A DNA stretch of 64,000 bases, from IMG/VR virus record IMGVR_UViG_3300028854_000488, one strand, 5' to 3'. The stretch is from a virus (lineage: Duplodnaviria > Caudoviricetes). The translations under genes and the position numbers were made by a program. The notes under the pieces were generated by a model, which saw only the letters and a list, made by a program, of their open reading frames with translations, did not search any database and was not told the origin of the DNA. Numbering within the stretch: the stretch's first letter is position 1; the number at the start of each line of letters is the position of its first letter. Positions 1-64,000 of this stretch are shown piece after piece.

Positions 1-168
1 TTTAGATTCAATAATTTTAGTGTTTATACATCTATTCAATTCAATTATATCATATCTCCTATGATTACCATTAGTTCTTATTGAAGTTATAATTCCATTG
101 CTCTCCCACCGTCTTAGTGTTGATTTGGATACTTTTAAATATTCAGATGCTTCATTCAAATTTAACAT
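1..168 (-). CDS. MerR/excisionase-type HTH protein, 3' end outside window (possible IS607-type TnpA or HTH-endonuclease N-terminus)
   Basis: Manual translation MLNLNEASEYLKVSKSTLRRWESNGIITSIRTNGNHRRYDIIEL matches MerR-like HTH pattern; not in ORF track. Confidence 0.65.
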   Translation of the reverse strand, partial: MLNLNEASEYLKVSKSTLRRWESNGIITSIRTNGNHRRYDIIELNRCINTKIIESK

Positions 169-266
169 TTATTTATTTATTTTTTTTATAAACTATATAT
201 AAATAAAAATAAAGTCAATTTTAGTTAATTTTGAATAATAATAAGCAAATATAAATAAGAATTTAT

Positions 267-362
267 CTAACTGTTACTACCCCAAAATTTTTCACTTGAA
301 TCATTAGAAAAAATTGCAAATTTACCATCACCAAAAAATTCAAAAGTTTTTAAATTTATCAT
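267..362 (-). pseudogene. Short 31-aa ORF, probably a truncated gene starting with the MxxxKxFE motif
   Basis: MINLKTFEFFGDGKFAIFSNDSSEKFWGSNS*, preceded by TAATATATATA promoter-like motif. Confidence 0.3.
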
Positions 363-403
363 ATTCAATGTATTTTTTATATATATTAAATATGACAAAT
401 CAA

Positions 404-862
404 TTATTCTCTATCATATTTTTGATAAGTAGGTAAAGATGGTTTATAATCAGTACCCCATAAATCTGAAGTAATCATAAGATCCGCAGAATGACGATTA
501 CAAGCAACAGGTATATCATGTAATCTACATTGACGTAGCAGCATTTGAATATCTGCTTGATGAGGATTAGCGTTAAGATCATCAATTAAAAAAACGCATA
601 AATCAATTTCATCTTTCACAACCATGGAAGCAATTTCTGCATCTCCACCCATTGGTCCAGAATTCATCATTATTATAGAAACTTTATCAATATTTTTAGA
701 TTCACAATATTTATCTAAGCATTCTTTAATTAATTTACCAGTTGTTCCAGTACAAACCAATTTATTTTGTTGTAATGTTTCAGCATTATATTTAACCCAT
801 TCAATCATATCCTTTTTTCTATAATCATGTGCAATTAATGCAATCATTTTATCTTTTATCAT
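404..862 (-). CDS. mgsA: Methylglyoxal synthase
   Basis: IALIAHD, CTGTTG, SGPMGGD, PHQADI and PVACN motifs align with MgsA catalytic motifs. Confidence 0.93.
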   Translation of the reverse strand: MIKDKMIALIAHDYRKKDMIEWVKYNAETLQQNKLVCTGTTGKLIKECLDKYCESKNIDKVSIIMMNSGPMGGDAEIASMVVKDEIDLCVFLIDDLNANPHQADIQMLLRQCRLHDIPVACNRHSADLMITSDLWGTDYKPSLPTYQKYDRE

Positions 863-1275
863 AATTTATTTTTTAATTTTAAAAATTCTTCTTCAAATAC
901 TATATTTTTTGGCGGCTCTTCTATAAAAAACATATTAGCCATATCTTGGTTAGAATAACCATTAAGATTTATTTTAATGCCAGAATATGCTATTAAAAAT
1001 TCTAAATTTTTATTCTCTTCGGCAAATAAATATAATTTCTTTATTTGATTAATAATATGTTCTGAACTTATTGACGGATGTTTATATTTAGTTAAATCTT
1101 TTGTTACAATTGCATAAGATTGTCCTTGTAACCCATATGCTTGTCCATATATAGCTCCAAATTTTTCTTTTGCTTTGAGTGCGGCGCCTTTTCCATGTCT
1201 GCCTTCTGTATTAGAACCGAAAACAAAGATTTGATTTGGTTTTAATTTTGTTATATTTCCTTTATAAGTTTTCAT
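859..1275 (-). CDS. A1S_2505-family phage protein (macro-domain-like by inference)
   Basis: IFVFGSNTEGRHGKGAA...FGAIYGQAYGLQGQSYAIVTK family motif; start moved to MKTYKG at 1275. Confidence 0.65.
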   Translation of the reverse strand: MKTYKGNITKLKPNQIFVFGSNTEGRHGKGAALKAKEKFGAIYGQAYGLQGQSYAIVTKDLTKYKHPSISSEHIINQIKKLYLFAEENKNLEFLIAYSGIKINLNGYSNQDMANMFFIEEPPKNIVFEEEFLKLKNKL

Positions 1276-1307
1276 ACAACAAATATACAACAAAAAATTG
1301 AATAAAA

Positions 1308-1336
1308 AAAGAGGATTCATAATTGATCCTCTTTTT
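1308..1336. terminator. Intrinsic terminator hairpin
   Basis: AAAAAAGAGGAT...ATCCTCTTTTTT inverted repeat with A/T tails. Confidence 0.6.
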
Positions 1337-1357
1337 TAACTTTAATTGTTTGTAAAA

Positions 1358-1537
1358 TTACTTTTTTGATGTAGCTTCAACAGATGCTGATCTATAAGGA
1401 GTAACTAATTTTTTAATTTCACCAAAAGCTTTTCTAACATCGGCCTCAGCAGATTTATTTCCTTTTGTAACAAATTTTTCATGTTTTTCTTTTACAATTT
1501 CGAATTGTTCAAGAATTTGAGCATAAATTTCTTCCAT
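1358..1537 (-). CDS. Histone H1-like (Hc1-type) small basic protein
   Basis: Manual translation (59 aa) MEEIYAQILEQFEIVKEKHEKFVTKGNKSAEADVRKAFGEIKKLVTPYRSASVEATSKK resembles Bacteroidota Hc1-like proteins (GNKxA..RK....K....YR..S). Confidence 0.7.
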   Translation of the reverse strand: MEEIYAQILEQFEIVKEKHEKFVTKGNKSAEADVRKAFGEIKKLVTPYRSASVEATSKK

Positions 1538-1650
1538 TATATATTATTTTATTTTTATAATCAATTTTTTAATTGATTTTTTAGAATATATCTTAATTTT
1601 TTAATAAAGTTTATTTTTTAATTAATTATATTCAACTTAATTATATATTA

Positions 1651-2043
1651 TTAGTCTATGGTCCTGTTTTTAGATATATCATCAATGTTCTTCAATTTTA
1701 TGTTTCTTTCATACTTTAAAACATCAGATTCATTGAATGATTTTCTCATATCAGGATATTGATAAATGCTCCAGCACTCTGATCCATCATATTCATATCT
1801 TTGCATCCAAGCGCCATCTTCACAAAATATAACTCCATATAAATTTTGACCTCCATATCCATTATCATAATTATGATTTAATGATTCTAAAAAATCGTTA
1901 TAATCATTTTTACTAAATAATGGTTTTAATTTAATATCATATACAACACCATCAATATCATAATATTGTATTTCTGATGCAATTAATTTATAATTTTTTA
2001 TAATATCTAAAAATTCTTTTTTTGCATTCGTACCTTCTTTCAT
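1651..2043 (-). CDS. Conserved phage hypothetical protein
   Basis: YDNGYGGQNLYG...W..RYEYDGSECW motif; C-terminal ERNIKLKNI tail. Confidence 0.6.
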   Translation of the reverse strand: MKEGTNAKKEFLDIIKNYKLIASEIQYYDIDGVVYDIKLKPLFSKNDYNDFLESLNHNYDNGYGGQNLYGVIFCEDGAWMQRYEYDGSECWSIYQYPDMRKSFNESDVLKYERNIKLKNIDDISKNRTID

Positions 2044-2064
2044 ATAAAAAATATTTTTTAAAAA

Positions 2065-2850
2065 TTAATTAAAATAATTAAATTCTTCTTCAATAGCATT
2101 AATCAATTTTGGCATATTAGCAGAATAAAAACCAGCAGCATTAATACAACCCAATTCAACTATCTTATATTCAGGTGTTCCATTAATAATAACTTCACAT
2201 ATATCAATAACAAAAGAATTTGCTATTTGATAAATTTTAATCATTCTTCTACAAAATTCTAATGCACCATCATCAACAACTTCACTTCTGTGAATAAAAC
2301 TACCCATTCGATAAAGACTTCCAGTTATAACTTGTCCACCAACTATCCAAAATCTAAATTCTTTGGTTATTTTTTTAACAGAACTAACTTGTATTTTAGT
2401 GTCTTTTGTTAATGATGTTTCATATTCACTATTTAAAAAAGAGTCTCTAAATTCTATCCATTCATACATATCAAATACCTTTCCTGTAAAAGTTTTCGTA
2501 TCTTCACATGGTCTTGCAAAAAACAAGTCAGTTCTATTAATATTATCTCCAAAGTTTTGAATTATAGAGTCATAATTTAATAAATTATCTTTATAATAAC
2601 TACTATAAATTCTATAATCATGATTTTTATTCAATTGAGAGCCAGGAAACCATTCATATTTTTTTGCTAATCTTGCCATTTTAACAGAACCAAAACAAAA
2701 AACATCTTTTCTATTAGTATTAAACTCAAAATCTTCAACAAAAGGTAAAACCTTAACTATCTCATACGGTAATTCCATTCTATCTAATGCTTTAACTAAA
2801 TTATCATAATTTTCTTCTTTAAAAGTATTTTCTTGAATTACGTAGTACAT
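2065..2850 (-). CDS. ATP-grasp domain protein (R2K/DUF4343-like)
   Basis: FFARPCEDTKTFTG, KEFRFWIVGGQVITGSLYR, FVIDI, IVELGCINAAGFY. Confidence 0.8.
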   Translation of the reverse strand: MYYVIQENTFKEENYDNLVKALDRMELPYEIVKVLPFVEDFEFNTNRKDVFCFGSVKMARLAKKYEWFPGSQLNKNHDYRIYSSYYKDNLLNYDSIIQNFGDNINRTDLFFARPCEDTKTFTGKVFDMYEWIEFRDSFLNSEYETSLTKDTKIQVSSVKKITKEFRFWIVGGQVITGSLYRMGSFIHRSEVVDDGALEFCRRMIKIYQIANSFVIDICEVIINGTPEYKIVELGCINAAGFYSANMPKLINAIEEEFNYFN

Positions 2851-2919
2851 TATTTTTATATTTTTATATTTTTATTATCTATTAAAAAAAACAATTTTTG
2901 TTTATTAATATATACAAAT

Positions 2920-3660
2920 ATGCAAACAATTTTTCAAAAGTTCATAAATGAACACATATCACCTGATATAACACGCTCTCTGAAATATAAGACAGAACTA
3001 CCATTAAATGATGAAATATTTATGTCCGCTGTTGAAAATACACCAGGAACAAAAATATTAGATGATGGACTATTACTAAATGTAGTTCGTTACCAAAAAC
3101 CAGAGCAAGATGGAGAAACATCAATAAGAACTGGTGTATTCTATCTACCAATAGAAGATAAAAATGTCAAAGAATATCGTGGAGGAAAAAGTGGTTATGG
3201 AGGAACAGATAAACATGAAGGAGAAATTCTATTAAAAAATCCACTATTTATAAAAGGCGCAACTGGAGGTAAACTTTCTGAAAATGCATATGACAAAATT
3301 AACGGAAAAGGTGCTACGAATGAATTAAAAGATACTATATTCAAAACTGCAATTAAATATAATCCTCAACCAGAAGATGTTGCTGATGTACTAACTAAAT
3401 ACAATAAAGACTCTAATTATGATGAAAATTGCGATTTAGGATATGATATAATAAGACATAGTAGACAACACAATACACTCAGATACGCAATACAAGAAAA
3501 TATAATAGCAAATTCTGTTAGAGATGCTGGATATGATTCAATTTTAGGATATAGTAGAAGAAAAAATGGAGATTATTATATATCTGAAATATTTGATGTA
3601 AGAGAATTAACATATCCATCAAATGATTGGAAAGCAGATATACACAGTAAATTTTTATAA
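2920..3660 (+). CDS. Hypothetical protein, possible virion-associated ADP-ribosyltransferase-like domain
   Basis: N-terminal MQTIFQKFINE motif; GVFYLP, LLKNPL, AGYDSI, SEIFD loosely recall ART-PolyVal-type domains. Confidence 0.35.
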   Translation: MQTIFQKFINEHISPDITRSLKYKTELPLNDEIFMSAVENTPGTKILDDGLLLNVVRYQKPEQDGETSIRTGVFYLPIEDKNVKEYRGGKSGYGGTDKHEGEILLKNPLFIKGATGGKLSENAYDKINGKGATNELKDTIFKTAIKYNPQPEDVADVLTKYNKDSNYDENCDLGYDIIRHSRQHNTLRYAIQENIIANSVRDAGYDSILGYSRRKNGDYYISEIFDVRELTYPSNDWKADIHSKFL

Positions 3661-3668
3661 TATATCAG

Positions 3669-4100
3669 TTATGCCTTTTTAAATCTTTCTATTAATTCAG
3701 AAACCAAACAAATTTCATCAATTCCTTCTAATGGAGTAGCTGTTATTATTTCTCCTCGTTCTATAAAAGTTTTGACACCAATAATAAATTTATGTACAAT
3801 ATTTGTTTTAGTTTTTAATAAATAACCATTGTAAGCTTTTTGTTTTGCTCTATCTGATCTATAAGATGCTGTCAAATCAATATAATATTTAATACCATTT
3901 TGTTCTATTATAAAATCAAAATCTATTATTTGAGTTAATCCATACTGATTTATAAATGTTGGTTTTTGAGATTTTTTTGCTTTATCATAACCTGTTTTAA
4001 ATTTAAATTCTTTTTCTAAATTACTACCATTTATAGATTTTTTTCTATTTTCTTTTGAACTTGACGTTTTTTTAGTTCTTTTTATTTTTTCTGATATCAT
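3669..4100 (-). CDS. PD-(D/E)xK nuclease, type II REase-like
   Basis: E..DFDFII....YYIDLTASYRSDRAKQ; start moved to MISEK because the longer ORF overlaps tRNA-Lys. Confidence 0.5.
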   Translation of the reverse strand: MISEKIKRTKKTSSSKENRKKSINGSNLEKEFKFKTGYDKAKKSQKPTFINQYGLTQIIDFDFIIEQNGIKYYIDLTASYRSDRAKQKAYNGYLLKTKTNIVHKFIIGVKTFIERGEIITATPLEGIDEICLVSELIERFKKA

Positions 4101-4154
4101 CTTGTATATTTTATACAAAATATAGTCGAATAATACACAAAAGTTTAAAAAATG

Positions 4155-4226
4155 TGCTCTTGATGTGAATCGAACACACAATCCTTTCCTTAAGAGGGAA
4201 CCGCTTTACCATTGAGCTACAAAAGC
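4155..4226 (-). tRNA. trnK: tRNA-Lys(CTT), class I architecture
   Basis: Acceptor GCTTTTG/CAAGAGC, anticodon loop CTCTTAA, T-loop TTCGATT, 5-nt variable region. Confidence 0.9.
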
Positions 4227-4238
4227 ATTTTAATGTCA

Positions 4239-4332
4239 AAAAAGATTACAAAGGTTGCCAACCTTTACTGATGACTAGTTAGAAACTATTAGAATCAAAC
4301 CAAGACTTTCAGCACTTCATCAATAATCTTTT
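4239..4332 (-). ncRNA. Candidate structured ncRNA in tRNA cluster
   Basis: Nested stems AAAAGATTA/TAATCTTTT, TTGATGA/TCATCAG and hairpin AAAGGTT/AACCTTT. Confidence 0.4.
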
Positions 4333-4339
4333 CTTAGAG

Positions 4340-4426
4340 GGTGCAAGATGAGATTCGAACTCACATTAACTATTAAGTATTCCTGATTCACAGTCAGGGC
4401 GGCATCCCTTACCGACTACATGCACC
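4340..4426 (-). tRNA. trnH: tRNA-His(GTG) with encoded G-1 and a 17-nt variable region
   Basis: G-1:C73, anticodon arm CCTGA-CTGTGAA-TCAGG, T arm GTGAG-TTCGAAT-CTCAT, variable AATACTTAATAGTTAAT. Confidence 0.85.
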
Positions 4427-4455
4427 ATATATAATATTCACATTCTGAATATTTG

Positions 4456-4545
4456 CGGTGACTGTGAGGATCGAACTCACGCAACGCTTTTTACACGCCC
4501 TACTGGTTTAGCAAACCAGCCCCTTTACCATTTGGGTAAATCACC
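4456..4545 (-). tRNA. trnS: tRNA-Ser(GCT)
   Basis: Anticodon arm CTGGT-TTGCTAA-ACCAG, long variable arm, T-loop TTCGATC, G73. Confidence 0.92.
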
Positions 4546-5250
4546 ATTATTTTTTAATTTATTAATTATTCCACTAATAGTACTTTTAGATGCATTATAA
4601 TGTTTAGCAATATCAACTTGTTTTATTCCAGAATTATACATTTTTATTATTTCTTCTCTTGAAATTTTACATTGTCTTTCTATATATTTTGAATTTTCTA
4701 CTTTATTATATATTTCTTCTTTAAATTCTTCAAAAAATTCAATATCTGAATGTTCTTCAATATGACAATTTCTACATAAAACATCACATTTATCTAATTC
4801 ATCTATAATATTATCTTTTAATTCTGCTATACTATTTATTCTAATTCCTAATGAACCAATACAAAATAATTTATTTTTTGAATCTCTATGATGAAAAGAT
4901 AATGATGCTGCACATTTATCATATCCGCATTTTTCGCATTTTTCTCCTTTATATTTTAAATATATTAACTTACTTTTTCTTCTATGTTCATTTGTATTTT
5001 CTATATTTTCATTATAATGTTTTTCCATGTGACAATTTTCACATAATAATTCACATTTTTCAATTTCTTTTTTTATTTTTGAAAATCTACTAGTTTTTAT
5101 TTGTGATATAGTAAAATCTTTATCTGTTAAATGATGAAAAGATAAGTGAAATATATTATCATCACCACATTTGATACATTTTCCACCTAAATAATTTATT
5201 GCTTTTATTTTTTTGCATAACATATCTATTTTTTGCCATTCTTTTTTCAT
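4525..5250 (-). mobile_element. Free-standing HNH endonuclease (two tandem Zn/HNH units plus C-terminal HTH) inserted in tRNA cluster
   Basis: Two CxxC...FHH...C.(L/V)LC.NCH units; C-terminal GIKQVDIAKHYNASKSTISGI HTH. Confidence 0.85.
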
Positions 5251-5293
5251 AGTTCGTATTTTTATTTGTATATATTAAATAAAAATACGAACT
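5251..5293 (-). promoter_or_regulatory. Perfect 17-bp hairpin abutting HNH start codon, with TAATATATA motif at the loop
   Basis: AGTTCGTATTTTTATTT-(AATATATAC)-AAATAAAAATACGAACT-ATG on minus strand. Confidence 0.7.
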
Positions 5294-5323
5294 TTTATTA
5301 CTTTATTAATAAACATTTTGATG

Positions 5324-5411
5324 CGGTAAGTTGAGGACCCGACCCCCATCCGATTAAACGAAACCTAGTTTTCAAGACTAGTCGTCACTCCAATTGACTG
5401 CTTAACTTACC
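5324..5411 (-). tRNA. trnS: tRNA-Ser(TGA) with 8/4 acceptor/T-stem architecture
   Basis: 8-bp acceptor GGTAAGTT/AACTTACC, 4-bp T stem GGGG/CCTC, T-loop GTCGGGT, anticodon arm CTAGT-CTTGAAA-ACTAG, long V arm. Confidence 0.8.
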
Positions 5412-5421
5412 ATTTATTTTG

Positions 5422-5503
5422 CACGCCATATTGGGATTCGAACCCATGAACCTTACGGAATGATTTTGGAGATCATCTGCTTTGACCACTTGCTTAATGA
5501 CGC
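5422..5503 (-). tRNA. trnW: tRNA-Trp(CCA) with class II-like D-loop and long variable arm
   Basis: Anticodon arm ATGAT-CTCCAAA-ATCAT, variable TCCGTAAGGTTC, T-loop TTCGAAT, G73. Confidence 0.82.
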
Positions 5504-5520
5504 ATATTATTTTTATTCAG

Positions 5521-5595
5521 CGAGTAAACGGTGAGTTCAACACCAGCCTTTGGTTTTTCAGACCAACGTACAATAAGCACCTATACGATTTACCC
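5521..5595 (-). tRNA. trnF: Atypical tRNA-Phe(GAA)
   Basis: Acceptor GGGTAAA/TTTACTC, anticodon arm TTGGT-CTGAAAA-ACCAA, T-loop TTGAACT, D-loop with GC instead of GG. Confidence 0.75.
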
Positions 5596-5603
5596 TTATA
5601 CCA

Positions 5604-5915
5604 TCACTTGATTTTATCAAGTATTATTTTTCTTTCATATTCCAAATCTAATTTCTCAATCACTGAGAATGGCGAAACACCTATTCCTGAATATGTAATA
5701 TCTTCAAATCCATTTTCTTTTGTAATTAGGCTTTCATTTTCTGATATTGCACCTGAATATTTATCATATCCTTTTTTATGTTCAATATCACCTGTACTTG
5801 GATTATATGATCCCCAACTTGATGATCTTTTTGAACCAATTGGTTCCACATAATAACTTTTACCTGTTTTTAATGACTTAACAATGAATCTACCTGTTTC
5901 ATCTCTTTGTGTCAT
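5604..5915 (-). CDS. Conserved phage hypothetical protein within tRNA operon
   Basis: GRFIVKSLKTGKSYYVEPIG...WG..NPSTG...KY.GAI.E.ESLIT.ENGF. Confidence 0.65.
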   Translation of the reverse strand: MTQRDETGRFIVKSLKTGKSYYVEPIGSKRSSSWGSYNPSTGDIEHKKGYDKYSGAISENESLITKENGFEDITYSGIGVSPFSVIEKLDLEYERKIILDKIK

Positions 5916-5980
5916 AAACTTTTTGTCGAAATCTAACTTTACCCCATGATTTTAATATTTATTTTTTATAATAGCTTCTC

Positions 5981-6041
5981 ACTATTCAGATGGATAATTT
6001 TTATGCCCAGCCTAACTGAATAACTGTCATCCACTATGACA
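5981..6041 (-). ncRNA. Candidate structured (pseudoknotted) RNA 3' of tRNA-Lys(TTT)
   Basis: Stems TGTCAT/ATGACA and TATTCAG/CTGAATA, with possible TGGAT/ATCCA pairing. Confidence 0.3.
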
Positions 6042-6045
6042 AATG

Positions 6046-6128
6046 TGTACCCTACGAGATTCGAACTCGTGTTGTCCATATGGACCCTGATTAAAAGTCA
6101 GGAGCATAAACCACTCTGCCAAAGGTAC
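6046..6128 (-). tRNA. trnK: tRNA-Lys(TTT) with class II body (3-bp D stem, long variable arm)
   Basis: Acceptor GTACCTT/AGGGTAC, anticodon arm CCTGA-CTTTTAA-TCAGG, V arm GTCC-ATAT-GGAC, T arm ACGAG-TTCGAAT-CTCGT. Confidence 0.9.
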
Positions 6129-6140
6129 TTAATATATTTA

Positions 6141-6176
6141 AACAAAAAATCCAAACTTTTTGAGTTTGGATTTTTT
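6141..6176 (-). terminator. Intrinsic terminator (putative attenuator) immediately upstream of tRNA operon
   Basis: TCCAAACT-CAAAA-AGTTTGGA followed by TTTTTTGTTT on minus strand. Confidence 0.8.
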
Positions 6177-6201
6177 ATATTTCTTTTTACATTTATTAAT
6201 G

Positions 6202-6309
6202 TCAACTTATATTTACAATAAGGCAAGAAGTATCTGTTCCAAACTTGGTTTTTCTAAACCAGAATTTAAAGGACTTTGATGAACTACTATGTTTACTTAT
6301 TGCTCTCAT
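6202..6309 (-). CDS. 35-aa putative leader peptide of tRNA-operon attenuator
   Basis: MRAISKHSSSSKSFKFWFRKTKFGTDTSCLIVNIS; contains AGTTTGGA (6238-6245) complementary to terminator 5' arm; not in ORF track. Confidence 0.65.
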   Translation of the reverse strand: MRAISKHSSSSKSFKFWFRKTKFGTDTSCLIVNIS

Positions 6310-6350
6310 TATTTTTAAATTTTTATCTTGTTATTTTTTTTTATTCTTTG

Positions 6351-6360
6351 TTATATATAA
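6351..6360. promoter_or_regulatory. TTATATATAA motif, putative phage (late-type) promoter, recurring genome-wide
   Basis: Same (T/A)TATATA core just upstream of many genes (about 34052, 44991, 46113, 48967, 53358, 54799, 56586, 63225). Confidence 0.55.
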
Positions 6361-6411
6361 TAGGAAAAAAGTCATTTTTTTCTATTTTTGTTTTCTTTTA
6401 ATTTGATAGTG

Positions 6412-6443
6412 CAAAATTACAAAAAAGTTTTCAAACTACCAAA
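6412..6443 (-). promoter_or_regulatory. Bacteroidota-type sigma promoter
   Basis: TTTG-N20-TAATTTTG. Confidence 0.75.
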
Positions 6444-6472
6444 AATTTATTGAATTATTTTAATTATTTTAA

Positions 6473-6715
6473 TTATTTTAATTTTTTAAATAAATCATAT
6501 GGTAAATTTGTAACGAATTCAATACCATCTTCATCATTTTCCCAAGTATAATCATTTTCTTCCATTATTTTATAATCTCCGAACAATAATAATATTTCTC
6601 TCAATAAGATACTTTCTATGCTTGCCAACTCAATATCAGAAACAATAACCAAATTATTATTATTTTCAAACATTACGCTACCTATTTTTTTTAAATCTTC
6701 TTTATATAAATTCAT
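6473..6715 (-). CDS. Small acidic hypothetical protein (early-promoter cassette)
   Basis: ORF directly downstream of promoter at 6749-6780. Confidence 0.55.
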   Translation of the reverse strand: MNLYKEDLKKIGSVMFENNNNLVIVSDIELASIESILLREILLLFGDYKIMEENDYTWENDEDGIEFVTNLPYDLFKKLK

Positions 6716-6748
6716 ATTTTATTTTGTTTTTCTTTTAATTTGATAGTA

Positions 6749-6780
6749 CAAAATTACAATAAAGTTTTTAATCTACCAAA
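6749..6780 (-). promoter_or_regulatory. Bacteroidota-type sigma promoter (near-duplicate of 6412-6443 region)
   Basis: TTTG-N20-TAATTTTG inside an imperfect direct repeat of about 85 bp. Confidence 0.75.
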
Positions 6781-6810
6781 CATTTATTGAATTAATTTTA
6801 AATTATTTTT

Positions 6811-7080
6811 TTAGATAAATTTAAAATGTATTCCTTCAATCATTTCAACATCCCTACCATCATATTTTTCTGAATCTTCTGATAAATATACTCTACCGCC
6901 ACATTCTAAGTAAATTCCACCTGGGCAATAAAGTAATTGCATAATACTACCAGGTTCTAAATTTTCATCTGGATAATCCAAATATGTATTATCAATATCA
7001 GATAATAAAACTAACAATTCTATATCAATTGGTTCGAATAATTTTAATATTATTTTATTATTAGTCTTTATATTTAGCAT
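6811..7080 (-). CDS. Hypothetical protein
   Basis: Open 89-aa frame, no motif recognised. Confidence 0.5.
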   Translation of the reverse strand: MLNIKTNNKIILKLFEPIDIELLVLLSDIDNTYLDYPDENLEPGSIMQLLYCPGGIYLECGGRVYLSEDSEKYDGRDVEMIEGIHFKFI

Positions 7081-7099
7081 ATATATTTATTTTAAATTT

Positions 7100-7570
7100 T
7101 TATTGATAGTCTTCAGTTTGAATGATACCAAATTTATGAAAATATCTTAATGGTCTCCATTTATGATTATTCACATAAAATCCCCATTTATGATATGGTT
7201 TTGAGCATAATAAAATTGTCCAGGCACCTTCTTTTGGAATATCTAAGTAATGTCTTTGTTCTGCTTTCATAAAACGTGGTTCCCATGCTTCAGCTAAATA
7301 CTTAATAGGATTTCCGTTTTTATCTGGTATTACATTAAAGTATTTACCTTTTATTATTATTGATATTAAATCGCATGAGTGATCATGAAAATAACGTCTA
7401 TCATCTGATTTAATCCAGTGATGTAATCTAATTGTGTAGCCAAAAATAATTAATGTCCATCTATATAAATATGGACATTCTTTTATTCCCATAGGTTCTT
7501 TAAACCTGATTTGGAATATTTTTCCAAATGGAATATTTTCATAATTTTTAAATACTAAAATTTTTTCCAT
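7100..7570 (-). CDS. Cupin-like conserved phage protein
   Basis: YLYRW...IRLHHWIKSDD.RYFHDH...SIIIKGKY, HxH metal motif. Confidence 0.6.
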   Translation of the reverse strand: MEKILVFKNYENIPFGKIFQIRFKEPMGIKECPYLYRWTLIIFGYTIRLHHWIKSDDRRYFHDHSCDLISIIIKGKYFNVIPDKNGNPIKYLAEAWEPRFMKAEQRHYLDIPKEGAWTILLCSKPYHKWGFYVNNHKWRPLRYFHKFGIIQTEDYQ

Positions 7571-7584
7571 TTTATAAAATTTTG

Positions 7585-7782
7585 TCAGTTGGGAAGGATT
7601 CGAACCCCCTATCTTTTGCCTGTTTGATATTAAAAATATTAATCTCTTATTTTCGGTTATTTTCTATAGTAGCTAATTATATTTAAACGACTTACTTCTT
7701 TAAAATTTTTTCTTATTAATACGATTAGTTCTATACTAGTTATAGACTAATCCAACTGCTCTACCTATTGAGCTACCAACCG
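7585..7782 (-). tRNA. 198-nt tRNA-like element with about 110-120 nt inserted in the anticodon arm (intron-containing tRNA or tRNA-like ncRNA; isotype unresolved)
   Basis: Acceptor CGGTTGG/CCAACTG-A, D arm GCTC-AATAGGTA-GAGC, T arm GGGGG-TTCGAAT-CCTTC. Confidence 0.6.
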
Positions 7783-7791
7783 CGGTTTTAA

Positions 7792-7944
7792 TTATTTATA
7801 TGCATATAATCCATCTGAATCAACTTCATGATATTTAGCATGATTTTTATGTAAGAATTTACGACTTTGAAGTCCATTTGTTGATACACAGTTAGACAAT
7901 AAAAAAGATAATACTAAAATTAATAAGATTTTTGTTGATTTCAT
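7792..7944 (-). CDS. Small putative lipoprotein (50 aa)
   Basis: MKSTKILLILVLSFLLSNC lipobox-like signal; manual translation. Confidence 0.5.
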   Translation of the reverse strand: MKSTKILLILVLSFLLSNCVSTNGLQSRKFLHKNHAKYHEVDSDGLYAYK

Positions 7945-7972
7945 AATTTTTATTTTATATTGTTTTATTCTA

Positions 7973-8004
7973 CAAAATTAGAATATTTTTTTAAATCTAC
8001 CAAA
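7973..8004 (-). promoter_or_regulatory. Bacteroidota-type sigma promoter
   Basis: TTTG-N20-TAATTTTG. Confidence 0.7.
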
Positions 8005-8313
8005 TATTTTAAACTTATTTATGATTTTTTATTTCAGAAATTATTTCTTCTGTACAAACACTAATATAATATTGAAAATAGATTTTAATATTTTCATATT
8101 TTAAATTATTTTTCGATTACGTGATTTGTATTACCATCAAATGCTTCAATTATAAATTCAACATCAAAATTATTATACTGACTTGTTTTTAAATTTGATA
8201 TTAATCTTTTTAGAACAAGTGGTTCTTTTAACCATTCTTCAAGCATTTCTATTGCTTCTTCTTTATTTTTATGAATTGTCGCCATATATTTTATTTTTAT
8301 AAAATTATTATTT

Positions 8314-8682
8314 TTAATTTATTACTAAATAAGGCATTCCTCCTGGTAATACTTTCCAAAAATCTCTCGGCATCAAATAAGACATTTTATCAACTGCAAT
8401 TCCTAAGCAAACTAATTCATCAACTGTAGCATGAAAATCTGTCCACTGAACTCCATTCTTATCCTCACACATATTTAGAAATGACCAACCATCTCCAGAC
8501 CCTTTTTTGAAATAGTCAGGTAAGTCATTTAGCATATCAGAAATATTTGACTTATTTTCTTCCAATTTTTTAACACAAAAACTGGCTTTTGTTAATACTC
8601 CATCTACTATTTTTGTATCAACACTATCATTAGATAGACATTTTTTAAAAATGTTATGAACATTTTCTGCTGTTAAATTCAT
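8314..8682 (-). CDS. Conserved phage hypothetical protein
   Basis: GWSFLNMCEDKNGVQWT...VDELVCLG...LPGGMPY motif. Confidence 0.65.
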   Translation of the reverse strand: MNLTAENVHNIFKKCLSNDSVDTKIVDGVLTKASFCVKKLEENKSNISDMLNDLPDYFKKGSGDGWSFLNMCEDKNGVQWTDFHATVDELVCLGIAVDKMSYLMPRDFWKVLPGGMPYLVIN

Positions 8683-8684
8683 AA

Positions 8685-9740
8685 TTATTTATTTTTTAAA
8701 TATTCTTGATATTGTTTTGGATAATTATCAATTATATATTGTTTATGTTGTTTTTTACCATACATATCAGCATAATCAAAAGCATCACATTTTTTACTTG
8801 TACCACGAGGATAGCCATCCTCCACAATACTCAAATCTGCGCCATGAGTCATTAATGCATCTATAACATCTATAATTTTTTTAGACTTATATTTATTACC
8901 TAAAATTTGCATCAATGGAGTAAAATTTATATGTATCATTGGCTTATTAACATCACAACCTCCATTAATGAGTGCTATCGCAACATCATATTGTTGTTCA
9001 TAAATTGCATACAGTAAAAGTGTCCAATTTACTTCACCGTGTTCTGATATATTTTTATTACAAGGTAAATCTTTAATATAAGAATCTAAATCACCTCCAT
9101 TTTTAATATATTCTTGTACTTCTTCTAAATCTCCAATCTTAACTGTTTTTATAATATCATTTTTTTTTACAGGAACTGAGTTTGTATCAAATTTATCTAA
9201 TTTTGGATTACCATAATCTGCAATATATTCAATAAAATCATCAGAATCTGTTATTCTTTTACCATCAATTTCAACTACTGCTGAAGTTTCATCTTCACAA
9301 TCACCTAAACAAATCCAAATAGATTGATCTGAATTTTTAACTAATTTTTTTGCTTTTTTCTGTGTAAGTTTATTAGGATCAAAATCATATCCATCTTCAC
9401 CATCTGATGGAGATATGGATAGCATAACTTCGCTTGACCCACAATTTTTACATTTACACTTCATTGTTCTTTTTTGTGGTTTAACAAATGTGTTAAAATT
9501 TGTTACTGTTGGTTGTGTATTATTTTCATCAACATTTAAAATTTCATGTTCTGATGATGTTACATTAATTAAAGTTGTTGTTTTTGAGTTTCTAAAAATT
9601 CTAACAATAGAATTACCTGTACCTGATTTAGATATTCTTTTCCATTGTTTAGAATCTAATAAAGGAGAATTATTTTCCACACCTTTTTCACTATAATAAT
9701 CAATGATTGCTTCTACACAATCTGAAGTTTCAATTTTCAT
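8685..9740 (-). CDS. Multidomain protein: shared N-terminal domain, CxxC segment, C-terminal ankyrin repeats
   Basis: WTLLLYAI...ALINGGCDVN, FTPLMQIL...LMTHGADL; N-terminus paralogous to 9748-10689. Confidence 0.7.
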   Translation of the reverse strand: MKIETSDCVEAIIDYYSEKGVENNSPLLDSKQWKRISKSGTGNSIVRIFRNSKTTTLINVTSSEHEILNVDENNTQPTVTNFNTFVKPQKRTMKCKCKNCGSSEVMLSISPSDGEDGYDFDPNKLTQKKAKKLVKNSDQSIWICLGDCEDETSAVVEIDGKRITDSDDFIEYIADYGNPKLDKFDTNSVPVKKNDIIKTVKIGDLEEVQEYIKNGGDLDSYIKDLPCNKNISEHGEVNWTLLLYAIYEQQYDVAIALINGGCDVNKPMIHINFTPLMQILGNKYKSKKIIDVIDALMTHGADLSIVEDGYPRGTSKKCDAFDYADMYGKKQHKQYIIDNYPKQYQEYLKNK

Positions 9741-9747
9741 ATATTAT

Positions 9748-10689
9748 TTATTTTACTGTAAAACCATTATCACTTAATATCTTTTTAATCTCTACAACTG
9801 ACAACTCAGAAGTAATACCAATGAAACCATTGTCATCCATTTGAATTTCACCAAGTTCAAGTTCTTCCAATTCAGGTAATTCTGGTAATACTTCATCATC
9901 ATACATATAATCTTCACCTTTAACATAAACTGTAATACCAATATTTATATCATAATCCGAATAAGTCTCTTTTTGCCAATCAATTTTAGATATGCTAAAA
10001 TCTTCAACTTCTAATATATATTTTGATTTTTTTGATTTTTCTTTTTTAATTTTAGGTATAATAGTATTAGAGCTTACTGGAGTAACAAGAGTTGCATAGC
10101 CTAATAAACTTAATGCGTAACCTTTTATAAGTTCTCCTTTTTTTACAAAACTATTATTTGTTGGTGATATTGATTTTAAAACACAACTACCACCATATTC
10201 ATCATATTTCATTTTCAGAATTTGAGCATCACCAATAGGATGTCCGTTTATGATATTAACAATATCACCATCTTGAAATCCATAACAATTTTTCATTTCA
10301 TCTTTAACATCTTGATATAAAACATTGTTATTTTTTATGTAAACTTCAAGACAATCTTTGAACATATCTCTACCATATGAAGTCACAAAAACTCTATCAG
10401 ATTTTTCTGATTTTTTTATATTTGTATTGAAATTATCAAAATTTGTGATAATATTTTTATTGAATGTATCAATTTTACTAACATTAAATATTTCTGTATC
10501 ACTTGATACAACATAAATTTCATTGCTTGTAATTTTATTTTGAAATTTACGAATTATATTATCACCTGTACCAGTTTTAGAAATTCTTTTCCATTGTTTA
10601 CTATCAAGTAAAGGTGAACTACTTTCAGTTCCTTTTTCTAAAAAATGATTGATTATTGCTTCTACACAATCTGATGTTTCAATTTTCAT
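9748..10689 (-). CDS. Paralog sharing only the N-terminal domain with 8685-9740
   Basis: MKIETSDCVEAII...SPLLDSKQWKRISK.GTG shared; C-terminal parts unrelated. Confidence 0.65.
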   Translation of the reverse strand: MKIETSDCVEAIINHFLEKGTESSSPLLDSKQWKRISKTGTGDNIIRKFQNKITSNEIYVVSSDTEIFNVSKIDTFNKNIITNFDNFNTNIKKSEKSDRVFVTSYGRDMFKDCLEVYIKNNNVLYQDVKDEMKNCYGFQDGDIVNIINGHPIGDAQILKMKYDEYGGSCVLKSISPTNNSFVKKGELIKGYALSLLGYATLVTPVSSNTIIPKIKKEKSKKSKYILEVEDFSISKIDWQKETYSDYDINIGITVYVKGEDYMYDDEVLPELPELEELELGEIQMDDNGFIGITSELSVVEIKKILSDNGFTVK

Positions 10690-10757
10690 ATATTTATATT
10701 TTAATTTGATACAAAGGTCATGAAATAATTTGAATTAAAAAAATTTTTTAATTATTT

Positions 10758-11294
10758 TTAACACAATTTTCTACGTCTGCTAATAAGATCAATTAATTCT
10801 TTTTCAAAATTAATATTTACCTCTCTTGCGATTGGTAAAATATAAAAATCTGTTTGATCTAAATAATATGAAATTTTACCTGATGTATGAGTATCTAAAT
10901 GCAAATCAGTAAGGTTACTAATTCTATCCGCACATTTTAATATTTTTGCTCTATTTGATCCAGTTTTTAATATTCTTTCAAGATAGACTTCTTTTGATTC
11001 ATTATCACTTTTAGATACTTCCAAAATTAAATTCACAACTGCGGGTCCATCATCGTCAATTCTTCTAATTTCATCAATTCTTTCTAATCCGTTAAAATCT
11101 TCTACAAAATCATGTAAAACAGAAGCTTTTAATAAAATTGAATCATTATAATTATAATCAATCAAAATACCAAGTGTGGCAAATTGATGTCTAAATTGAT
11201 TACCACCGCCTTTTCTACTAATTCCAATTAAACCAGTGGCAATAGTAATATAAGGAGCCAAACATATTTCTTCTAGAGATGTTAAATTATTCAT
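10758..11294 (-). CDS. HD-domain (p)ppGpp hydrolase-like protein (SAH/Mesh1-like)
   Basis: ASVLHDFVED, LILEVSK, KILKCADRISNL. Confidence 0.8.
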   Translation of the reverse strand: MNNLTSLEEICLAPYITIATGLIGISRKGGGNQFRHQFATLGILIDYNYNDSILLKASVLHDFVEDFNGLERIDEIRRIDDDGPAVVNLILEVSKSDNESKEVYLERILKTGSNRAKILKCADRISNLTDLHLDTHTSGKISYYLDQTDFYILPIAREVNINFEKELIDLISRRRKLC

Positions 11295-11730
11295 AATCAG
11301 AACTTTTTACAATTTTACTTAATTTATTTTTTCTATCATATTGTAATTTAAGAATATTGTATTCTGTTAAATTATTTATTATTATTCTATCTATAAATGG
11401 CATAAATACATGATCTCTTTTAAAATATGATGTCATTATAGTATAATCTTCATTTTTCATTTTTGAAAAAATATAAGGTAGTTCTATAATTTCATTAAAT
11501 TCTCCCCAATAAGAATAATCATTATTCCAATATTGTTTCCATTTACCATTTTTTGTTATTGGTATTTTTGAATATCCACCAGTAGGATTTACACTATATA
11601 TTACTTTAATATTATTTACTATGAGAGTTTCACTATCAAGTTGAAGTGAGCACAAACAAGTACATATAAGATTTTTTCTTGAGTAATTTTTAGGCGTTAT
11701 GTAACTAACATCTTTACTTGGTTTAATCAT
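11287..11730 (-). CDS. Hypothetical protein with RKxKL C-terminal motif
   Basis: Ends YDRKNKLSKIV. Confidence 0.55.
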   Translation of the reverse strand: MIKPSKDVSYITPKNYSRKNLICTCLCSLQLDSETLIVNNIKVIYSVNPTGGYSKIPITKNGKWKQYWNNDYSYWGEFNEIIELPYIFSKMKNEDYTIMTSYFKRDHVFMPFIDRIIINNLTEYNILKLQYDRKNKLSKIVKSSDYE

Positions 11731-11735
11731 AAGAT

Positions 11736-12179
11736 TTATTTATAAGATTTTAAAATTTTATCAGTATCTCTTTTAATGTCTCGTTCCTTAATACTTTCCT
11801 TTTTATTGTAGGTGTTTTTGCCTTTTGCTATACAAACTGTAACTTTACAAAGTCCTTTTTCATTTATGAACATATTTTTAGCTATGATAGTAAATCCTTT
11901 TTCTTTTACTTTTTTACGAATTTTAGATAATTCTTTCTTTTTAAGTAAAAGTTTTCTTGGTCTTTTTGGCTCATGATTATATCTATTACCAAATTCATAT
12001 TCATCAATATGAGAATTTAATAAATATAATTCATTTCCTTGAAATGCACAATAACTATCAACAATAGATACTTTACCTAATCTTATTGACTTTATTTCTG
12101 TTCCTACAAGACAAATACCCGATACTATTTCATCAAGTAGTTCATATTCATAAGATGCTTTTTTATTTTTGATTATCAT
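11736..12179 (-). CDS. smpB: SsrA-binding protein SmpB
   Basis: NKKASYEYE...GICLVGTEIKSIR, HEPKRPRKLLL, GKNTYNKKESIKERD. Confidence 0.96.
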   Translation of the reverse strand: MIIKNKKASYEYELLDEIVSGICLVGTEIKSIRLGKVSIVDSYCAFQGNELYLLNSHIDEYEFGNRYNHEPKRPRKLLLKKKELSKIRKKVKEKGFTIIAKNMFINEKGLCKVTVCIAKGKNTYNKKESIKERDIKRDTDKILKSYK

Positions 12180-12238
12180 TTTTAAATTCTTTATTTAAAT
12201 GCAAATATACATATATTTTTAATATATTCAATAAATAT

Positions 12239-12523
12239 CTATAACATTTTAAGTTTTTTTAATTTTATCTTTCTAAGTTCATTTTTTGCATAAAAATTAT
12301 TTATAATTTCATCATTTGATAAATAACCACGATCAACTCTATATGAATAATATAACCCAGGTAATTTTCTAAATTTATTATTACTTATTTTTTTAAATTT
12401 AGGATGCAATACAACATCATCTATTATATATTCTTTATATTTTTTATAACATTTATAATCATCTTTACATATAATTATATTACCAATATTATAAATTAAT
12501 TTATTTTTATTTTTATTTTTCAT
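12239..12523 (-). CDS. Small hypothetical protein with RKxKL tail
   Basis: IGNIIICK N-terminal beta motif, ends ELRKIKLKKL. Confidence 0.55.
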   Translation of the reverse strand: MKNKNKNKLIYNIGNIIICKDDYKCYKKYKEYIIDDVVLHPKFKKISNNKFRKLPGLYYSYRVDRGYLSNDEIINNFYAKNELRKIKLKKLKML

Positions 12524-12899
12524 ATAAATTATATTCCCAAAAACTTAATTTTCCTTTTATATTTTCAATTGGAGTTTCAAATAAAATTGGATTTTTTAAT
12601 ACCCAATGATATGATCCTTCTTCCGCCCAAATTGATTTTGAATTTTTAACACAATCAACGATTTCAACACTTCCAATTATTGCACTAAAAATATAATGAC
12701 TTTCTATTGGATTTAATTTTTTATGATTAGTTGTAATATATTCTTGCTGTTCTATATTTATATATGAATCTGATATTTTTTTTGATGAATGAATTAATAT
12801 TCTACCTCTAAAATTTGTTTTCCAACTACGATTTTCAACATCTTTTATACCTGAACATATTAAATATGACCATGGTTGTTTAACTGAAAATGTTTTCAT
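12513..12899 (-). CDS. ASCH domain protein
   Basis: SVKQPWSYLICSGIKDVENRSWKTNFRGRILIHSS. Confidence 0.9.
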   Translation of the reverse strand: MKTFSVKQPWSYLICSGIKDVENRSWKTNFRGRILIHSSKKISDSYINIEQQEYITTNHKKLNPIESHYIFSAIIGSVEIVDCVKNSKSIWAEEGSYHWVLKNPILFETPIENIKGKLSFWEYNLYEK

Positions 12900-13852
12900 A
12901 TTATAATCTTACCTTTATTTGAAAAATTATATTTTTTTATTACTTCATTAATAACTTGATCAACAGTAGGATGACATTTATAAATATTTTTATCAGGATC
13001 TACATCTTGTCCAATTGTTGTAGAATTTTCTAAACAAAAAGCAACAGGAGACATAATAGTATGATTATTATTATGAATAATATTATATTTCATATCAGAA
13101 CTACAAAATTTATTACAAGTACCTAATATATAAGAATATTTATAATCCTGAGTAGCATTTCTATATGGTGCTCTAAATCTAGGATCAATTGAGCTACCCA
13201 ATTGTATAATATATGTATCTGTAGTACCTGCTAAATGTAAAATTCCAGAATCCATAGTAATTATCATAGATGATTTATTAAGTACATGCCATGTTTGATG
13301 AATATCAAGTTTATTTACCAAATTTAATACATTTTTAGTATTAATATTATATATTGGTTTATTAATATGATATGTACCTATTTCACTAGAATCTTTACCA
13401 ATAACAACAACTGGAATATTCAATTTATTCAATTTAGTTACTAATTCATTCCAACTTTCTTTTTCCCAAGTTCTTGACGGCCAAGTTTTTGAAGGATGTA
13501 TTACAATATAATTATCAGGCAAATCAATTGGTTTATATTCATCAGGATAAAATTCGATTTCCATTTCTTCAGGTAATAATTGAAATCCTGAACTTAATGC
13601 ATGTAATTGTCTAATATCAATTCTTGTATGAACAAATTTATCAGGTCTAAATGTTTCTATTAATAAATCATCTTCATCTATATCATAATTATCTACTATT
13701 GTTATATATGGATAATTTTTTAATAAATCTGGTTGATAAGTATATACATGAATATTTTTATTATAAATTTTATTTAAATGTTTTATAGTAGGTATTGCGC
13801 ATAATGTATCTCCAATACTATGAGAACCGATTAAAACTAATATTTTATTCAT
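12896..13852 (-). CDS. Glycosyltransferase family 9 (heptosyltransferase-like)
   Basis: SIGDTL, IVIHPSKTWPSRTW, ITMDSGILHLAG. Confidence 0.85.
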   Translation of the reverse strand: MNKILVLIGSHSIGDTLCAIPTIKHLNKIYNKNIHVYTYQPDLLKNYPYITIVDNYDIDEDDLLIETFRPDKFVHTRIDIRQLHALSSGFQLLPEEMEIEFYPDEYKPIDLPDNYIVIHPSKTWPSRTWEKESWNELVTKLNKLNIPVVVIGKDSSEIGTYHINKPIYNINTKNVLNLVNKLDIHQTWHVLNKSSMIITMDSGILHLAGTTDTYIIQLGSSIDPRFRAPYRNATQDYKYSYILGTCNKFCSSDMKYNIIHNNNHTIMSPVAFCLENSTTIGQDVDPDKNIYKCHPTVDQVINEVIKKYNFSNKGKIII

Positions 13853-14183
13853 CTTTTTTTGTATTTTTATCTACCATTTCTAATATATAATCATAATAAT
13901 CTATATTTTTATAATCAATAAATGAATATATTTTAGCCAAATATTTAACCAAATCAATATAAGTTAAATATGAATCATACTCGCTATCAGAAATATATTC
14001 AGAATATTTATCTCTAATTCTATCAGTAGAGCCATAATAATCATAAATTTCTTTCCATTTTTTAATAGCGCCACTTTCATTAACTAAAAAATATAATATT
14101 AGATAATATTGATTATCATCAAGTTTTCTATATTCAGTATCATCTATATCTATTTTTTCATATAATTTATTAAAATATTTCAT
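13845..14183 (-). CDS. Hypothetical protein
   Basis: Starts MKYFNKLYE (N-terminal motif family). Confidence 0.5.
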   Translation of the reverse strand: MKYFNKLYEKIDIDDTEYRKLDDNQYYLILYFLVNESGAIKKWKEIYDYYGSTDRIRDKYSEYISDSEYDSYLTYIDLVKYLAKIYSFIDYKNIDYYDYILEMVDKNTKKDE

Positions 14184-14196
14184 ATTATTTATTTTT

Positions 14197-15273
14197 TTAT
14201 TCAAAAACGTTATCATCGTAGTATTTTTCTATTGCTTCTTTATAAAACAGCACTTCTTTCATATTAATTGGTTTGAAGTGATTACCATCAACTCCAACAT
14301 CAAGTCCATATCTTTTAACTTTTTGTCTACCATGAATGTGACCAAATAGATTAAATAATCTTTTGTTAGCATTCAATGGTTCATGAGTTAAAAATAAATT
14401 TTCATTTTTATCAAATTCGTTAAATGGTAAAACTTTTTCATCATCAATATTAGTTGATATTATTAAATCATTATATACATTTTTAAACCCTTTGTCTATC
14501 AACATTTTTTTAAATGATTTAAAATCTCCTTTATAATCTTTATTCATTTCATCTATTTCATAATTTCCTAATATTAAGAATATATTACCATTCAATTTAT
14601 TAATAAATGAGTAATTTCCAAAATCACCCAAATTATAAACAGTATCATTCGGTTTAACAACTGAATTCCAGCAATTAACCATATATTGATTCATTTCTTC
14701 AACTGAAGTGAAAGGGCGTTTAGATAAATCAAGTGTTCTTTTACTTCCGAAATGTTCATCAGACGTAAAAAAAGTATCTGGTTTAGAATTTGATAAAAAA
14801 TCTATTTTATTTTTAACTTCATTTAATACTTCTTTATAAGTATTAAGTACTTTAACATTATAATCTTTTTCAAGTCTATTTTTAATGTATTTTTTCATTG
14901 GAAATTCTTCATCAATTCCAATTATAATTTTTTTATTACATTTTGAAATCCATTCACCAATTTCAAATCTAGTAGTTTGTCCATACATTCTACCTTCTAT
15001 TTTTTCCTCTTCTTTTGGAATCCAAAAAATAAGTATATCAGCTTCATTTAAATATTCTGTTTCCCATTTTACTTGTTCATCAAAATTGAATTTTGATTTA
15101 TCTAATGATTTTCTTCTTGGATTTGTAACTACTAAATTTTTATATCCAGATAAATCATTGCATATATTTGGTTGCCAATTAGGTGCACCTTGAATAGGTC
15201 CACCTAAAAAAACGTATACATTATTTCCTTTTTTATCATCAATTTTTTCAGGACTTGTTATAATTTTTGTCAT
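14197..15273 (-). CDS. Fusion of nucleoside 2-deoxyribosyltransferase-like and calcineurin-like metallophosphoesterase domains
   Basis: VFLGGPI...WQ...NPRR...QVKWE..YL..AD.LIFW..TTRFEIG; then FTSDEHFG, LGDFG, GNYE, LTHEP, GHIH. Confidence 0.85.
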   Translation of the reverse strand: MTKIITSPEKIDDKKGNNVYVFLGGPIQGAPNWQPNICNDLSGYKNLVVTNPRRKSLDKSKFNFDEQVKWETEYLNEADILIFWIPKEEEKIEGRMYGQTTRFEIGEWISKCNKKIIIGIDEEFPMKKYIKNRLEKDYNVKVLNTYKEVLNEVKNKIDFLSNSKPDTFFTSDEHFGSKRTLDLSKRPFTSVEEMNQYMVNCWNSVVKPNDTVYNLGDFGNYSFINKLNGNIFLILGNYEIDEMNKDYKGDFKSFKKMLIDKGFKNVYNDLIISTNIDDEKVLPFNEFDKNENLFLTHEPLNANKRLFNLFGHIHGRQKVKRYGLDVGVDGNHFKPINMKEVLFYKEAIEKYYDDNVFE

Positions 15274-15290
15274 TTTATTTTTATATTTTT

Positions 15291-15479
15291 TTATAATTTC
15301 CAACTAATACCATCTACATATGATTGTTTAAATTTCAAAATCTCTTCGTTTAATTTATCATCATTAGTAATTTCTAATTGTGCAATTTTAATTAATTCTT
15401 TCGTTTCTGTAATGGTAAATACTCTTCTTCCACTATCATTAGTAAGTGTTTCTATTAGTAAATCTGTTTTTGTTTTCAT
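15291..15479 (-). CDS. Small hypothetical protein
   Basis: Short ORF in operon context. Confidence 0.45.
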   Translation of the reverse strand: MKTKTDLLIETLTNDSGRRVFTITETKELIKIAQLEITNDDKLNEEILKFKQSYVDGISWKL

Positions 15480-15544
15480 ATATTATTTAAGGTTTTTATT
15501 TTTTCTTTTCTATTATTTTTCTCAAATTCAATTTCAATTTTCAA

Positions 15545-15904
15545 TTAAATGGCGAACATTTTGTTATATATGATGATGTGATGTAGAATACATAAAAATA
15601 TCTGACATACTTGCTCAAATTCAGTTTCAATTTTCAATTTTTTATTAAATGACGAACATTTTGTTATATATGATGCAGTAGAATATGAAAAAAGTTCTGA
15701 TATATTCGGCCCATTCAAATCATTTTTAACAGAAAACCATGTGATTTTTTTATCATTCCAAACTCTAAACCAAATAGAATTAAAATCATTATCTAATTCA
15801 TATTCTGTTTTTTCATAATCTCTCAATTCCCTATATTTTAATATATTACGACCATTATCATAATAGTCGTCATCTAATAGTCTATAAATTTTGTTGAATT
15901 CCAT
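15545..15904 (-). CDS. Hypothetical protein with degenerate 3' tandem duplication
   Basis: CGAACATTTTGTTATATATGATG repeated about 100 bp apart. Confidence 0.45.
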   Translation of the reverse strand: MEFNKIYRLLDDDYYDNGRNILKYRELRDYEKTEYELDNDFNSIWFRVWNDKKITWFSVKNDLNGPNISELFSYSTASYITKCSSFNKKLKIETEFEQVCQIFLCILHHIIIYNKMFAI

Positions 15905-15909
15905 ATATT

Positions 15910-16599
15910 TTATATTAAGTGTATAATTTTTTTTGCTGCTTTAATACATCCCATTACATCTTTTTCACAGTAACTTTTTATTTTATTTAATTCTTTATTT
16001 TCCCAAAAATATTTATGTACATCTTTACCAGCCATCAAATCTTTTGGACTATCAATATTTAATGAATATAGCATTTCATCAAAAGAAACAGGTTCTAATG
16101 TTCCTGAACTTTTCCAAACTTCAGCTAAATCAACTACATTCATTTCCCAAGGTTTAATACTAAATGTTTTAAGTATTTTAGGAATTATATATCCATATGC
16201 TAGCATTTTTCTATTTAGCCATGGAATATCAAATCCTTTAATATAAAAACCACTTAATCCTAATAATGAATTGTTAGATATATTCATAAGTGATTGCTGT
16301 GTTTTTTTAACTATAATTTCTTCATCTTCATTACATATCGACATCATTTTAATTTCATCATTTTTAGAAATTCTAGCCATAGAAACACAAACTATTCTAC
16401 CAAATTCTGGAATCAATGAAGATTTATTGATATAAACATCATTTGGATCTTCTTTCCAATCTAAAAATTGTGAACTTTTTCTTTCTATTTTACGCATAAA
16501 AAGATCATATCCTCTAATATCATTCTCTTTTAGAGATGATAAATCTGGATAAAACCCTGCAGTTTCAATGTCAATATATACTAAATCTTTATAGTCCAT
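15910..16599 (-). CDS. Stand-alone 3'-5' exonuclease (DnaQ/PolB-exo-like)
   Basis: ExoI IDIET, ExoII GFYIKGFDIPWL, ExoIII YCEKDV. Confidence 0.88.
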   Translation of the reverse strand: MDYKDLVYIDIETAGFYPDLSSLKENDIRGYDLFMRKIERKSSQFLDWKEDPNDVYINKSSLIPEFGRIVCVSMARISKNDEIKMMSICNEDEEIIVKKTQQSLMNISNNSLLGLSGFYIKGFDIPWLNRKMLAYGYIIPKILKTFSIKPWEMNVVDLAEVWKSSGTLEPVSFDEMLYSLNIDSPKDLMAGKDVHKYFWENKELNKIKSYCEKDVMGCIKAAKKIIHLI

Positions 16600-16616
16600 A
16601 ATATATTTATACTATA

Positions 16617-16839
16617 TTATTCTAATAGTTTATTTAATTTTTCTATTTTTTCTATTTTTTCTTTTCTTATAATATTATTAATTATTTTAGATTCTTCTTT
16701 TGCAATATCGTCAAATGAACGAATATTATATAAATCCGATATTAGTTCATCCGTCTGTTAAGATGTAAAATTCTGCTCTTGTCTTATATTTATCAACTTC
16801 ATTTTGAAGTTTTTCAATCGTCCATTTTTTAATACTCAT
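16617..16839 (-). pseudogene. Chimeric gene remnant: endonuclease-type repeat fused out of frame to an RKEKI-tailed ORF end
   Basis: Frame 1 MSIKKWTIEKLQNEVDKYKTRAEF..*; frame 2 without start ...IIRKEKIEKIEKLNKLLE*. Confidence 0.4.
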
Positions 16840-17291
16840 TATTTATTTTTACTTATATCATTTAACATATATTCTAATTTCCATTCTTTTGATATTTTCT
16901 TAAAGTAATGATAAAATTTTCTATTATAATCAGTTTCTTGATATTCAATTATGATATTCTTATCATCTTGAGTTATTACACTATGATACTCTACTTCTGT
17001 AAAATTATTACCTAATGGTGATATATTAAGAATTTCTGAATTTGTGTACCAATTTCCTTTGTATTTATAATAACTAAATTCTTGATATAATGGACTAAAA
17101 GCTATTGTGTCAATATAAATTCCCGAATCCCACTTGTATGGTTTATTAGTATCAATATAATAAACTTGCATTGATTTATATTCAGTCCACGTTCCAATCA
17201 AAAAATTATAATTAAAGACTACTGGATCATCAGTTTTACTACAACTAAATAAAAAAAGACACACAATTAAAAATAATATAATTTTCTTCAT
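16839..17291 (-). CDS. Putative lipoprotein (lipocalin-like)
   Basis: MKKIILFLIVCLFLFSC lipobox, LIGTW motif. Confidence 0.7.
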   Translation of the reverse strand: MKKIILFLIVCLFLFSCSKTDDPVVFNYNFLIGTWTEYKSMQVYYIDTNKPYKWDSGIYIDTIAFSPLYQEFSYYKYKGNWYTNSEILNISPLGNNFTEVEYHSVITQDDKNIIIEYQETDYNRKFYHYFKKISKEWKLEYMLNDISKNK

Positions 17292-17391
17292 AATAGAATG
17301 ACTTTAACCTATACAAGTGAGGTTTTTAGAATTTTTTGTAAAGATAAACAAAATAATTGATATATCAGAAGTTATTAAAAATATAAATAAA

Positions 17392-18594
17392 TTATTTGAT
17401 ATTTAACAAATTTCTATAAATTTCAATTGTTTCTTTATCACCAGTATATTTACCTTTATCGTCACTAAATTTTACACAATTATTCCATTCCCTTGATTCT
17501 GTAATTTTAGCTGCTGTAAGTTTTATGACCATATTAGATGGCTTTACATTATCCACACTACATGATAAGTGTGTACCTATACCATAACTATCTTTCATAC
17601 GTCCATCAACAATTTTATGAATTTCAATTGCTTTATCTACAGTTAATGCGTTACTAAAAATTATAGTTTTTGTTGATGGATCAATACCAAGAGATTTATA
17701 TTTTAGAATAAAATCTTCTAATGCTTCAATTTCATCTCCACTATCTACTCTTACTCCTTGAAATAAAATAGCATTTTTTAATGAAAAGTTTTTCATGAAT
17801 ACTTCTCTAGTTAATGTATCATACAAGAATGTTCCTAACGAACCTTGATATACATCTTCCCACATATTCATTGCAGTATTATTTGCTTCTACTGGTCCAT
17901 ATATTGATGCAATTAAGCTAATATATTGGTGTGACATTGTACCATTTATTTTTAATCCATATTTCATACCGAAATATACATTTGATGTGCCTATTATACC
18001 TCCTAAATCAGTACAATTATCTTTCATACAATCAATGAATGATTTAATAACAAGATGCTGATGAGCAAAAGAAAGACGGCGCCTAGTTCCGAACTCAGAG
18101 ACTAAAATTTTAGCATCAATCATTTTTTTACATTTGTCATATGATTTTTGATATTCTTTTTTTTCATCATATTTATCAAAATCTCCATTCATTTTATGAG
18201 CAAGTTCAGATACAATTGCTAATATTGGTTGCTCCCAAAATATAGTTTTAAAAATTGATCCTTCAATTTCAATTGATAAATGACCTTCTACATCTTGACT
18301 TATAGAAACTTCAGATGAATCAAATCTATATCCTTTCAAAAATGTAAAAAACCATTTTGGGAAATAATAAAACTTATCTAACATAAAGTTGAATTCATCA
18401 TCAGTTAATTTTACATCTTCCATTTTTTTAAGTTGATTTTTAACTTTTTCTGCAAATCCTTTTGGATAACAGGTTGAATTTCTATCAATAAAACTATATT
18501 TTCCAATAGCACGAGGAAATTTTTGAAGATATAAATAACACAAGCTAAATGTGTATAAGTCAGTATCTAAGATACTTTTGATAATTTGTTTCAT
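17392..18594 (-). CDS. pncB: Nicotinate phosphoribosyltransferase
   Basis: SILDTDLY, SEFGTRRR, GTSNVY, GTMSHQY, GVRVDSGD, SYGIGTHL, VIKL. Confidence 0.95.
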   Translation of the reverse strand: MKQIIKSILDTDLYTFSLCYLYLQKFPRAIGKYSFIDRNSTCYPKGFAEKVKNQLKKMEDVKLTDDEFNFMLDKFYYFPKWFFTFLKGYRFDSSEVSISQDVEGHLSIEIEGSIFKTIFWEQPILAIVSELAHKMNGDFDKYDEKKEYQKSYDKCKKMIDAKILVSEFGTRRRLSFAHQHLVIKSFIDCMKDNCTDLGGIIGTSNVYFGMKYGLKINGTMSHQYISLIASIYGPVEANNTAMNMWEDVYQGSLGTFLYDTLTREVFMKNFSLKNAILFQGVRVDSGDEIEALEDFILKYKSLGIDPSTKTIIFSNALTVDKAIEIHKIVDGRMKDSYGIGTHLSCSVDNVKPSNMVIKLTAAKITESREWNNCVKFSDDKGKYTGDKETIEIYRNLLNIK

Positions 18595-18600
18595 TGTTTT

Positions 18601-19239
18601 TTAATTTAAATTAATATTTTGTTTATTATAAGGATTTTTACTAATATATGAATTATAATATTCTTTATTTCCAGTAACTTCTTCACCTAACCATTCTGGA
18701 ATATCATATGATTCATCTTCACTACTAAGTTCAACTTCAGCAATAGTTAATCCTTCATTTTCACCATGAAATTCATCAACTTCAAATATATGATTTCCAA
18801 CTTGAATATTATAACGAGTTTTATCTATTTTACCATCTTCACATAATAACATTAATTCTTTTGCTTCATCAACTAATATTTCCTTTTCAAATTCATAGCG
18901 AGACACACCAGTTTCATTAGTTTTTCCTTTGATAGTTATATATGCTTTATCATTTTTAATGCGAATTCTAACTGCAGGATTAGATGAAATATATCCTTGA
19001 ATAATTTTATATTCATTTACTGCAAATGATTTATATTCACTTTTAACAAGAAATTTTCTTTCAATTTCTTGTGGCATAGGTTTTCTATCCATTTGTGCTA
19101 ACATTTTTTCTTTAATATAAAAAATTAGTAAGCATAGTTCATCCATTCGACTTTTTATATCATCTGTTTGTTCTTGACTTTCATAATATCTCAATCTTTT
19201 ATATATTTCTTCATTCATTTCTTTATACATTCCAATCAT
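18601..19239 (-). CDS. CYTH domain protein (triphosphate tunnel metalloenzyme); domain starts near 19077
   Basis: EIERKFLV, QGYIS, VRIRIK, RYEFEKEI, EVDEF, IAEVEL. Confidence 0.9.
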   Translation of the reverse strand: MIGMYKEMNEEIYKRLRYYESQEQTDDIKSRMDELCLLIFYIKEKMLAQMDRKPMPQEIERKFLVKSEYKSFAVNEYKIIQGYISSNPAVRIRIKNDKAYITIKGKTNETGVSRYEFEKEILVDEAKELMLLCEDGKIDKTRYNIQVGNHIFEVDEFHGENEGLTIAEVELSSEDESYDIPEWLGEEVTGNKEYYNSYISKNPYNKQNINLN

Positions 19240-19549
19240 ATTTTTTATTTTTTATTTTATTTAGTTCTTCTAATTTTTCTTTTCTTATTTCAATTAAAGT
19301 TTTTTCTATTTTAGGTTTTATAAACCAACTATTTATTTCACCTGCATTCCATCTACTACTTCTATATAAATCAAATTTTTTCTGTTTGATTTCTACATAT
19401 CCACGTAAATCAAAATTCTCACCAATTTCACGCATATGTAAATCATAATATTTAGTTGGAATATTAGTAATAATATCTGATATAAATGTTTGTTCGCAAA
19501 TAATATGTCCAGTTAAAGAATTCTTATAATATTTATTTTTTGATTCCAT
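19223..19549 (-). CDS. Hypothetical protein with RKEKL tail
   Basis: Ends IEIRKEKLEELN. Confidence 0.55.
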   Translation of the reverse strand: MESKNKYYKNSLTGHIICEQTFISDIITNIPTKYYDLHMREIGENFDLRGYVEIKQKKFDLYRSSRWNAGEINSWFIKPKIEKTLIEIRKEKLEELNKIKNKKYDWNV

Positions 19550-19799
19550 TTATTTCTTCAAGTTTTTCTTTTCTTATTACTAATACTGCTTTATTGTAAT
19601 ATTGTGCGATATGTCCTGTGTGTTTTTCATATGAATGTTGCATACAAAATACGTATTGTGTTATTGGTTCTTCAAAACCTACAGAATGAAACCAATTATC
19701 ATAATCTTTAAGAAAAAGATGATATGCAAGTTCATCTAAATAACTACAATTTCCTAAATTCCAATATCCTAAAGATTTATCTATATTCATTTTTATCAA
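19533..19799 (-). CDS. Hypothetical protein with RKEKL tail
   Basis: Ends LVIRKEKLEEIN. Confidence 0.55.
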   Translation of the reverse strand: MIKMNIDKSLGYWNLGNCSYLDELAYHLFLKDYDNWFHSVGFEEPITQYVFCMQHSYEKHTGHIAQYYNKAVLVIRKEKLEEINGIKK

Positions 19800-20109
19800 T
19801 GATACTATTAATTTTCATTTTATCAGCAAGAATCCAAGAACCTCCCTGAGATTCTGGTCTATCATATGTTTTTATTCCTTCAACTTCAACTTCGACCCAT
19901 ACTCTTACTTCACCACTTGATAAATTTTCTTTCAAATGTGGTGCATTTGGAGTGAAACAACAATGCCAGCCAAATCTTTCAGCAAATCCATTTGTTGGTA
20001 TAAACTCAGCATTCATCCATTTATTTAAAGAATATACTTTTTTAGCATTTATAAATAAACTACCAAGAGTACCATTTTTTCTTTGTTTCATTAATTTATA
20101 TGCTATCAT
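19777..20109 (-). CDS. Conserved phage hypothetical protein
   Basis: AYKLMKQRKNGTLGSLFIN...GFAERFGWHCC..P.APHL...QGG.W.LA. Confidence 0.65.
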   Translation of the reverse strand: MIAYKLMKQRKNGTLGSLFINAKKVYSLNKWMNAEFIPTNGFAERFGWHCCFTPNAPHLKENLSSGEVRVWVEVEVEGIKTYDRPESQGGSWILADKMKINSIIDKNEYR

Positions 20110-20339
20110 TATAAATTATTTATTTTTTCAAGTTTTCTTTTTCTATATTCAGATATTGTTTCAAATTTATTAGATATAAAACAATTTATTCTATTAAATT
20201 CATCTAATTCATATAGATAATGATCTAATATTTGAGTTATATGTCTTATAGTATAAGTTGAACCATTTAATAATAAAATATTATATTTATTATAATATTC
20301 ACCGATATATATGACTTTATCACCTGCTTTAGCTATCAT
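20109..20339 (-). CDS. Small SH3/KOW-like protein with RKxKL tail (paralog array)
   Basis: AKAGDKVIYIG...SEYRKRKLEKIN. Confidence 0.6.
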   Translation of the reverse strand: MIAKAGDKVIYIGEYYNKYNILLLNGSTYTIRHITQILDHYLYELDEFNRINCFISNKFETISEYRKRKLEKINNL

Positions 20340-20572
20340 TGTAAATTGTTTAGTTTTTTAAGTTTTAGTTTTCTATATTCAGATAATTTTTCAAATTCAT
20401 CAAAATTAAATGAAATATCAAAACCAAATAATATGTATCCGAATTTTTTACGTACTAAGGATATATCTTTTACAATATAAATTGAATTTTTAGTTAATAA
20501 GTCATCTACATGATGATAAAGTTCACCAGTATAAACAACTTTATCTCCAGCTTTTGCTATCTTTGCTATCAT
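20336..20572 (-). CDS. Small SH3/KOW-like protein with RKxKL tail (paralog array)
   Basis: AKAGDKVVYTG...SEYRKLKLKKLN. Confidence 0.6.
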   Translation of the reverse strand: MIAKIAKAGDKVVYTGELYHHVDDLLTKNSIYIVKDISLVRKKFGYILFGFDISFNFDEFEKLSEYRKLKLKKLNNLQ

Positions 20573-20907
20573 TGTAAATTGTTTAGTTTTTTAAGTTTTA
20601 GGTTTCTATATTCAGATATACTCAATTTAGTAAACATATTATAGGTTCGATTATATACTTCATAATTATATGTTTTTGGAATATCAAATGGATATATTGG
20701 TATTAGATACTGACGAAATGTATAATTATCACATATAATTTTAAATATATCTCCATCATTTAGTTTATAACTATCAAATACATTAAAATTATTATCAAAA
20801 GAATAAAGAAAATAAACAGAATTCTGTTTATTTTTAATATTAATATTAAAAAAATTATATTTTTTATCAGTATTTCTAAATATTATAATATCACCAGTAT
20901 AAAACAT
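20569..20907 (-). CDS. Hypothetical protein with RxLKL tail (paralog array)
   Basis: YTGDIIIFR...SEYRNLKLKKLN. Confidence 0.55.
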   Translation of the reverse strand: MFYTGDIIIFRNTDKKYNFFNINIKNKQNSVYFLYSFDNNFNVFDSYKLNDGDIFKIICDNYTFRQYLIPIYPFDIPKTYNYEVYNRTYNMFTKLSISEYRNLKLKKLNNLQ

Positions 20908-20916
20908 AATATTAAA

Positions 20917-21588
20917 TTAAATAACTTTAATTTCATCAGCAGAATTTACAACTACTACATGATATTCGTCAATTAGCATATTAATAAATTTTTTTCTACC
21001 TTCTATTGATCCTAATCCTCTGGTCGCGCCCATATTTAAAATAACATCAAATCCAGCATTAACTAAATCAATAATTGTTGTGCCAACACAAAGAGGATCA
21101 TCTTCAAAATTTAATGCTAACCCTCCAATTATAACTGTATCAATATGTTTAGATATATACCATTCAATAAGTCCTGTAGATATTTTTTTATTTAAGTCAT
21201 GATAGCAACTTGAATAAGGATGTAAATCTGGTTCAAATCCTTTTGCTACAAAGAAGTCATAATCACTCATTTTAGGAAGTCCTGATATAAGTTCAGAACC
21301 AAAAGTTCCAGATATACAATGAGATTTCCAAGAAATATCAACATTTTCTCCTTCTATTGGTGAAAATTGAGGATGTTCATCATTTGCAATCCAAATTGAA
21401 TTAACAGGATGCATATCTTTTGATACTGTTTTATATTTAGTTAAATTATTTTGTTTATTCAATTCAATCACGATTTTATCTCCATCTTCAACAGGTAATT
21501 CATCTGGACATAATGGAGTAAATCCATTTTGAGGATCTACATTATGACTTGCTGTTAAATTTTTAAATATTGTTATTTTTTTATTCAT
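20917..21588 (-). CDS. pncA: Nicotinamidase (isochorismatase family)
   Basis: VDPQNGF.P..P.ELPV.DGD.IV, KDMHP, W.SHCI.GT.G.EL, VAKG, GGLA..CV..T. Confidence 0.88.
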   Translation of the reverse strand: MNKKITIFKNLTASHNVDPQNGFTPLCPDELPVEDGDKIVIELNKQNNLTKYKTVSKDMHPVNSIWIANDEHPQFSPIEGENVDISWKSHCISGTFGSELISGLPKMSDYDFFVAKGFEPDLHPYSSCYHDLNKKISTGLIEWYISKHIDTVIIGGLALNFEDDPLCVGTTIIDLVNAGFDVILNMGATRGLGSIEGRKKFINMLIDEYHVVVVNSADEIKVI

Positions 21589-21931
21589 ATTTTTTATTAT
21601 TAATATTTTTATTATAAAATTCTAATACTTTTTCAAATCTCTCAGACCATTCATCAATTAAATGCACATTTGTAACATCTATTTTGATTTTTATTGCTGG
21701 TTTGTTATTTTTAATTATAAATCTTTTTCTAGTATCTATTGAAGATACTGTATTAGTAAATAAAGAATTATTATCATAACTATAAATAAATATAAATTTT
21801 TTAAATCTTGAAATATCATTTTTCAAATCATATAAATTTACAAATTCTAAATCATGTTTTCCAACTTTTATTTGTTCTTTATAATTATTTTCAAAAATTT
21901 TACGATATTCAAGATATTTTTCTAATTTCAT
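21581..21931 (-). CDS. Hypothetical protein
   Basis: Starts MKLEKYLEYRKIFE. Confidence 0.5.
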   Translation of the reverse strand: MKLEKYLEYRKIFENNYKEQIKVGKHDLEFVNLYDLKNDISRFKKFIFIYSYDNNSLFTNTVSSIDTRKRFIIKNNKPAIKIKIDVTNVHLIDEWSERFEKVLEFYNKNINNKKYE

Positions 21932-22099
21932 TTAAAAATATTTTTTTCGATCATTTAAATAATAATTCTCATCTAAGATATTAATCATAGTTTGATATCC
22001 AATATCTTGAATAGCTATTTTAATACCATCTTTTTCGATCACTTCACCTTTAGTTAGTTTTTCAAAATCTTTTTTATTTAACAATATATTTTTTATCAT
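21932..22099 (-). CDS. Small hypothetical protein
   Basis: Start moved to MIKNILL to avoid overlap with 22110-22448. Confidence 0.45.
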   Translation of the reverse strand: MIKNILLNKKDFEKLTKGEVIEKDGIKIAIQDIGYQTMINILDENYYLNDRKKYF

Positions 22100-22109
22100 A
22101 ATATTTAAT

Positions 22110-22448
22110 TTAGCACCAACAAGATTCTTCTTTAATTTTTTTAATTTTATCATTATCAGTAATAAGTACAATATCAACATCAATCAATTTTCTCAAATCA
22201 AAGTTTTTATCGTTATCAAATTTTGTTGCGTAATATCCTATCTCACAAGCATCTACTACTAATTTTACATCTTTAATTGAAATATCTTTTACTTCAAAAT
22301 GATGTATTTTATTATCAAATACAATATCTACATATTGACCAATTGTGATATTAACATGTGTTTCAAAAGTAATATATGTACCGTTTTTTACTTTTCTACC
22401 TGATGATACTATTGACGCATCTAATATTTTACCTAAATAATTTTCCAT
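22110..22448 (-). CDS. Hypothetical protein
   Basis: ORF downstream of promoter 22477-22507. Confidence 0.55.
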   Translation of the reverse strand: MENYLGKILDASIVSSGRKVKNGTYITFETHVNITIGQYVDIVFDNKIHHFEVKDISIKDVKLVVDACEIGYYATKFDNDKNFDLRKLIDVDIVLITDNDKIKKIKEESCWC

Positions 22449-22476
22449 ATTTTTATTTTTTAAAATTTATAGTTTG

Positions 22477-22507
22477 CAAATATACAACTAATTTTGATAA
22501 TAACAAA
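22477..22507 (-). promoter_or_regulatory. Bacteroidota-type sigma promoter
   Basis: TTTG-N19-TATATTTG. Confidence 0.72.
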
Positions 22508-22579
22508 ATAATTTGAAATAATATTTTTTATTTGAAAATAATTTATTACATTTGCAATTATAATTTTTAAATATTGAAT

Positions 22580-22963
22580 ATGAAATTAACTAATGAACAA
22601 ATAAATAAAATAAATAATAAATGCCCATCAGATCAGGGAGTTTTCAATGAACCATATGGCTGTGATGGTATTAAAGAATTAATTGTGTATATGCGTTGGT
22701 CAGAAGGCGGATCATCAGGCGGTAATTGTTGGAATGATGATGAGTCAGAAGAATATGATGGAGAAGATAAACCAAAATTCAAAGCACTTGATATGGTTTT
22801 AGAAATATTAAAACCAGAAATAACATATCTTCAATTTAAAAAAATAGAAGAATCATTAGAATCAACAACTAAACATGAATGGGAATATTACGGGAATTAT
22901 GACGATTACGGTATTGAATATATAAAATTAAAGGATTTAATAGAAATATTAGAATCTTTTTAA
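22580..22963 (+). CDS. Conserved phage hypothetical protein
   Basis: GGSSGGNCW...FKALD..LE...P.ITYLQFK. Confidence 0.6.
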   Translation: MKLTNEQINKINNKCPSDQGVFNEPYGCDGIKELIVYMRWSEGGSSGGNCWNDDESEEYDGEDKPKFKALDMVLEILKPEITYLQFKKIEESLESTTKHEWEYYGNYDDYGIEYIKLKDLIEILESF

Positions 22964-23136
22964 TATAGTATATTGTTGATTATCATTCAATTATGAAGTA
23001 AATTATATATTATATATAGTATATATATCATGATCTTGCATCTTTTTATAATAGTAATTGAAAATCAGGTTGTTATGAGCCTGATTTTTTATGTTTATAG
23101 ATTAAACTTTATTAATCATTTTTTCTATCATGAGTT

Positions 23137-24354
23137 ATGGCAAAAATAGATATTGAATATATAAAAAGTAAGATGATAGAAGTGCTTAAAAATGCGCATT
23201 CTGATCCCCGTAAATTTATAATTAAAGATTATAATGATAGATTAAATTTTGCATGTCCAATTTGTGGTGATTCTCGTAAAGATCCTAATGCAAAAAGAGC
23301 AAATATATATAAGGATAATCCTACATATATGGTTTGTTTTAATGAAGATTGTAGATCTAGTGTTACAAAATTATTTAAAGAATTTAATGTTGAAATTGGG
23401 TTAGAAGAAAAACAAGCATTATATGATTTTGCTGATTCTAATATGAAATTTGATAGTAAGAAGGATGTTTATATACCTGAACATTTAAATAAATTAATTG
23501 ATATAGATGAGTTTTCTAATTATATAAATGAGCATTCAGAACATCAAATTTCAAAATTTAAACCAATTCAATTAAACTCTGCTGCTTATCAATATTTGAA
23601 ATTTGAAAGATTGATAGAAAATTTCGAAAATATATATGAGTGTGATTATAAATTAACAGATAAATGGACTGAGAAATGCATTGTAATGTTGAATAAATCA
23701 GGTAAGAAATTATTAGGAATGCAAATTCGTAATATGAAACCTGGGGATAAAAGATTTTTTAAAATTTTTAATTTCGAAAAAATTTACTCAATTTTACATC
23801 CAGATGAAGTTTTGGATGAATTAGAAATGCTATCTTATAATAAGCTTTCAAATTTTTTTAATATATTAAATGTTGACTGGAATCAACCAGTGACAATATT
23901 TGAAGGTATGCTTGATTCATTATTTATGAATTATGGAAATTCTAGAACCAATTCGATTGGAGCTATTGGATTAAACTCAATTGATACTGACTTATCTTTT
24001 TTATTTGATTCTGACTTGGATATTCAATTCTTTTTAGATCAAGATAACGTTGGTATCAGAAAATCTCAAACTCTCTTAGATAAAGGATATAAGGTTTTTT
24101 TGTGGCAAAAATTGATAGAAGATTTATTAAAAAATAAAAAAGATAAATTTGTAGCAAAAAAATATTTTATTAAAATTAAAGATTTAAATAAATTAGTACA
24201 AGAAATAAAGGATATGAATAAATTTAAAAAAATAAATTTACAAAAGTATTTTTCAAATGATATTTTTGATAAATTATATTTGGATGAAACATTATATCCT
24301 AAACCAGAATATTTTGGTAAAAAACCATATGATAAAAATAAATATAAAAAATAA
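23137..24354 (+). CDS. DNA primase (T4 gp61-like)
   Basis: Zn finger NFACPICGDS...C; TOPRIM IFEGMLDSLF and FFLDQD. Confidence 0.88.
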   Translation: MAKIDIEYIKSKMIEVLKNAHSDPRKFIIKDYNDRLNFACPICGDSRKDPNAKRANIYKDNPTYMVCFNEDCRSSVTKLFKEFNVEIGLEEKQALYDFADSNMKFDSKKDVYIPEHLNKLIDIDEFSNYINEHSEHQISKFKPIQLNSAAYQYLKFERLIENFENIYECDYKLTDKWTEKCIVMLNKSGKKLLGMQIRNMKPGDKRFFKIFNFEKIYSILHPDEVLDELEMLSYNKLSNFFNILNVDWNQPVTIFEGMLDSLFMNYGNSRTNSIGAIGLNSIDTDLSFLFDSDLDIQFFLDQDNVGIRKSQTLLDKGYKVFLWQKLIEDLLKNKKDKFVAKKYFIKIKDLNKLVQEIKDMNKFKKINLQKYFSNDIFDKLYLDETLYPKPEYFGKKPYDKNKYKK

Positions 24355-25031
24355 TGAATACAGATATACAAAAATGGAATGATTTTTTAGATGAATTCTC
24401 TAAATCAATATTAAACATTTATAAAAATCACGAAAATACATTTGATGATTATGGAATTCATGGTAGACGTCATATATCAAGATCTATTATTTTTTCTGAA
24501 TTTATGTCGAGATTCTATACAAAAGAATTGAGTATAGATGTGGATTTCAACTCAATTAGATATGCAGTATCATTTCATGATAGTGGTAGACAAGGAAGTG
24601 GTATAGATTTGTGGGAAAATGATAGCTCAAATATATGTTTAAATTATCTTATAAAAAATTCTAATTATGATGAAAATAAATGTAAATATATTTCATCATT
24701 AATTAGTAAAAATTTAACTAATGATATTAATCATAATATTGTTTATGATTCTGATGTATTGGATATAATGAGGCCTTGTTGTGGACATGGAGATATTCAA
24801 AATTTTAGAAGAAGTGAACTTCGTTTTTTAGGGCCAAAAGATAATTTTTCTAATTATCATCTATACGAAGAAGTAAGAGAAGAATTGATTTTAGATGCTT
24901 GGAAATTAATAGAATATACAGAAGATAATGATGTATTATTTAATACAAAAGAAAACAACCAACTTTATTATATGATTAATGTTATAGAGAAGAATAAATT
25001 AAATTTTAATATATTTCATAAATATTTTTAA
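24354..25031 (+). CDS. HD-domain phosphohydrolase
   Basis: HGRRHISRS, VSFHDSGR, DSDVLDIMR. Confidence 0.8.
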   Translation: MNTDIQKWNDFLDEFSKSILNIYKNHENTFDDYGIHGRRHISRSIIFSEFMSRFYTKELSIDVDFNSIRYAVSFHDSGRQGSGIDLWENDSSNICLNYLIKNSNYDENKCKYISSLISKNLTNDINHNIVYDSDVLDIMRPCCGHGDIQNFRRSELRFLGPKDNFSNYHLYEEVREELILDAWKLIEYTEDNDVLFNTKENNQLYYMINVIEKNKLNFNIFHKYF

Positions 25032-25041
25032 TGTAAATATA

Positions 25042-25290
25042 TTAAAATTTAATTAATCGTAGAAGTTTTAATTTGCGTTCTTCTTGCTTAGTGTAATAAT
25101 AATCAAAGAAATATGAATAGTTACTGAATATAGTATTATTTGTTGACATCATTATAGTATTACTGTTAATATCTATGTATATTATATCATTTTCAATATC
25201 AATTATTTTATGATATTCGTTTTTATTTTGTAAACTGAATAGTACACTAACCACATCTTTACTAAGATATTTTTCACCGATTTTAAGCAT
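25042..25290 (-). CDS. Small hypothetical protein with RKLKL tail
   Basis: KIGEKY start, ends QEERKLKLLRL. Confidence 0.55.
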   Translation of the reverse strand: MLKIGEKYLSKDVVSVLFSLQNKNEYHKIIDIENDIIYIDINSNTIMMSTNNTIFSNYSYFFDYYYTKQEERKLKLLRLIKF

Positions 25291-25405
25291 ATTTTACATC
25301 TGATTATATTAAAAATTGCATCTTATATTATTTTACAAAAATACTAATTATTTTTTCAATATATGTAAATTTATTAGTTTTTTTAATAATTATTATATTA
25401 TTATA

Positions 25406-26248
25406 TTATTCTGTTCTAAAATCTGCTAGTTTATGAATTTTTTTTATTAATGTTTTACTTTTATTATTAAAATAACTCTCTACTCGTTTAGCATCTTTTG
25501 GATTGAATATTTTAGATAGTTTGTATTTTTCTTCTATTGTACAACTATTAATGTCTATTTTGAAATTTGACATATCTTTATAAAATGAAATCTTATATGA
25601 GTTATCTATATCTTTAACATTTTTAATATTTTTAATTTCTGGTAAAAATTCATGTAATTTAGACATCATTTCATTTTTATCTGCTAAATAAAAATATGCT
25701 ATTATTTTTTTATATTGCTCTGTGAATAAGTCACATTTCATAAAATTTATTACTGATCTTTTCATACCATATGTATTACTATCTGTATTACTAAATGACC
25801 CCATTAAATCATGATCAAAAATATTCATAAATTCATACTTATTTATAAAAGATTTTTTTTCTATTGTTTTTGTTTTTGATGTTTTTGTTTTTGAATATCT
25901 GAATGCATTAACCAGATGTTGAACTTCGTGTAGAATTTCACTTTTAATTTCATATGGTTTCTTAATTTCATCATTTGATAATCTATTTATAACTCCAATC
26001 TCTATTGTAAATCCACCTCTACTTTCTGCATTATTGTAATTTATTTGACATCCTATTTTATCTGGGTTAAATTTAAAATTAAATTCTTTTTTTAAATCTG
26101 TTATATCAGTATAAAAAGTATCTGATGAATTTGTGAATTCTTTCTCTTTGTTATAATTTTCTAAAAAACCAGAATATATTTTTTCTGACATTTTGAGTAT
26201 AGTATTATCAATACCAAGTCTTTCAAATATTTTAAATGTTGTTATCAT
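25406..26248 (-). CDS. Putative virion protein with HExxH (zincin-like) motif
   Basis: Starts MITTFKIFE; EILHEVQH. Confidence 0.55.
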   Translation of the reverse strand: MITTFKIFERLGIDNTILKMSEKIYSGFLENYNKEKEFTNSSDTFYTDITDLKKEFNFKFNPDKIGCQINYNNAESRGGFTIEIGVINRLSNDEIKKPYEIKSEILHEVQHLVNAFRYSKTKTSKTKTIEKKSFINKYEFMNIFDHDLMGSFSNTDSNTYGMKRSVINFMKCDLFTEQYKKIIAYFYLADKNEMMSKLHEFLPEIKNIKNVKDIDNSYKISFYKDMSNFKIDINSCTIEEKYKLSKIFNPKDAKRVESYFNNKSKTLIKKIHKLADFRTE

Positions 26249-26991
26249 ATTATAATTTTAATTTTTAATTTTTTGCAAATTGAAATGAATTTTTCTTTTA
26301 TATTATTATCTTCTTCTGAATAATCTAAATAATTATTAGTTAATTTTATTTTACTTATATATTCTATTGGAATTTTATTTGAGTGTATTTGAACTTCTGA
26401 ATATTTATAATAAAATTTACCTTCTTCTATAAATATTTTACCCATACTAGTATTATACATTGAACCAATATTTGTAATATCTAAATTTGTTAGTATTGTT
26501 TTTGCTTCTAATAATAGCTTAGATTTTTTGTTTTTATTTAATATGTTATAATATATATCAGATAATTCATTTTTATCGTATATTTTTTTTATTTCACTAC
26601 TTATATTATCTAATAAAGTAAATGTGACTTTATAATCTTCAAATATAGATGGTTTAAAATAAAACATAACTGGTCCATGTCCAGTTTCGTGATCATATGT
26701 ATTATACCAATCTGGAGTACAAAATATTAAATTTTCAGTTTTGAATTTTTCTAATTCAATATTTTTTCTTTCTATCCACCATTTATTATCAAATTCTAAT
26801 TTTTTATTTTTTTTATTTATATTAATGTTATTATTTAATAACTCCTGTCTACTCATAAAATTTTTATTTTCTAGTATAGAAATTGCAGATTCATAAGACG
26901 ATAAATGTCTTATTGATGGAAATATATTATTATTTTCAATAATTTTAATATTATTAAAATTATTGAAATCATTAAAATTATTTATCAACAT
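26245..26991 (-). CDS. ADP-ribosyltransferase-fold protein (DarT/DUF4433-like)
   Basis: RHLSSYESAISILENKNFMSRQEL...YSEVQIHSNKIPIEYISKI. Confidence 0.5.
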   Translation of the reverse strand: MLINNFNDFNNFNNIKIIENNNIFPSIRHLSSYESAISILENKNFMSRQELLNNNININKKNKKLEFDNKWWIERKNIELEKFKTENLIFCTPDWYNTYDHETGHGPVMFYFKPSIFEDYKVTFTLLDNISSEIKKIYDKNELSDIYYNILNKNKKSKLLLEAKTILTNLDITNIGSMYNTSMGKIFIEEGKFYYKYSEVQIHSNKIPIEYISKIKLTNNYLDYSEEDNNIKEKFISICKKLKIKIII

Positions 26992-27081
26992 AAAAATATT
27001 ATTCCAATTCCTTGTATTGGTTGATTATTTTGAATTTTAGTTATTTTCATTGTTGTTATATATAAAAAATTATTAATGAAA

Positions 27082-27113
27082 TTTGGTTTATACAAATAAT
27101 TGTATTATATTTG
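27082..27113 (+). promoter_or_regulatory. Bacteroidota-type sigma promoter upstream of infC
   Basis: TTTG-N20-TATATTTG. Confidence 0.75.
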
Positions 27114-27133
27114 TACCTATAAATAAATTATAA

Positions 27134-27670
27134 ATGAAGAAACAAGAAGCTCAAAACAAAATAAATAGGTTTATTACTAGTCAAAGTGTTAGATTAGTAG
27201 GAGATAATGTCGAAAATTGCGTATTAGACACTAGAAAAGCCATTAGACTTGCGGATGAAATGGAATTAGACTTAGTTGAAATTTCATCTAATAATAATAT
27301 TTCTATATGCAAGATTGTAGATTATGATAAATTTCTTTATGATAAAAAGAAAAAAGATAAAGAGCAAAAAAAAGTTCAAAAACAAAATCAAATTGATATT
27401 AAAGAAATTAGAATGACTCCAAATATTGATGAACATGATTTTAATTTTAAATTAAAAAATGCTAAAACTTTTTTATTGGGTGGAGATAAAGTATTATTAT
27501 CAGTATTTTTTAAAGGAAGAGAAATTATATATCAAGATCAAGGTAAAGTCAAACTATTGAAGTTTGTCGATGCATTAGATGGAGTTGGAGCAGCAGAATC
27601 TATGCCAAAATTAGAAGGTAAAAGAATGCAAATGATAATAAAACCAATAAAACCAAATAAAAACAAATAA
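27134..27670 (+). CDS. infC: Translation initiation factor IF-3
   Basis: IN..I....VRLVG, LDLVEIS, CKIVDYDKFLY, KEIRMTPNIDEHDFNFK, FKGRE, PKLEGKRM. Confidence 0.95.
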   Translation: MKKQEAQNKINRFITSQSVRLVGDNVENCVLDTRKAIRLADEMELDLVEISSNNNISICKIVDYDKFLYDKKKKDKEQKKVQKQNQIDIKEIRMTPNIDEHDFNFKLKNAKTFLLGGDKVLLSVFFKGREIIYQDQGKVKLLKFVDALDGVGAAESMPKLEGKRMQMIIKPIKPNKNK

Positions 27671-27677
27671 ATTATTT

Positions 27678-28397
27678 ATGGAAAAGATAGAAATGCTCAA
27701 TTCAATTATTAAAATAACCAAAAAAAGTGAACAGGGTTTATCATTATCAATTATTAGACATACATCAATAGAATATGCCAATTTAGTTGAGGAATTAATT
27801 GAAGAAGGTAAAGCAGAAATTTTTATTACACATTATTCAAGTTTACCATCTGATGAATGGGTTGTTCCTGCTGGTTGTTATAACGTTATGAAAGATAATG
27901 AAACAGAACATCCTGGAGCATTAACATTTATGAGAATCTATTTAGGAATTGATGATTTAGGAATTGGACTTAAAATATCTGATGTTTTAAAAAATGTCAA
28001 TAGTATGGAAAAATATGCTAAATGGTTAAAAGATAATAATAAAAAATTAATAGATTTAACGAATATGCAAGAAATTGAATTAATACCAAATCAATTAGAT
28101 GATAATACAAAAAATTGGATAAAATCAAAAAAATGGTATACTTATAATGATACTATAGAATCATGTCTTAATCAATCATTAAAATTTGAAAAAGATAATA
28201 CTGATCATCAACAAATAGACTTATATGATGATCTTATGCTTTTATATAATACTAATAAAAACAAATATTCTGATGCAATCGAAGAAGCAAAAAAAGATAT
28301 CGAATTACTCAAAGAAAATATAAAATATCGGAATATAGTAAATAAATGGTTACAAAATCAAATACAAACAGCTAAAATACAAACAATTATAAAATAA
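27678..28397 (+). CDS. Hypothetical protein
   Basis: Open 239-aa frame between infC and pepF. Confidence 0.55.
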   Translation: MEKIEMLNSIIKITKKSEQGLSLSIIRHTSIEYANLVEELIEEGKAEIFITHYSSLPSDEWVVPAGCYNVMKDNETEHPGALTFMRIYLGIDDLGIGLKISDVLKNVNSMEKYAKWLKDNNKKLIDLTNMQEIELIPNQLDDNTKNWIKSKKWYTYNDTIESCLNQSLKFEKDNTDHQQIDLYDDLMLLYNTNKNKYSDAIEEAKKDIELLKENIKYRNIVNKWLQNQIQTAKIQTIIK

Positions 28398-28400
28398 AAA

Positions 28401-30200
28401 ATGGAAACAAAATTAAGAAATGAAATTTCGGATGAATTTAAATGGGATTTAACACAAATTTATAAAGATAAAGATGAATTTGATATAGATTGTGATAAAA
28501 TTTTAGATTATACTAAAAAAATTGTATTATTTAATGGTAAATTAACAGATACTAAAGAATTGAAGAAATGTTTGGATTTGTCAACTAAGACAAGTAAAAT
28601 GATAACAAAGCTTTTTTGTTATGCTAATATGTATTTAGATCAAGAACAAAATAATGAAGATGCTGATAAATTGGTTCAGAAAGTAAAAGATGCTGCTGTT
28701 AAATTTAGTTCAAAATGCGAATTTATTACAGACGAAATTATTCATTTTAATGATGATATAATTTCAAATATATTATCTTGTGAAGATTTAGAAGTCTATC
28801 ATTTTGATATTAAAGATACATTAAAAAATAAAAGTCATATTTTATCTAAAATAGAAGAAGAACTTTTAACTAATATTTCTGATGTTTTTTCAACATCAAA
28901 TGATGTATATACAATTTTTAAAAATACTGAATTGAAATATTCAACTATTACACTATCAAATGGAGAAGAAGTATTAGTTGATGATAGAAATTATAGAGTA
29001 TTAATTGAATCTAGCAATAGAGATGATCGTAAATTAGTTTATGATACTTTTTATAAAACATTTGATGAATATAAGAACACATTATCTAAATTGATGTTCA
29101 AATTCATTAAGAGTTCTGCAACAGAAAGTAAAATTAGAAATTATAAATCATCTTTAGATAATTCTTTATCATCAGAAAATATTCCTATATCTATTTATGA
29201 TGGTTTAATTGAAAATGTATCCAATAATCTTGATAAAATGTTTGATTATCTTAATTTTAGAAAAGATATATTAAATTATGATGAATTGAATTATTATGAT
29301 TTATATAACCCCATTGTGAATGATGTAGATTACAAATATTCATATGATAACGCTAAAAAATTACTTATAGAATCAACCTCAATTCTTGGAAATGAATATA
29401 CTAATATTATGAAAAGAGCAATCAGTGAAAGTTGGATAGATGTATATCCAAATCAATTTAAAGATACTGGTGCATATATGAATGGATCTGTGTACGATGT
29501 TCATCCTTATATTTTATTGAATTATAAAGATAAATATGATGATGTTTCAACTCTTCTTCATGAAGCAGGACATGCTGGACATTCTATATTAAGTAATGCT
29601 AATCAACCTTATAATAAATCAAGTTATTCAACATTTATTGCTGAAATTGCATCAACAACAAATGAACTTTTGTTACTTAATCATATGTTGACTACAACAG
29701 ATGATAAACAATTGAAAATTTTCTTGTTGAATAATTATATTGAACATTTTAGAACAACTGTATTCAGACAAACTATGTTTGCTGAATTTGAAAAATTTAT
29801 GTATGAATCAGTAGAAAATGATGAAGTTTTAACAGCATCATTGATGAATGATAAATATTATGAATTACTTAAAAAGTATCATGGTGAAGATAAAAATATT
29901 ATTAAAATTGATAAATTGTATGCAAATGAATGGTCACGTATTCCACATTTCTATTATGATTTTTATGTATTCCAATATTCAACAAGTTTTATTTCTGCAG
30001 TTATTCTTTCAACAAGAATTTTGAATGGAGATAAAGAACAATTAGAAAAATATATGGAACTATTGAAATCTGGTAGTAGTGATTATCCTGTAGATTTGTT
30101 GAAAAAGGCTGGTATAGATTTGACCGATGGAGAATGTTATAAGGATGCATTTAAACAATTCTCGGAATATTTGGAAGAACTAAAATCTTTATTGAAATGA
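28401..30200 (+). CDS. pepF: Oligoendopeptidase F (M3B)
   Basis: KWDLTQIY, WIDVYP..K.TGAY, TLLHEAGHAGH, AEIAST.NE, W.RIPHFY..FYVFQY. Confidence 0.95.
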   Translation: METKLRNEISDEFKWDLTQIYKDKDEFDIDCDKILDYTKKIVLFNGKLTDTKELKKCLDLSTKTSKMITKLFCYANMYLDQEQNNEDADKLVQKVKDAAVKFSSKCEFITDEIIHFNDDIISNILSCEDLEVYHFDIKDTLKNKSHILSKIEEELLTNISDVFSTSNDVYTIFKNTELKYSTITLSNGEEVLVDDRNYRVLIESSNRDDRKLVYDTFYKTFDEYKNTLSKLMFKFIKSSATESKIRNYKSSLDNSLSSENIPISIYDGLIENVSNNLDKMFDYLNFRKDILNYDELNYYDLYNPIVNDVDYKYSYDNAKKLLIESTSILGNEYTNIMKRAISESWIDVYPNQFKDTGAYMNGSVYDVHPYILLNYKDKYDDVSTLLHEAGHAGHSILSNANQPYNKSSYSTFIAEIASTTNELLLLNHMLTTTDDKQLKIFLLNNYIEHFRTTVFRQTMFAEFEKFMYESVENDEVLTASLMNDKYYELLKKYHGEDKNIIKIDKLYANEWSRIPHFYYDFYVFQYSTSFISAVILSTRILNGDKEQLEKYMELLKSGSSDYPVDLLKKAGIDLTDGECYKDAFKQFSEYLEELKSLLK

Positions 30201-30445
30201 TAAAAATTGGAGATAAATTATATTGTCATGATAATGATTATGGTATTTCATCAGTAACAGTAGGAAAAATATATTCTATTGTAGATAGTTCATATAGTGA
30301 ACGTATAATTATAAAAGATGATAATGGTAGACAGATTTCTTTCACAATATATCAAGATGTTAATGGACTATCATATAAAAATTGGTTTATTGGAATTATA
30401 GAATATAGAAAAAATAAATTATTAGAGATAGAACATAACATTTAA
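30197..30445 (+). CDS. Small SH3-like protein with RKxKL tail
   Basis: KIGDKLYC...IEYRKNKLLEI. Confidence 0.55.
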   Translation: MIKIGDKLYCHDNDYGISSVTVGKIYSIVDSSYSERIIIKDDNGRQISFTIYQDVNGLSYKNWFIGIIEYRKNKLLEIEHNI

Positions 30446-30534
30446 CAAAAAAAATCTGAATTACTTGTGTAGTTCAGATTTTTTTATATCTTTGTATTCA
30501 ATCAAAATTATAAACAAATTTAAAAATTAAACAA

Positions 30535-30675
30535 ATGAACAAACAATTAATTTCTTTCTACAATGAGTATGTTTCAACTGGATCAAATATTGCAGAATAT
30601 GCAGAAAAAAATGGTATCACGCCTACTGAGTGCTTTCAATTGATCACAATGGGAGAACATTATAGTAAAAACTAA
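30535..30675 (+). CDS. Small 46-aa hypothetical protein between two terminators with own promoter
   Basis: MNKQLISFYNEYVSTGSNIAEYAEKNGITPTECFQLITMGEHYSKN; TATCTTTG -7 element at 30486. Confidence 0.5.
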   Translation: MNKQLISFYNEYVSTGSNIAEYAEKNGITPTECFQLITMGEHYSKN

Positions 30676-30693
30676 TTTTAATATTAGTTTATA

Positions 30694-30726
30694 AAAAAAC
30701 CAACATTAATAATGTTGGTTTTTTTG
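30694..30726. terminator. Bidirectional intrinsic terminator
   Basis: AAAAAAACCAACATT-AAT-AATGTTGGTTTTTTT between convergent genes. Confidence 0.75.
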
Positions 30727-30739
30727 TGAATATTAATTA

Positions 30740-31597
30740 TTACAATACCTTTTTTATTTTTTTATCTCCACCTGTATCAAATACAGAATATGTTACATTT
30801 TTAGTTGATAATTTTAATTCTAAAAATTGATCCATTGCAGCCTTAACAAATTTAGGATCATCATCAGAAAATCCATATTTAACATTTATACCTAATTTAG
30901 TTGCATATTTATTAACTATTTCATTAAAATCTTGTAGAGCATTTTTCTTTGATTCTTCTGCTGTCATTATACCATATTTTTCTATAAAATAATTAGATGA
31001 TATAGTATAAATTGGACACAATTCAATATAATAATCAATTACTTGGTGAGATTCAGTTTTAAAAATTTTATGATATTTTAAAAGATTTTTTATCATTTGA
31101 TCTTTAAAATTAATATTTTTGTTTATATTTTTTATTTGTAAATCTTTAAAATTGTCTAATCCATATTCATATATAAGCCAATATAAAGCTTTTCTTATGT
31201 TTTTTGGTGAGTGACCTCTTGATGTTATAATAGAAAATATATTACCATTTATTAAACATTCAAGAAACTTTGTCCAAGATGGTCCAAATTTCTTATTTAT
31301 AACAGCATATTTGAAATCAATAATGAAAGTTTCATCTTTAAGATGCCCATAATCTCTAAAGTTCGAAAATGATTCATCACCTGGTTTATACCTCCAGCCT
31401 TCAGTACCTCTAATTTTAGAAAATATAGCTGTATCTACTTCTTCATCAATCCATTTATTATTCACTAAATGCTCCATTATAATTTTTGTATTGGTGTATA
31501 ACAAATTATCATCAATATCAAATGAATAATATTTGAATATTTTTTCGTTAATCTTAGAATATTTTTGATGTTTTGAATTTTCTACTTCTGTATTCAT
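30740..31597 (-). CDS. HAD-like conserved jumbo-phage protein
   Basis: YSFDIDDNLL, IITSRGHS, GFSDDDPK. Confidence 0.65.
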   Translation of the reverse strand: MNTEVENSKHQKYSKINEKIFKYYSFDIDDNLLYTNTKIIMEHLVNNKWIDEEVDTAIFSKIRGTEGWRYKPGDESFSNFRDYGHLKDETFIIDFKYAVINKKFGPSWTKFLECLINGNIFSIITSRGHSPKNIRKALYWLIYEYGLDNFKDLQIKNINKNINFKDQMIKNLLKYHKIFKTESHQVIDYYIELCPIYTISSNYFIEKYGIMTAEESKKNALQDFNEIVNKYATKLGINVKYGFSDDDPKFVKAAMDQFLELKLSTKNVTYSVFDTGGDKKIKKVL

Positions 31598-31663
31598 TAT
31601 ATACTTTTTAAATGAGTTATTATTTTGAATACAAATATACAAATTTTATTTTGAATAAAAAAA

Positions 31664-31939
31664 TTATATATTGAATTTTTTAGCAGATAGATGAATTTTT
31701 ATTTCAGGTATCATATTTAAGTCTACTATTTCTTCTGTTATTTTTTTTATCCACAAATTATTATCATATCCTTTCATATCTAAATAACAACTAACAATCT
31801 CATCTAAATCAAATGGATTTACATTGATATCAATTTCATTTGAGTCTCCATTTTCATCAATTTTCATCAATTTATATTCTGGATCATATATTATTGGTTC
31901 AATGTTATGCTCGTATTTTTCAAATTTTTTAATTTTCAT
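31664..31939 (-). CDS. Small protein with N-terminal KKFE and C-terminal KKFNI motifs
   Basis: MKIKKFEKYE...SAKKFNI. Confidence 0.6.
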   Translation of the reverse strand: MKIKKFEKYEHNIEPIIYDPEYKLMKIDENGDSNEIDINVNPFDLDEIVSCYLDMKGYDNNLWIKKITEEIVDLNMIPEIKIHLSAKKFNI

Positions 31940-31944
31940 ATTAT

Positions 31945-32199
31945 TTAATTATTATGTTTATTGTAATATTTTGAAATTGTCGGATTAAAGAAATTTCGTA
32001 TAATTAAGTTAGATTCTATAGTATATATTAATAGTTTTTTTAACTTATCTAAAAATGAGCTAGTAGTTTCATTTTGAAACATTAAATTTGATAATGATTT
32101 TGTCATTAATTCTTCTTCATAATCAAATCCAGTTTCTATTTTATCATTTATATGTTTTAAATCGTATAACTCTTTGATTTGCATATCTTTTTCAATCAT
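31945..32199 (-). CDS. Hypothetical protein
   Basis: Open frame in co-oriented cluster. Confidence 0.5.
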   Translation of the reverse strand: MIEKDMQIKELYDLKHINDKIETGFDYEEELMTKSLSNLMFQNETTSSFLDKLKKLLIYTIESNLIIRNFFNPTISKYYNKHNN

Positions 32200-32201
32200 A
32201 A

Positions 32202-32741
32202 TTAAATATTAAATTTTTTTGATTCTATATATAATAAGAAATCATTATATTCGTTATTTGATAAAATATAATAATCTCCCCTTTCTTTTTCATCAAGATA
32301 CAATATATTAAGTGTATTATCATCTTCAAAATATGCAAAATCAGCATATTCATTTGTTTTTAATACTTTGATTTGTTTTAAGTAATCAGTCAAAGATGAT
32401 AATAAATCATTGTAATCATTAATTATATTTGTTACTTCTGACTTAGTTAAATTTGTTTCGTCTAGTAATGCTTGGTATTCCTCACCATTAAATTCATAAT
32501 TATCACCATTAGATTCATTTTTATCGAAAATTTCAATATTTAATTCTCCACCACTTAAAAAATTAGGATTCCAAACATCACCAAGATGATCAAGTTCAAT
32601 TTCAAAATCATAATAATCTAAATGTGATTTCATATAATTTAGAATTTTTGCATATAAATCATCTTTATTTGATAATACCTTTTTTATATCATTATCAACG
32701 CTATTATTTTCATTTAATTGAAAAAATCTTTTAATTATCAT
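32202..32741 (-). CDS. Protein with C-terminal KKFNI motif
   Basis: MIIKRFFQLNE...ESKKFNI. Confidence 0.55.
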   Translation of the reverse strand: MIIKRFFQLNENNSVDNDIKKVLSNKDDLYAKILNYMKSHLDYYDFEIELDHLGDVWNPNFLSGGELNIEIFDKNESNGDNYEFNGEEYQALLDETNLTKSEVTNIINDYNDLLSSLTDYLKQIKVLKTNEYADFAYFEDDNTLNILYLDEKERGDYYILSNNEYNDFLLYIESKKFNI

Positions 32742-33274
32742 TCAGTTAATTTATCTTTTTTATCAGTCCAAATATAATATCCATTAAATTCATTATCATA
32801 TACCATATTACCTAATGTTGATATAACATTTATTGTTGTATCAAAAGTTATAGTTTGCTGAAATGAATATTTAACTTTTTCTTTATCAATAAACGATAAA
32901 GGTTTCATCATTATACCAAAAACATTTAATGAATCAGGAATATCTGAATAAAATTCTGATAATGCAAAAGTTACTAAATTTTCTCTGATATTTTCAATAT
33001 CTTCTTTATCAAAAATGCTACATTTGAAAACTACTTTTTCAGTACCTAAAATATCGCCTGACATATCATTAATCTTATATTGATGCTTCTTTTTATCCAT
33101 TAAATCAATATATTGTTCATATGTTTTAAAATAATCAACAAGAATTTTAGTGTATTTAGAAGTTGATAATTTTATGTTATAGAAGAACTCATCTAATTTT
33201 ACATTAGGTATTTGAAATTCATATAACGGAAACCATTCTGTGAATTTTTTAATATTGTTTATTTCATTTATCAT
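32738..33274 (-). CDS. Hypothetical protein
   Basis: Open 178-aa frame. Confidence 0.55.
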   Translation of the reverse strand: MINEINNIKKFTEWFPLYEFQIPNVKLDEFFYNIKLSTSKYTKILVDYFKTYEQYIDLMDKKKHQYKINDMSGDILGTEKVVFKCSIFDKEDIENIRENLVTFALSEFYSDIPDSLNVFGIMMKPLSFIDKEKVKYSFQQTITFDTTINVISTLGNMVYDNEFNGYYIWTDKKDKLTE

Positions 33275-33288
33275 TTTATATTGTTTAT

Positions 33289-34014
33289 TTATTTTTGTAT
33301 TAATTTTAAGAATTCATTATATTCATTATTAGTCAAATTTATTTTTATTTTATTTGTACCTTCTGATATTTCTAAAGTTTTTTCATTTTTTAATACTCTA
33401 ATATCACATTCATTAACATTAAATTTTGATATTTTGATGCCACTTTCTTCAATATCAAAATTAGACATTTTAATACCACCTTCATCATTATCAAAATTTA
33501 ATCTTATATAATATACATTAGAAAGATCAATAACTTGTATTTTATCTTTTTCTTTTAATTTATTTAGTTTACTTAGTATTGTTAATAATAATTTTGTATT
33601 TCTATTTCTCATATAATTAGTAAGTATACTTTTTAAAAATTTATATAAAAAGAAACCAATTGCGAATAATGTAATCAATCCAAATGATTCATTTTTATAT
33701 TCATATGAATTAAATTCCTTTAAGTGCTTCATTTGTTTGTTTTTATATTCATCATCTTTTTGCTTTGCTATTAAATCATCTAAAATATCATTTAATACAG
33801 TTTTTACTAAATTTTTATATTCAATATCATCTGTTATAAGATTAGAACCTTTATTTTTTATATCATCTAAAATATCATTAAACATTTTAGAATTTCTATA
33901 ATATTTTTTTAATGACTGCGGAGTTGCACCTTTATTTATATAAAAATTTATAATTGGATATAATTCAGAAAATATATCAGATTTTGCTTGCTTTGTTAAA
34001 TTAGAATTTTCCAT
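33289..34014 (-). CDS. Hypothetical protein with central hydrophobic segment
   Basis: Internal MKHLKEFNSYE motif, FGLITLFAIGFFLY. Confidence 0.55.
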   Translation of the reverse strand: MENSNLTKQAKSDIFSELYPIINFYINKGATPQSLKKYYRNSKMFNDILDDIKNKGSNLITDDIEYKNLVKTVLNDILDDLIAKQKDDEYKNKQMKHLKEFNSYEYKNESFGLITLFAIGFFLYKFLKSILTNYMRNRNTKLLLTILSKLNKLKEKDKIQVIDLSNVYYIRLNFDNDEGGIKMSNFDIEESGIKISKFNVNECDIRVLKNEKTLEISEGTNKIKINLTNNEYNEFLKLIQK

Positions 34015-34065
34015 AATTATATATATTAATATTTATTTTCTAAAAAATATTTTATATATAATAAT

Positions 34066-34380
34066 ATGATAACTAATTTTAAAAAATTTGAATCAATAAA
34101 CGAAAAATCAATAGAAATTGGAGATTTTGTTATATGTGAAGAAGTAGACTATGCTGATATTAATACTATATTTACATCAACTAATATCGGTAAATTTATT
34201 AGATATGATGACGGAGAGGCTTATCCTTATATAATAAAATATGATTATACACCAAAAAATATGAAAAGTTATTTTTCAGGTGATGATGAAAGAAATATGT
34301 CAATTGATGAAATAAAATATTGGTCTAAAAATAGAAATGAATTAGAAATAATATTACAAACTAATAAATTTAATATATGA
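34066..34380 (+). CDS. MITNFKKFE-family small protein (paralog of 34740 and 45021)
   Basis: IGDFVIC...FTSTNIGKF...QTNKFNI. Confidence 0.65.
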   Translation: MITNFKKFESINEKSIEIGDFVICEEVDYADINTIFTSTNIGKFIRYDDGEAYPYIIKYDYTPKNMKSYFSGDDERNMSIDEIKYWSKNRNELEIILQTNKFNI

Positions 34381-34715
34381 TAACTAATTTTAAAAAATTT
34401 GAAGATTCTGATAAAAAATTACTTTGGAATATGCCTGTAAAAATGCCAGATTTTTATATATCTCTGAAAAAAATTGGAATGCCAGAGATTATAATTAAAG
34501 ATTGGATTAGACTTCGTAAGAATAAAGTTTTTACAGCTAGAGATAATTTCACAGATTTAGAAACAATTACAATAGTAAAACATCCAGAGTATGAAAATTC
34601 TTATACATGGTATCCGTACCCAACATCAGAAAGCTATGATAATAATATATTTATGGGTAAATTAGTATGCACACCAGAAGAAATTCAAGATTATTATGAT
34701 GAAATTGAATTTTAA
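34377..34715 (+). CDS. MITNFKKFE-family protein
   Basis: KKFNL tail lies in the +1 frame just past the TTT-TAA stop. Confidence 0.6.
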   Translation: MITNFKKFEDSDKKLLWNMPVKMPDFYISLKKIGMPEIIIKDWIRLRKNKVFTARDNFTDLETITIVKHPEYENSYTWYPYPTSESYDNNIFMGKLVCTPEEIQDYYDEIEF

Positions 34716-34739
34716 TAATAATATAAAAAAATTTAATTT

Positions 34740-35057
34740 ATGATAACTAATTTTAAATTATTTGAAGAAATTTGTAAAGATGAGCCAGAAATTGGAGATT
34801 TGGTAGTGTGTAATGAATCAGAGTCATATTCGGATTCTGAAATTATTACTTTTACATCAAATAATATAGGTGAATATATTAGATATGACACAGAATTCAT
34901 GCAGCCATATGTGATACATTATGAAGAAATACCAAAAAATTTAGAAAAATATTTCTCACACAATGAAAGAAATATGTCATTAGATGAAATAAAATATATA
35001 TCAAAAAATAAAGATGAATTAGAATATATAATACAATCAAATAAATTTAATTTATGA
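34740..35057 (+). CDS. MITNFKLFE-family small protein
   Basis: IGDLVVC...FTSNNIGEY...QSNKFNL. Confidence 0.65.
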   Translation: MITNFKLFEEICKDEPEIGDLVVCNESESYSDSEIITFTSNNIGEYIRYDTEFMQPYVIHYEEIPKNLEKYFSHNERNMSLDEIKYISKNKDELEYIIQSNKFNL

Positions 35058-35563
35058 TAACTAATTTTAAAAAATTTGAAGATTATTCAGATGACTTTAT
35101 TATAAAGATTGAAGCTACTAACGAATTGATCAAAATTATTGATGAAAATATTATTGATAATAGAAGCAAAGAATCATCAATAAAAATGATAAATTTATTA
35201 GATGAGGGAGCATATCCAAATATTAAAGCTAAAAATGGACAGACTCCTTTGACATATGCTGCTACCATATGTTCATTTGATTTAATTTATAAACTTATAG
35301 AGGTTGGTGCTGATATTGAAGCTAAAAATGATAACGGTGATACTCCAATAATGAGAGCTGCTATAAATAGTGACCTAGCATCAATGAGAATATTATTAGA
35401 AGCTGGAGCATCACTATATTGTAAAAATAAACAAGGACATGAAACATTAGGTTTTTTAAATACGTACGATATCAATAGAATAATATCTAAATATCCAGAA
35501 CAATATAAAGATTATTTGAAGAAAAAAGAATTTGATGATTCAGTAACAAAATTTAATTTATAA
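35054..35563 (+). CDS. Ankyrin-repeat protein with MITNFKKFE head and KFNL tail
   Basis: GQTPLTYAA, GADIEAKNDNGDTPIMRAA. Confidence 0.85.
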   Translation: MITNFKKFEDYSDDFIIKIEATNELIKIIDENIIDNRSKESSIKMINLLDEGAYPNIKAKNGQTPLTYAATICSFDLIYKLIEVGADIEAKNDNGDTPIMRAAINSDLASMRILLEAGASLYCKNKQGHETLGFLNTYDINRIISKYPEQYKDYLKKKEFDDSVTKFNL

Positions 35564-35564
35564 T

Positions 35565-36230
35565 ATGAAACACTTGAAAATGTATGAAGGAACTAATTTT
35601 CCTATTTTATTTAAAAATGAAGGAGAATTAAAAACATTATTATTAAAAAATAAAGATTTTTCAGAAGGAAATGTATTTGACGCTATAACTGACGTTTCTT
35701 ATATAGAATCTACATCAAATATTGATTATGAAAAATTTTTAGATATTGTGAAAGAAAAATATGGTATACTACCTTATTTTTGTATTCTTCTATGTAATTA
35801 TAATAGACAAGTATGTAATGGAGGTCATATTCAATATTTTGAAAACGGATTTGCTAGCTCTTCAAATTCAAGAGGATTTGGTAGAAAATATAATAATGCA
35901 AATATTCATATGAAATTAATTATGTTATTTAAATATTTAAAAATCGAACAACATATACCAGAAAAATTAGGAAAAACTGTGTATTCAATAATGAAAGATT
36001 TTGATTTAGATAGTATTAAATTTGATTGCTACTATGGAGATGATGAACAATATAACGAGAATAATTATAATAGAAATGATTATTTAGATAAATTAGATAA
36101 AAGATGGTATGATATAAATGAAGAATTTATTGAAAAATTTAATGACTATCTTAAAACATTAACTTTAGATGATGAAAAAATTTCAAGATTAGTAGAATTA
36201 TCAAATAGTACAAATAAATTTAATATATAA
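35565..36230 (+). CDS. DMP19/DUF4375-like protein (possible DNA mimic)
   Basis: QVCNGGHIQYFENG, LDKLDKRWY; tail STNKFNI. Confidence 0.6.
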   Translation: MKHLKMYEGTNFPILFKNEGELKTLLLKNKDFSEGNVFDAITDVSYIESTSNIDYEKFLDIVKEKYGILPYFCILLCNYNRQVCNGGHIQYFENGFASSSNSRGFGRKYNNANIHMKLIMLFKYLKIEQHIPEKLGKTVYSIMKDFDLDSIKFDCYYGDDEQYNENNYNRNDYLDKLDKRWYDINEEFIEKFNDYLKTLTLDDEKISRLVELSNSTNKFNI

Positions 36231-36296
36231 AAAAGAGATGATATAAAATATATCATCTCTTTTTGAAGAGTGTAATGTAAAATAACTAAGAATAAT

Positions 36297-36503
36297 TTAA
36301 GCTAATTGTTTAGCCAATTTTTCTAAAATTTCATTCTTACCTTTTTTGAAATTATATTCCAATTTTTTTAACAATAATGTGATATCATCATTAGATAATT
36401 CATCATTGTTTTTTAATTTTTCTACTAATTCATTACCTGAATTTTTAAACCTAAATTCCAATTTCTTCAATAATAATTCGTATTCTTCTGCTGTCAGTTT
36501 CAT
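36297..36503 (-). CDS. Small protein made of two internal repeats
   Basis: LLLKKLEFRFK.. and LLLKKLEYNFK.. Confidence 0.55.
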   Translation of the reverse strand: MKLTAEEYELLLKKLEFRFKNSGNELVEKLKNNDELSNDDITLLLKKLEYNFKKGKNEILEKLAKQLA

Positions 36504-36645
36504 AATCTTTATTTTTTTTTTTGTTTATAATTATTATAGTACAAAGATATAAAAAGTTTTTTAATTATCAATAATAATGTAAACATATTTATAGTTTTTT
36601 AACTAAATAGTTTTATATTATATATAATACAAAAATATAAAAAGT

Positions 36646-38349
36646 TTATTTAATATCAATATTATTGTAATATACAAATTTTAGATTACCAGAATCATAT
36701 ATTCTATATATCTTTCTTTCTAACATTATTTCATGCTCTGTTTTATTAATATCAAATCCATCCATAACTAATTTATTTTTTCTGAAGTTAAATTTATTAT
36801 ATCTATTTCTATTTATGACATAAAAATAATTAGGATCAGTTTTTCCTTCATATTTAAATCCTAATTTTTCATATAATTTACCTTGACTAATAGATCTATC
36901 TGAGTACACTGTTATTTTATTAGAATTATAATTTTTAATAAAATAATTAAATAATTGATATTCTCCTTCTATAATATCAGTATTTAATATATTACAAAAC
37001 CTTAATAAATTATATTCTCCTTCATTTATAATATGTCTATTATCAAATGTCATAAGACTTACTAATTTTTTTTCATAAAATAATCCAATTTTAATTTTTG
37101 AACCTATAAATCCTTGAATATTATTATTATTAAGAAATTCTCTAGCTAAATTATTATTATCAATTTTTTTTATTTCACAGTCTATAGCATATATTTTATT
37201 TTTTATTTTTCCTAATTTATTTAATATTATAGATTTTATTATCTCTCTCTTATATAGCCATTCGTCTTCCCATATATGAATTAATTGTATTCCTAATTTT
37301 TCACATTCTTCAGTTTTATTTAAATGATAATTATTATCTTTATTTACTTCATTATGCCAATATATACCATTATATTCAAATGCTAATTTTAAATCTGGTA
37401 AATAAATATCTAATTCTAATGGAGATATTATAGATTTACTATTTAATATTATAGATTTACTATAATTTTCTGATATGAATTCTATAATTTTAGATTCCAT
37501 GAATGAATTAGATGACGGATTACATTTAGGACATAAAATAATATGTTCTAACATTTTATGATTAAACATAGTTTTTGAAATTTTATATGAATGATCACAT
37601 TTATCACATTTAATAATTAAATGATTATCTTCAACTTCAATAATATTTATTTCTTTATATTTATCTTTATATTTTTCAGCGAATTTAGATTTTATTATAT
37701 CACTTTTAAAAGGTGAAATGTTACCATATTTTTCTAAATTTGTGTCTTTTATTTTTTGTTTTATTTTTTCATTTTGAGCTGGATGTTCAAAACCATATTT
37801 TTTTAAATTGGTATTTTTAATTTTATTTTCTATATTTTTATTTTGAGCAGGATATTCTACTCCATATCTTTCTAAATTAGTATTTTTAATTTTATCTCTA
37901 ATTTCTTTATTTTCTAAAGGAATTTCCGTACCATATTTTTCTAAATTTGTTTTTTTTATTTTTTCTTTTACTTCATTATTTAATAATGAAGTTTTATACC
38001 CGTATTTTTTTAAATTAGTTTTTTCTGCTTTTTCTTTTATTTCTTTATTTTTCATAGGATTATCAACTCCAAATAATATATTACTTGTTAGTTTGAATTT
38101 TTCCTTGGAACATTTTTTACAACCATAATAATTATGATTATTGAAATTTTTATAATATTTTTCGATTGAAATATAATTTTCAGAATCACATTTCTCACAA
38201 ATCGCTGTAATTTTAAGTTTTGAATTTTTATTTACATCTTCAATTTTTATATTACAAGTATTACCATTTATAACATTATATCCTAAATTTTTATAATATG
38301 TTATATTTCTACTTGTCATTTGTATATTTAACTCTTTTTCTTTTATCAT
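36646..38349 (-). mobile_element. Free-standing homing endonuclease (Zn ribbon, TNLxKYG repeats, PD-(D/E)xK and Hef-like C-terminal domain)
   Basis: ELDIYLPDLKLAFEYNGIYWH; KIYAIDCEIK...LLRFCN...YSDRS..G.LYEKLGF. Confidence 0.8.
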
Positions 38350-38468
38350 GTTATAATTTGTATTTTATGATGATACCATTAGTATCATTATTATCTTTAA
38401 TATTGTATATTTAAAAAATAATAAAGTTTATTTTTTAAACTAATTATATTATAATTATTATATATTAA

Positions 38469-38523
38469 AATATATTATATTTAATAAACTATATAATTAG
38501 AATATATTATATTTAATAAACTA
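38469..38523. repeat. Two identical 23-nt direct repeats upstream of the polymerase fragment
   Basis: AATATATTATATTTAATAAACTA at 38469 and 38501. Confidence 0.6.
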
Positions 38524-38582
38524 GATATTTTTTATTTAAACCAAATCATAAATAATTCATATAATAAGAAACAATATATAAA

Positions 38583-39473
38583 ATGACAGCACAAGAAAAG
38601 AGAGATAAAATTTCAGAAGTAAAAAGAAAAATTGATGAAACTAAGGCTGAATACGATAGAGCAAAAGCTATGCAACTTGCATTAAAACTTGTAATTAATG
38701 GAACTTATGGTGCATTTGCACATCCAAAATTTGTATTATCAAATTCTCATATTGCAAATGCAATAACTGCTCAAGGACGTGATGTTATAAATTATATGCT
38801 TAAAAAGATTGAAACATATTTTTATAAAGAATGGCATTTAGACACAAAAACACATCAATTACTCGGACTTGAATATATTGCAGAAAAAGAAGGTAAATTT
38901 TATTTATTAGATAGAAATGGTGAAAATATACATTATACATATACATCAGTAGATAATATGTTAGAAAAATTAAATTATTATCGTGGTGATTTAGTTGAAG
39001 ATAAAAAAGAATTAAATGGATATAATGTATTATATAGTAGATTTGTTTGTGATTGTTCAAATGTAAAACCTATACCAAAAGATGTTCCAATAACAATTTA
39101 TGGTGATACTGATTCCGTTTTTTGTAAGACCATTATAAATACTAATGATGGATATTTTACAATAGAAGATTTATATAATAAAAATATTCAATATGGATCT
39201 GCTGGTGTAACATTAAATGGACATGTGTCAGTTAATTGCAAAGAACTTATTTTAAATTGGAATGAAGATAAAAAACTTTATTATGCGCCAGTTAAGAGAA
39301 TTATTAGGCATAAAGTTTCTAAACCTAAATGGAAATTAAAAACTAAATCTGGTGAGGAAATTATAGTAACTAATGATCATTCTATGATAGTTTTTAGAGA
39401 TAATAAAAAAATAGAAGTTAAACCATCAGAAATATTGAAAACAGATAAAATACTTTCAGTTAGAAAAATATGA
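38583..39473 (+). CDS. polB: Family B DNA polymerase fragment (motif B to YGDTD) fused to N-terminal split-intein half (39114-39470)
   Basis: KLVINGTYG motif B, IYGDTD then SVFCKTII...VTNDHSM (intein blocks A and B). Confidence 0.92.
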   Translation: MTAQEKRDKISEVKRKIDETKAEYDRAKAMQLALKLVINGTYGAFAHPKFVLSNSHIANAITAQGRDVINYMLKKIETYFYKEWHLDTKTHQLLGLEYIAEKEGKFYLLDRNGENIHYTYTSVDNMLEKLNYYRGDLVEDKKELNGYNVLYSRFVCDCSNVKPIPKDVPITIYGDTDSVFCKTIINTNDGYFTIEDLYNKNIQYGSAGVTLNGHVSVNCKELILNWNEDKKLYYAPVKRIIRHKVSKPKWKLKTKSGEEIIVTNDHSMIVFRDNKKIEVKPSEILKTDKILSVRKI

Positions 39474-39512
39474 TATTTTAATATTTATATATAGAGATAA
39501 AAGTATTGCCAT

Positions 39513-40676
39513 ATGACAAAAAGAAAAAATAATTATGAATATAATAAAACTTGGATTACTTGGTTTAATAAAAATAAAACTAAGGAACTTTATAACTATG
39601 TTTTGATTAAAGAATTGCCAAATCATAGAAAATGCTTATATTGTGATGGTCCTATTTATTATTATGATTCGATATTTAGTATAGATAAAAATTATAATAT
39701 TTATCCTAATAAAAAGTCATACTTAACTAAAAAAACATTATTAGAAAAAGATTATACTCTATCAGTTTGTGAAGATTGTTTAATAGAAAAATATCCAGAA
39801 TATAACAATTTAAATAAAGGTAGAGTTTTTAATAGAATATGTGATATAACATGCTTTGCGTTTGATATACCTAATGATATTTCTGAGCAATGGAAAAAAC
39901 AAAATTATTCAATAACAGAAAAAACACTTATCAGCAAACATGGTGAAAAAAATGGTAAGGAAAAATGGAAAAACTATTGTGAAAAACAAGCAATAACAAA
40001 CACATTTGAATATAAGAAAGAAAAATATGGTTGGGATGAGAAAAAATTCGATGAATATAATCGTTCAAGGTCAATTACATTAAAAAATATCATTGAAAGA
40101 AACGGCGAAGAAAAAGGTTTAGAAATTTGGAATAATTATATCGATAGACAAAGATATACTTGTTCTTTAGAATATTTTATTTCACAATATGGTGAAATGA
40201 ATGGGATAGAAAAATTTGAAAATTTTGTAAATAAAAGATCATTTGAATTTGGATATTCAGATATTTCTCAAAAAATATTTGATGAATTAAAAAATAAGTT
40301 AGATAAGTTAAATGAGTATACATTATTTTATGCAACTAATAATAAGGAATATTATTTTGTTGATACTGTAAATAATATAACATATATGACAGATTTATTT
40401 ATTAAAGAGTTGAATTTGGTTATAGAATTTAATGGTGATAAATGGCACGCTAATCCTAAAATATTTTTTGAAAATGATATTCCTATATCATTTTTAAAAA
40501 ATCATAATAAACCTTATTTAGCTAAAGATATTTGGAAAAAAGATTACGATAAAATAAAATTTTTAAAAACAAAAGTCAGAGATGTTATTATAATATGGGA
40601 AAAAGATTTAAAAGAAAAAGGTATATTTAAAATTATTGAAGAAATAATTGAAAAAATTAAGGAGTTTGAAAAATGA
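39513..40676 (+). mobile_element. Free-standing Vsr/DUF559-like endonuclease between split-intein halves
   Basis: YMTDLFIKELNLVIEFNGDKWHANP...IIIWE; KYG-type repeats. Confidence 0.8.
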
Positions 40677-41329
40677 AAAAATCAATTTTTATAAAAACTT
40701 ATGAAAAATTTAATAAGTCTAAATTGAATGATATTATAAAAAATGATGATACATATATTAAAAAAAAGTCAAAAGAAGGAGTTATAATATCTGACGATTA
40801 TATTGATATTAAAAATGAAATATCTAAATATGATGTAAGTAATTTTTATTATAAAAAGCATTCATATGGAATTTATATTAAACCAGATTTTTGGTTTATT
40901 GAGATTTTAAAAAAATTAAATTTAAAGATAGAAAATAAAATATCATTAGACTTGGAATTCGATTTTTCTGTTGATGAAACAAGATTAAATTTAATAGATT
41001 TTGAAAAAGGAATGCCAGTAAATTTAAAAGGATACACATTAGGATATAAATTATATAAATTGGTGATTTTAGATTTCGGTTTTATAACTTCAAATAAGTT
41101 TTCATCTTTAGATGCTTATAATATTTGGTATAATTTATTGCTGGATGATGATTTATATTCATTTACATCAAATAATTTATCAGGAGTGATTTCTAAAAAA
41201 TTATCTAATAATTATATTTTTGAAATTTTAGAAAAATTGAAATATGAAAATCTAAAATTTGATGATGAATTAATAGAAAAAATAAAAGAATTATATGGAA
41301 GTTTGGACATTTATACACAAAGAAACTAA
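40673..41329 (+). CDS. Hypothetical protein, possibly GNAT-like, inside the intein gap
   Basis: LKGYTLGYKLYK resembles GNAT motif A; starts MKKSIFIKTYEKFN. Confidence 0.45.
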   Translation: MKKSIFIKTYEKFNKSKLNDIIKNDDTYIKKKSKEGVIISDDYIDIKNEISKYDVSNFYYKKHSYGIYIKPDFWFIEILKKLNLKIENKISLDLEFDFSVDETRLNLIDFEKGMPVNLKGYTLGYKLYKLVILDFGFITSNKFSSLDAYNIWYNLLLDDDLYSFTSNNLSGVISKKLSNNYIFEILEKLKYENLKFDDELIEKIKELYGSLDIYTQRN

Positions 41330-41561
41330 TAAAATTATAAGATTTAATGTTATTTATAGTGATGATAGTGAATTTGGTACTGAATATTTATTTACAACTA
41401 ATAAATATTCTCCTATATGGTTTGTAGAAACTGAAGAAGAAGCTAAATTGGCTTATAGTGATTCAGTACATGCTCAATTTAGTATGTTCTATGATAGACC
41501 ATCAACAGATGATATTAATATAAATGAATTTGAAATAATAAAATTTGAAATAATAAAATAA
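41295..41561 (+). CDS. Small hypothetical protein inside the intein gap
   Basis: 88-aa ORF overlapping preceding stop. Confidence 0.5.
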   Translation: MEVWTFIHKETNKIIRFNVIYSDDSEFGTEYLFTTNKYSPIWFVETEEEAKLAYSDSVHAQFSMFYDRPSTDDININEFEIIKFEIIK

Positions 41562-41566
41562 TTAAA

Positions 41567-42538
41567 ATGATAAATAATATAGAATACTATTTTGATGATA
41601 TAGAATCATGTGAAATGATAGGTGAATTTGAAGATGAATATGTTTATGATATCGAAGTTGATGATGAAACTCATACATTTATTGCTAATAATATATTAGT
41701 ACATAACTCACTTTATATTTCGTTCGCTCCTATGATAAAATCTGTTGGTTATACTGGAGATGAATTAGATTTTATTTTACATATTGATAGAGTATTTATT
41801 GAGAAATTATATAATGGTTGGTTAGATGAATATGCTGCTAAATACGGAGTTAAAAATATTCATAATTTTGAACTTGAAACAATTAATAGATCAGCTTTAC
41901 ATATTCAAAAGAAACATTATATTAATAACGTTGCTTGGGAAGATGGACTGTTTTATGAAAGTATGAGTTATTTTTATCCAAAAGGTGTCGAAATTGTTAA
42001 ATCATCAACTCCTCCATTTGTGAGAGAGAATATTTATGAGTTCTTACGATATATATTTGCTAATCCTAATAATTTGGATATTAGAAAGATTTTACTTATT
42101 GTTAAAGATTTGAAAAAACAGTTTATGATGGCGAATATTGAAGATATTAGTATGACATCAAGTTGTAGTAATTATCCTATTAAAGTTATTGATGATGTTA
42201 CAGATGTAGTGTGTGTTAAAGGTGCTCACTTTGCAGTTAAAGCCGCAGCATTACATAATTATTTATTAAATAAGAATTCAGAATATAAAACTAAATATGA
42301 TAATATAAGAGGAGGGCGTATAAAATATTTTTATTGTAATCATATTAAAAATCCAATATTCGCATATCAAAGGGGATTATATCCATATGAAATATGTGAA
42401 AAAGAAGGAGTTAAAATTGATTACGACGAACAATTTGACGTAACAATGTTGAGTATAATTAACAGATTCCTCGAACCAATTGGATTGCCTACAATTAATA
42501 AAAGATTGTCAGTATTAAATTCAATATTTACATTTTGA
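41567..42538 (+). CDS. polB: C-terminal split-intein half (41567-41707) fused to PolB C-terminal palm/thumb
   Basis: YVYDIEV...FIANNILVHN then SLYISF; KKHY, KGVEIVKSSTP, YDEQF. Confidence 0.92.
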   Translation: MINNIEYYFDDIESCEMIGEFEDEYVYDIEVDDETHTFIANNILVHNSLYISFAPMIKSVGYTGDELDFILHIDRVFIEKLYNGWLDEYAAKYGVKNIHNFELETINRSALHIQKKHYINNVAWEDGLFYESMSYFYPKGVEIVKSSTPPFVRENIYEFLRYIFANPNNLDIRKILLIVKDLKKQFMMANIEDISMTSSCSNYPIKVIDDVTDVVCVKGAHFAVKAAALHNYLLNKNSEYKTKYDNIRGGRIKYFYCNHIKNPIFAYQRGLYPYEICEKEGVKIDYDEQFDVTMLSIINRFLEPIGLPTINKRLSVLNSIFTF

Positions 42539-42605
42539 TTTTTTCATATGAAAAAAATGTTGTATATTTGTATAATCAATATAACTATTAAAAATAAATA
42601 AGTAA

Positions 42606-43589
42606 ATGTTAAAACTAAGTAAAGAAATATTAACAGATAATTCACTATATAGAATAGAGCCAACTAAATCAGATAGTTGGATTCAAACGTATTTAAATCC
42701 TACGAATTTTGAAAATTTGAATACAAAAGAAAATTTTGAAGAATTTAGAAATCATGTAATTAATAATTGTAAATATAAATTAATTGAGAATTATAGTATA
42801 AACGATTATAAATCTGATTTTTATATACCTGAATTAAATTTAGCTTTAAAATTTATTGATTTATATAGTTATTGTGAGTTAAATGTAGATAAAAAATATC
42901 AATTAAATTCTTATTTGGAATATGAAAAATCAGGAATTCATTTAATACAAATATTTGAAGATTTATGGGAAATTAGAAAAACTAATATAAAATCCAGATT
43001 AAAAAATATGTTTGGATTATCAGAAACAATATATGCAAGGAAATGTAAAATTGTAATTTTTGATAAAAAAGATAATTCTTTTGTTAGTAAATTTATAAAT
43101 GAAAATCATCTTCAAGGTAACGTAGGATCTTTTATTAAATTAGGTTTAAAATTTAATGATGAAATAGTTTCAGTTATGACTTTTGGTAAACTAAGAAAGA
43201 ATATGGGTCAACACGGAGGTTCTGATGACTATGAATTATTAAGATTTTGTAATAAAATGGGTACTTCTGTTATTGGAGGTGCATCAAAATTATTTAAATT
43301 TTTTGTTAATACATATGATCCTTCTACAATAACTTCATATGCTGATATGATGTGGAGTAGTTCTGAGAACATTTATAAAAAATTAGGATTAGTATTTGAA
43401 CATAAAAGTGATCCATCATATTTTTATATAGTTGATAATGTAAGAAAGAATAGATTTGGATATCGGAAAGATGTCTTATTATCCTGTGGATATAATGGTG
43501 AATATTGGGGTGAACATGATATTTGTTATGTCAATAAATTATATAGAATATATGATGTTGGAACTGAGAAGTTCACATGGACTAAATGA
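42606..43589 (+). mobile_element. Hef-like free-standing endonuclease
   Basis: DFYIPELNLALKF, IYARKCKI, YELLRFCNK...IGGASKLF, SYADMMWS. Confidence 0.8.
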
Positions 43590-43736
43590 GGGATTTAATA
43601 AGTTAACATTAAAAATGAGTGAATTAATTTCACTCATTTTTTATTTTTAAAAATTATCATTAAATATTAAACAAATGAATTATTTTTATCTAAATATATT
43701 TAGATAACCAAAAATAATAAAAATGAATGCTAGAAT

Positions 43737-44483
43737 ATGCTAGAATATAATAAAATATATCAAATGGATGTATTAGAAGGATTAAGAAAATTAGATGATA
43801 ATAGTATTGATGTTGGTGTAACATCACCACCATATAACAAATTAGGGCTTATGAAAGGAAAAAAGCAAAAAGGTGGAGATTGGGATGGATATATTACATA
43901 TGACAATTTTGAAGATAATATGCCTGAAGATGAATATCAGAAATGGCAAATTGAAATATTGAATGAAATTAAAAGAGTATTAAAGCCTGGCGGATCATTT
44001 TTTTATAATCATAAAAATAGAAGATATAATAAAACTGAATATTCTCCATATGAATGGGTTAGTAAATCAAATATAAATATTTATCAAACAATAATTTGGG
44101 ATAGAAAAGCTGATGTGAATAATTCATTATATTTTTTTCAGCCAGTATATGAATTGATATATTGGTTAACAAAGGATAATAAAAAGGCTCCAATATTTAA
44201 TAAAAGAGATTTGATTGAGCAAAAAAGTATTTGGAGAATATCACCAAAAATGAATATTCCTCATCCAGCACCTTTTCCAGAAGAATTGGTTGAACAATGT
44301 ATAAAAGCAACTACTAAAGAAGGAGATGTAGTATTAGATCCTTTTATGGGAATAGGTACAACTGCTATTGTAGCAAAAAGATTAGGTAGACAGTATATAG
44401 GCTTTGATATATCAAGTGAGTACGTAAATATTGCGGATAAGAATATAGATTTGAATAAAATCAGAAAAAAAAATGAAATGTAA
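43737..44483 (+). CDS. DNA methyltransferase (amino-MTase, beta class)
   Basis: VTSPPYN, HPAPFPEEL, VLDPFMGIGTT. Confidence 0.93.
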   Translation: MLEYNKIYQMDVLEGLRKLDDNSIDVGVTSPPYNKLGLMKGKKQKGGDWDGYITYDNFEDNMPEDEYQKWQIEILNEIKRVLKPGGSFFYNHKNRRYNKTEYSPYEWVSKSNINIYQTIIWDRKADVNNSLYFFQPVYELIYWLTKDNKKAPIFNKRDLIEQKSIWRISPKMNIPHPAPFPEELVEQCIKATTKEGDVVLDPFMGIGTTAIVAKRLGRQYIGFDISSEYVNIADKNIDLNKIRKKNEM

Positions 44484-44707
44484 TGAAAGAGAAAGTCGTA
44501 GTAGAAAAAGAAAAGAAAAATGTAGAATTTGTTTTTGAAAGTTCAGATGATTTTAATAAATATACAGGTAAAATTAAAACTTCAGAAATAGATGCAGAAG
44601 ATTGTATACTAACTATTTATAAAAAGGGATCAATAGTTAGAAAATTAAGAAGATTAGGAATAAATGAAAATCCAACAGTCAATATTAAATATAGAGAAAT
44701 AAATTAA
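44483..44707 (+). CDS. Small hypothetical protein
   Basis: Translationally coupled ORF. Confidence 0.45.
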   Translation: MKEKVVVEKEKKNVEFVFESSDDFNKYTGKIKTSEIDAEDCILTIYKKGSIVRKLRRLGINENPTVNIKYREIN

Positions 44708-44710
44708 ATT

Positions 44711-44959
44711 ATGAGTATAAAATCAACACATTTAGTAACAAGAGAATTTGCAATAAAAGCAATTTTAAGTAAGCAACATGATATATATGATCTTACAAAT
44801 GAAGAATTATCTTATTTGTTAGAAGAAAGTATTCATAATGGTTTTTATAATTTTAGTGTTGTTAGTGAATCTGAAATACAAGATAATAAGCATAAAGATT
44901 ATCCTTTACCTTATTTAGATGATATCTATGATTTACCAGAAAGGAATGATGCTTGGTAA
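44711..44959 (+). CDS. Small hypothetical protein
   Basis: ORF followed by terminator near 44961-44992. Confidence 0.5.
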   Translation: MSIKSTHLVTREFAIKAILSKQHDIYDLTNEELSYLLEESIHNGFYNFSVVSESEIQDNKHKDYPLPYLDDIYDLPERNDAW

Positions 44960-45020
44960 ATAAAAAATCCACAATTTATTGTGGATTTTTTTATATATAA
45001 GTTATAAAATAATTTTTAAT

Positions 45021-45359
45021 ATGAAATTTTTAAAACATTATGAAGATTTAAATTCTGGATTTAACGTAGGTGATTATGTAAGATGTCATGAATTGACATA
45101 TTCAAAAGATTTGAAAAACTTTTTTGAGAATAATATCGGACAAATTGAATCCATAGATTATGATAAACATGATAATTTTAAATATTATAATGTAAAATAT
45201 GAAAATATTCCTATTGAAATATTAGATTATATAAAAAAATATTATACTAGTAACTTTGATTATACTATGCCGTTTTCTGATGCAGATTTAATATTAGCTA
45301 CACCTGATGAAATTAAAGAACAGAAAATTAAAAATTTATCTGATAAATTTAATCTTTAA
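45021..45359 (+). CDS. KHYE-head, KFNL-tail protein (paralog of 34066 and 34740)
   Basis: MKFLKHYED..VGDYVRC..FFENNIGQI..LSDKFNL. Confidence 0.6.
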   Translation: MKFLKHYEDLNSGFNVGDYVRCHELTYSKDLKNFFENNIGQIESIDYDKHDNFKYYNVKYENIPIEILDYIKKYYTSNFDYTMPFSDADLILATPDEIKEQKIKNLSDKFNL

Positions 45360-45885
45360 ATAAACTTATAATAGCATCTATTCCATTTTGATTTATATTT
45401 CTTGTACCAATTCCTGCAAACTTTTCAGTTAATTTTGGAATTCCTTCATAAATTTCAAATGCGTTTGATTCATAATCAAAATAATGCCATTGATTTATAT
45501 TTTGCTCAAATAAATATATTGGTTTGTGATTATCTATGGCTAATTGTACAGCCCAGCCTGTACCACCGAGAACTGTATTTTCTGTCTGTAAAATACCAAT
45601 GGCAAAAATTGTATCAGATTTTTTTACTTGAAACCAATCTCTAGATATTAGATTTTTTACATAAGATGATACGTTAGTTACATTTCTATTTAATGTGTTA
45701 TTTGCTATTTTAATGTGCTCATAGCCTTCTTTTAGCTGATTGCTAGATAGAATATATTTATTCTCTGATTTTGTGTTGTGGCCTTCAAAAGAAAAATCTA
45801 TGACTTTATATCCTTTTTTTATAGATTCAAAACTCCACAAAAGATCTGATCCTGTGGCACCCCCACTGAAGCATATATGAATCAT
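45349..45885 (-). CDS. SLOG-like conserved phage protein
   Basis: CFSGGATGSDLLW, LGGTGWAVQLA, FAGIGTR. Confidence 0.55.
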   Translation of the reverse strand: MIHICFSGGATGSDLLWSFESIKKGYKVIDFSFEGHNTKSENKYILSSNQLKEGYEHIKIANNTLNRNVTNVSSYVKNLISRDWFQVKKSDTIFAIGILQTENTVLGGTGWAVQLAIDNHKPIYLFEQNINQWHYFDYESNAFEIYEGIPKLTEKFAGIGTRNINQNGIDAIISLFKD

Positions 45886-46049
45886 TTTTTATCCTCCCTA
45901 TCTTTTTTTATTAAATGTTCAACATATTGTGATTTCGTCATATCTTTATCTTTAAGATATTCAGTTAGTATATCATCTATTTGTGTGTTGATTGATAACG
46001 ATATGTTTTCTTTTCTGTTTTTGACTTTTGGTCTTCCTATTTTTCTCAT
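45882..46049 (-). CDS. Small ribbon-helix-helix-like regulator (55 aa)
   Basis: Manual translation MRKIGRPKVKNRKENISLSINTQIDDILTEYLKDKDMTKSQYVEHLIKKD. Confidence 0.55.
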   Translation of the reverse strand: MRKIGRPKVKNRKENISLSINTQIDDILTEYLKDKDMTKSQYVEHLIKKDREDKK

Positions 46050-46140
46050 ATTGTTATATATTATATTGTAGTATCAAAGTTTAAAAAATGGCAAAAAATG
46101 ATATTTTTTAATTTATATATACAAATAAAAAGAAAGATAA

Positions 46141-46323
46141 ATGAAAAAGAAAATAACAAAAAGTAAAGTGGTTTTTTCCTTTGAGCCTGAAATTATTCTA
46201 TTTTTAGAAGAAAATTTTGAGAATAAGTCAAAATATGTAGAATATCTTATTCATAAAGATATGAAAGAATGTGGATTAATAAAAAATGATATTATAGAAT
46301 ATGATAATTTCAAAAAATGTTAA
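46141..46323 (+). CDS. Small RHH-like protein coupled to downstream endonuclease
   Basis: VVFSFEPEII..LEENFENKSKYVEYLI. Confidence 0.55.
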   Translation: MKKKITKSKVVFSFEPEIILFLEENFENKSKYVEYLIHKDMKECGLIKNDIIEYDNFKKC

Positions 46324-47188
46324 AATAAAAATAAATTCTGTTAATTATAAATTCTTTAAAAAATGTGTCAATGATATAAAAAAAGGAGAAGAATATGTTA
46401 TTGATGTTTTTAATTTACCTGTTGGCTCACATACTAATATTCTTGTTGAGTGTGATATTTGTCATAAACAATCATTTAAACCATATAGGCAATATTTGTT
46501 ATCATATAATAACAACAATGTTTATTGTTGTTCACCAACTTGTGCTCAATTTAAAAATATAAAAACTAATAATGAAAGATATGGTCGTGATAATGTGTTT
46601 CAAATTGATGAAATAAAGAATAAAATTATATCTACAAACAATAAAAAATATGGTGTTGATTATCCATCTCAGTCTAAAGATATAAGATTAAAAATTGTTG
46701 AGTCTAATATAAATAATTTTGGATTTGATAATGCAGCAAAAAGTTATATAGTGAAGGAAAAAATGAAAAATACGTGTAGAGAAAAATATGGTGTTGATCA
46801 CTATAGCCAGTCTACAAAATATGAAGAATCACTAGTATTAAATGGTAGAAAGGTTCCAGATTTTTATAAAAGTGATTTTGAGATATATCAGTTTAAAGTC
46901 AGAAAAATAACAAGAACATTAAAGAGTGTTATTTTTTATGATTGGAATGGTTATGATTATTATGATAATGAATATATTAAAGAAAATTTAAATCTTAACC
47001 CTGGACATTCGTTATATCCAACAATAGATCATAAAACATCTATATTTTATGAATTTATGAATAATATTTCAATAGATGATATTGCACATTTTGATAATTT
47101 ATGTATTACAAAAAGAACTATAAATTCATCTAAAAATAGAATGTGTGAGTATGAATATATTATAAACAAAAACAATAATTCTATCTAA
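46301..47188 (+). mobile_element. Zn-ribbon, KYG-repeat, HNH-like endonuclease (paralog of 53381 and 55463)
   Basis: CDIC..C..C, NxKYG repeats, W.GYDYYD.EYI...YPTIDHK...NLCITK..NSSK. Confidence 0.75.
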
Positions 47189-47219
47189 ATAGAATATAAA
47201 AATAATAGACAAATAAATA

Positions 47220-48104
47220 ATGAATAAATTAGAATTGAATAAATATTATCTTATGGATGTTTTAGATGGTATGCATAAAATTGATGATGAATCAGTTGAT
47301 ATCGTGTTAATAGATCCACCTTATAATATAGGTAAAGATTTTGGTAATAATAAAGATAATATGAAACTTGAAGATTATATAGAGTGGTCTAAATTATGGA
47401 TGAATGAATCTATAAGAATATTAAAGCCAACTGGTAGCATTTTTATCTATGGGTTTTCTGAAATATTGGCTCATTTATCAGTAAATTTAAATTTAAATAA
47501 GAGATGGTTAATTTGGCACTATACTAATAAAACTGTACCTACATATAAAAGTGGTTGGCAAAGAAGTCATGAATCTATTATATGGGCATATAAAAATGAC
47601 GCTATTTTTAATGTTGATGATGTTAGAGAACCTTATAGTGAAACATTTTTAAAAAATTCAGCAGGTAAAAAAAGAACAAAAAGTGACACAGCTAGATATG
47701 GTGGATATAAAGATACGGTATATGAGGCTCATCCAGGTGGAGCATTACCTAGAGATGTGTTTACTAACATATCATCATTAGCAGGTGGAGCAGGATCAAA
47801 GGAAAGATACTTTTTACTTGACGGTAAATTTTGCCTACCATCTGAAATGAAAAATCTTTCATCTGAAAAAAAGAAAGACGTAGTTAAGCATCCAACACAA
47901 AAACCATTAAAGTTAACTGAGAGATTACTATTATCATCTAAGCCTTCTGACGGTGGTTTAGTTGTGATACCATTTGCTGGATCTGGTAGTGAAGGTGTGG
48001 TTTGTAGAAAATTAGGAATGAATTTTGTTGGTTTTGATAACAATCCTATATATATCAGCATGTCTAATTCTGCTGTTGAAAATTGGAAATTTCTTGTAGA
48101 TTAA
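47220..48104 (+). CDS. DNA methyltransferase (amino-MTase, beta class)
   Basis: LIDPPYN, HPTQKPLKL, VIPFAGSGS. Confidence 0.92.
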   Translation: MNKLELNKYYLMDVLDGMHKIDDESVDIVLIDPPYNIGKDFGNNKDNMKLEDYIEWSKLWMNESIRILKPTGSIFIYGFSEILAHLSVNLNLNKRWLIWHYTNKTVPTYKSGWQRSHESIIWAYKNDAIFNVDDVREPYSETFLKNSAGKKRTKSDTARYGGYKDTVYEAHPGGALPRDVFTNISSLAGGAGSKERYFLLDGKFCLPSEMKNLSSEKKKDVVKHPTQKPLKLTERLLLSSKPSDGGLVVIPFAGSGSEGVVCRKLGMNFVGFDNNPIYISMSNSAVENWKFLVD

Positions 48105-48132
48105 AATATGATATTAATAAAAAAGCTAATCT

Positions 48133-48735
48133 TTACAGATTAGCTTTATATCTTTTTTCTCCTAATGTTGATATTTCTTTATCAATTTTAAATTTAATAT
48201 ATTTTTCTATGTTTTTTAATTTTAGTGTTATCCATAATTGTGATGACATATTTTTAACTATTCTTAATTTTACATGAGAATCATCAGTTGTGCGCCATCC
48301 AGATTTATATTCTTCCCATGTCATACTTTTTGATTCAAATATATTAGACGGAAGAATGTAAAAACTATATGATATTTTTTCTTTATTTTCATTTCTAGCT
48401 AATACATAATAGTATTCAAAATTCTTACCTTCATTATCAATGAATTCAATCATATTAGGTAAGTTATTTTTATATCTACTTAATCTGAATGATGACATTT
48501 CCAATATATCCTTAGTTACTTTAGCTGATTTTACTGATGCATTATCTTCTAATGCTTCTATGTCTCTACCTGCTGTGTGACTACCTGAATTGTAAGTGTA
48601 TGTATTGTCTGAATCTTCTAATGCGAATGTTATTAGTTCTTCAAGAACTAAATCTGTGATTTTTATTTTTGATTGCTCTAATCTATTATTTATGTGGAGC
48701 TCTAGACAATCTATAAATTTTTTTTCATTTTTCAT
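48133..48735 (-). CDS. Putative type II restriction endonuclease convergent with the MTase
   Basis: SH.AGRDI......SVKS (PD-(D/E)xK-like), SSFRL; position next to MTase. Confidence 0.45.
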   Translation of the reverse strand: MKNEKKFIDCLELHINNRLEQSKIKITDLVLEELITFALEDSDNTYTYNSGSHTAGRDIEALEDNASVKSAKVTKDILEMSSFRLSRYKNNLPNMIEFIDNEGKNFEYYYVLARNENKEKISYSFYILPSNIFESKSMTWEEYKSGWRTTDDSHVKLRIVKNMSSQLWITLKLKNIEKYIKFKIDKEISTLGEKRYKANL

Positions 48736-48997
48736 TTTTAATGATATTTAAATATATTATATCATTAAAAAATTAAAAGTTTATATTATATTGATCTATT
48801 TATATTAATTATTTTTCTTTTCTATTATGAGAAATTAAATTTTTGATGAAATTTTCTATATTATTGCTCCAATATTCATTTGACTCTACTTTAATATCTC
48901 TGAATGATTTATAACCAGATACAATCTCATATATTTCGCAAGGATTTAAAAAATAACAATATTTTTTTTATATATACAATAAAATATAAAATTATTA

Positions 48998-50413
48998 ATG
49001 AAAATATACTCTAATGAATATATTACAGATTTTAATAAATTAAAGAATGCGGTAATAGGGTTCGAATTTGAATTCTATACTGATAAATCATATTTTAAGT
49101 TACTTGAGTTATTAAATAATGAGTTAGCACCAATTCAAAGTCGTGGGTTTCGTAAATATCACTCTGATTTTGTACCAGATGAAAATAATTTTAAGCTTGA
49201 GCCAGATTTATCCGGAGGTCCTGAATTATGTGAATACATCACAGGACCAATACCTTATGTAAATTCAAAGATTATTTTATTGAAAATTCTTAAAGTTTTG
49301 GATAAATACGCAAGAACGGATGAAAAATGTTCTATACACATTAATATATCTTTTGAAGATATTGGTAATGGTAAAGTATTAGATAATTTAAATAAATTGA
49401 AATTAATTTTAGGAGTAGATGAAGATAGAATTTATAATTTTTTTCCTGAAAGAAAGAATAATATTTATGCAAAAAGTGTTAAAACATTAATTCCATTTAA
49501 AGGATTTGATTTTTCAACTAATGCTGTTGATATACTACAGAATAATGTGCAAATCGGGAACACAAAATATTACGGTATAAATTTTTTACCTGCTGAAAAT
49601 ATTGAAGCATCTGGACAACGATTAGAATGGAGATATATTGGTGGAGATAATTATAATAAGAAATCCGCAGAAATATTATCATTAATGGATTATTTTATTG
49701 CGATTACTTGGAATTGTTGTGATGCTAAATTAGATGAAGATGATTTAAAAAAATTACAAAAATACTTATTTGAAAATATTAACATTTTTAAAACATTTTC
49801 AAATTATAATGATTTTATTGCAGAATTTCCAACAATTGATGTTCAAGTAGATAAATTAAATGATTACAGTATAATAAAAGCATATTATGATACAATTTAT
49901 ACTAAAATATTTGATATGGTTAGAAATATTTATAATCTTAAAGATTGTATTATAAATTTAGACACAGAAGTTAATAGAATTGAATTGGTTGATGCAACAT
50001 TTAAAACAATATTTGATCTTTATGATTTAGATTTCATAGAATGCACTATGAATAGTGGTAGATATAATAGTTGTAATTTTATTTCATCAGAATTGGTTAA
50101 TGGTACTATTCACGGAGGAGATATTTCAGATACTGATGTAATAAATTCTAAAATAGAAAGTGCAACAATTGATTTAGATTCAGAAGTTAGTGATTGCTAT
50201 TTATATCAATGTATGGTCAATTGTAGAGTTAAAGGCAACTCTGTTATAAGAATGTGTAAACTTGGACCTAATGCTGTTATAGATGATTCAGTTAAAATTG
50301 CAACAGATACAAATAATTATTTTCATACTACACCAACTGGTGAAGATGTTAAAAAAGGTCCAGAAGATTTGAAAGATATGAAAATACCTTTCACTAAAGG
50401 AAAAAAATGGTAA
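48998..50413 (+). CDS. Putative amidoligase (COOH-NH2 ligase type 2) with C-terminal beta-rich region
   Basis: IGFEFEF, EPDLSGG, EYITGP, CSIHINIS, KYYGINF, LEWRYIGG. Confidence 0.75.
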   Translation: MKIYSNEYITDFNKLKNAVIGFEFEFYTDKSYFKLLELLNNELAPIQSRGFRKYHSDFVPDENNFKLEPDLSGGPELCEYITGPIPYVNSKIILLKILKVLDKYARTDEKCSIHINISFEDIGNGKVLDNLNKLKLILGVDEDRIYNFFPERKNNIYAKSVKTLIPFKGFDFSTNAVDILQNNVQIGNTKYYGINFLPAENIEASGQRLEWRYIGGDNYNKKSAEILSLMDYFIAITWNCCDAKLDEDDLKKLQKYLFENINIFKTFSNYNDFIAEFPTIDVQVDKLNDYSIIKAYYDTIYTKIFDMVRNIYNLKDCIINLDTEVNRIELVDATFKTIFDLYDLDFIECTMNSGRYNSCNFISSELVNGTIHGGDISDTDVINSKIESATIDLDSEVSDCYLYQCMVNCRVKGNSVIRMCKLGPNAVIDDSVKIATDTNNYFHTTPTGEDVKKGPEDLKDMKIPFTKGKKW

Positions 50414-50420
50414 TTTATTT

Positions 50421-50753
50421 ATGATAATACAGAAATTTAATGAAAATAATCAAGAAGATTACGATATATTTGTAAATAAAGTGAAATCTTTGTTTTTAGA
50501 ATTGTGGGATGATAAATTAGGAATTATAAATTTTAAAATTGACACAAATGTCAGATTTTGTCTATCTTTTAAAATTAGTATGTCAATTACAAATGATAAT
50601 TTTGTAGAATATAATGAACTGTGTAACATTTTAAATGATTCTGATGCAAGATTTCAAATAATTAATTATGTTATGTACGCAAGTGTAACTAATTTTAGTA
50701 AACTTATCAACAATATGAAAATATTAAAAAATTCAAAAAAATTCAACATATAA
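50421..50753 (+). CDS. Small protein with QKFNE head and KKFNI tail
   Basis: MIIQKFNE...NSKKFNI. Confidence 0.55.
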   Translation: MIIQKFNENNQEDYDIFVNKVKSLFLELWDDKLGIINFKIDTNVRFCLSFKISMSITNDNFVEYNELCNILNDSDARFQIINYVMYASVTNFSKLINNMKILKNSKKFNI

Positions 50754-51178
50754 TGATAACAAGCTTTAATACTAAATCAACAGATCATAATTTTTATTTT
50801 CCATCTGTTGCAGGCCCAGAAGGTAAAATTCCTTTTGCTGGAACAAATTATGGTGAAGAACCACGAATAAAAAATTTCAAACAATATTTTGGTGAATATA
50901 GAAAAGGATCAGATAAATTTGGCAAATTAGTAGAAAGAATAATGGAATTTTTAAGATTACCAGAATTTAAAAATAAATTAGATGAAAATGATGGATTGAA
51001 ATTTGTTATTACTGATTTTGAAGCAAGGTCTAATATCAAAATAGAAAAAATAAAACAATTATTAAGTAATGATACAAATCTTTATAGCTTTGATATTAAG
51101 ATAGATGATAAATATATCACTTTTTCAAATATAAACAAAACAAGAAAAGAAAGATATGTAACAGGAAGAAAAGATTAA
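50753..51178 (+). CDS. Hypothetical protein
   Basis: Coupled ORF. Confidence 0.5.
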   Translation: MITSFNTKSTDHNFYFPSVAGPEGKIPFAGTNYGEEPRIKNFKQYFGEYRKGSDKFGKLVERIMEFLRLPEFKNKLDENDGLKFVITDFEARSNIKIEKIKQLLSNDTNLYSFDIKIDDKYITFSNINKTRKERYVTGRKD

Positions 51179-51183
51179 ACCAT

Positions 51184-52488
51184 ATGAATAAAAATTTATT
51201 ATTTGTGATACTATTATCAATTGCTGCACTATCATTGGCTGGTACTGCAGCATATTTTTCGATTTTTGGACTCACAAAATTATTTGCATCTGCAGGAGCA
51301 GGTATAACAATATTAGCAGCAGCATTAGAGTTTTCTAAATTAGTTACAGTATCTTATGTTTATCGTTATTGGAAAAAAATAAAACCTGTTTTAAGAGCAT
51401 TTTATGTTTTTGCAGTAGTATTCATTATGTTTTTAACATCAGTTGGAATTTATGGATTCCTTGTAGGATCATATCAACAATCATCTACTAAATTAGAAAG
51501 TAGAGAATCTCAAGTAAAAATTATAGAAAGTAAAAAATCATTATTTAAAATACAATTAGATATGATTAATAAATCTATAGAAAGTTCAAATACTAGAATA
51601 AATACATTATCTGGATTGAGAACACAGCAAGAAAAAAGATTGGATGATCTTTATACTAAAAAAAATAATAATGTTGCAAAAAGTGCTGAAACTCATATAA
51701 CAGGTTCAGATAATCAAATTAATATGCTTAATGCTGATATCACAACAAAAATGAAACAAGCAAGTGCATATAATGATTCAATAACTTATTATGATCAAAA
51801 AATTATAAATTTGAAATCATCAGACGAAACAAATGAAATTGGACCATATAAATTTGTAGCAAAATTAACAGGTATACCCATTGATAATTTAGTTAATATT
51901 GTTGCATTACTGATTATATGTGTATTTGATCCATTGGCTATTACATTATTAATAGGAATTAATCAATTAACAACTAAAAAAGAAGAAGATGACGAAGAAA
52001 CTGATGATGAACATAACGAAGAAGATGATGATAAAAAAAATTATGAAGCCATAATATCAGAAACAATTAAATCTGTAATTAATAATCCTGAATCATTTGG
52101 TATTAATATTAATAAAAGTACTGAACCAGTAATTGTAGAGCCTGTTGTAGAACCTATTGTAGAGCCTGTTGTAGAACCTATTGTAGAACCTATTGTAGAA
52201 CCTATTGTAGAACCAATCGTTAGTTCAACTCAGCAATATCTTAATGATATGGATGAAATATATTCAGAAATTCGTGAGGAATGGAAAAATGAAGAATTAA
52301 ATGAACAAGTAGTAGATGAAATTCAAGAGTCAACAGAATCTGAAGAAATTGATGAAGAAGTAGAAGAACCAGAACTAGTTGCTGAAGCTGACGACTTTTT
52401 AACTTTATTTGAGGAAACTGATAATGAACTAATAACAGTAATTAAACGTGATAATTCAATTACAGAATATCACTACGACCAAAAATAA
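51184..52488 (+). CDS. Multi-pass membrane protein with long coiled coil and acidic tail
   Basis: Three N-terminal TM helices, coiled coil, VFDPLAI TM segment, EPxV repeats. Confidence 0.7.
   Translation: MNKNLLFVILLSIAALSLAGTAAYFSIFGLTKLFASAGAGITILAAALEFSKLVTVSYVYRYWKKIKPVLRAFYVFAVVFIMFLTSVGIYGFLVGSYQQSSTKLESRESQVKIIESKKSLFKIQLDMINKSIESSNTRINTLSGLRTQQEKRLDDLYTKKNNNVAKSAETHITGSDNQINMLNADITTKMKQASAYNDSITYYDQKIINLKSSDETNEIGPYKFVAKLTGIPIDNLVNIVALLIICVFDPLAITLLIGINQLTTKKEEDDEETDDEHNEEDDDKKNYEAIISETIKSVINNPESFGININKSTEPVIVEPVVEPIVEPVVEPIVEPIVEPIVEPIVSSTQQYLNDMDEIYSEIREEWKNEELNEQVVDEIQESTESEEIDEEVEEPELVAEADDFLTLFEETDNELITVIKRDNSITEYHYDQK
52123..52221 (+). repeat. In-frame 12-bp tandem repeat (EP[IV]V, about 8 units)
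   Basis: GAACCTATTGTA / GAGCCTGTTGTA units. Confidence 0.85.
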
Positions 52489-52523
52489 AAATCACTAAAA
52501 AATTAGTGATTTTTGAGTCTTTG

Positions 52524-53276
52524 TTACCTATCCATTATAAACCAACCAGTATTTGTTTCTGATCTTACTTTTTCTATTACTGCATCCATTTTTTCTTTAC
52601 CTTGAGAAATCATATCGGCTGAATTGTACTGAAAATTTCCTGGTAAATTAAAATTAAATCTCCCCACAGCTTGACCTTGTCTTATTTGACATAATCCAAT
52701 AAGATATTGTTTGAAATATACATTATCAAAAAGTTCTTCTTCTTCAATTCGTGAATATATTTCTAACATCATATCAGTATCAATCATTGTTAATAAATTA
52801 AGATGCTTATTTATATGATTATAATTAAATCTTATTGTATTTGTAGTCATTTTATTTATTTGATCAGCAAAATTACTAATAACAGAACGATACACTCCTA
52901 ATTCTCCTGCTGTGGTAACAAAAGACGTTAAAAAAGGCTGATTGGTAACTCCAAGATTTATAGAAAGCTGAGGAGCTTGTATTCCCAAGCGAAATAAATT
53001 TGGATTGTCTATTTTTACTATTCTAACTATATCTTCTACTTCTGGCGGTAAAACTATTGTTTTTGTTCTATGATATTCATCTGTGTCAATGAAATCTCTT
53101 TTAAGGTAATAAAACATTTTAATTTTAGAGAATTGATAATTTTTATAAAACCAATCTAAAGCTTCTTCTCTGACTAAACGAATTACTTCCATATCAGGTA
53201 TAATTTTATCAAATAATCCAGAAACGGTCAAATCCCCCTGAACTATATCAATTAATTGATCGATTGTCATTGCCAT
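52524..53276 (-). CDS. Neck/head-completion protein (T4 gp13-like)
   Basis: YFKQYLIGLCQIRQGQAVGRFNFNLPGNFQYN...QGKEK, like gp13 C-terminus. Confidence 0.75.
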   Translation of the reverse strand: MAMTIDQLIDIVQGDLTVSGLFDKIIPDMEVIRLVREEALDWFYKNYQFSKIKMFYYLKRDFIDTDEYHRTKTIVLPPEVEDIVRIVKIDNPNLFRLGIQAPQLSINLGVTNQPFLTSFVTTAGELGVYRSVISNFADQINKMTTNTIRFNYNHINKHLNLLTMIDTDMMLEIYSRIEEEELFDNVYFKQYLIGLCQIRQGQAVGRFNFNLPGNFQYNSADMISQGKEKMDAVIEKVRSETNTGWFIMDR

Positions 53277-53380
53277 AATTACAAATTATTATTTTTTATT
53301 ATATATAAATTTTAAATTGTCTATTTTCTGAAACAATTTTATTGAATAACTTTTTTTTATATATACAAATAAAAAAGAAT

Positions 53381-54433
53381 ATGATATTATCTGAAAGTGT
53401 GATTTTAAAAATGAATAATAGATATGTGAAACATTATATAGATAAAGGATATTATGTTAAAGGTGGACAAACTATAGAAGTTAAAATTGAAGATTTGACA
53501 ATTAATAGTAATGTCTTAATTGATGCTAAGTGTGATCGCTGTGGTGAAGAAAGAAAGATATTGTTTATTGCTTATAATAGATATACAAAAAATAGAACTG
53601 AGGACTATTATTGTCAAAAATGTAACAATATAAAAAGAAAAATAAGTGTCAAAGAAAAATATGGAGTTGATAATATATTAGAATCTGATGTTATAAGAGA
53701 TAAAATTAGAAATACTATGATAGAAAGATATGGTACTGAACATGCATTAAATGTTTTAGAATTTAAAGAAAAGATGAAAGAAACAAACAATATTAGATTT
53801 GGCTGCGATTATGCATCTGAAAATGATGAAATTAAAAATAAAATTAAAAATACATTTTTAAAAAATTATGGTGTTACAACATCACTTTTAGATAAAGACA
53901 CTCAAATTAAAATAGAAAACACAAATCTAGAAAAATATGGAGCAAAAAATGTTTTTTCATTGTATGAATTTAGAGTTAAGCCAATGTTAGATAAATATGG
54001 TGTTGATCACCCTATTAAAAATGATGATATACGGAACAAGATAGAGACAACAAATACTGAAAGATATGGTAATATAAATCCGATGTGCAATGATGATGTT
54101 AAAAATAAGATGATTAAAACTAAGCAATCATTAGGATTATATTTACAAGATTCTGATAGGAGTGATTTTTTGAATTATAAATTGAAAGTTAAATCATATA
54201 CGAATAAAAATAAAAAAGAATTATATGAATTTTGGAATGGTTATGATTTTTATGATAATGAATATATAAAAGGTAATAATAAAAATGATAGAAATTATCC
54301 AACAATTGATCATAAAAAATCTGTAAAATATGGATTTGAAAATAGTATTTCACCTGAAGAAATTAGTAAATTGTCAAATTTGTGTATAACAAAGAGAGGA
54401 ATCAATTCATCAAAGGGTTCAAATTGTAGATGA
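53381..54433 (+). mobile_element. Zn-ribbon, KYG-repeat, HNH-like endonuclease
   Basis: CDRC..C..C, repeated (K/R)YG units, YPTIDHK...NLCITKRGINSSK. Confidence 0.75.
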
Positions 54434-54727
54434 TTATAAATTATATTTTTCTCCTGCTGTTTTTATTTCATATTCTTCTAATGATTTGCCAGTTGTGAAT
54501 ATTCCATCTGCATATTCAAATATGTGAACATTTTTATTTTGATAGTTAAAAATTCTCCAGTAATCAATACAACAAAATTTATTATTATCATCTTTCAATC
54601 TGCATCCAGTAAAATTTGAATAATACATTTTATATTTTTTGCCTTTTGTGAATTTCCAATATAAGTCTGAATCATTTGATTTTACACATAGTAAGATACT
54701 ATCTATGTGTAATTTTATAATATACAA
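54434..54727 (-). CDS. Small protein with KYNL tail
   Basis: Ends AGEKYNL. Confidence 0.5.
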   Translation of the reverse strand: MYIIKLHIDSILLCVKSNDSDLYWKFTKGKKYKMYYSNFTGCRLKDDNNKFCCIDYWRIFNYQNKNVHIFEYADGIFTTGKSLEEYEIKTAGEKYNL

Positions 54728-54836
54728 AAATTAACACAAATAAAGTTATTGTTTATTATGGAAGTGCTAATTCGTTGACTTTTTTATTTTAATATATTTA
54801 TATATAAAAAATAAAATAAAAAATTTATATAAAGCT

Positions 54837-55478
54837 ATGGAGGTATTTAAGTTTAAAGAATTCACGATTAATGAAAACATCTCTTTAATTGATCATGACG
54901 GAATATTATTAATTGTTGATGTACAGTCTAATTTCAAGAAATATTTTCCTACTGATCCTAATGGATTTATTAAAAAAATAGATAAATATTGTTTAGATTT
55001 TCCATCAGATGAATCAGGAAAAGGGGTTTATCAAATATGGGATTCAAATCAAGGATCTAAACCTACTTATAAATTTAAAAATGAAGTTGATTTGATAGAA
55101 AAAAAATATGGAGTTAAGAAATTTTATTCTAAATATAAAGGAGGATTTAAGGAATGGATAACACATATATTTGATAATAAAACTCTTGAAGAATTCAATT
55201 CAAGACACAACAATTTTAAAAAAGGAGACGCTTTTAAATTAAAAGATAAGAATGAATTTTTAATATACATAGGTAATAATCATAAATGGTTTTATGTTAA
55301 TGAAGAATTGGTTGAATTATTTAAAAAATTTAAAAATAAAAAAATTATTGTGATTGGGGGTGCCTCCAATGAGTGTATTATGGATGTTTATATAGCATTA
55401 AAATCATTTAATTCTATACCAATTTATAATCATCAATATATTTATAGTGCTGATACTGGCAATTATTTAAAAAAATGA
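54837..55478 (+). CDS. Isochorismatase-fold (cysteine hydrolase-like) protein with FKEF head
   Basis: LLIVDVQ, VIGGASNECIMDV; starts MEVFKFKEFTINE. Confidence 0.65.
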   Translation: MEVFKFKEFTINENISLIDHDGILLIVDVQSNFKKYFPTDPNGFIKKIDKYCLDFPSDESGKGVYQIWDSNQGSKPTYKFKNEVDLIEKKYGVKKFYSKYKGGFKEWITHIFDNKTLEEFNSRHNNFKKGDAFKLKDKNEFLIYIGNNHKWFYVNEELVELFKKFKNKKIIVIGGASNECIMDVYIALKSFNSIPIYNHQYIYSADTGNYLKK

Positions 55479-56323
55479 TATATTAGTTTATTGTATTTTT
55501 GAGAATTTATAAATTTTTTAGTAAAACATAAATTTGATATTTTTGCAATTTCTTCTTCTTTTATACCATTTTTAAATCCCTCAGATATTGGATATTTATG
55601 ATCAATAGTAGGATAATCTTTATGCGTACCTGGTAAATTAAAATTATCTTTAATATATTCATTATCATAATAATCTTTACCGTCCCATGTAGAAAATAAT
55701 TCACTTTTTAATTTTTTTGTTAAATTATAAACTTTATTTCTATATAGTTGAAAATCATCTGTTTCTATAATAAATCCATTTTTAATATGATATTCTTTCA
55801 TGATATCTTTCATTTTATCAGAAGACATAGGATGTATTGTTCCATAATTTATTAGACTTGTCTGTTCATATTTTTCTTTAAAATCTTCACTTTGATAATA
55901 ATATTCTGTTCCATATCTCTCAATCATAGTTTCTTTTCTTTTCTCTTTGAATTTTTCAACTTGAGATGGATTTTCCACTTCATATTTTTCTAAACAAGTT
56001 TCTTTATGTTTTTCAAGATTACGATAATTTTCATCACCATATTTTTCTAAGTATGTTTTTTTAACTTTTTCTTGCCCACATTTTGATGAGCATGTATATG
56101 TATTGTGTTTTTTGATATTTTTAAAATAGAACCTATACATTAATTCTTTTTCAGTATCACAGACATCACATTTAACAGTAACCATTGAATGACTACCGTT
56201 ATTTAGATGTTCTACTGGTATTGTTAGTTTATTTCCTGGTTTAAGATTTTCGTATCCTAATGATTTGAAATGCTTCATATTTGCCGAATTTACTATTATT
56301 TCAATTTCTTTCGTTAGTATCAT
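55463..56323 (-). mobile_element. Zn-ribbon, KYG-repeat, HNH-like endonuclease
   Basis: CDVC..C..C, LEKYG repeats, YPTIDHK...NLCFTKKFINSQK. Confidence 0.75.
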
Positions 56324-56450
56324 TAGATGCGTTGTTTTTTATGTAATCAGATATAATAATTTCTGTTAATTTATTAATTTGATATCCATTATCTTTACAA
56401 TATTTTTTAAAAATATTATGTACTTTATCATCTATATGTAATGTTTTCAT
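56301..56450 (-). CDS. Small RHH-like protein coupled to endonuclease
   Basis: MKTLHIDDKVHNIFKKYCKDNGYQINKLTEIII; AATATCAA palindrome upstream (56492-56509). Confidence 0.6.
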   Translation of the reverse strand: MKTLHIDDKVHNIFKKYCKDNGYQINKLTEIIISDYIKNNASNDTNERN

Positions 56451-56626
56451 ATTATATTTTTTATTTATATATAAATTTATAAATATCAAAAAATATCAAT
56501 TTTGATATTACTTTTTTTTAAATTTGATAATAATCTTTACCGTCCAATGTTTAATATATTTAAATTTTTTTGAAAAATAAAATTTATATATAAACTATAT
56601 AAAATTTAAAAATAAATAAATTAAAT

Positions 56627-57334
56627 ATGTTAAATTATATACTACTCGCAATTAATATTGCTAATATATTTCAAGATTACGGTTTTATAATTACGGTTTT
56701 TTTGATTGTAATTTTAATTTCTTATATGATGATAAATAGTTCGGCAAAAAGAATAAAAGAGCAAGAAGATAAAATTGATTCATTATATACTAGGTTGGAT
56801 GATATGATGAAAAAAATACCGAATGATGATCATTCTGATTTACCAACAAAATTTATGAATTTTGCAGAAAATGCAAATAAAATACAAATACAGATGTATC
56901 ATTTATTACAGATATTTGATAGTGAAAGGATATCTATTTATGAATTTCACAATGGGGGTAAAAATTTATCAGGCGTAGAATTTAAGAAATGTAGTAATAC
57001 TTATGAGGCAGTATCATTAGAAACCAAACCAATTATAAAAGAAATGCAAAATATGCCATTGAGTATAAATCCTCTTTGGAATAGAATATTAGCTACACGT
57101 GAAGAGATTTATATTCCAGTTGTAGCTGATTTGAAAGATTATTTTTTAAAAGATTATTTAACATCATTAGGTATAAAAACTTATTACTCAACAATTTTAG
57201 AAGATTATGATAATACTCCAATTGGACTTATAACAATGGAATATTATTATCATACTAAAGAATTAACTAAAGAACAATTTGAAGAATTTGCTGAAACAGC
57301 CATAAAAATAGCGGTATTAATAAATAAAAAATAA
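56627..57334 (+). CDS. Membrane-anchored GAF-like protein (T4 holin T-like)
   Basis: N-terminal TM; RISIYEFHNGG..L.G..F.K.S.TYE.V. Confidence 0.6.
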   Translation: MLNYILLAINIANIFQDYGFIITVFLIVILISYMMINSSAKRIKEQEDKIDSLYTRLDDMMKKIPNDDHSDLPTKFMNFAENANKIQIQMYHLLQIFDSERISIYEFHNGGKNLSGVEFKKCSNTYEAVSLETKPIIKEMQNMPLSINPLWNRILATREEIYIPVVADLKDYFLKDYLTSLGIKTYYSTILEDYDNTPIGLITMEYYYHTKELTKEQFEEFAETAIKIAVLINKK

Positions 57335-57345
57335 TTCATAAGAGT

Positions 57346-57966
57346 ATGAATGAAATCGTTATATGTATATTTATTACTTTAGTTATCATTGGATTTATTA
57401 TAATGACAAAAAAAATTTATAATAACAACAAAAAAAATTATAGTACTTTATTTGAATTTATATCAAGAAATATTGATTTTTTAACATATCATGAAAATAT
57501 ACAATATATGAATATGTTAAAAGAAACTGGTACACTATTTTCTTATTATCAAAGGATATCATCGGATTTAAATTTTAATTATATGAGTTTTTTCAAATAT
57601 GATTATACAAAGGGTTATATATCATTAGATTTTTTATTTACAATGAATAATTCTGGTAAACTTATTGATGATAGAGTATTAGATGAATTGCCAGTGACTT
57701 CTAGTAAAATAGCTACAACTATATTAAGAAGTGATAAAGATTTCAATTATATATATCTTGATGATATTAAATCTCTTAACCATAATAAAGATATTTATAA
57801 TATATTTAAAGAAAGATCTGTTCATAAAATTTATTATAAAAAAATATATAATGAAGTCGATAGATTAGGATTCTTTTTTGTAACATATACTGAGGAACAT
57901 ACTATGTCTGATGATGAACAGAAAATATTTTTAGATGTTATGAATCATGTTAAAACATTAATTTGA
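57346..57966 (+). CDS. Second membrane-anchored GAF-like paralog
   Basis: N-terminal TM; SFFKYDY, IYYKKI, LGFFFVTY. Confidence 0.45.
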   Translation: MNEIVICIFITLVIIGFIIMTKKIYNNNKKNYSTLFEFISRNIDFLTYHENIQYMNMLKETGTLFSYYQRISSDLNFNYMSFFKYDYTKGYISLDFLFTMNNSGKLIDDRVLDELPVTSSKIATTILRSDKDFNYIYLDDIKSLNHNKDIYNIFKERSVHKIYYKKIYNEVDRLGFFFVTYTEEHTMSDDEQKIFLDVMNHVKTLI

Positions 57967-58072
57967 ATATTAAAAAATATTAAATATCTATAATCCTTGA
58001 TAATATATGTATCAAGGATTTTTTTATTACTCTAAAATGTTGTATCTTTGTATTATAATTAAAAACAAAGAT

Positions 58073-58567
58073 ATGAAAAAAGAAACTCTATATCAGTTTG
58101 AAAATGTCGAAGACATTAAAAAATTCATAGTTGGCGGTAATGCTATTTTCACATTGGAAAGTAAAATAACTGGAAATTGGTTTACTTACAAAATTAAAAA
58201 AATGAAAGATGCTGATGAAAAATCACCATTATTTGTTTATGTTCTTACTGGAAGTGACAATGAAGGATCATATACTTATATGGGATCTATTTTTAATTAT
58301 GGTAAATTGATTTTTAAATTAACTCCAAAATCTAAAATTAAACAAGATGCATTATCTTATAAAGCATTTTCATTTTTCTTCAATTTATTGATGCTAAATC
58401 AAATTCATAAAGATATGGGAATTTATCATAAAGGAATTTGTGCAATATGCGGCAGAACGCTCACAACTCCGGAATCTTTAAAAAACGGAATAGGGAGCAC
58501 CTGTGCTGGTATTATTTCTACTAAGAATTCTATTAAAAATAAAAAATCTTTATCATATTCTTATTAA
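58073..58567 (+). CDS. DUF6011-like Zn-finger protein
   Basis: CAICGRTLTTPESLKNGIGSTCA; TATCTTTG -7 element at 58043. Confidence 0.8.
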   Translation: MKKETLYQFENVEDIKKFIVGGNAIFTLESKITGNWFTYKIKKMKDADEKSPLFVYVLTGSDNEGSYTYMGSIFNYGKLIFKLTPKSKIKQDALSYKAFSFFFNLLMLNQIHKDMGIYHKGICAICGRTLTTPESLKNGIGSTCAGIISTKNSIKNKKSLSYSY

Positions 58568-58588
58568 TTATTTTTAAATAATATAAAC

Positions 58589-58628
58589 AAAAAGTCGTTT
58601 TCTTTATAAAATAAGAAAACGACTTTTT
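58589..58628 (+). promoter_or_regulatory. Perfect 16-bp hairpin ending at the next ATG (terminator and/or start-occluding hairpin)
   Basis: AAAAAGTCGTTTTCTT-TATAAAAT-AAGAAAACGACTTTTT-ATG. Confidence 0.65.
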
Positions 58629-58838
58629 ATGTGGAAATACCTTATCATATTACTTTTCTTTAATGTAATATTATTTTTTATTTATAACTCATTCGGATTT
58701 GAATTGACAATTATATTTGCATTAGCGATCATATGTTCAACTCTTATTAATTCTACAATTTTTTCTAAAAAGAAAATAAATCCTAAAAAAATGCCTCAGC
58801 AGTTTTATACAACAAATAAAAAACAATTCAGGCTCTAA
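58629..58838 (+). CDS. Small two-TM membrane protein (holin-like candidate)
   Basis: Two hydrophobic helices, basic C-terminus. Confidence 0.45.
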   Translation: MWKYLIILLFFNVILFFIYNSFGFELTIIFALAIICSTLINSTIFSKKKINPKKMPQQFYTTNKKQFRL

Positions 58839-59509
58839 TGTTAAGAGATTATCAAGAATATGCATTATCTAATTTTATTAAAAATGATAAATCTATGTTT
58901 TTTTGGTCAAGACAAACAGGTAAAAGTTTTGTAATAAATAAAATGATAGAAAATTTTGTAATTAATAATAACGATAAAAAAATATTTTTTATTATTGATT
59001 ATAAAAAATATTTTCGTGATTTTATGTCAAAAATTAGAAATGATATAAATAATGTTGTTGTTAAATATAGTTCAAACAATATTAATTTCATAAATAATAA
59101 TAAATTAACATTTTGTTCTATTACAGATAATTTTTTTTCTATATTAACATCTTATAATCCAGAATTAATTGTAATCGATGGTTTTTCTAAAATAACTAAT
59201 GGAATTAATAACGTTCAATATTTAAATATGTTTATAAATATGGTTAGTAATAAATGCAAATGCAAATGTATATTTACTTTTGAATATAATATTAATATAA
59301 TTAAGACTTTAGATTATAAAAATGATTATTATATTAATATAATTCCATATGATATAAATGACACTTTGATGATAGATTCAAGCTATAAATTAAATTCTAA
59401 TATATTAAAAGATTTAAGTTATAAACCTTATGAGTTACTAGATTATTCTAATTTATCTTACATTAGGAAAAAGAAAATAAAAAAATTAAATAGTTTGAAT
59501 TCTATTTAA
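58838..59509 (+). CDS. Degenerate terminase-large-subunit-like ATPase fragment with RKxKI tail
   Basis: LRDYQ...WSRQTGKS; Walker B region eroded (IVIDGF). Confidence 0.55.
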   Translation: MLRDYQEYALSNFIKNDKSMFFWSRQTGKSFVINKMIENFVINNNDKKIFFIIDYKKYFRDFMSKIRNDINNVVVKYSSNNINFINNNKLTFCSITDNFFSILTSYNPELIVIDGFSKITNGINNVQYLNMFINMVSNKCKCKCIFTFEYNINIIKTLDYKNDYYINIIPYDINDTLMIDSSYKLNSNILKDLSYKPYELLDYSNLSYIRKKKIKKLNSLNSI

Positions 59510-59869
59510 TTTTTGAATTTTTTTTGCTCTTAGTATTATAGTTCTTTTTTTTGTCCATTCATTCATATTATCATATTTTTTACCATATATACAATAGCTG
59601 TTATAATAAAAACCAGTTGAACTATCTCTAATGCTATATGATGCTCTGTAGATATTATGTTCTTTTTTATTATGAATATATAATGTTTTTGTATTATATA
59701 TATTATGGGTTATAAATTTAATATCTTTTGATTTTTGATATTTTTTTGGAATTTTATACCAAAAATCATTAATAATATTACTATAAATTGAAAAATTATC
59801 ATTTTCATTATCATTTTCAATTACTAAATAGTTTATATCGTTTTCTATTTCTTTATATATTTTCTTCAT
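59486..59869 (-). CDS. Hypothetical protein with RxKKI tail
   Basis: Ends IILRAKKIQKLN. Confidence 0.5.
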   Translation of the reverse strand: MKKIYKEIENDINYLVIENDNENDNFSIYSNIINDFWYKIPKKYQKSKDIKFITHNIYNTKTLYIHNKKEHNIYRASYSIRDSSTGFYYNSYCIYGKKYDNMNEWTKKRTIILRAKKIQKLNRIQTI

Positions 59870-61595
59870 TTATTACTGAGAATGACATTTTTTTAGTTAT
59901 TTTTAAAATTCTATCAAAATAACTACTCATTGATGAACTTTCTGTGAAATATACTTTAGGATCTAATATAATAATATTTATATTAAATTCCTTGGTGAAA
60001 TCTTTTAATACTTTCAATGCGTATTCTACATTAATAGGACCCATGCTAGAAAATACTTCATCTAAAAATAAAATATTTAATTTTCTAAATTTTAATATTA
60101 GTTTTAGATACGATAGAGCAATTCCAATATTTATTTTTTTTGATTCCCCCATAGATAAACTTTCAGGATGTATTTCAGTAGTTAATCTCTCATATATTTT
60201 AACGTTAAAATTTTCATCTATTTTAACGTTATATGTAGATTTCATATCATCTAAAATTTCTTTTAAATAAACATTTATTGGTTTAACTATATTCTGAACA
60301 ATGCTTTTTCTAACTCCATTAGTTGAAAATATATATTTTAATTCTTCATAGATTTTATTTTTATTATTTAGTTCTATTATTTTATTATTATTTTTGATAT
60401 TATTATTTTTAAGTTCTTCAATATTTTTTTCTAATTCTACAATAGATATATGATCTGATGTATCTATTAAATCTGATATTTTTTTTGTTATTATTTTTAA
60501 CTCATATATTAAATTATTATATTTTGAACTGATTATATTTTTTTGATTATATAATGAATCTCTATCATTTGAAATTTGAGTTAATTTTAAAGTTAAACTA
60601 TCTTTTTTAGAATTTAATTTTTTAAAATTTTCTTTTTCTTTTATTAATTTATAATTAATATCACTCAAATCATGCTTGTGATTTTCATCACTTAAATCAG
60701 TATTACATAATGGACAAATACCTGATTCATATATCTCTAATTTTTCTTCTATATTTTTTATTTCAACTTTTATTTCTATAATATCATTTGATATTATATT
60801 TCTTTGATTTTCAAAGTCTTGTCTTTCTTGATCTAATTTTTTAAATTTATCATCATATGATAGTAATTCTTTCTTATAATTTATATATGGTTCTCTCTTT
60901 GAGTTTTTTTCTATTTCTAATTTCTCTCTTTCTTTTTCTTTATCTAATATTCCACTTCTCTTAATATTTATAATATTTTGATTTAATGTTTTAATTGTTT
61001 GCTCATTAGTTTCTATTATAGATATTAATTTTAATTCTTCTTCTTTATTTTGTTTGATTAATCCGTTATTTAAATTTAGATATTCATCTAAATTTTGCAA
61101 ATTGAATAATCTATTTATAATATTTCTTTTATCTTCTGGATTTAAGTCAATAAAATTTGCAAAATCAGATACTGACATTGAAATAAAACTTTTATAAGTA
61201 TCATAATCAAATCCTATTAATTTATCTCTATCTTCTTTTTTTAAATTTTTAAATTTTCTTGTTTCATCTATATCATTAATAAATACTTTTGCATGATTAG
61301 GTTCTAAACATCTCTGAATTCTAATAATATCAGACATATTATTAGTGAATTGTATTTCAGTTTCTAAATTTTTGTTAATTCTATTTGGAAGTATTTTTTG
61401 AGTTACTTTACTACCATTTTTTCCTCTTACTATACCAAAGAGAGAAAAATCAAATGATTGCTGAAAACTGCTTTTACCACCTCCATTTTCTGAAGATAAT
61501 AATATTAAATCAGAAGAATTTTCTTTAAATTCTATTGATTGAATATTGTTTCCAAATGATTTGAAATTTTTAAGTGAAATTGATTTAATTATCAT
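59853..61595 (-). CDS. SbcC/Rad50-like recombination ATPase (T4 gp46-like)
   Basis: Walker A ENGGGKSS, Zn hook CPLC, signature LSMGE, Walker B LFLDEVF. Confidence 0.93.
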   Translation of the reverse strand: MIIKSISLKNFKSFGNNIQSIEFKENSSDLILLSSENGGGKSSFQQSFDFSLFGIVRGKNGSKVTQKILPNRINKNLETEIQFTNNMSDIIRIQRCLEPNHAKVFINDIDETRKFKNLKKEDRDKLIGFDYDTYKSFISMSVSDFANFIDLNPEDKRNIINRLFNLQNLDEYLNLNNGLIKQNKEEELKLISIIETNEQTIKTLNQNIINIKRSGILDKEKEREKLEIEKNSKREPYINYKKELLSYDDKFKKLDQERQDFENQRNIISNDIIEIKVEIKNIEEKLEIYESGICPLCNTDLSDENHKHDLSDINYKLIKEKENFKKLNSKKDSLTLKLTQISNDRDSLYNQKNIISSKYNNLIYELKIITKKISDLIDTSDHISIVELEKNIEELKNNNIKNNNKIIELNNKNKIYEELKYIFSTNGVRKSIVQNIVKPINVYLKEILDDMKSTYNVKIDENFNVKIYERLTTEIHPESLSMGESKKINIGIALSYLKLILKFRKLNILFLDEVFSSMGPINVEYALKVLKDFTKEFNINIIILDPKVYFTESSSMSSYFDRILKITKKMSFSVINEENI

Positions 61596-61695
61596 GTATA
61601 ATTATATATGAACATAATAAAAAAGTTTTTAAATAAAAATGTTATTTTTGACAATTTGAACTTAAGTTTTTAAATATATAAATAAAAAATAAAAT

Positions 61696-62361
61696 ATGAA
61701 AACAACAAAAACATATTCAATTGATCAGACGCTATATGACGCATTTGATACATTAGCAACAGAAAAAAATATTAATAAAAGTTCTTTTTTCGAAGATGTT
61801 ATTAAAAAGTATTTAAAAGATAATAATTTAGAAATAATAGGAGAAGATTATCAATTAAAAAGTGATGATACTTATATTGTGACTGTATTATCTAGAAACG
61901 ATAAAATTTGTAATTTGAGTAATGGAGATAAAATTCAAAGAAGGTTATTTTATGATTTATTTAAACCAGTTATTGGAGTTGATCCTAATGAATTTTTTAG
62001 CCGTAGTGATAAAGTATTAGAAGAAGTATTTAATAAAGTTAAAACAATAAATCCAGATGATGTCGGAAATATTAATTGCGTTCCTACCAATGAACTTTAT
62101 AATAAAAGTTTATTTAATGAAATTAAACCAGATTCTGAGATAGAATCTATAATTACAGAATCAGATGATGATATAAAGGAATTATTTAAAATTAATTTTA
62201 ATTATAAAACAGAATATAGAAAATATAGTAAAAAAGAGATATGTGATATTATTATTAAATTAAAGAAATTGACATTTGAAAATGATACTTATTCAGATAA
62301 TTTAAGAAACTTGTTAGTAGATATTTATACAAATTATAAAGAAAACTTATTAATTGTATAA
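61696..62361 (+). CDS. Protein with N-terminal RHH-like domain
   Basis: TKTYSIDQTLYDAFDTLATEKNINKSSFFEDVIKKYL. Confidence 0.6.
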   Translation: MKTTKTYSIDQTLYDAFDTLATEKNINKSSFFEDVIKKYLKDNNLEIIGEDYQLKSDDTYIVTVLSRNDKICNLSNGDKIQRRLFYDLFKPVIGVDPNEFFSRSDKVLEEVFNKVKTINPDDVGNINCVPTNELYNKSLFNEIKPDSEIESIITESDDDIKELFKINFNYKTEYRKYSKKEICDIIIKLKKLTFENDTYSDNLRNLLVDIYTNYKENLLIV

Positions 62362-62392
62362 TATAAAAAAAGAGATTAAGTTTAATCTCTTT

Positions 62393-63160
62393 TTATTTCA
62401 TTTTTTCAAATCTCCATTTAAAATAATAATAATCATTATTTTCTATATGATAAGTATCTTCATTTACTTTTATTATAATATATGGTTTATTATTACTGTT
62501 AATATTATATCCTAAAATTTCAACTACTTTATTTTCATTTATTTCGTATAATTTACCAATATTGTTTTTTAATATAGTTTCATTTTTCATATTTTTATAA
62601 AAACCTTTTTCTGGAATAAACCATTTTTCTAATTTTTTGTAAAAATAATTACTTAATTTTAGTTTATATTCACTATCAATTCTATATAAATATTCTGGCT
62701 CAAAATATACTTCTGATTCAAGAGTTGGTCTTACTATTCCATTGTAATTCCTAAATACACCAAAGTATTCATTTTTGTCAAATTCAAATGATATAAACAC
62801 ATCTAATTTTAAACTAGTGTTCTCGTATATCCTTAAAATTTTAATTTTATCATATAATTCAATATCTTCCAAAAATGGATTACTATCTTTATAAATTAAA
62901 TCATTTTGACCACGTAATCCTTTTATAACTCTATCTAAGTTAGATACTAATCCAGATTGCCTTGCATAAAAATCAGTATAGGGACTGTCCTGATAATTAT
63001 AATATGATGCACTTGGGTCCTGAGCGAAAGCAAATTGACCACCTCCGCCAGCAGTTCCCATTGGTTCTATACCAAACTGAAATTGCTGGAACTCAGAGTC
63101 CTCTGTTATTAGGTTTACTTCATTTAAAAATGAATATCTACTATATTTAAATATTTTCAT
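62393..63160 (-). CDS. Hypothetical, probably virion-associated protein
   Basis: MKIFKYSRYSFLNE head; TATATAA promoter-like motif upstream. Confidence 0.55.
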   Translation of the reverse strand: MKIFKYSRYSFLNEVNLITEDSEFQQFQFGIEPMGTAGGGGQFAFAQDPSASYYNYQDSPYTDFYARQSGLVSNLDRVIKGLRGQNDLIYKDSNPFLEDIELYDKIKILRIYENTSLKLDVFISFEFDKNEYFGVFRNYNGIVRPTLESEVYFEPEYLYRIDSEYKLKLSNYFYKKLEKWFIPEKGFYKNMKNETILKNNIGKLYEINENKVVEILGYNINSNNKPYIIIKVNEDTYHIENNDYYYFKWRFEKMK

Positions 63161-63250
63161 AATGTTATATATAAATTTTTAAATTTATTATTTTAATATA
63201 TATTTAAAGGAATAAATAATTTTTATATATAAAGAAAAAAGAATATTTTT

Positions 63251-63742
63251 ATGTCAGAAGAATTAAGTAATAAAGAGAATAAGAAAGGAGTCAATAATGA
63301 TAAAGAATTAAATATTATTGAAAAATATAAATTTAATGATGATTCTACTGAGCTAATTACAGATTCTCCTACTGACTCATCAATTAAGAAAAATATTGAC
63401 GGTGATTTAATTAAAGATATATCATCTAAGGCACTTTATAAGAAAATTGAAAATAAAAAGCAAGAAAAAATGCCAGATGTCCAAAAAATTGATAATGTTG
63501 ATTCATCAGAAGTTAGAAATGAAAAAAAATATACGATTATGAAATCAAATAAAGAATTGTACGAATCTTTCATTAAAGAATTGAAATATTATTCGTTAAG
63601 TATCAATGAAGATGTTATTTATGATTCAAGTATAGATAAGTCTAAAGATTATCCTGTTAAATTTGAAAATGATTATTTTGTAATATTTGGTAAAAAATAT
63701 TCATATAATGGTTTAAAAATTAAAAAAATTAATATAAAATAA
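63251..63742 (+). CDS. Hypothetical protein
   Basis: ORF after TTTTTATATATA motif. Confidence 0.5.
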   Translation: MSEELSNKENKKGVNNDKELNIIEKYKFNDDSTELITDSPTDSSIKKNIDGDLIKDISSKALYKKIENKKQEKMPDVQKIDNVDSSEVRNEKKYTIMKSNKELYESFIKELKYYSLSINEDVIYDSSIDKSKDYPVKFENDYFVIFGKKYSYNGLKIKKINIK

Positions 63743-64000
63743 ATGAAATTTAAAAATATTCAAAGTCGTAAAGATTTTATAAAAATGAATGAAATATTTG
63801 GAGGAACTCAAGGAGGAGTTGGATCTAGAGATGGATTTGCTAATAATGCTGATTTGAAAGATACTTATTTAGGAAAATTAATGAATGGATTATTCAAAGG
63901 TTTAAGTTGGTTATGGAGAAAAAGTAAAGAAAATTTCATTATTAATAGATTAATTGCAAAATTAATTAATGAATTAATACGTGGTGTTATTGTATATTGT
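63743..64000 (+). CDS. Partial CDS running off the window
   Basis: MKFKNIQSRKDFIKMNEIFGG...; no stop before window end. Confidence 0.55.
   Translation, partial: MKFKNIQSRKDFIKMNEIFGGTQGGVGSRDGFANNADLKDTYLGKLMNGLFKGLSWLWRKSKENFIINRLIAKLINELIRGVIVYC

What the first reader, a model, noticed from the sequence alone, without database searches (positions are those of the whole stretch)
4340..6128. Class I anticodons on class II bodies: Lys(TTT), Trp(CCA) and His(GTG) tRNAs with long variable arms
Seen: tRNA-Lys(TTT) has a 15-nt variable region with a perfect GTCC/GGAC stem and a 3-bp D stem. tRNA-Trp has a 12-nt variable arm (CC-GTAA-GG) and a Tyr/Leu-like D loop. tRNA-His has a 17-nt variable region. 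The neighbouring Lys(CTT) is a normal class I tRNA. Known: bacterial long V arms are normally limited to Ser, Leu, Tyr and Sec, and SerRS recognises the V arm rather than the anticodon. Phage tRNA-Lys variants can rescue tRNA-cleaving defences such as PARIS. Inference: these are either nuclease-resistant body swaps or tRNAs charged with Ser/Leu that cause codon reassignment.
Basis: partly seen in the sequence, partly recalled or inferred. Interest (0 to 1): 0.75.

Follow-up and report, generated by a model that had tools for sequence, protein, structure and literature searches.

The report
Long-armed phage Lys, Trp, His tRNAs
A giant peat-soil phage carries real lysine, tryptophan and histidine tRNA genes with the extra hairpin arm that textbooks reserve for leucine, serine and tyrosine tRNAs; this design is common in phage tRNA clusters, the tRNAs most likely still carry their normal amino acids, and I found no paper describing it.

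Summary
On the minus strand, ARAGORN and Rfam find tRNA-Lys(UUU) (84 nt, 15-nt variable region), tRNA-Trp(CCA) (83 nt, 12 nt) and tRNA-His(GUG) (87 nt, 17 nt), next to a normal class I tRNA-Lys(CUU).

The window is part of a 140-kb fragment, about 20% complete, of a huge 26%-GC peat or permafrost phage.

These tRNAs are not isolated oddities. Only 32 real long-armed Lys(UUU) turned up in genomes of 185,579 prokaryote species, about 20 of them in dense tRNA arrays.

The arm stems covary. The core is class II-like. The discriminator base follows the anticodon's isotype. His keeps G-1 and C73.

Codon reassignment is not supported. In two conserved phage genes, AAA aligns with Lys, TGG with Trp and CAY with His. 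The arm geometry (3-4 unpaired bases on the 3' side) differs from Ser (1) and Leu (2).

Best reading: these are cognately charged phage tRNAs on a class II scaffold. Escape from host tRNA-cutting defences is plausible but untested.

This scan had already noted the same theme on other DNA (180 notes). I found no publication describing it.

The parts
6045..6128 (-). tRNA-Lys(UUU), 84 nt, class II-type body, A73
   Evidence: ARAGORN. Rfam 57.5 bits. In the 13-member family alignment A1, RNAalifold recovers the full cloverleaf plus a 4-bp variable-arm stem.
6071..6085 (-). Variable arm of tRNA-Lys(UUU): GUCC-AUAU-GGAC followed by 3 unpaired bases (AAC)
   Evidence: Read from the sequence. Fold -5.5 kcal/mol, z = -7.1. 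The stem pairs covary in relatives, for example UA:5 CG:4 AU:4 at one pair.
5421..5503 (-). tRNA-Trp(CCA), 83 nt, Tyr-like D arm, G73, G1.U72, one-base bulge in the T stem
   Evidence: ARAGORN. Rfam 25 bits, below the cut-off. It is 98% identical in L206 and conserved with compensatory changes in L259. Family alignment A2.
5448..5459 (-). Variable arm of tRNA-Trp: U-CC-GUAA-GG-UUC
   Evidence: Read from the sequence. L206 has GAAA in place of GUAA, and both are GNRA loops. The two stem pairs covary strongly in 16 relatives (CG:9 AU:4 UA:2 GC:1 and CG:8 GC:4 UA:3 AU:1).
4339..4426 (-). tRNA-His(GUG), 87 nt plus encoded G-1 (4426), C73, unusual D arm
   Evidence: ARAGORN. Rfam 34.9 bits. The L206 homologue has an identical D arm and variable region, but acceptor pairs 1-3 and 5 are changed compensatorily, with G-1 and C73 kept.
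4365..4381 (-). 17-nt variable region of tRNA-His, with only a weak ACU/AGU 3-bp helix
   Evidence: Read from the sequence. RNAfold gives no stable hairpin for it alone. More distant family members have clear hairpins, for example UCU-GAAA-AGA and GGAA-GAAA-UUCC.
4154..4226 (-). tRNA-Lys(CUU), ordinary class I, 73 nt
   Evidence: ARAGORN. Rfam 60.1 bits.
4455..4545 (-). tRNA-Ser(GCU), standard class II, 91 nt, G73
   Evidence: ARAGORN. Rfam 56.7 bits.
5520..5595 (-). tRNA-Phe(GAA), 76 nt, with an enlarged D loop and an atypical T loop
   Evidence: ARAGORN. Rfam 42.1 bits. Conserved in L206.
5325..5411 (-). Unannotated tRNA-like element: 8-bp acceptor stem, UGA (Ser) anticodon, long variable arm, G73, short atypical T arm
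   Evidence: Rfam tRNA-Sec model 26.2 bits, below the cut-off. It is 97% conserved in L206 and L259. The consensus fold shows compensatory changes against Mycobacterium phage JoeDirt.
4525..5250 (-). 241-aa ORF inside the tRNA cluster, with repeated Cys/His motifs and a C-terminal HTH; resembles a homing endonuclease
   Evidence: the ORF listing. Pfam HTH_7 and HTH_28 hits. 67% DNA identity to the 735-kb uncultured phage LR756501.

Best explanation
The three genes are functional phage tRNAs that read AAA/AAG (Lys), UGG (Trp) and CAU/CAC (His) in the standard way. They are most likely charged by the host's LysRS, TrpRS and HisRS. Each keeps its own isotype's identity marks: the anticodon, plus A73 for Lys, G73 for Trp, and G-1:C73 for His. 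They sit on a class II-type core, with a 3-bp D stem, a purine 13.22 mismatch and a hairpin variable arm.

They belong to large families of long-armed Lys, Trp, His, Asn, Cys and Thr tRNAs that occur almost only in phage tRNA clusters. The same scaffold is shared across isotypes. This suggests an origin by remoulding of class II tRNA genes, through changes to the anticodon and acceptor end, inside phage tRNA arrays.

Shown here: the genes exist, their structure is conserved and covaries, identity marks track the anticodon, and the codons are not reassigned.

Inferred: cognate charging and use in translation.

More speculative (about one in three): the arm persists because it alters the surface next to the anticodon stem that host tRNA-directed nucleases or toxins must recognise. 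That would let the phage keep translating when host tRNAs are destroyed.
For: Gene calls.

Structure conserved with compensatory changes:
- Lys family A1: 17 of 24 pairs carry double changes, including the variable-arm stem.
- Trp family A2: 18 of 22 pairs.
- His in the window versus L206: the acceptor stem has turned over while G-1, C73, the D arm and the variable region are kept.

Interchangeability: the related phage locus L259 has a 74-nt class I Lys(UUU) between the same flanks where the window has the long-armed one.

No recoding: AAA columns are K 0.32, R 0.11, E 0.11, and the strongly conserved columns include 19 K and no S or L. TGG is W in 7 of 7 columns. CAT is H at 0.60. AAA makes up 94 of about 1000 codons in these two genes, so a missense tRNA would be very costly.

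Discriminator tracks isotype in long-armed tRNAs: Asn G 22/22, Cys U 14/14, His C 13/13, Trp G 76/77, Lys A 111/144. Ser tRNAs of the same loci have G in 88/99.

Arm geometry: Lys has 3-4 unpaired bases 3' of the stem in 121 of 132 cases, against 1 for Ser and 2 for Leu in the same loci.

Class II core: the 13:22 position is paired in only 39%, against 80% in class I tRNAs and 27% in Leu/Ser/Tyr.

Arms are real hairpins: 80% have at least 3 bp, and 155 of 289 loops are GNRA.

Phage enrichment: at least 118 viral contigs each for Lys and Trp, against 32 real long-armed Lys in 185,579 species genomes.

No phage synthetase needed: 3 of 5 near-complete phage records of 476-619 kb that carry long-armed Lys have no Lys/Asp/Asn-type synthetase gene.

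Precedent for phage tRNAs that defeat tRNA-cutting defences: T5 tRNA-Lys against PARIS, whose AriB nuclease cuts between positions 40 and 41 of the anticodon stem, a few bases before the variable region that starts at position 44 (PMC11464382).
Against: There are no expression or charging data. The RNA-library contigs that match this stretch cover only the protein-coding parts.

Trp scores below Rfam's tRNA cut-off and has G1.U72, U4.G69 and a bulged T stem. The His variable region barely pairs and its D arm is irregular. These two could be weaker or decaying copies.

A73 on a class II body is also the Leu and Tyr discriminator, and G73 (Trp, Asn) is also the Ser discriminator. Some mischarging therefore cannot be excluded from sequence alone.

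Nothing links the arm to any nuclease. The host and its defences are unknown. The bias towards certain isotypes may reflect which synthetases tolerate an arm rather than which tRNAs are attacked.
Confidence: 0.6

Rival explanations
1. Neutral legacy. The long arm and class II core are left over from class II tRNA genes (Tyr-, Ser- or Leu-like) that were converted to new isotypes by anticodon and acceptor-end changes within phage tRNA arrays. The arm is tolerated by the synthetases concerned and gives no advantage of its own.
For: The same scaffold appears under different anticodons. The D arm GGCAGA..AUGC with the arm G-NNNN-GNRA-NNNN-C-AAY occurs in Lys(UUU), Lys(CUU), His (L072) and Trp (L184, L214). 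The window's Trp has a Tyr-like D arm and a UUC tail after the arm, as do a Lys (L087) and a Glu (L194). Class I and long-armed Lys(UUU) swap at one locus between related phages.
Against: The arm stems are kept by compensatory changes across very diverged phages, and many are capped by GNRA loops. This argues for selection on the arm itself. A neutral relic should be lost often, because a small deletion removes it. The trait is strongly enriched in phages over cells.
Confidence: 0.25
2. Mischarging or recoding. The long arm recruits SerRS, or A73 with the class II core recruits LeuRS, so that AAA, UGG or CAY are partly or wholly read as Ser or Leu during infection.
For: According to the review PMC7609411, SerRS recognises the long arm and G73 rather than the anticodon. 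Allo-tRNAs with non-Ser anticodons exist in bacteria (PMC5389517). Trp carries G73 and Lys carries A73.
Against: Codon-to-residue alignment shows standard meanings, with S and L absent from the top residues. AAA is about 9% of codons in those genes. Discriminators follow the isotype, and His has G-1:C73. Arm geometry and stem length (3-4 bp, 3-4 unpaired bases on the 3' side) differ from Ser (5-6 bp, 1 unpaired) and Leu (2 unpaired) in the same loci. All three have a 7/5 acceptor/T architecture, not the 8/4 or 9/3 of allo-tRNAs.
Confidence: 0.05
3. Handle for a phage factor. The arm is a recognition element for a phage-encoded protein, such as a synthetase, a modification or repair enzyme, or a processing factor, which marks phage tRNAs as distinct from host tRNAs.
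For: Huge phages encode many translation-related genes. Two of the five large phage records with long-armed Lys carry a class IIb synthetase-like gene. The conserved GNRA-capped arm is a typical protein or RNA docking motif.
Against: No Lys/Asp/Asn-, Trp/Tyr- or His-type synthetase and no CCA-adding enzyme was found in the 140 kb held. That is only about 20% of the genome, so this is weak evidence. Three of five near-complete large phages lack such a synthetase. The trait also occurs on viral contigs of only 20-100 kb, although many of these may be fragments.
Confidence: 0.1
4. Not used in translation. The tRNAs, especially the lower-scoring Trp and His of this window, are decaying copies, nuclease decoys or regulatory RNAs.
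For: Trp scores 25 bits, below Rfam's cut-off, and has a bulged T stem. His has an irregular D arm and an unstable variable helix. L206 carries a canonical class I His beside the long-armed one. Some irregular tRNAs described by Mukai et al. are charged but not used in translation.
Against: There are compensatory substitutions in the acceptor, anticodon and T stems between the window, L206 and L259. G-1 and C73 are retained. The anticodon loops are intact. In this window the long-armed His and Lys(UUU) are the only copies of those isoacceptors in the cluster.
Confidence: 0.08

Closest known systems
Canonical bacterial and phage class I tRNA-Lys, tRNA-Trp and tRNA-His
   Same: They share the anticodons and anticodon loops, the discriminators (A73, G73, C73), the encoded G-1 for His, the 7/5 acceptor/T architecture and the GTTCGAATC T loop.
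   Different: The variable region is 12-17 nt instead of 4-5 nt. The D stem has 3 bp with a 13.22 mismatch instead of 4 bp. Total length is 83-87 nt instead of 73-77 nt.
Bacterial class II tRNAs (Leu, Ser, Tyr)
   Same: They share a hairpin variable arm, a 3-bp D stem with G13.A22, and frequent G9. The window's Trp resembles tRNA-Tyr in its D loop and in the UUC tail after the arm.
   Different: The anticodons and acceptor-end identity marks belong to other amino acids. The arm has 3-4 unpaired bases on its 3' side (Tyr-like or longer), not 1 as in Ser or 2 as in Leu in the same phage loci.
Allo-tRNAs and (8/4) tRNA-Ser/His of bacteria and phages (Mukai et al. 2017, PMC5389517)
   Same: Both are long-armed tRNAs carrying anticodons outside Leu/Ser/Tyr, and some occur in phage tRNA clusters.
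   Different: Allo-tRNAs have an 8/4 or 9/3 acceptor/T branch, a Sec-like D arm and mostly G73 or U73 (Ser identity). The three tRNAs here are 7/5 with isotype-matched discriminators. The (8/4) tRNA-His of that paper lacks G-1, whereas this His has it. Only the separate element at 5325-5411 resembles the 8/4 Ser type.
Nuclease-resistant phage tRNAs (T5 tRNA-Lys against PARIS, PMC11464382; anticodon-loop variants, PMC10264068)
   Same: Both are phage-encoded isoacceptors of tRNAs that defence nucleases are known to target, Lys(UUU) above all.
   Different: The known escape variants differ by point substitutions in the anticodon stem-loop and stay class I. Here the whole body class differs, and resistance has not been tested.
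Nematode nev-tRNAs (class II tRNAs with Gly or Ile anticodons charged with Leu; cited from my own knowledge and reference 8 of PMC5389517)
   Same: A class II body carries an anticodon of a class I isotype.
   Different: Those are eukaryotic and are reported to be charged according to the body (Leu). Here the identity marks follow the anticodon and the codons keep their standard meaning.

Membership tests
tRNA (Rfam RF00005) | Cloverleaf scoring above the gathering cut-off of 29 bits | tested here: met
   Lys(UUU) 57.5 bits and His 34.9 bits pass. Trp scores 25.0 bits and does not pass, but ARAGORN calls it and it is conserved with compensatory changes.
Canonical class I tRNA-Lys/Trp/His | Variable loop of 4-5 nt and a 4-bp D stem | tested here: not met
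   Variable regions are 15, 12 and 17 nt. The Lys D stem is 3 bp plus G13.A22.
Canonical class I tRNA-Lys/Trp/His | Isotype identity marks: the anticodon plus A73 (Lys), G73 (Trp), G-1:C73 (His) | tested here: met
   Read from the sequence. Across the families: Lys A73 111/144, Trp G73 76/77, His C73 13/13.
Class II tRNA-Ser | Ser anticodon-independent identity: a long arm of Ser geometry plus G73 | tested here: not met
   Lys has A73 and His has C73. Arm stems are 2-4 bp with 3-4 unpaired bases on the 3' side, against 5-6 bp and 1 unpaired base in 99 Ser tRNAs of the same loci. Trp has G73, but that is also its own identity base.
Class II tRNA-Leu / tRNA-Tyr | A73 with a class II core, plus a Leu or Tyr anticodon (G34 and U35 for Tyr) | tested here: inconclusive
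   Lys(UUU) has A73 and a class II core, so LeuRS cross-charging cannot be excluded by sequence. The anticodons are not Leu or Tyr. AAA aligns with K, not L. The arm geometry is not the Leu type.
Allo-tRNA / (8/4) tRNAs (PMC5389517) | 12-bp acceptor branch split 8/4 or 9/3 | tested here: not met
   ARAGORN and the alignments give 7/5 for Lys, Trp and His. The separate element at 5325-5411 does have an 8-9 bp acceptor stem.
Defence-evading phage tRNAs | Shown resistance to a tRNA-cutting defence, and rescue of infection | not testable with these tools
   The host and its defences are unknown. Only the published precedent was read.
Suppressor or recoding phage tRNAs | The decoded codon has a non-standard meaning in phage genes | tested here: not met
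   AAA aligns with K, TGG with W (7/7) and CAT/CAC with H in PepF and NAPRTase alignments against 176 bacterial homologues. ORFs are dense under table 11.

The most novel reading that the evidence does not exclude
Phages have evolved a separate body plan for many class I isotypes (Lys, Trp, His, Asn, Cys, Thr and others). It is a class II core with a GNRA-capped arm whose geometry (3-4 unpaired bases on the 3' side) matches none used by SerRS or LeuRS. The arm sits beside the anticodon stem and makes these tRNAs invisible to host tRNA-cutting or tRNA-modifying defence enzymes, while the host synthetases that read the anticodon and discriminator still charge them. If so, this is a general, structure-level counter-defence rather than the point mutations known so far.
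Probability: 0.3. Interest if true: 0.85.

Novelty: new variant of a known kind. Interest (0 to 1): 0.68.

Why it matters
Textbooks and recent reviews (for example PMC7609411) limit bacterial long-armed tRNAs to Leu, Ser, Tyr and Sec. Hundreds of phage tRNAs break that rule while apparently keeping their identity.

If confirmed, this shows that LysRS, TrpRS, HisRS, AsnRS and CysRS tolerate a class II body. That matters for tRNA identity rules and for engineering orthogonal tRNAs.

It would also offer a testable new route by which phages could escape tRNA-targeting immunity such as PrrC, PARIS, retron PtuAB or VapC-like toxins.

Cultured systems exist. phiCbK has tRNA-Lys genes of 88 and 91 nt, annotated simply as tRNA-Lys.

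For annotation, such genes should be labelled by anticodon. They should not be taken as evidence of recoding.

Tried and rejected
- Expression: public runs holding this stretch are peat and permafrost metagenomes. The three metatranscriptome runs have contigs only over the endonuclease-like ORF and the 103-aa ORF, not over any tRNA. This says nothing about tRNA expression or processing.
- BLAST of the single tRNAs against GenBank phages found only generic T-arm matches.
- The promoter and terminator scan was uninformative in this AT-rich DNA: 19 promoter-like sites against 18.3 expected.
- The His-family alignment (A3) was too heterogeneous for RNAalifold to place the variable stem or the D stem. 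I judged the His arm from individual sequences instead.
- Searches of the 140-kb record for Lys/Asp/Asn-, Trp/Tyr- and His-type synthetases and for a CCA-adding enzyme were negative. The record is only about 20% of the genome, so this is not evidence of absence.
- Literature: six full-text searches found no description of long-armed Lys, Trp or His tRNAs in phages. A paper on Shigella phage Sf14 tRNAs does not mention variable arms, and the related phage Sf13's Lys(UUU) is an ordinary 76-nt tRNA.
- An intron explanation was considered and rejected. The extra bases lie in the variable region, not after position 37, and they form covarying hairpins.
- I considered whether the arm protects the gene from the neighbouring homing endonuclease. 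I had no way to test this.
Full report
**What is there.** The window is the minus strand of bases 76730-140729 of a 140,730-bp IMG/VR virus record. The record is about 20% complete by CheckV and has 26% G+C.

Several results point to a very large phage. A protein 89% identical to the window's PepF lies on a 711-kb contig. The ORF inside the tRNA cluster resembles part of a 735-kb uncultured phage. The DNA recurs in peat and permafrost metagenomes.

ARAGORN and Rfam find six tRNA genes on the minus strand between 4154 and 6128:
- Lys(CUU), 73 nt, class I
- His(GUG), 87 nt
- Ser(GCU), 91 nt
- Trp(CCA), 83 nt
- Phe(GAA), 76 nt
- Lys(UUU), 84 nt

- Lys(UUU) has a 15-nt variable region with a GUCC/GGAC stem, a D stem of 3 pairs plus G13.A22, and A73.
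- Trp has U-CC-GUAA-GG-UUC (12 nt), a Tyr-like D loop and G73.
- His has a 17-nt variable region, an encoded G-1 (4426) and C73.

There are caveats. Trp scores only 25 bits, below Rfam's cut-off of 29, and has a bulged T stem. The His variable region pairs weakly and its D arm is irregular.

**These are families, not accidents.** I scanned IMG/VR for the Lys(UUU) anticodon loop followed at class II distance by a T loop. The matching Trp scan also hit the limit, with 84 distinct long-armed Trp. His with the window's anticodon stem-loop occurred in 4 contigs, and more family members appeared in other loci.

The same Lys pattern found only 49 places in one genome each of 185,579 prokaryote species. 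Of these, 32 were real long-armed Lys, and about 20 lay in dense, phage-like tRNA arrays, mostly in metagenome bins.

Cultured phages carry them too. phiCbK has two tRNA-Lys genes of 88 and 91 nt, annotated simply as tRNA-Lys.

**Structure is under selection.** RNAalifold on 13 Lys relatives recovers the full class II cloverleaf with a 4-bp arm stem, and 17 of 24 pairs show double compensatory changes. In 16 Trp relatives the two arm pairs covary strongly.

Across 332 long-armed tRNAs of isotypes other than Leu, Ser and Tyr:
- 80% of arms fold with at least 3 bp.
- Mean energy is -2.9 kcal/mol, against -0.6 for shuffles.
- 155 of 289 loops are GNRA.

Their cores are class II-like. Position 13:22 is paired in 39%, against 80% in class I tRNAs and 27% in Leu/Ser/Tyr, and G9 is enriched.

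**Close relatives of this phage are informative**.
- L206 is 92-98% identical over the cluster. It has the same Trp, with a GAAA loop in place of GUAA. Its long-armed His has an identical D arm and variable region, but acceptor pairs 1-3 and 5 are all replaced compensatorily while G-1 and C73 are kept. A canonical class I His sits beside it.
- L259 has a neighbouring gene 77% identical at the protein level. It carries a 74-nt class I Lys(UUU) between the same flanks where the window has the long-armed Lys, and a long-armed Trp with the same arm but changed acceptor, anticodon and T stems. Class I and long-armed Lys(UUU) therefore look interchangeable at one locus.

**Which amino acid?** Four lines of evidence argue against Ser or Leu charging and codon reassignment.

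1. I aligned PepF (28401-30200) and NAPRTase (17392-18594) with 92 and 84 bacterial homologues of 39-59% identity. AAA codons (94 columns) sit over K 0.32, R 0.11 and E 0.11. Of the strongly conserved AAA columns 19 are K and none is S or L. TGG is W in 7 of 7 columns. CAT and CAC sit over H. AAA is about 9% of the codons in these genes.
2. In long-armed tRNAs the discriminator follows the anticodon's isotype: Asn G 22/22, Cys U 14/14, His C 13/13, Trp G 76/77, Lys A 111/144 and U 30. Ser tRNAs in the same loci have G in 88/99.
3. Arm geometry differs. In the same phage loci, Ser arms have 5-6 bp and 1 unpaired base on the 3' side, Leu arms have 2 unpaired, and Tyr arms have 3. Long-armed Lys, His, Asn and Thr have 3-4 bp and 3-4 unpaired bases, and Trp most often has 3. 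The review PMC7609411 states that SerRS reads the long arm and G73, and that orientation probably matters more than sequence.
4. All three tRNAs are 7/5, not the 8/4 or 9/3 of allo-tRNAs.

Residual mischarging cannot be excluded from sequence alone. A73 is shared with Leu and Tyr, and G73 with Ser.

**Origin.** One scaffold recurs under Lys(UUU), Lys(CUU), His and Trp anticodons: the D arm GGCAGA..AUGC with the arm G-NNNN-GNRA-NNNN-C-AAY. A Tyr-like scaffold recurs under Trp, Lys and Glu. This points to remoulding of class II genes inside phage arrays, by changing the anticodon and acceptor end, rather than insertion of an arm into each class I gene. I did not test this with trees.

**Function of the arm.** This part is inference. 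Isotypes are unevenly affected. In loci not selected for them, the long-armed fractions are:

| Isotype | Long-armed | Total |
|---|---|---|
| Asn | 22 | 76 |
| His | 13 | 46 |
| Cys | 14 | 58 |
| Thr | 12 | 90 |
| Ala | 1 | 64 |
| Asp | 1 | 75 |
| Phe | 1 | 57 |
| Val | 2 | 72 |

. Lys(UUU) is the classic target of PrrC and PARIS. PARIS AriB cuts between positions 40 and 41 of the anticodon stem, a few bases before the variable region that starts at position 44, and T5 escapes with its own tRNA-Lys (PMC11464382). An arm there could block recognition, but nothing here tests that.

A phage-encoded synthetase partner is not generally required. Three of five near-complete phage records of 476-619 kb that carry long-armed Lys lack any class IIb synthetase gene.

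**Novelty.** Six full-text searches and three targeted readings found no description of this design. This scan's own earlier notes report the same theme on other genomes, 180 notes in all. They agree with what I found independently, and I verified the phiCbK example myself.

**Verdict.** The recoding reading is not supported. The nuclease-evasion reading is plausible but untested. This is a new structural variant of tRNA that is common in phages.

Noticed in passing
window 5325-5411 (-): An unannotated tRNA-like element with an 8-9 bp acceptor stem, a UGA (Ser) anticodon, a long arm, G73 and a short atypical T arm. It is 97% conserved in L206 and L259, more than its flanks. It is similar, with compensatory changes, to unannotated stretches in the tRNA clusters of Mycobacterium phages such as JoeDirt. 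It fits the (8/4) tRNA-Ser of phages described in PMC5389517.
   Followed up: partly
phage loci L019-L311; Shigella phage Sf13, L313:2739-2816: The reverse oddity: 65 of 169 clean tRNA-Leu in these phage arrays have a short variable loop (75-78 nt, class I shape). An example is the 78-nt tRNA-Leu(TAG) of cultured Shigella phage Sf13. Type I tRNA-Leu is known in Streptomyces (PMC6614811), but I did not find it discussed for phages.
   Followed up: no
L033, L038, L051, L116 (tRNA-Ile(UAU), 91-95 nt): tRNA-Ile(UAU) genes with 22-24-nt variable regions whose loop carries a conserved CAGAUUA(G) motif across unrelated contigs. This is a different and more sequence-specific kind of arm.
   Followed up: no
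window 4525-5250 (-): A 241-aa ORF with repeated Cys/His motifs and a C-terminal HTH, resembling a homing endonuclease, sits inside the tRNA cluster. Related phages differ by whole tRNA cassettes at its sides: Lys(UUU) is absent from L206, which has an extra class I His.
   Followed up: partly
window 5520-5595 (-): tRNA-Phe(GAA) with an enlarged D loop and a T loop reading GUUGAAC instead of the usual GUUCGAAUC. It is conserved in L206.
   Followed up: no
window 17392-18594 (-) and 28401-30200 (+): The phage encodes a full-length nicotinate phosphoribosyltransferase and an M3 oligoendopeptidase F. The NAPRTase is 76% identical to a protein labelled Candidatus Dojkabacteria on a 16-kb contig. 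That could hint at the host or be a mis-binned phage contig.
   Followed up: no
window 36646-38349 (-) and 53342-54433 (+): Two paralogous large proteins carrying the DUF7487 domain, one of them also with a HypA-like zinc-ribbon match.
   Followed up: no

Follow-up and report, generated by a model that had tools for sequence, protein, structure and literature searches.

Enterobacterial attenuators include the multivalent ilvGMEDA system with its leader ilvL (Ile, Leu and Val) and the thr system with thrL (Thr and Ile), as well as those governed by trpL, hisL, leuL and pheL. The locus described here, which precedes a tRNA array in the DNA of a tailed phage, shares with the ilv and thr attenuators a short leader rich in regulatory codons, the alternative 1:2, 2:3 and 3:4 pairings, a terminator placed directly before the regulated genes and the putative sensing of several amino acids by one leader. 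Unlike these, the phage module would control tRNAs instead of biosynthetic enzymes, so that its product would act directly on the sensor, and the phage modules would sense five to seven amino acids, set by the content of the array. They further differ in their location in a phage, in the occurrence of several parallel cassettes per genome and in the inferred Bacteroidota-type host, which does without Shine-Dalgarno sequences.

Closest in logic is the pheST operon of E. coli, encoding phenylalanyl-tRNA synthetase, in which a gene of the translation apparatus is placed by the pheM leader under the decoding speed of cognate codons; there, however, one amino acid is sensed and a protein enzyme is regulated, not tRNA genes. 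T-box riboswitches likewise couple tRNA status to terminator read-through via an antiterminator, but bind uncharged tRNA directly and without a leader peptide. The regulation of phage tRNA genes themselves is barely known, and the usual view takes them for constitutive cargo. The Bacteroides phage crAss001, which served as a negative control, resembles the present case in being a phage of a Bacteroidota host with a tRNA array interspersed with HNH endonuclease genes, but its tRNAs form a single mixed block fed directly by a host-type promoter, and neither a leader ORF nor a terminator was found at this array. The attenuator design itself is thus known, while its use on tRNA genes was not found published: no description of leader-peptide control of tRNA genes exists in the full-text literature searched, and within that scope this agrees with a preceding sequence-only reading, which knew of nothing of the kind in phages.

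The window, i.e. the whole stretch of 64,000 nucleotides that was analysed, is the reverse strand of positions 76730-140729 in a 140,730-bp IMG/VR virus contig (IMGVR_UViG_3300028854_000488; GC content 22.8%). CheckV estimates a completeness of about 20%, and the contig is therefore a fragment of a very large phage. The DNA runs containing the stretch are peat metagenomes. Shine-Dalgarno motifs are found in 4 of 104 phage genes, the regions upstream of the genes are A-rich, and several promoters match the Bacteroidota consensus TTTG/TAnnTTTG. A host of Bacteroidota type is inferred from these SD-less, A-rich starts and promoters, i.e. from sequence alone.

The features of the locus are listed in the direction of transcription, with coordinates of the window; L001 is a second tRNA locus of the same genome.

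6412-6443, minus strand: Bacteroidota-type promoter (TTTG, 20 nt, TAATTTTG), found by pattern scan, kept in relatives and one of three near-identical copies in the window
6352-6382, minus strand: promoter-like element (A7-TGAC-T6 palindrome, 5 nt, ATATATA), 43 nt upstream of the leader ATG and also present at L001:673-703
6202-6309, minus strand: leader ORF of 35 codons (ATG at 6309, TGA at 6202-6204) with the A-rich, SD-less initiation context of the phage's real genes
6241-6297, minus strand: putative sensing block, codons 5-23 of the leader, with 17 of 19 codons for Ser, Lys, His, Phe or Trp
6256-6270, minus strand: region 1, 5' strand of the 1:2 hairpin over the Phe-Lys-Phe-Trp-Phe codons (RNA folds, hairpin -8.5 kcal/mol)
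6238-6251, minus strand: region 2, pairing with region 1 or, as antiterminator, with the terminator 5' arm; contains a copy of AGTTTGGA at 6238-6245 (codons 22-24)
6163-6170, minus strand: region 3, terminator 5' arm TCCAAACT, with an A6 extension at 6171-6176
6140-6157, minus strand: region 4, terminator 3' arm AGTTTGGA (6150-6157) plus T6GT3 tract (6140-6149); hairpin -7.9 kcal/mol for the core, -13.5 kcal/mol extended
6045-6128, minus strand: tRNA-Lys(UUU) with long variable arm (ARAGORN and Rfam)
5520-5595, minus strand: tRNA-Phe(GAA) (ARAGORN and Rfam)
5421-5503, minus strand: tRNA-Trp(CCA) with long variable arm (ARAGORN; Rfam 25 bits, under cut-off)
5325-5411, minus strand: tRNA-Ser(UGA)-like gene (weak Rfam match of 26 bits, anticodon loop CUUGAAA taken from the sequence, no ARAGORN call)
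4455-4545, minus strand: tRNA-Ser(GCU) (ARAGORN and Rfam)
4339-4425, minus strand: tRNA-His(GUG) with long variable arm (ARAGORN and Rfam)
4154-4226, minus strand: tRNA-Lys(CUU), last gene of the array (ARAGORN and Rfam)

The sequence-only reading had claimed the 35-codon ORF with its block of Ser, Lys, His, Phe and Trp codons, a terminator just before tRNA-Lys, an exact copy of the terminator 3' arm at codons 22-24, a TGGTTT/AAACCA hairpin over the Trp-Phe codons and a cognate codon for each of seven downstream anticodons. All of these claims held. In detail, the ORF and its codon block as well as the arm copy were confirmed at the coordinates listed above, the terminator hairpin spans 6150-6170 with the T tract reaching to 6140, and the TGGTTT/AAACCA hairpin is present in the minimum-free-energy fold of the leader. 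All seven array anticodons have a cognate codon inside the sensing block, with the qualification that ARAGORN calls six tRNAs and that the seventh, tRNA-Ser(UGA), was detected by Rfam only, with a weak match.

Compared with the proteome of its own genome, the leader ORF is clearly enriched in cognate codons (19 of 34 against an expected fraction of 0.26, p=1.8e-4), and among 605 small ORFs taken from all six frames of the contig it is the sole one with 17 cognate residues in a 19-codon stretch. This enrichment is not due to chance. In an alignment of the window module with those of four strains, codons 5-18 show two changes only, both of them synonymous, and third-position changes make up 8 of the 13 ORF substitutions among close relatives (p=0.035). 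Start and stop are kept in the relatives, the stop codon changing from TGA to TAA, which argues against stop-codon recoding. Synonymous changes, third-position bias, the kept start and stop and the A-rich, SD-less start are the signs from which we infer that the leader is translated, and there is no experimental evidence of translation. In four permafrost metatranscriptome runs, 6201-6459, 6275-6426 and parts of the array are covered by short contigs of low depth; these may derive from DNA and show neither ends nor strand. A further small ORF that starts within the promoter-like element (Met-Thr-Phe-Phe...) was considered as a second leader and rejected, as neither its length nor its frame is conserved and the element also precedes protein genes.

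The near-identical Bacteroidota-type promoters of the window (TTTGGTAG ... TAATTTTG) lie at 6412-6443, 6749-6780 and 7973-8004 on the minus strand, two of them ahead of small genes whose function is unknown. The strict Bacteroidota pattern is not enriched across the window (8 sites, 6.9 expected), the three sites nevertheless forming a clear family; a scan for sigma-70 promoters stayed at background (33 sites, 31 expected). The promoter-like element can sit before or after a host-type promoter and is likely to be a phage-specific promoter or operator common to the clade. Neither host-type nor phage-type promoter motifs were found on the minus strand between 4154 and 6143, i.e. from the terminator to the end of the array; transcription of the tRNAs from a promoter downstream of the terminator, which the sequence-only reading had named as a refutation of its proposal, has thus found no support in the form of such a motif.

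On the 140-kb contig, two more modules of the same design exist outside the window. The leader of module 2 (genome 61727-61858) is a 43-codon ORF in which 35 of 42 codons specify Glu, Asp, Asn, Cys, Met, Ile or Tyr and which is devoid of Lys, Phe, Trp, Ser and His codons (p=4e-6 on background composition). It is followed by a terminator and an array of Glu, Asp, Asn, Asn, Cys, CAU, Ile, Ile and Tyr tRNAs, and an 8-nt copy of the terminator 3' arm is located at the end of the ORF. The composition of this leader is complementary to that of the window leader (Fisher p=9e-11). Module 3 consists of a paralogous 25-codon leader at genome 60238-60315 with its own terminator, followed by two CAU tRNAs. 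All three modules are kept in close strains, as a scan of IMG/VR for exact matches to the shared 5' element revealed.

The 5' untranslated element of the window module is 95% identical over 56 nt to the copy of module 3 in the same genome. Its 18-mer core occurs at 96 places in IMG/VR, 26 of which are followed by tRNAs on the same strand; the extended promoter-like motif accompanies 70 of the 96 core matches, most of which precede a protein gene starting about 50-110 nt downstream. All 13 distinct tRNA-associated copies of the element are followed by a leader ORF plus terminator, compared with 1 of 29 others (p=5e-10), and that one locus is truncated. The same element drives protein genes directly, and the leader-plus-terminator architecture is specific to the tRNA-associated copies.

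A BLAST search of the window locus against INPHARED gave matches limited to tRNA and HNH fragments, and through it we reached LR756501, a public 735-kb phage (33% GC) with 66 tRNA matches arranged in blocks. Its block of Trp, His, Phe, Lys and Ser tRNAs is preceded by a homologous 31-codon leader rich in those residues. The block of five Leu tRNAs follows a 22-codon leader with seven Leu codons comprising all six Leu codon types, the Glu, Met, Gln and Ile block a leader rich in Gln, Met, Ile and Glu, and the Arg, Ala, Thr, Val, Gly and Pro block a 42-codon leader with 25 such codons out of 41. Leaders are enriched for their own sets with p values each between 1e-3 and 2e-6, the combined value over six leaders being 2e-20, and for the four modules of LR756501 the pairing of each leader with its own array is the best of 24 permutations. 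Not every array is equipped in this way, which counts against the attenuator reading: no recognisable leader was found at the Ile, Cys, Asp, Asn and Tyr array of LR756501, nor before the solitary tRNAs of the present genome at 4850, 6763 and 64771.

That leader codons should covary with the anticodons of the array in related phages was a prediction of the sequence-only reading, and the survey of relatives was positive. Leaders retrieved from IMG/VR through the 5' element fall into the classes Ser/Lys/His/Phe/Trp, Ala/Arg/Gly/Thr/Val/Pro and Met/Tyr/Asn/Ile/Glu/Cys/Asp. Over 19 leaders from IMG/VR and LR756501, covering five amino-acid classes, the mean cognate fraction was 0.58 for the own array versus 0.14 for arrays of other classes, and 17 of the 19 were assigned to their own class. 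As many modules are homologous, the 19 leaders correspond to about five independent classes. ARAGORN, run with a lowered threshold, supplied the amino-acid sets of the relatives, and truncation affects some of the loci.

The terminator arms vary by lineage (TCCAAACT, ATCCGAAC, ACCCCGAAC, CCTCTAAGTC and others), and a matching complement is present in each ORF. Over 15 modules, the duplex between an ORF and its own 5' arm has a mean energy of -13.7 kcal/mol compared with -7.0 kcal/mol for mismatched combinations, a value reached in none of 20000 permutations (p<5e-5). The antiterminator pairing thus covaries with the terminator arm between lineages. Transcripts cut just before the terminator 3' arm were folded for seven modules, and in each of them the 5' arm paired with a stretch located in the 3' part of the ORF. 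This antiterminator segment adjoins the stop codon in modules 2 and 3 as well as in the Leu and Gln modules, and would there be masked by a ribosome finishing the leader; in the window module and its class it is located 5-12 codons ahead of the stop and escapes such masking.

The terminator of the window module is AT-rich, with 3 G-C pairs only; its hairpin TCCAAACT/AGTTTGGA has a 5-nt loop and a stem lengthened by the A6/T6 extension. The T tract is separated by 16 nt from the first tRNA, tRNA-Lys(UUU), which starts at 6128. The leader is strongly structured (z=-3.4), and in folds of its full length the closed leader plus terminator reaches -40.0 kcal/mol against -26.8 kcal/mol for the enforced 2:3 fold. 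As long as region 3 has not been transcribed, region 2 folds back as a trp-type 1:2 hairpin over the sensing codons in 9 of 9 trp-like modules. In the window module the stop codon lies 34 nt past region 2, so that a ribosome at the stop leaves region 2 unmasked. In folds with ribosome masking, proposed by the sequence-only reading as a check, the minimum-energy structure of the truncated transcript retains the 2:3 pairing, with no switch to the terminator for a ribosome at this position. For termination to occur, the 1:2 hairpin (-8.5 kcal/mol) must therefore be trapped kinetically, and we infer that switching in the window module depends on kinetics, beyond what the folds computed here show.

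Whereas the anatomy of the module, its statistics and its comparative covariation are shown, leader translation, the dependence on ribosome position, the feedback and the physiological trigger are inferred. On these grounds the element is likely to be a leader-peptide attenuator of transcription, mediated by the ribosome, through which decoding speed gates a phage tRNA operon, an interpretation supported by replication, covariation and specificity; translation, termination, regulated read-through and feedback have no experimental evidence. According to this model, transcription would start from the host-type promoter, the phage promoter-like element or both, and the 35-codon leader would be translated as the RNA polymerase advances. 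If the Ser, Lys, His, Phe and Trp codons are read fast, the ribosome would leave the sensing block, allowing region 2 to fold onto region 1; with the 1:2 hairpin formed, the 3:4 terminator would form and transcription would halt 16 nt ahead of tRNA-Lys. If any sensing codon is read slowly, the stalled ribosome would cover region 1, region 2 would pair with the terminator 5' arm and the polymerase would read through into the seven tRNA genes. The products being the very tRNAs that decode the sensing codons, a negative feedback loop on tRNA supply should result. The trigger named by the sequence-only reading, i.e. an anticodon-nuclease defence or starvation, remains an untested inference and is not supported.

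The alternative that survives best retains the same attenuator but takes host amino-acid starvation as its natural signal, read as host tRNA charging as in trp and his, which would tie phage tRNA output to host physiology instead of tRNA abundance or cleavage. Classical attenuators respond to charged tRNA, and the architecture here is the same. However, extra tRNA cannot relieve a lack of amino acids, which makes for poor regulatory logic, and the leaders span up to seven amino acids that have no common biosynthetic pathway but do have a common array. We consider this alternative unlikely.

Considerably less probable still is that the small ORF arose by chance or encodes a peptide, that the hairpin merely ends the upstream transcription unit and that the tRNAs are expressed independently. 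In its favour, the hairpin is symmetric and could work in both directions, and AT-rich genomes yield many Lys, Phe and Ser codons. Against it, the gap between the T tract and the tRNA measures only 16 nt, promoter motifs are absent downstream, the composition of the leader follows that of the array in five classes, among them GC-rich codons for Ala, Arg, Gly and Pro in AT-rich phages, the complementarity between ORF and arm covaries, and the architecture is specific to tRNA arrays. A leader working without translation, for instance as a protein- or tRNA-bound (T-box-like) riboswitch or as an element of tRNA-precursor processing or stability, would fit the conserved 5' element and the strong leader structure (z=-3.4) but is very unlikely, since an Rfam scan of 3500-7000 at E<=1 gave matches of the tRNA clan plus one chance snoRNA-like match (E=0.97) with no T-box or other non-tRNA family on the leader, since the kept start and stop, the third-position substitution bias and the frame-specific amino-acid signal speak for a reading frame, and since ordinary protein genes are also preceded by the 5' element.

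Should the leader-peptide attenuator be confirmed, tRNA genes would be under the control of how fast the very codons they serve are decoded, which would be the most direct feedback possible in translation, and leader-peptide attenuation would extend from amino-acid metabolism to the decoding machinery. It would also explain the sorting of giant-phage tRNA arrays into conserved amino-acid blocks. The modules would represent natural sensors of compact size that report on tRNA availability for several amino-acid sets, and the debate on why phages carry tRNAs, i.e. codon compensation versus escape from tRNA-targeting defences, would become directly testable by determining which perturbation opens each attenuator. 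A bolder suggestion, towards which we lean by a narrow margin, is that in one clade of giant phages, marked by Bacteroidota-type promoters, the entire tRNA complement is run in separate blocks, each autoregulated by a codon-matched leader; these would be tRNA-pool homeostats that replace host decoding capacity on demand, e.g. after loss or cleavage of host tRNAs, and would at the same time offer natural, swappable sensors of decoding speed for defined sets of amino acids.

Several further observations concern the arrays themselves. Just past the attenuator terminator, several modules carry a boxA-like sequence (TGCTCTTTGAAA or TGTTCTTTAACA), which is absent from the window module; such sites lie at L001:1431-1446 (genome 61930-61945) and at about position 14485 of the reverse complement of L018. 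An rrn-type processive antitermination of the untranslated tRNA arrays is a possibility that these sequences raise. Between terminator and tRNA-Glu of module 2 a tRNA-like element of about 160 nt is found (L001:1470-1627, genome 61969-62126). Its acceptor stem measures 7 bp and its T arm is canonical, but the insert is very large and a standard anticodon loop is missing. The Leu array of LR756501 is preceded by a similar tRNA-like element.

With their long variable arms, tRNA-Lys(UUU), tRNA-Trp(CCA) and tRNA-His(GUG), of 84, 83 and 87 nt, combine class II bodies with class I anticodons, and the discriminator bases (A, G and C) agree with the nominal identities. Long variable arms are found on other tRNAs of the relatives as well (Asn 89 nt, Asp 88 nt, Glu 86 nt).

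Homing-endonuclease genes of the HNH-plus-HTH type are placed inside both tRNA arrays (window 4525-5250 and L001:506-1195). An IMG/VR search with the HNH protein from within the array retrieved no relative; the window copy shows 67% DNA identity to one within a tRNA array of LR756501. Between tRNA-Lys and tRNA-Phe an ORF of 103 amino acids (window 5604-5915) has no family match and is 80-98% identical across all close relatives; used as a query, it retrieved only close strains. Finally, shortly downstream of the array, window positions 2065-2850 encode an ATP-grasp protein of the R2K clade (Pfam PF14243, E=5e-15).
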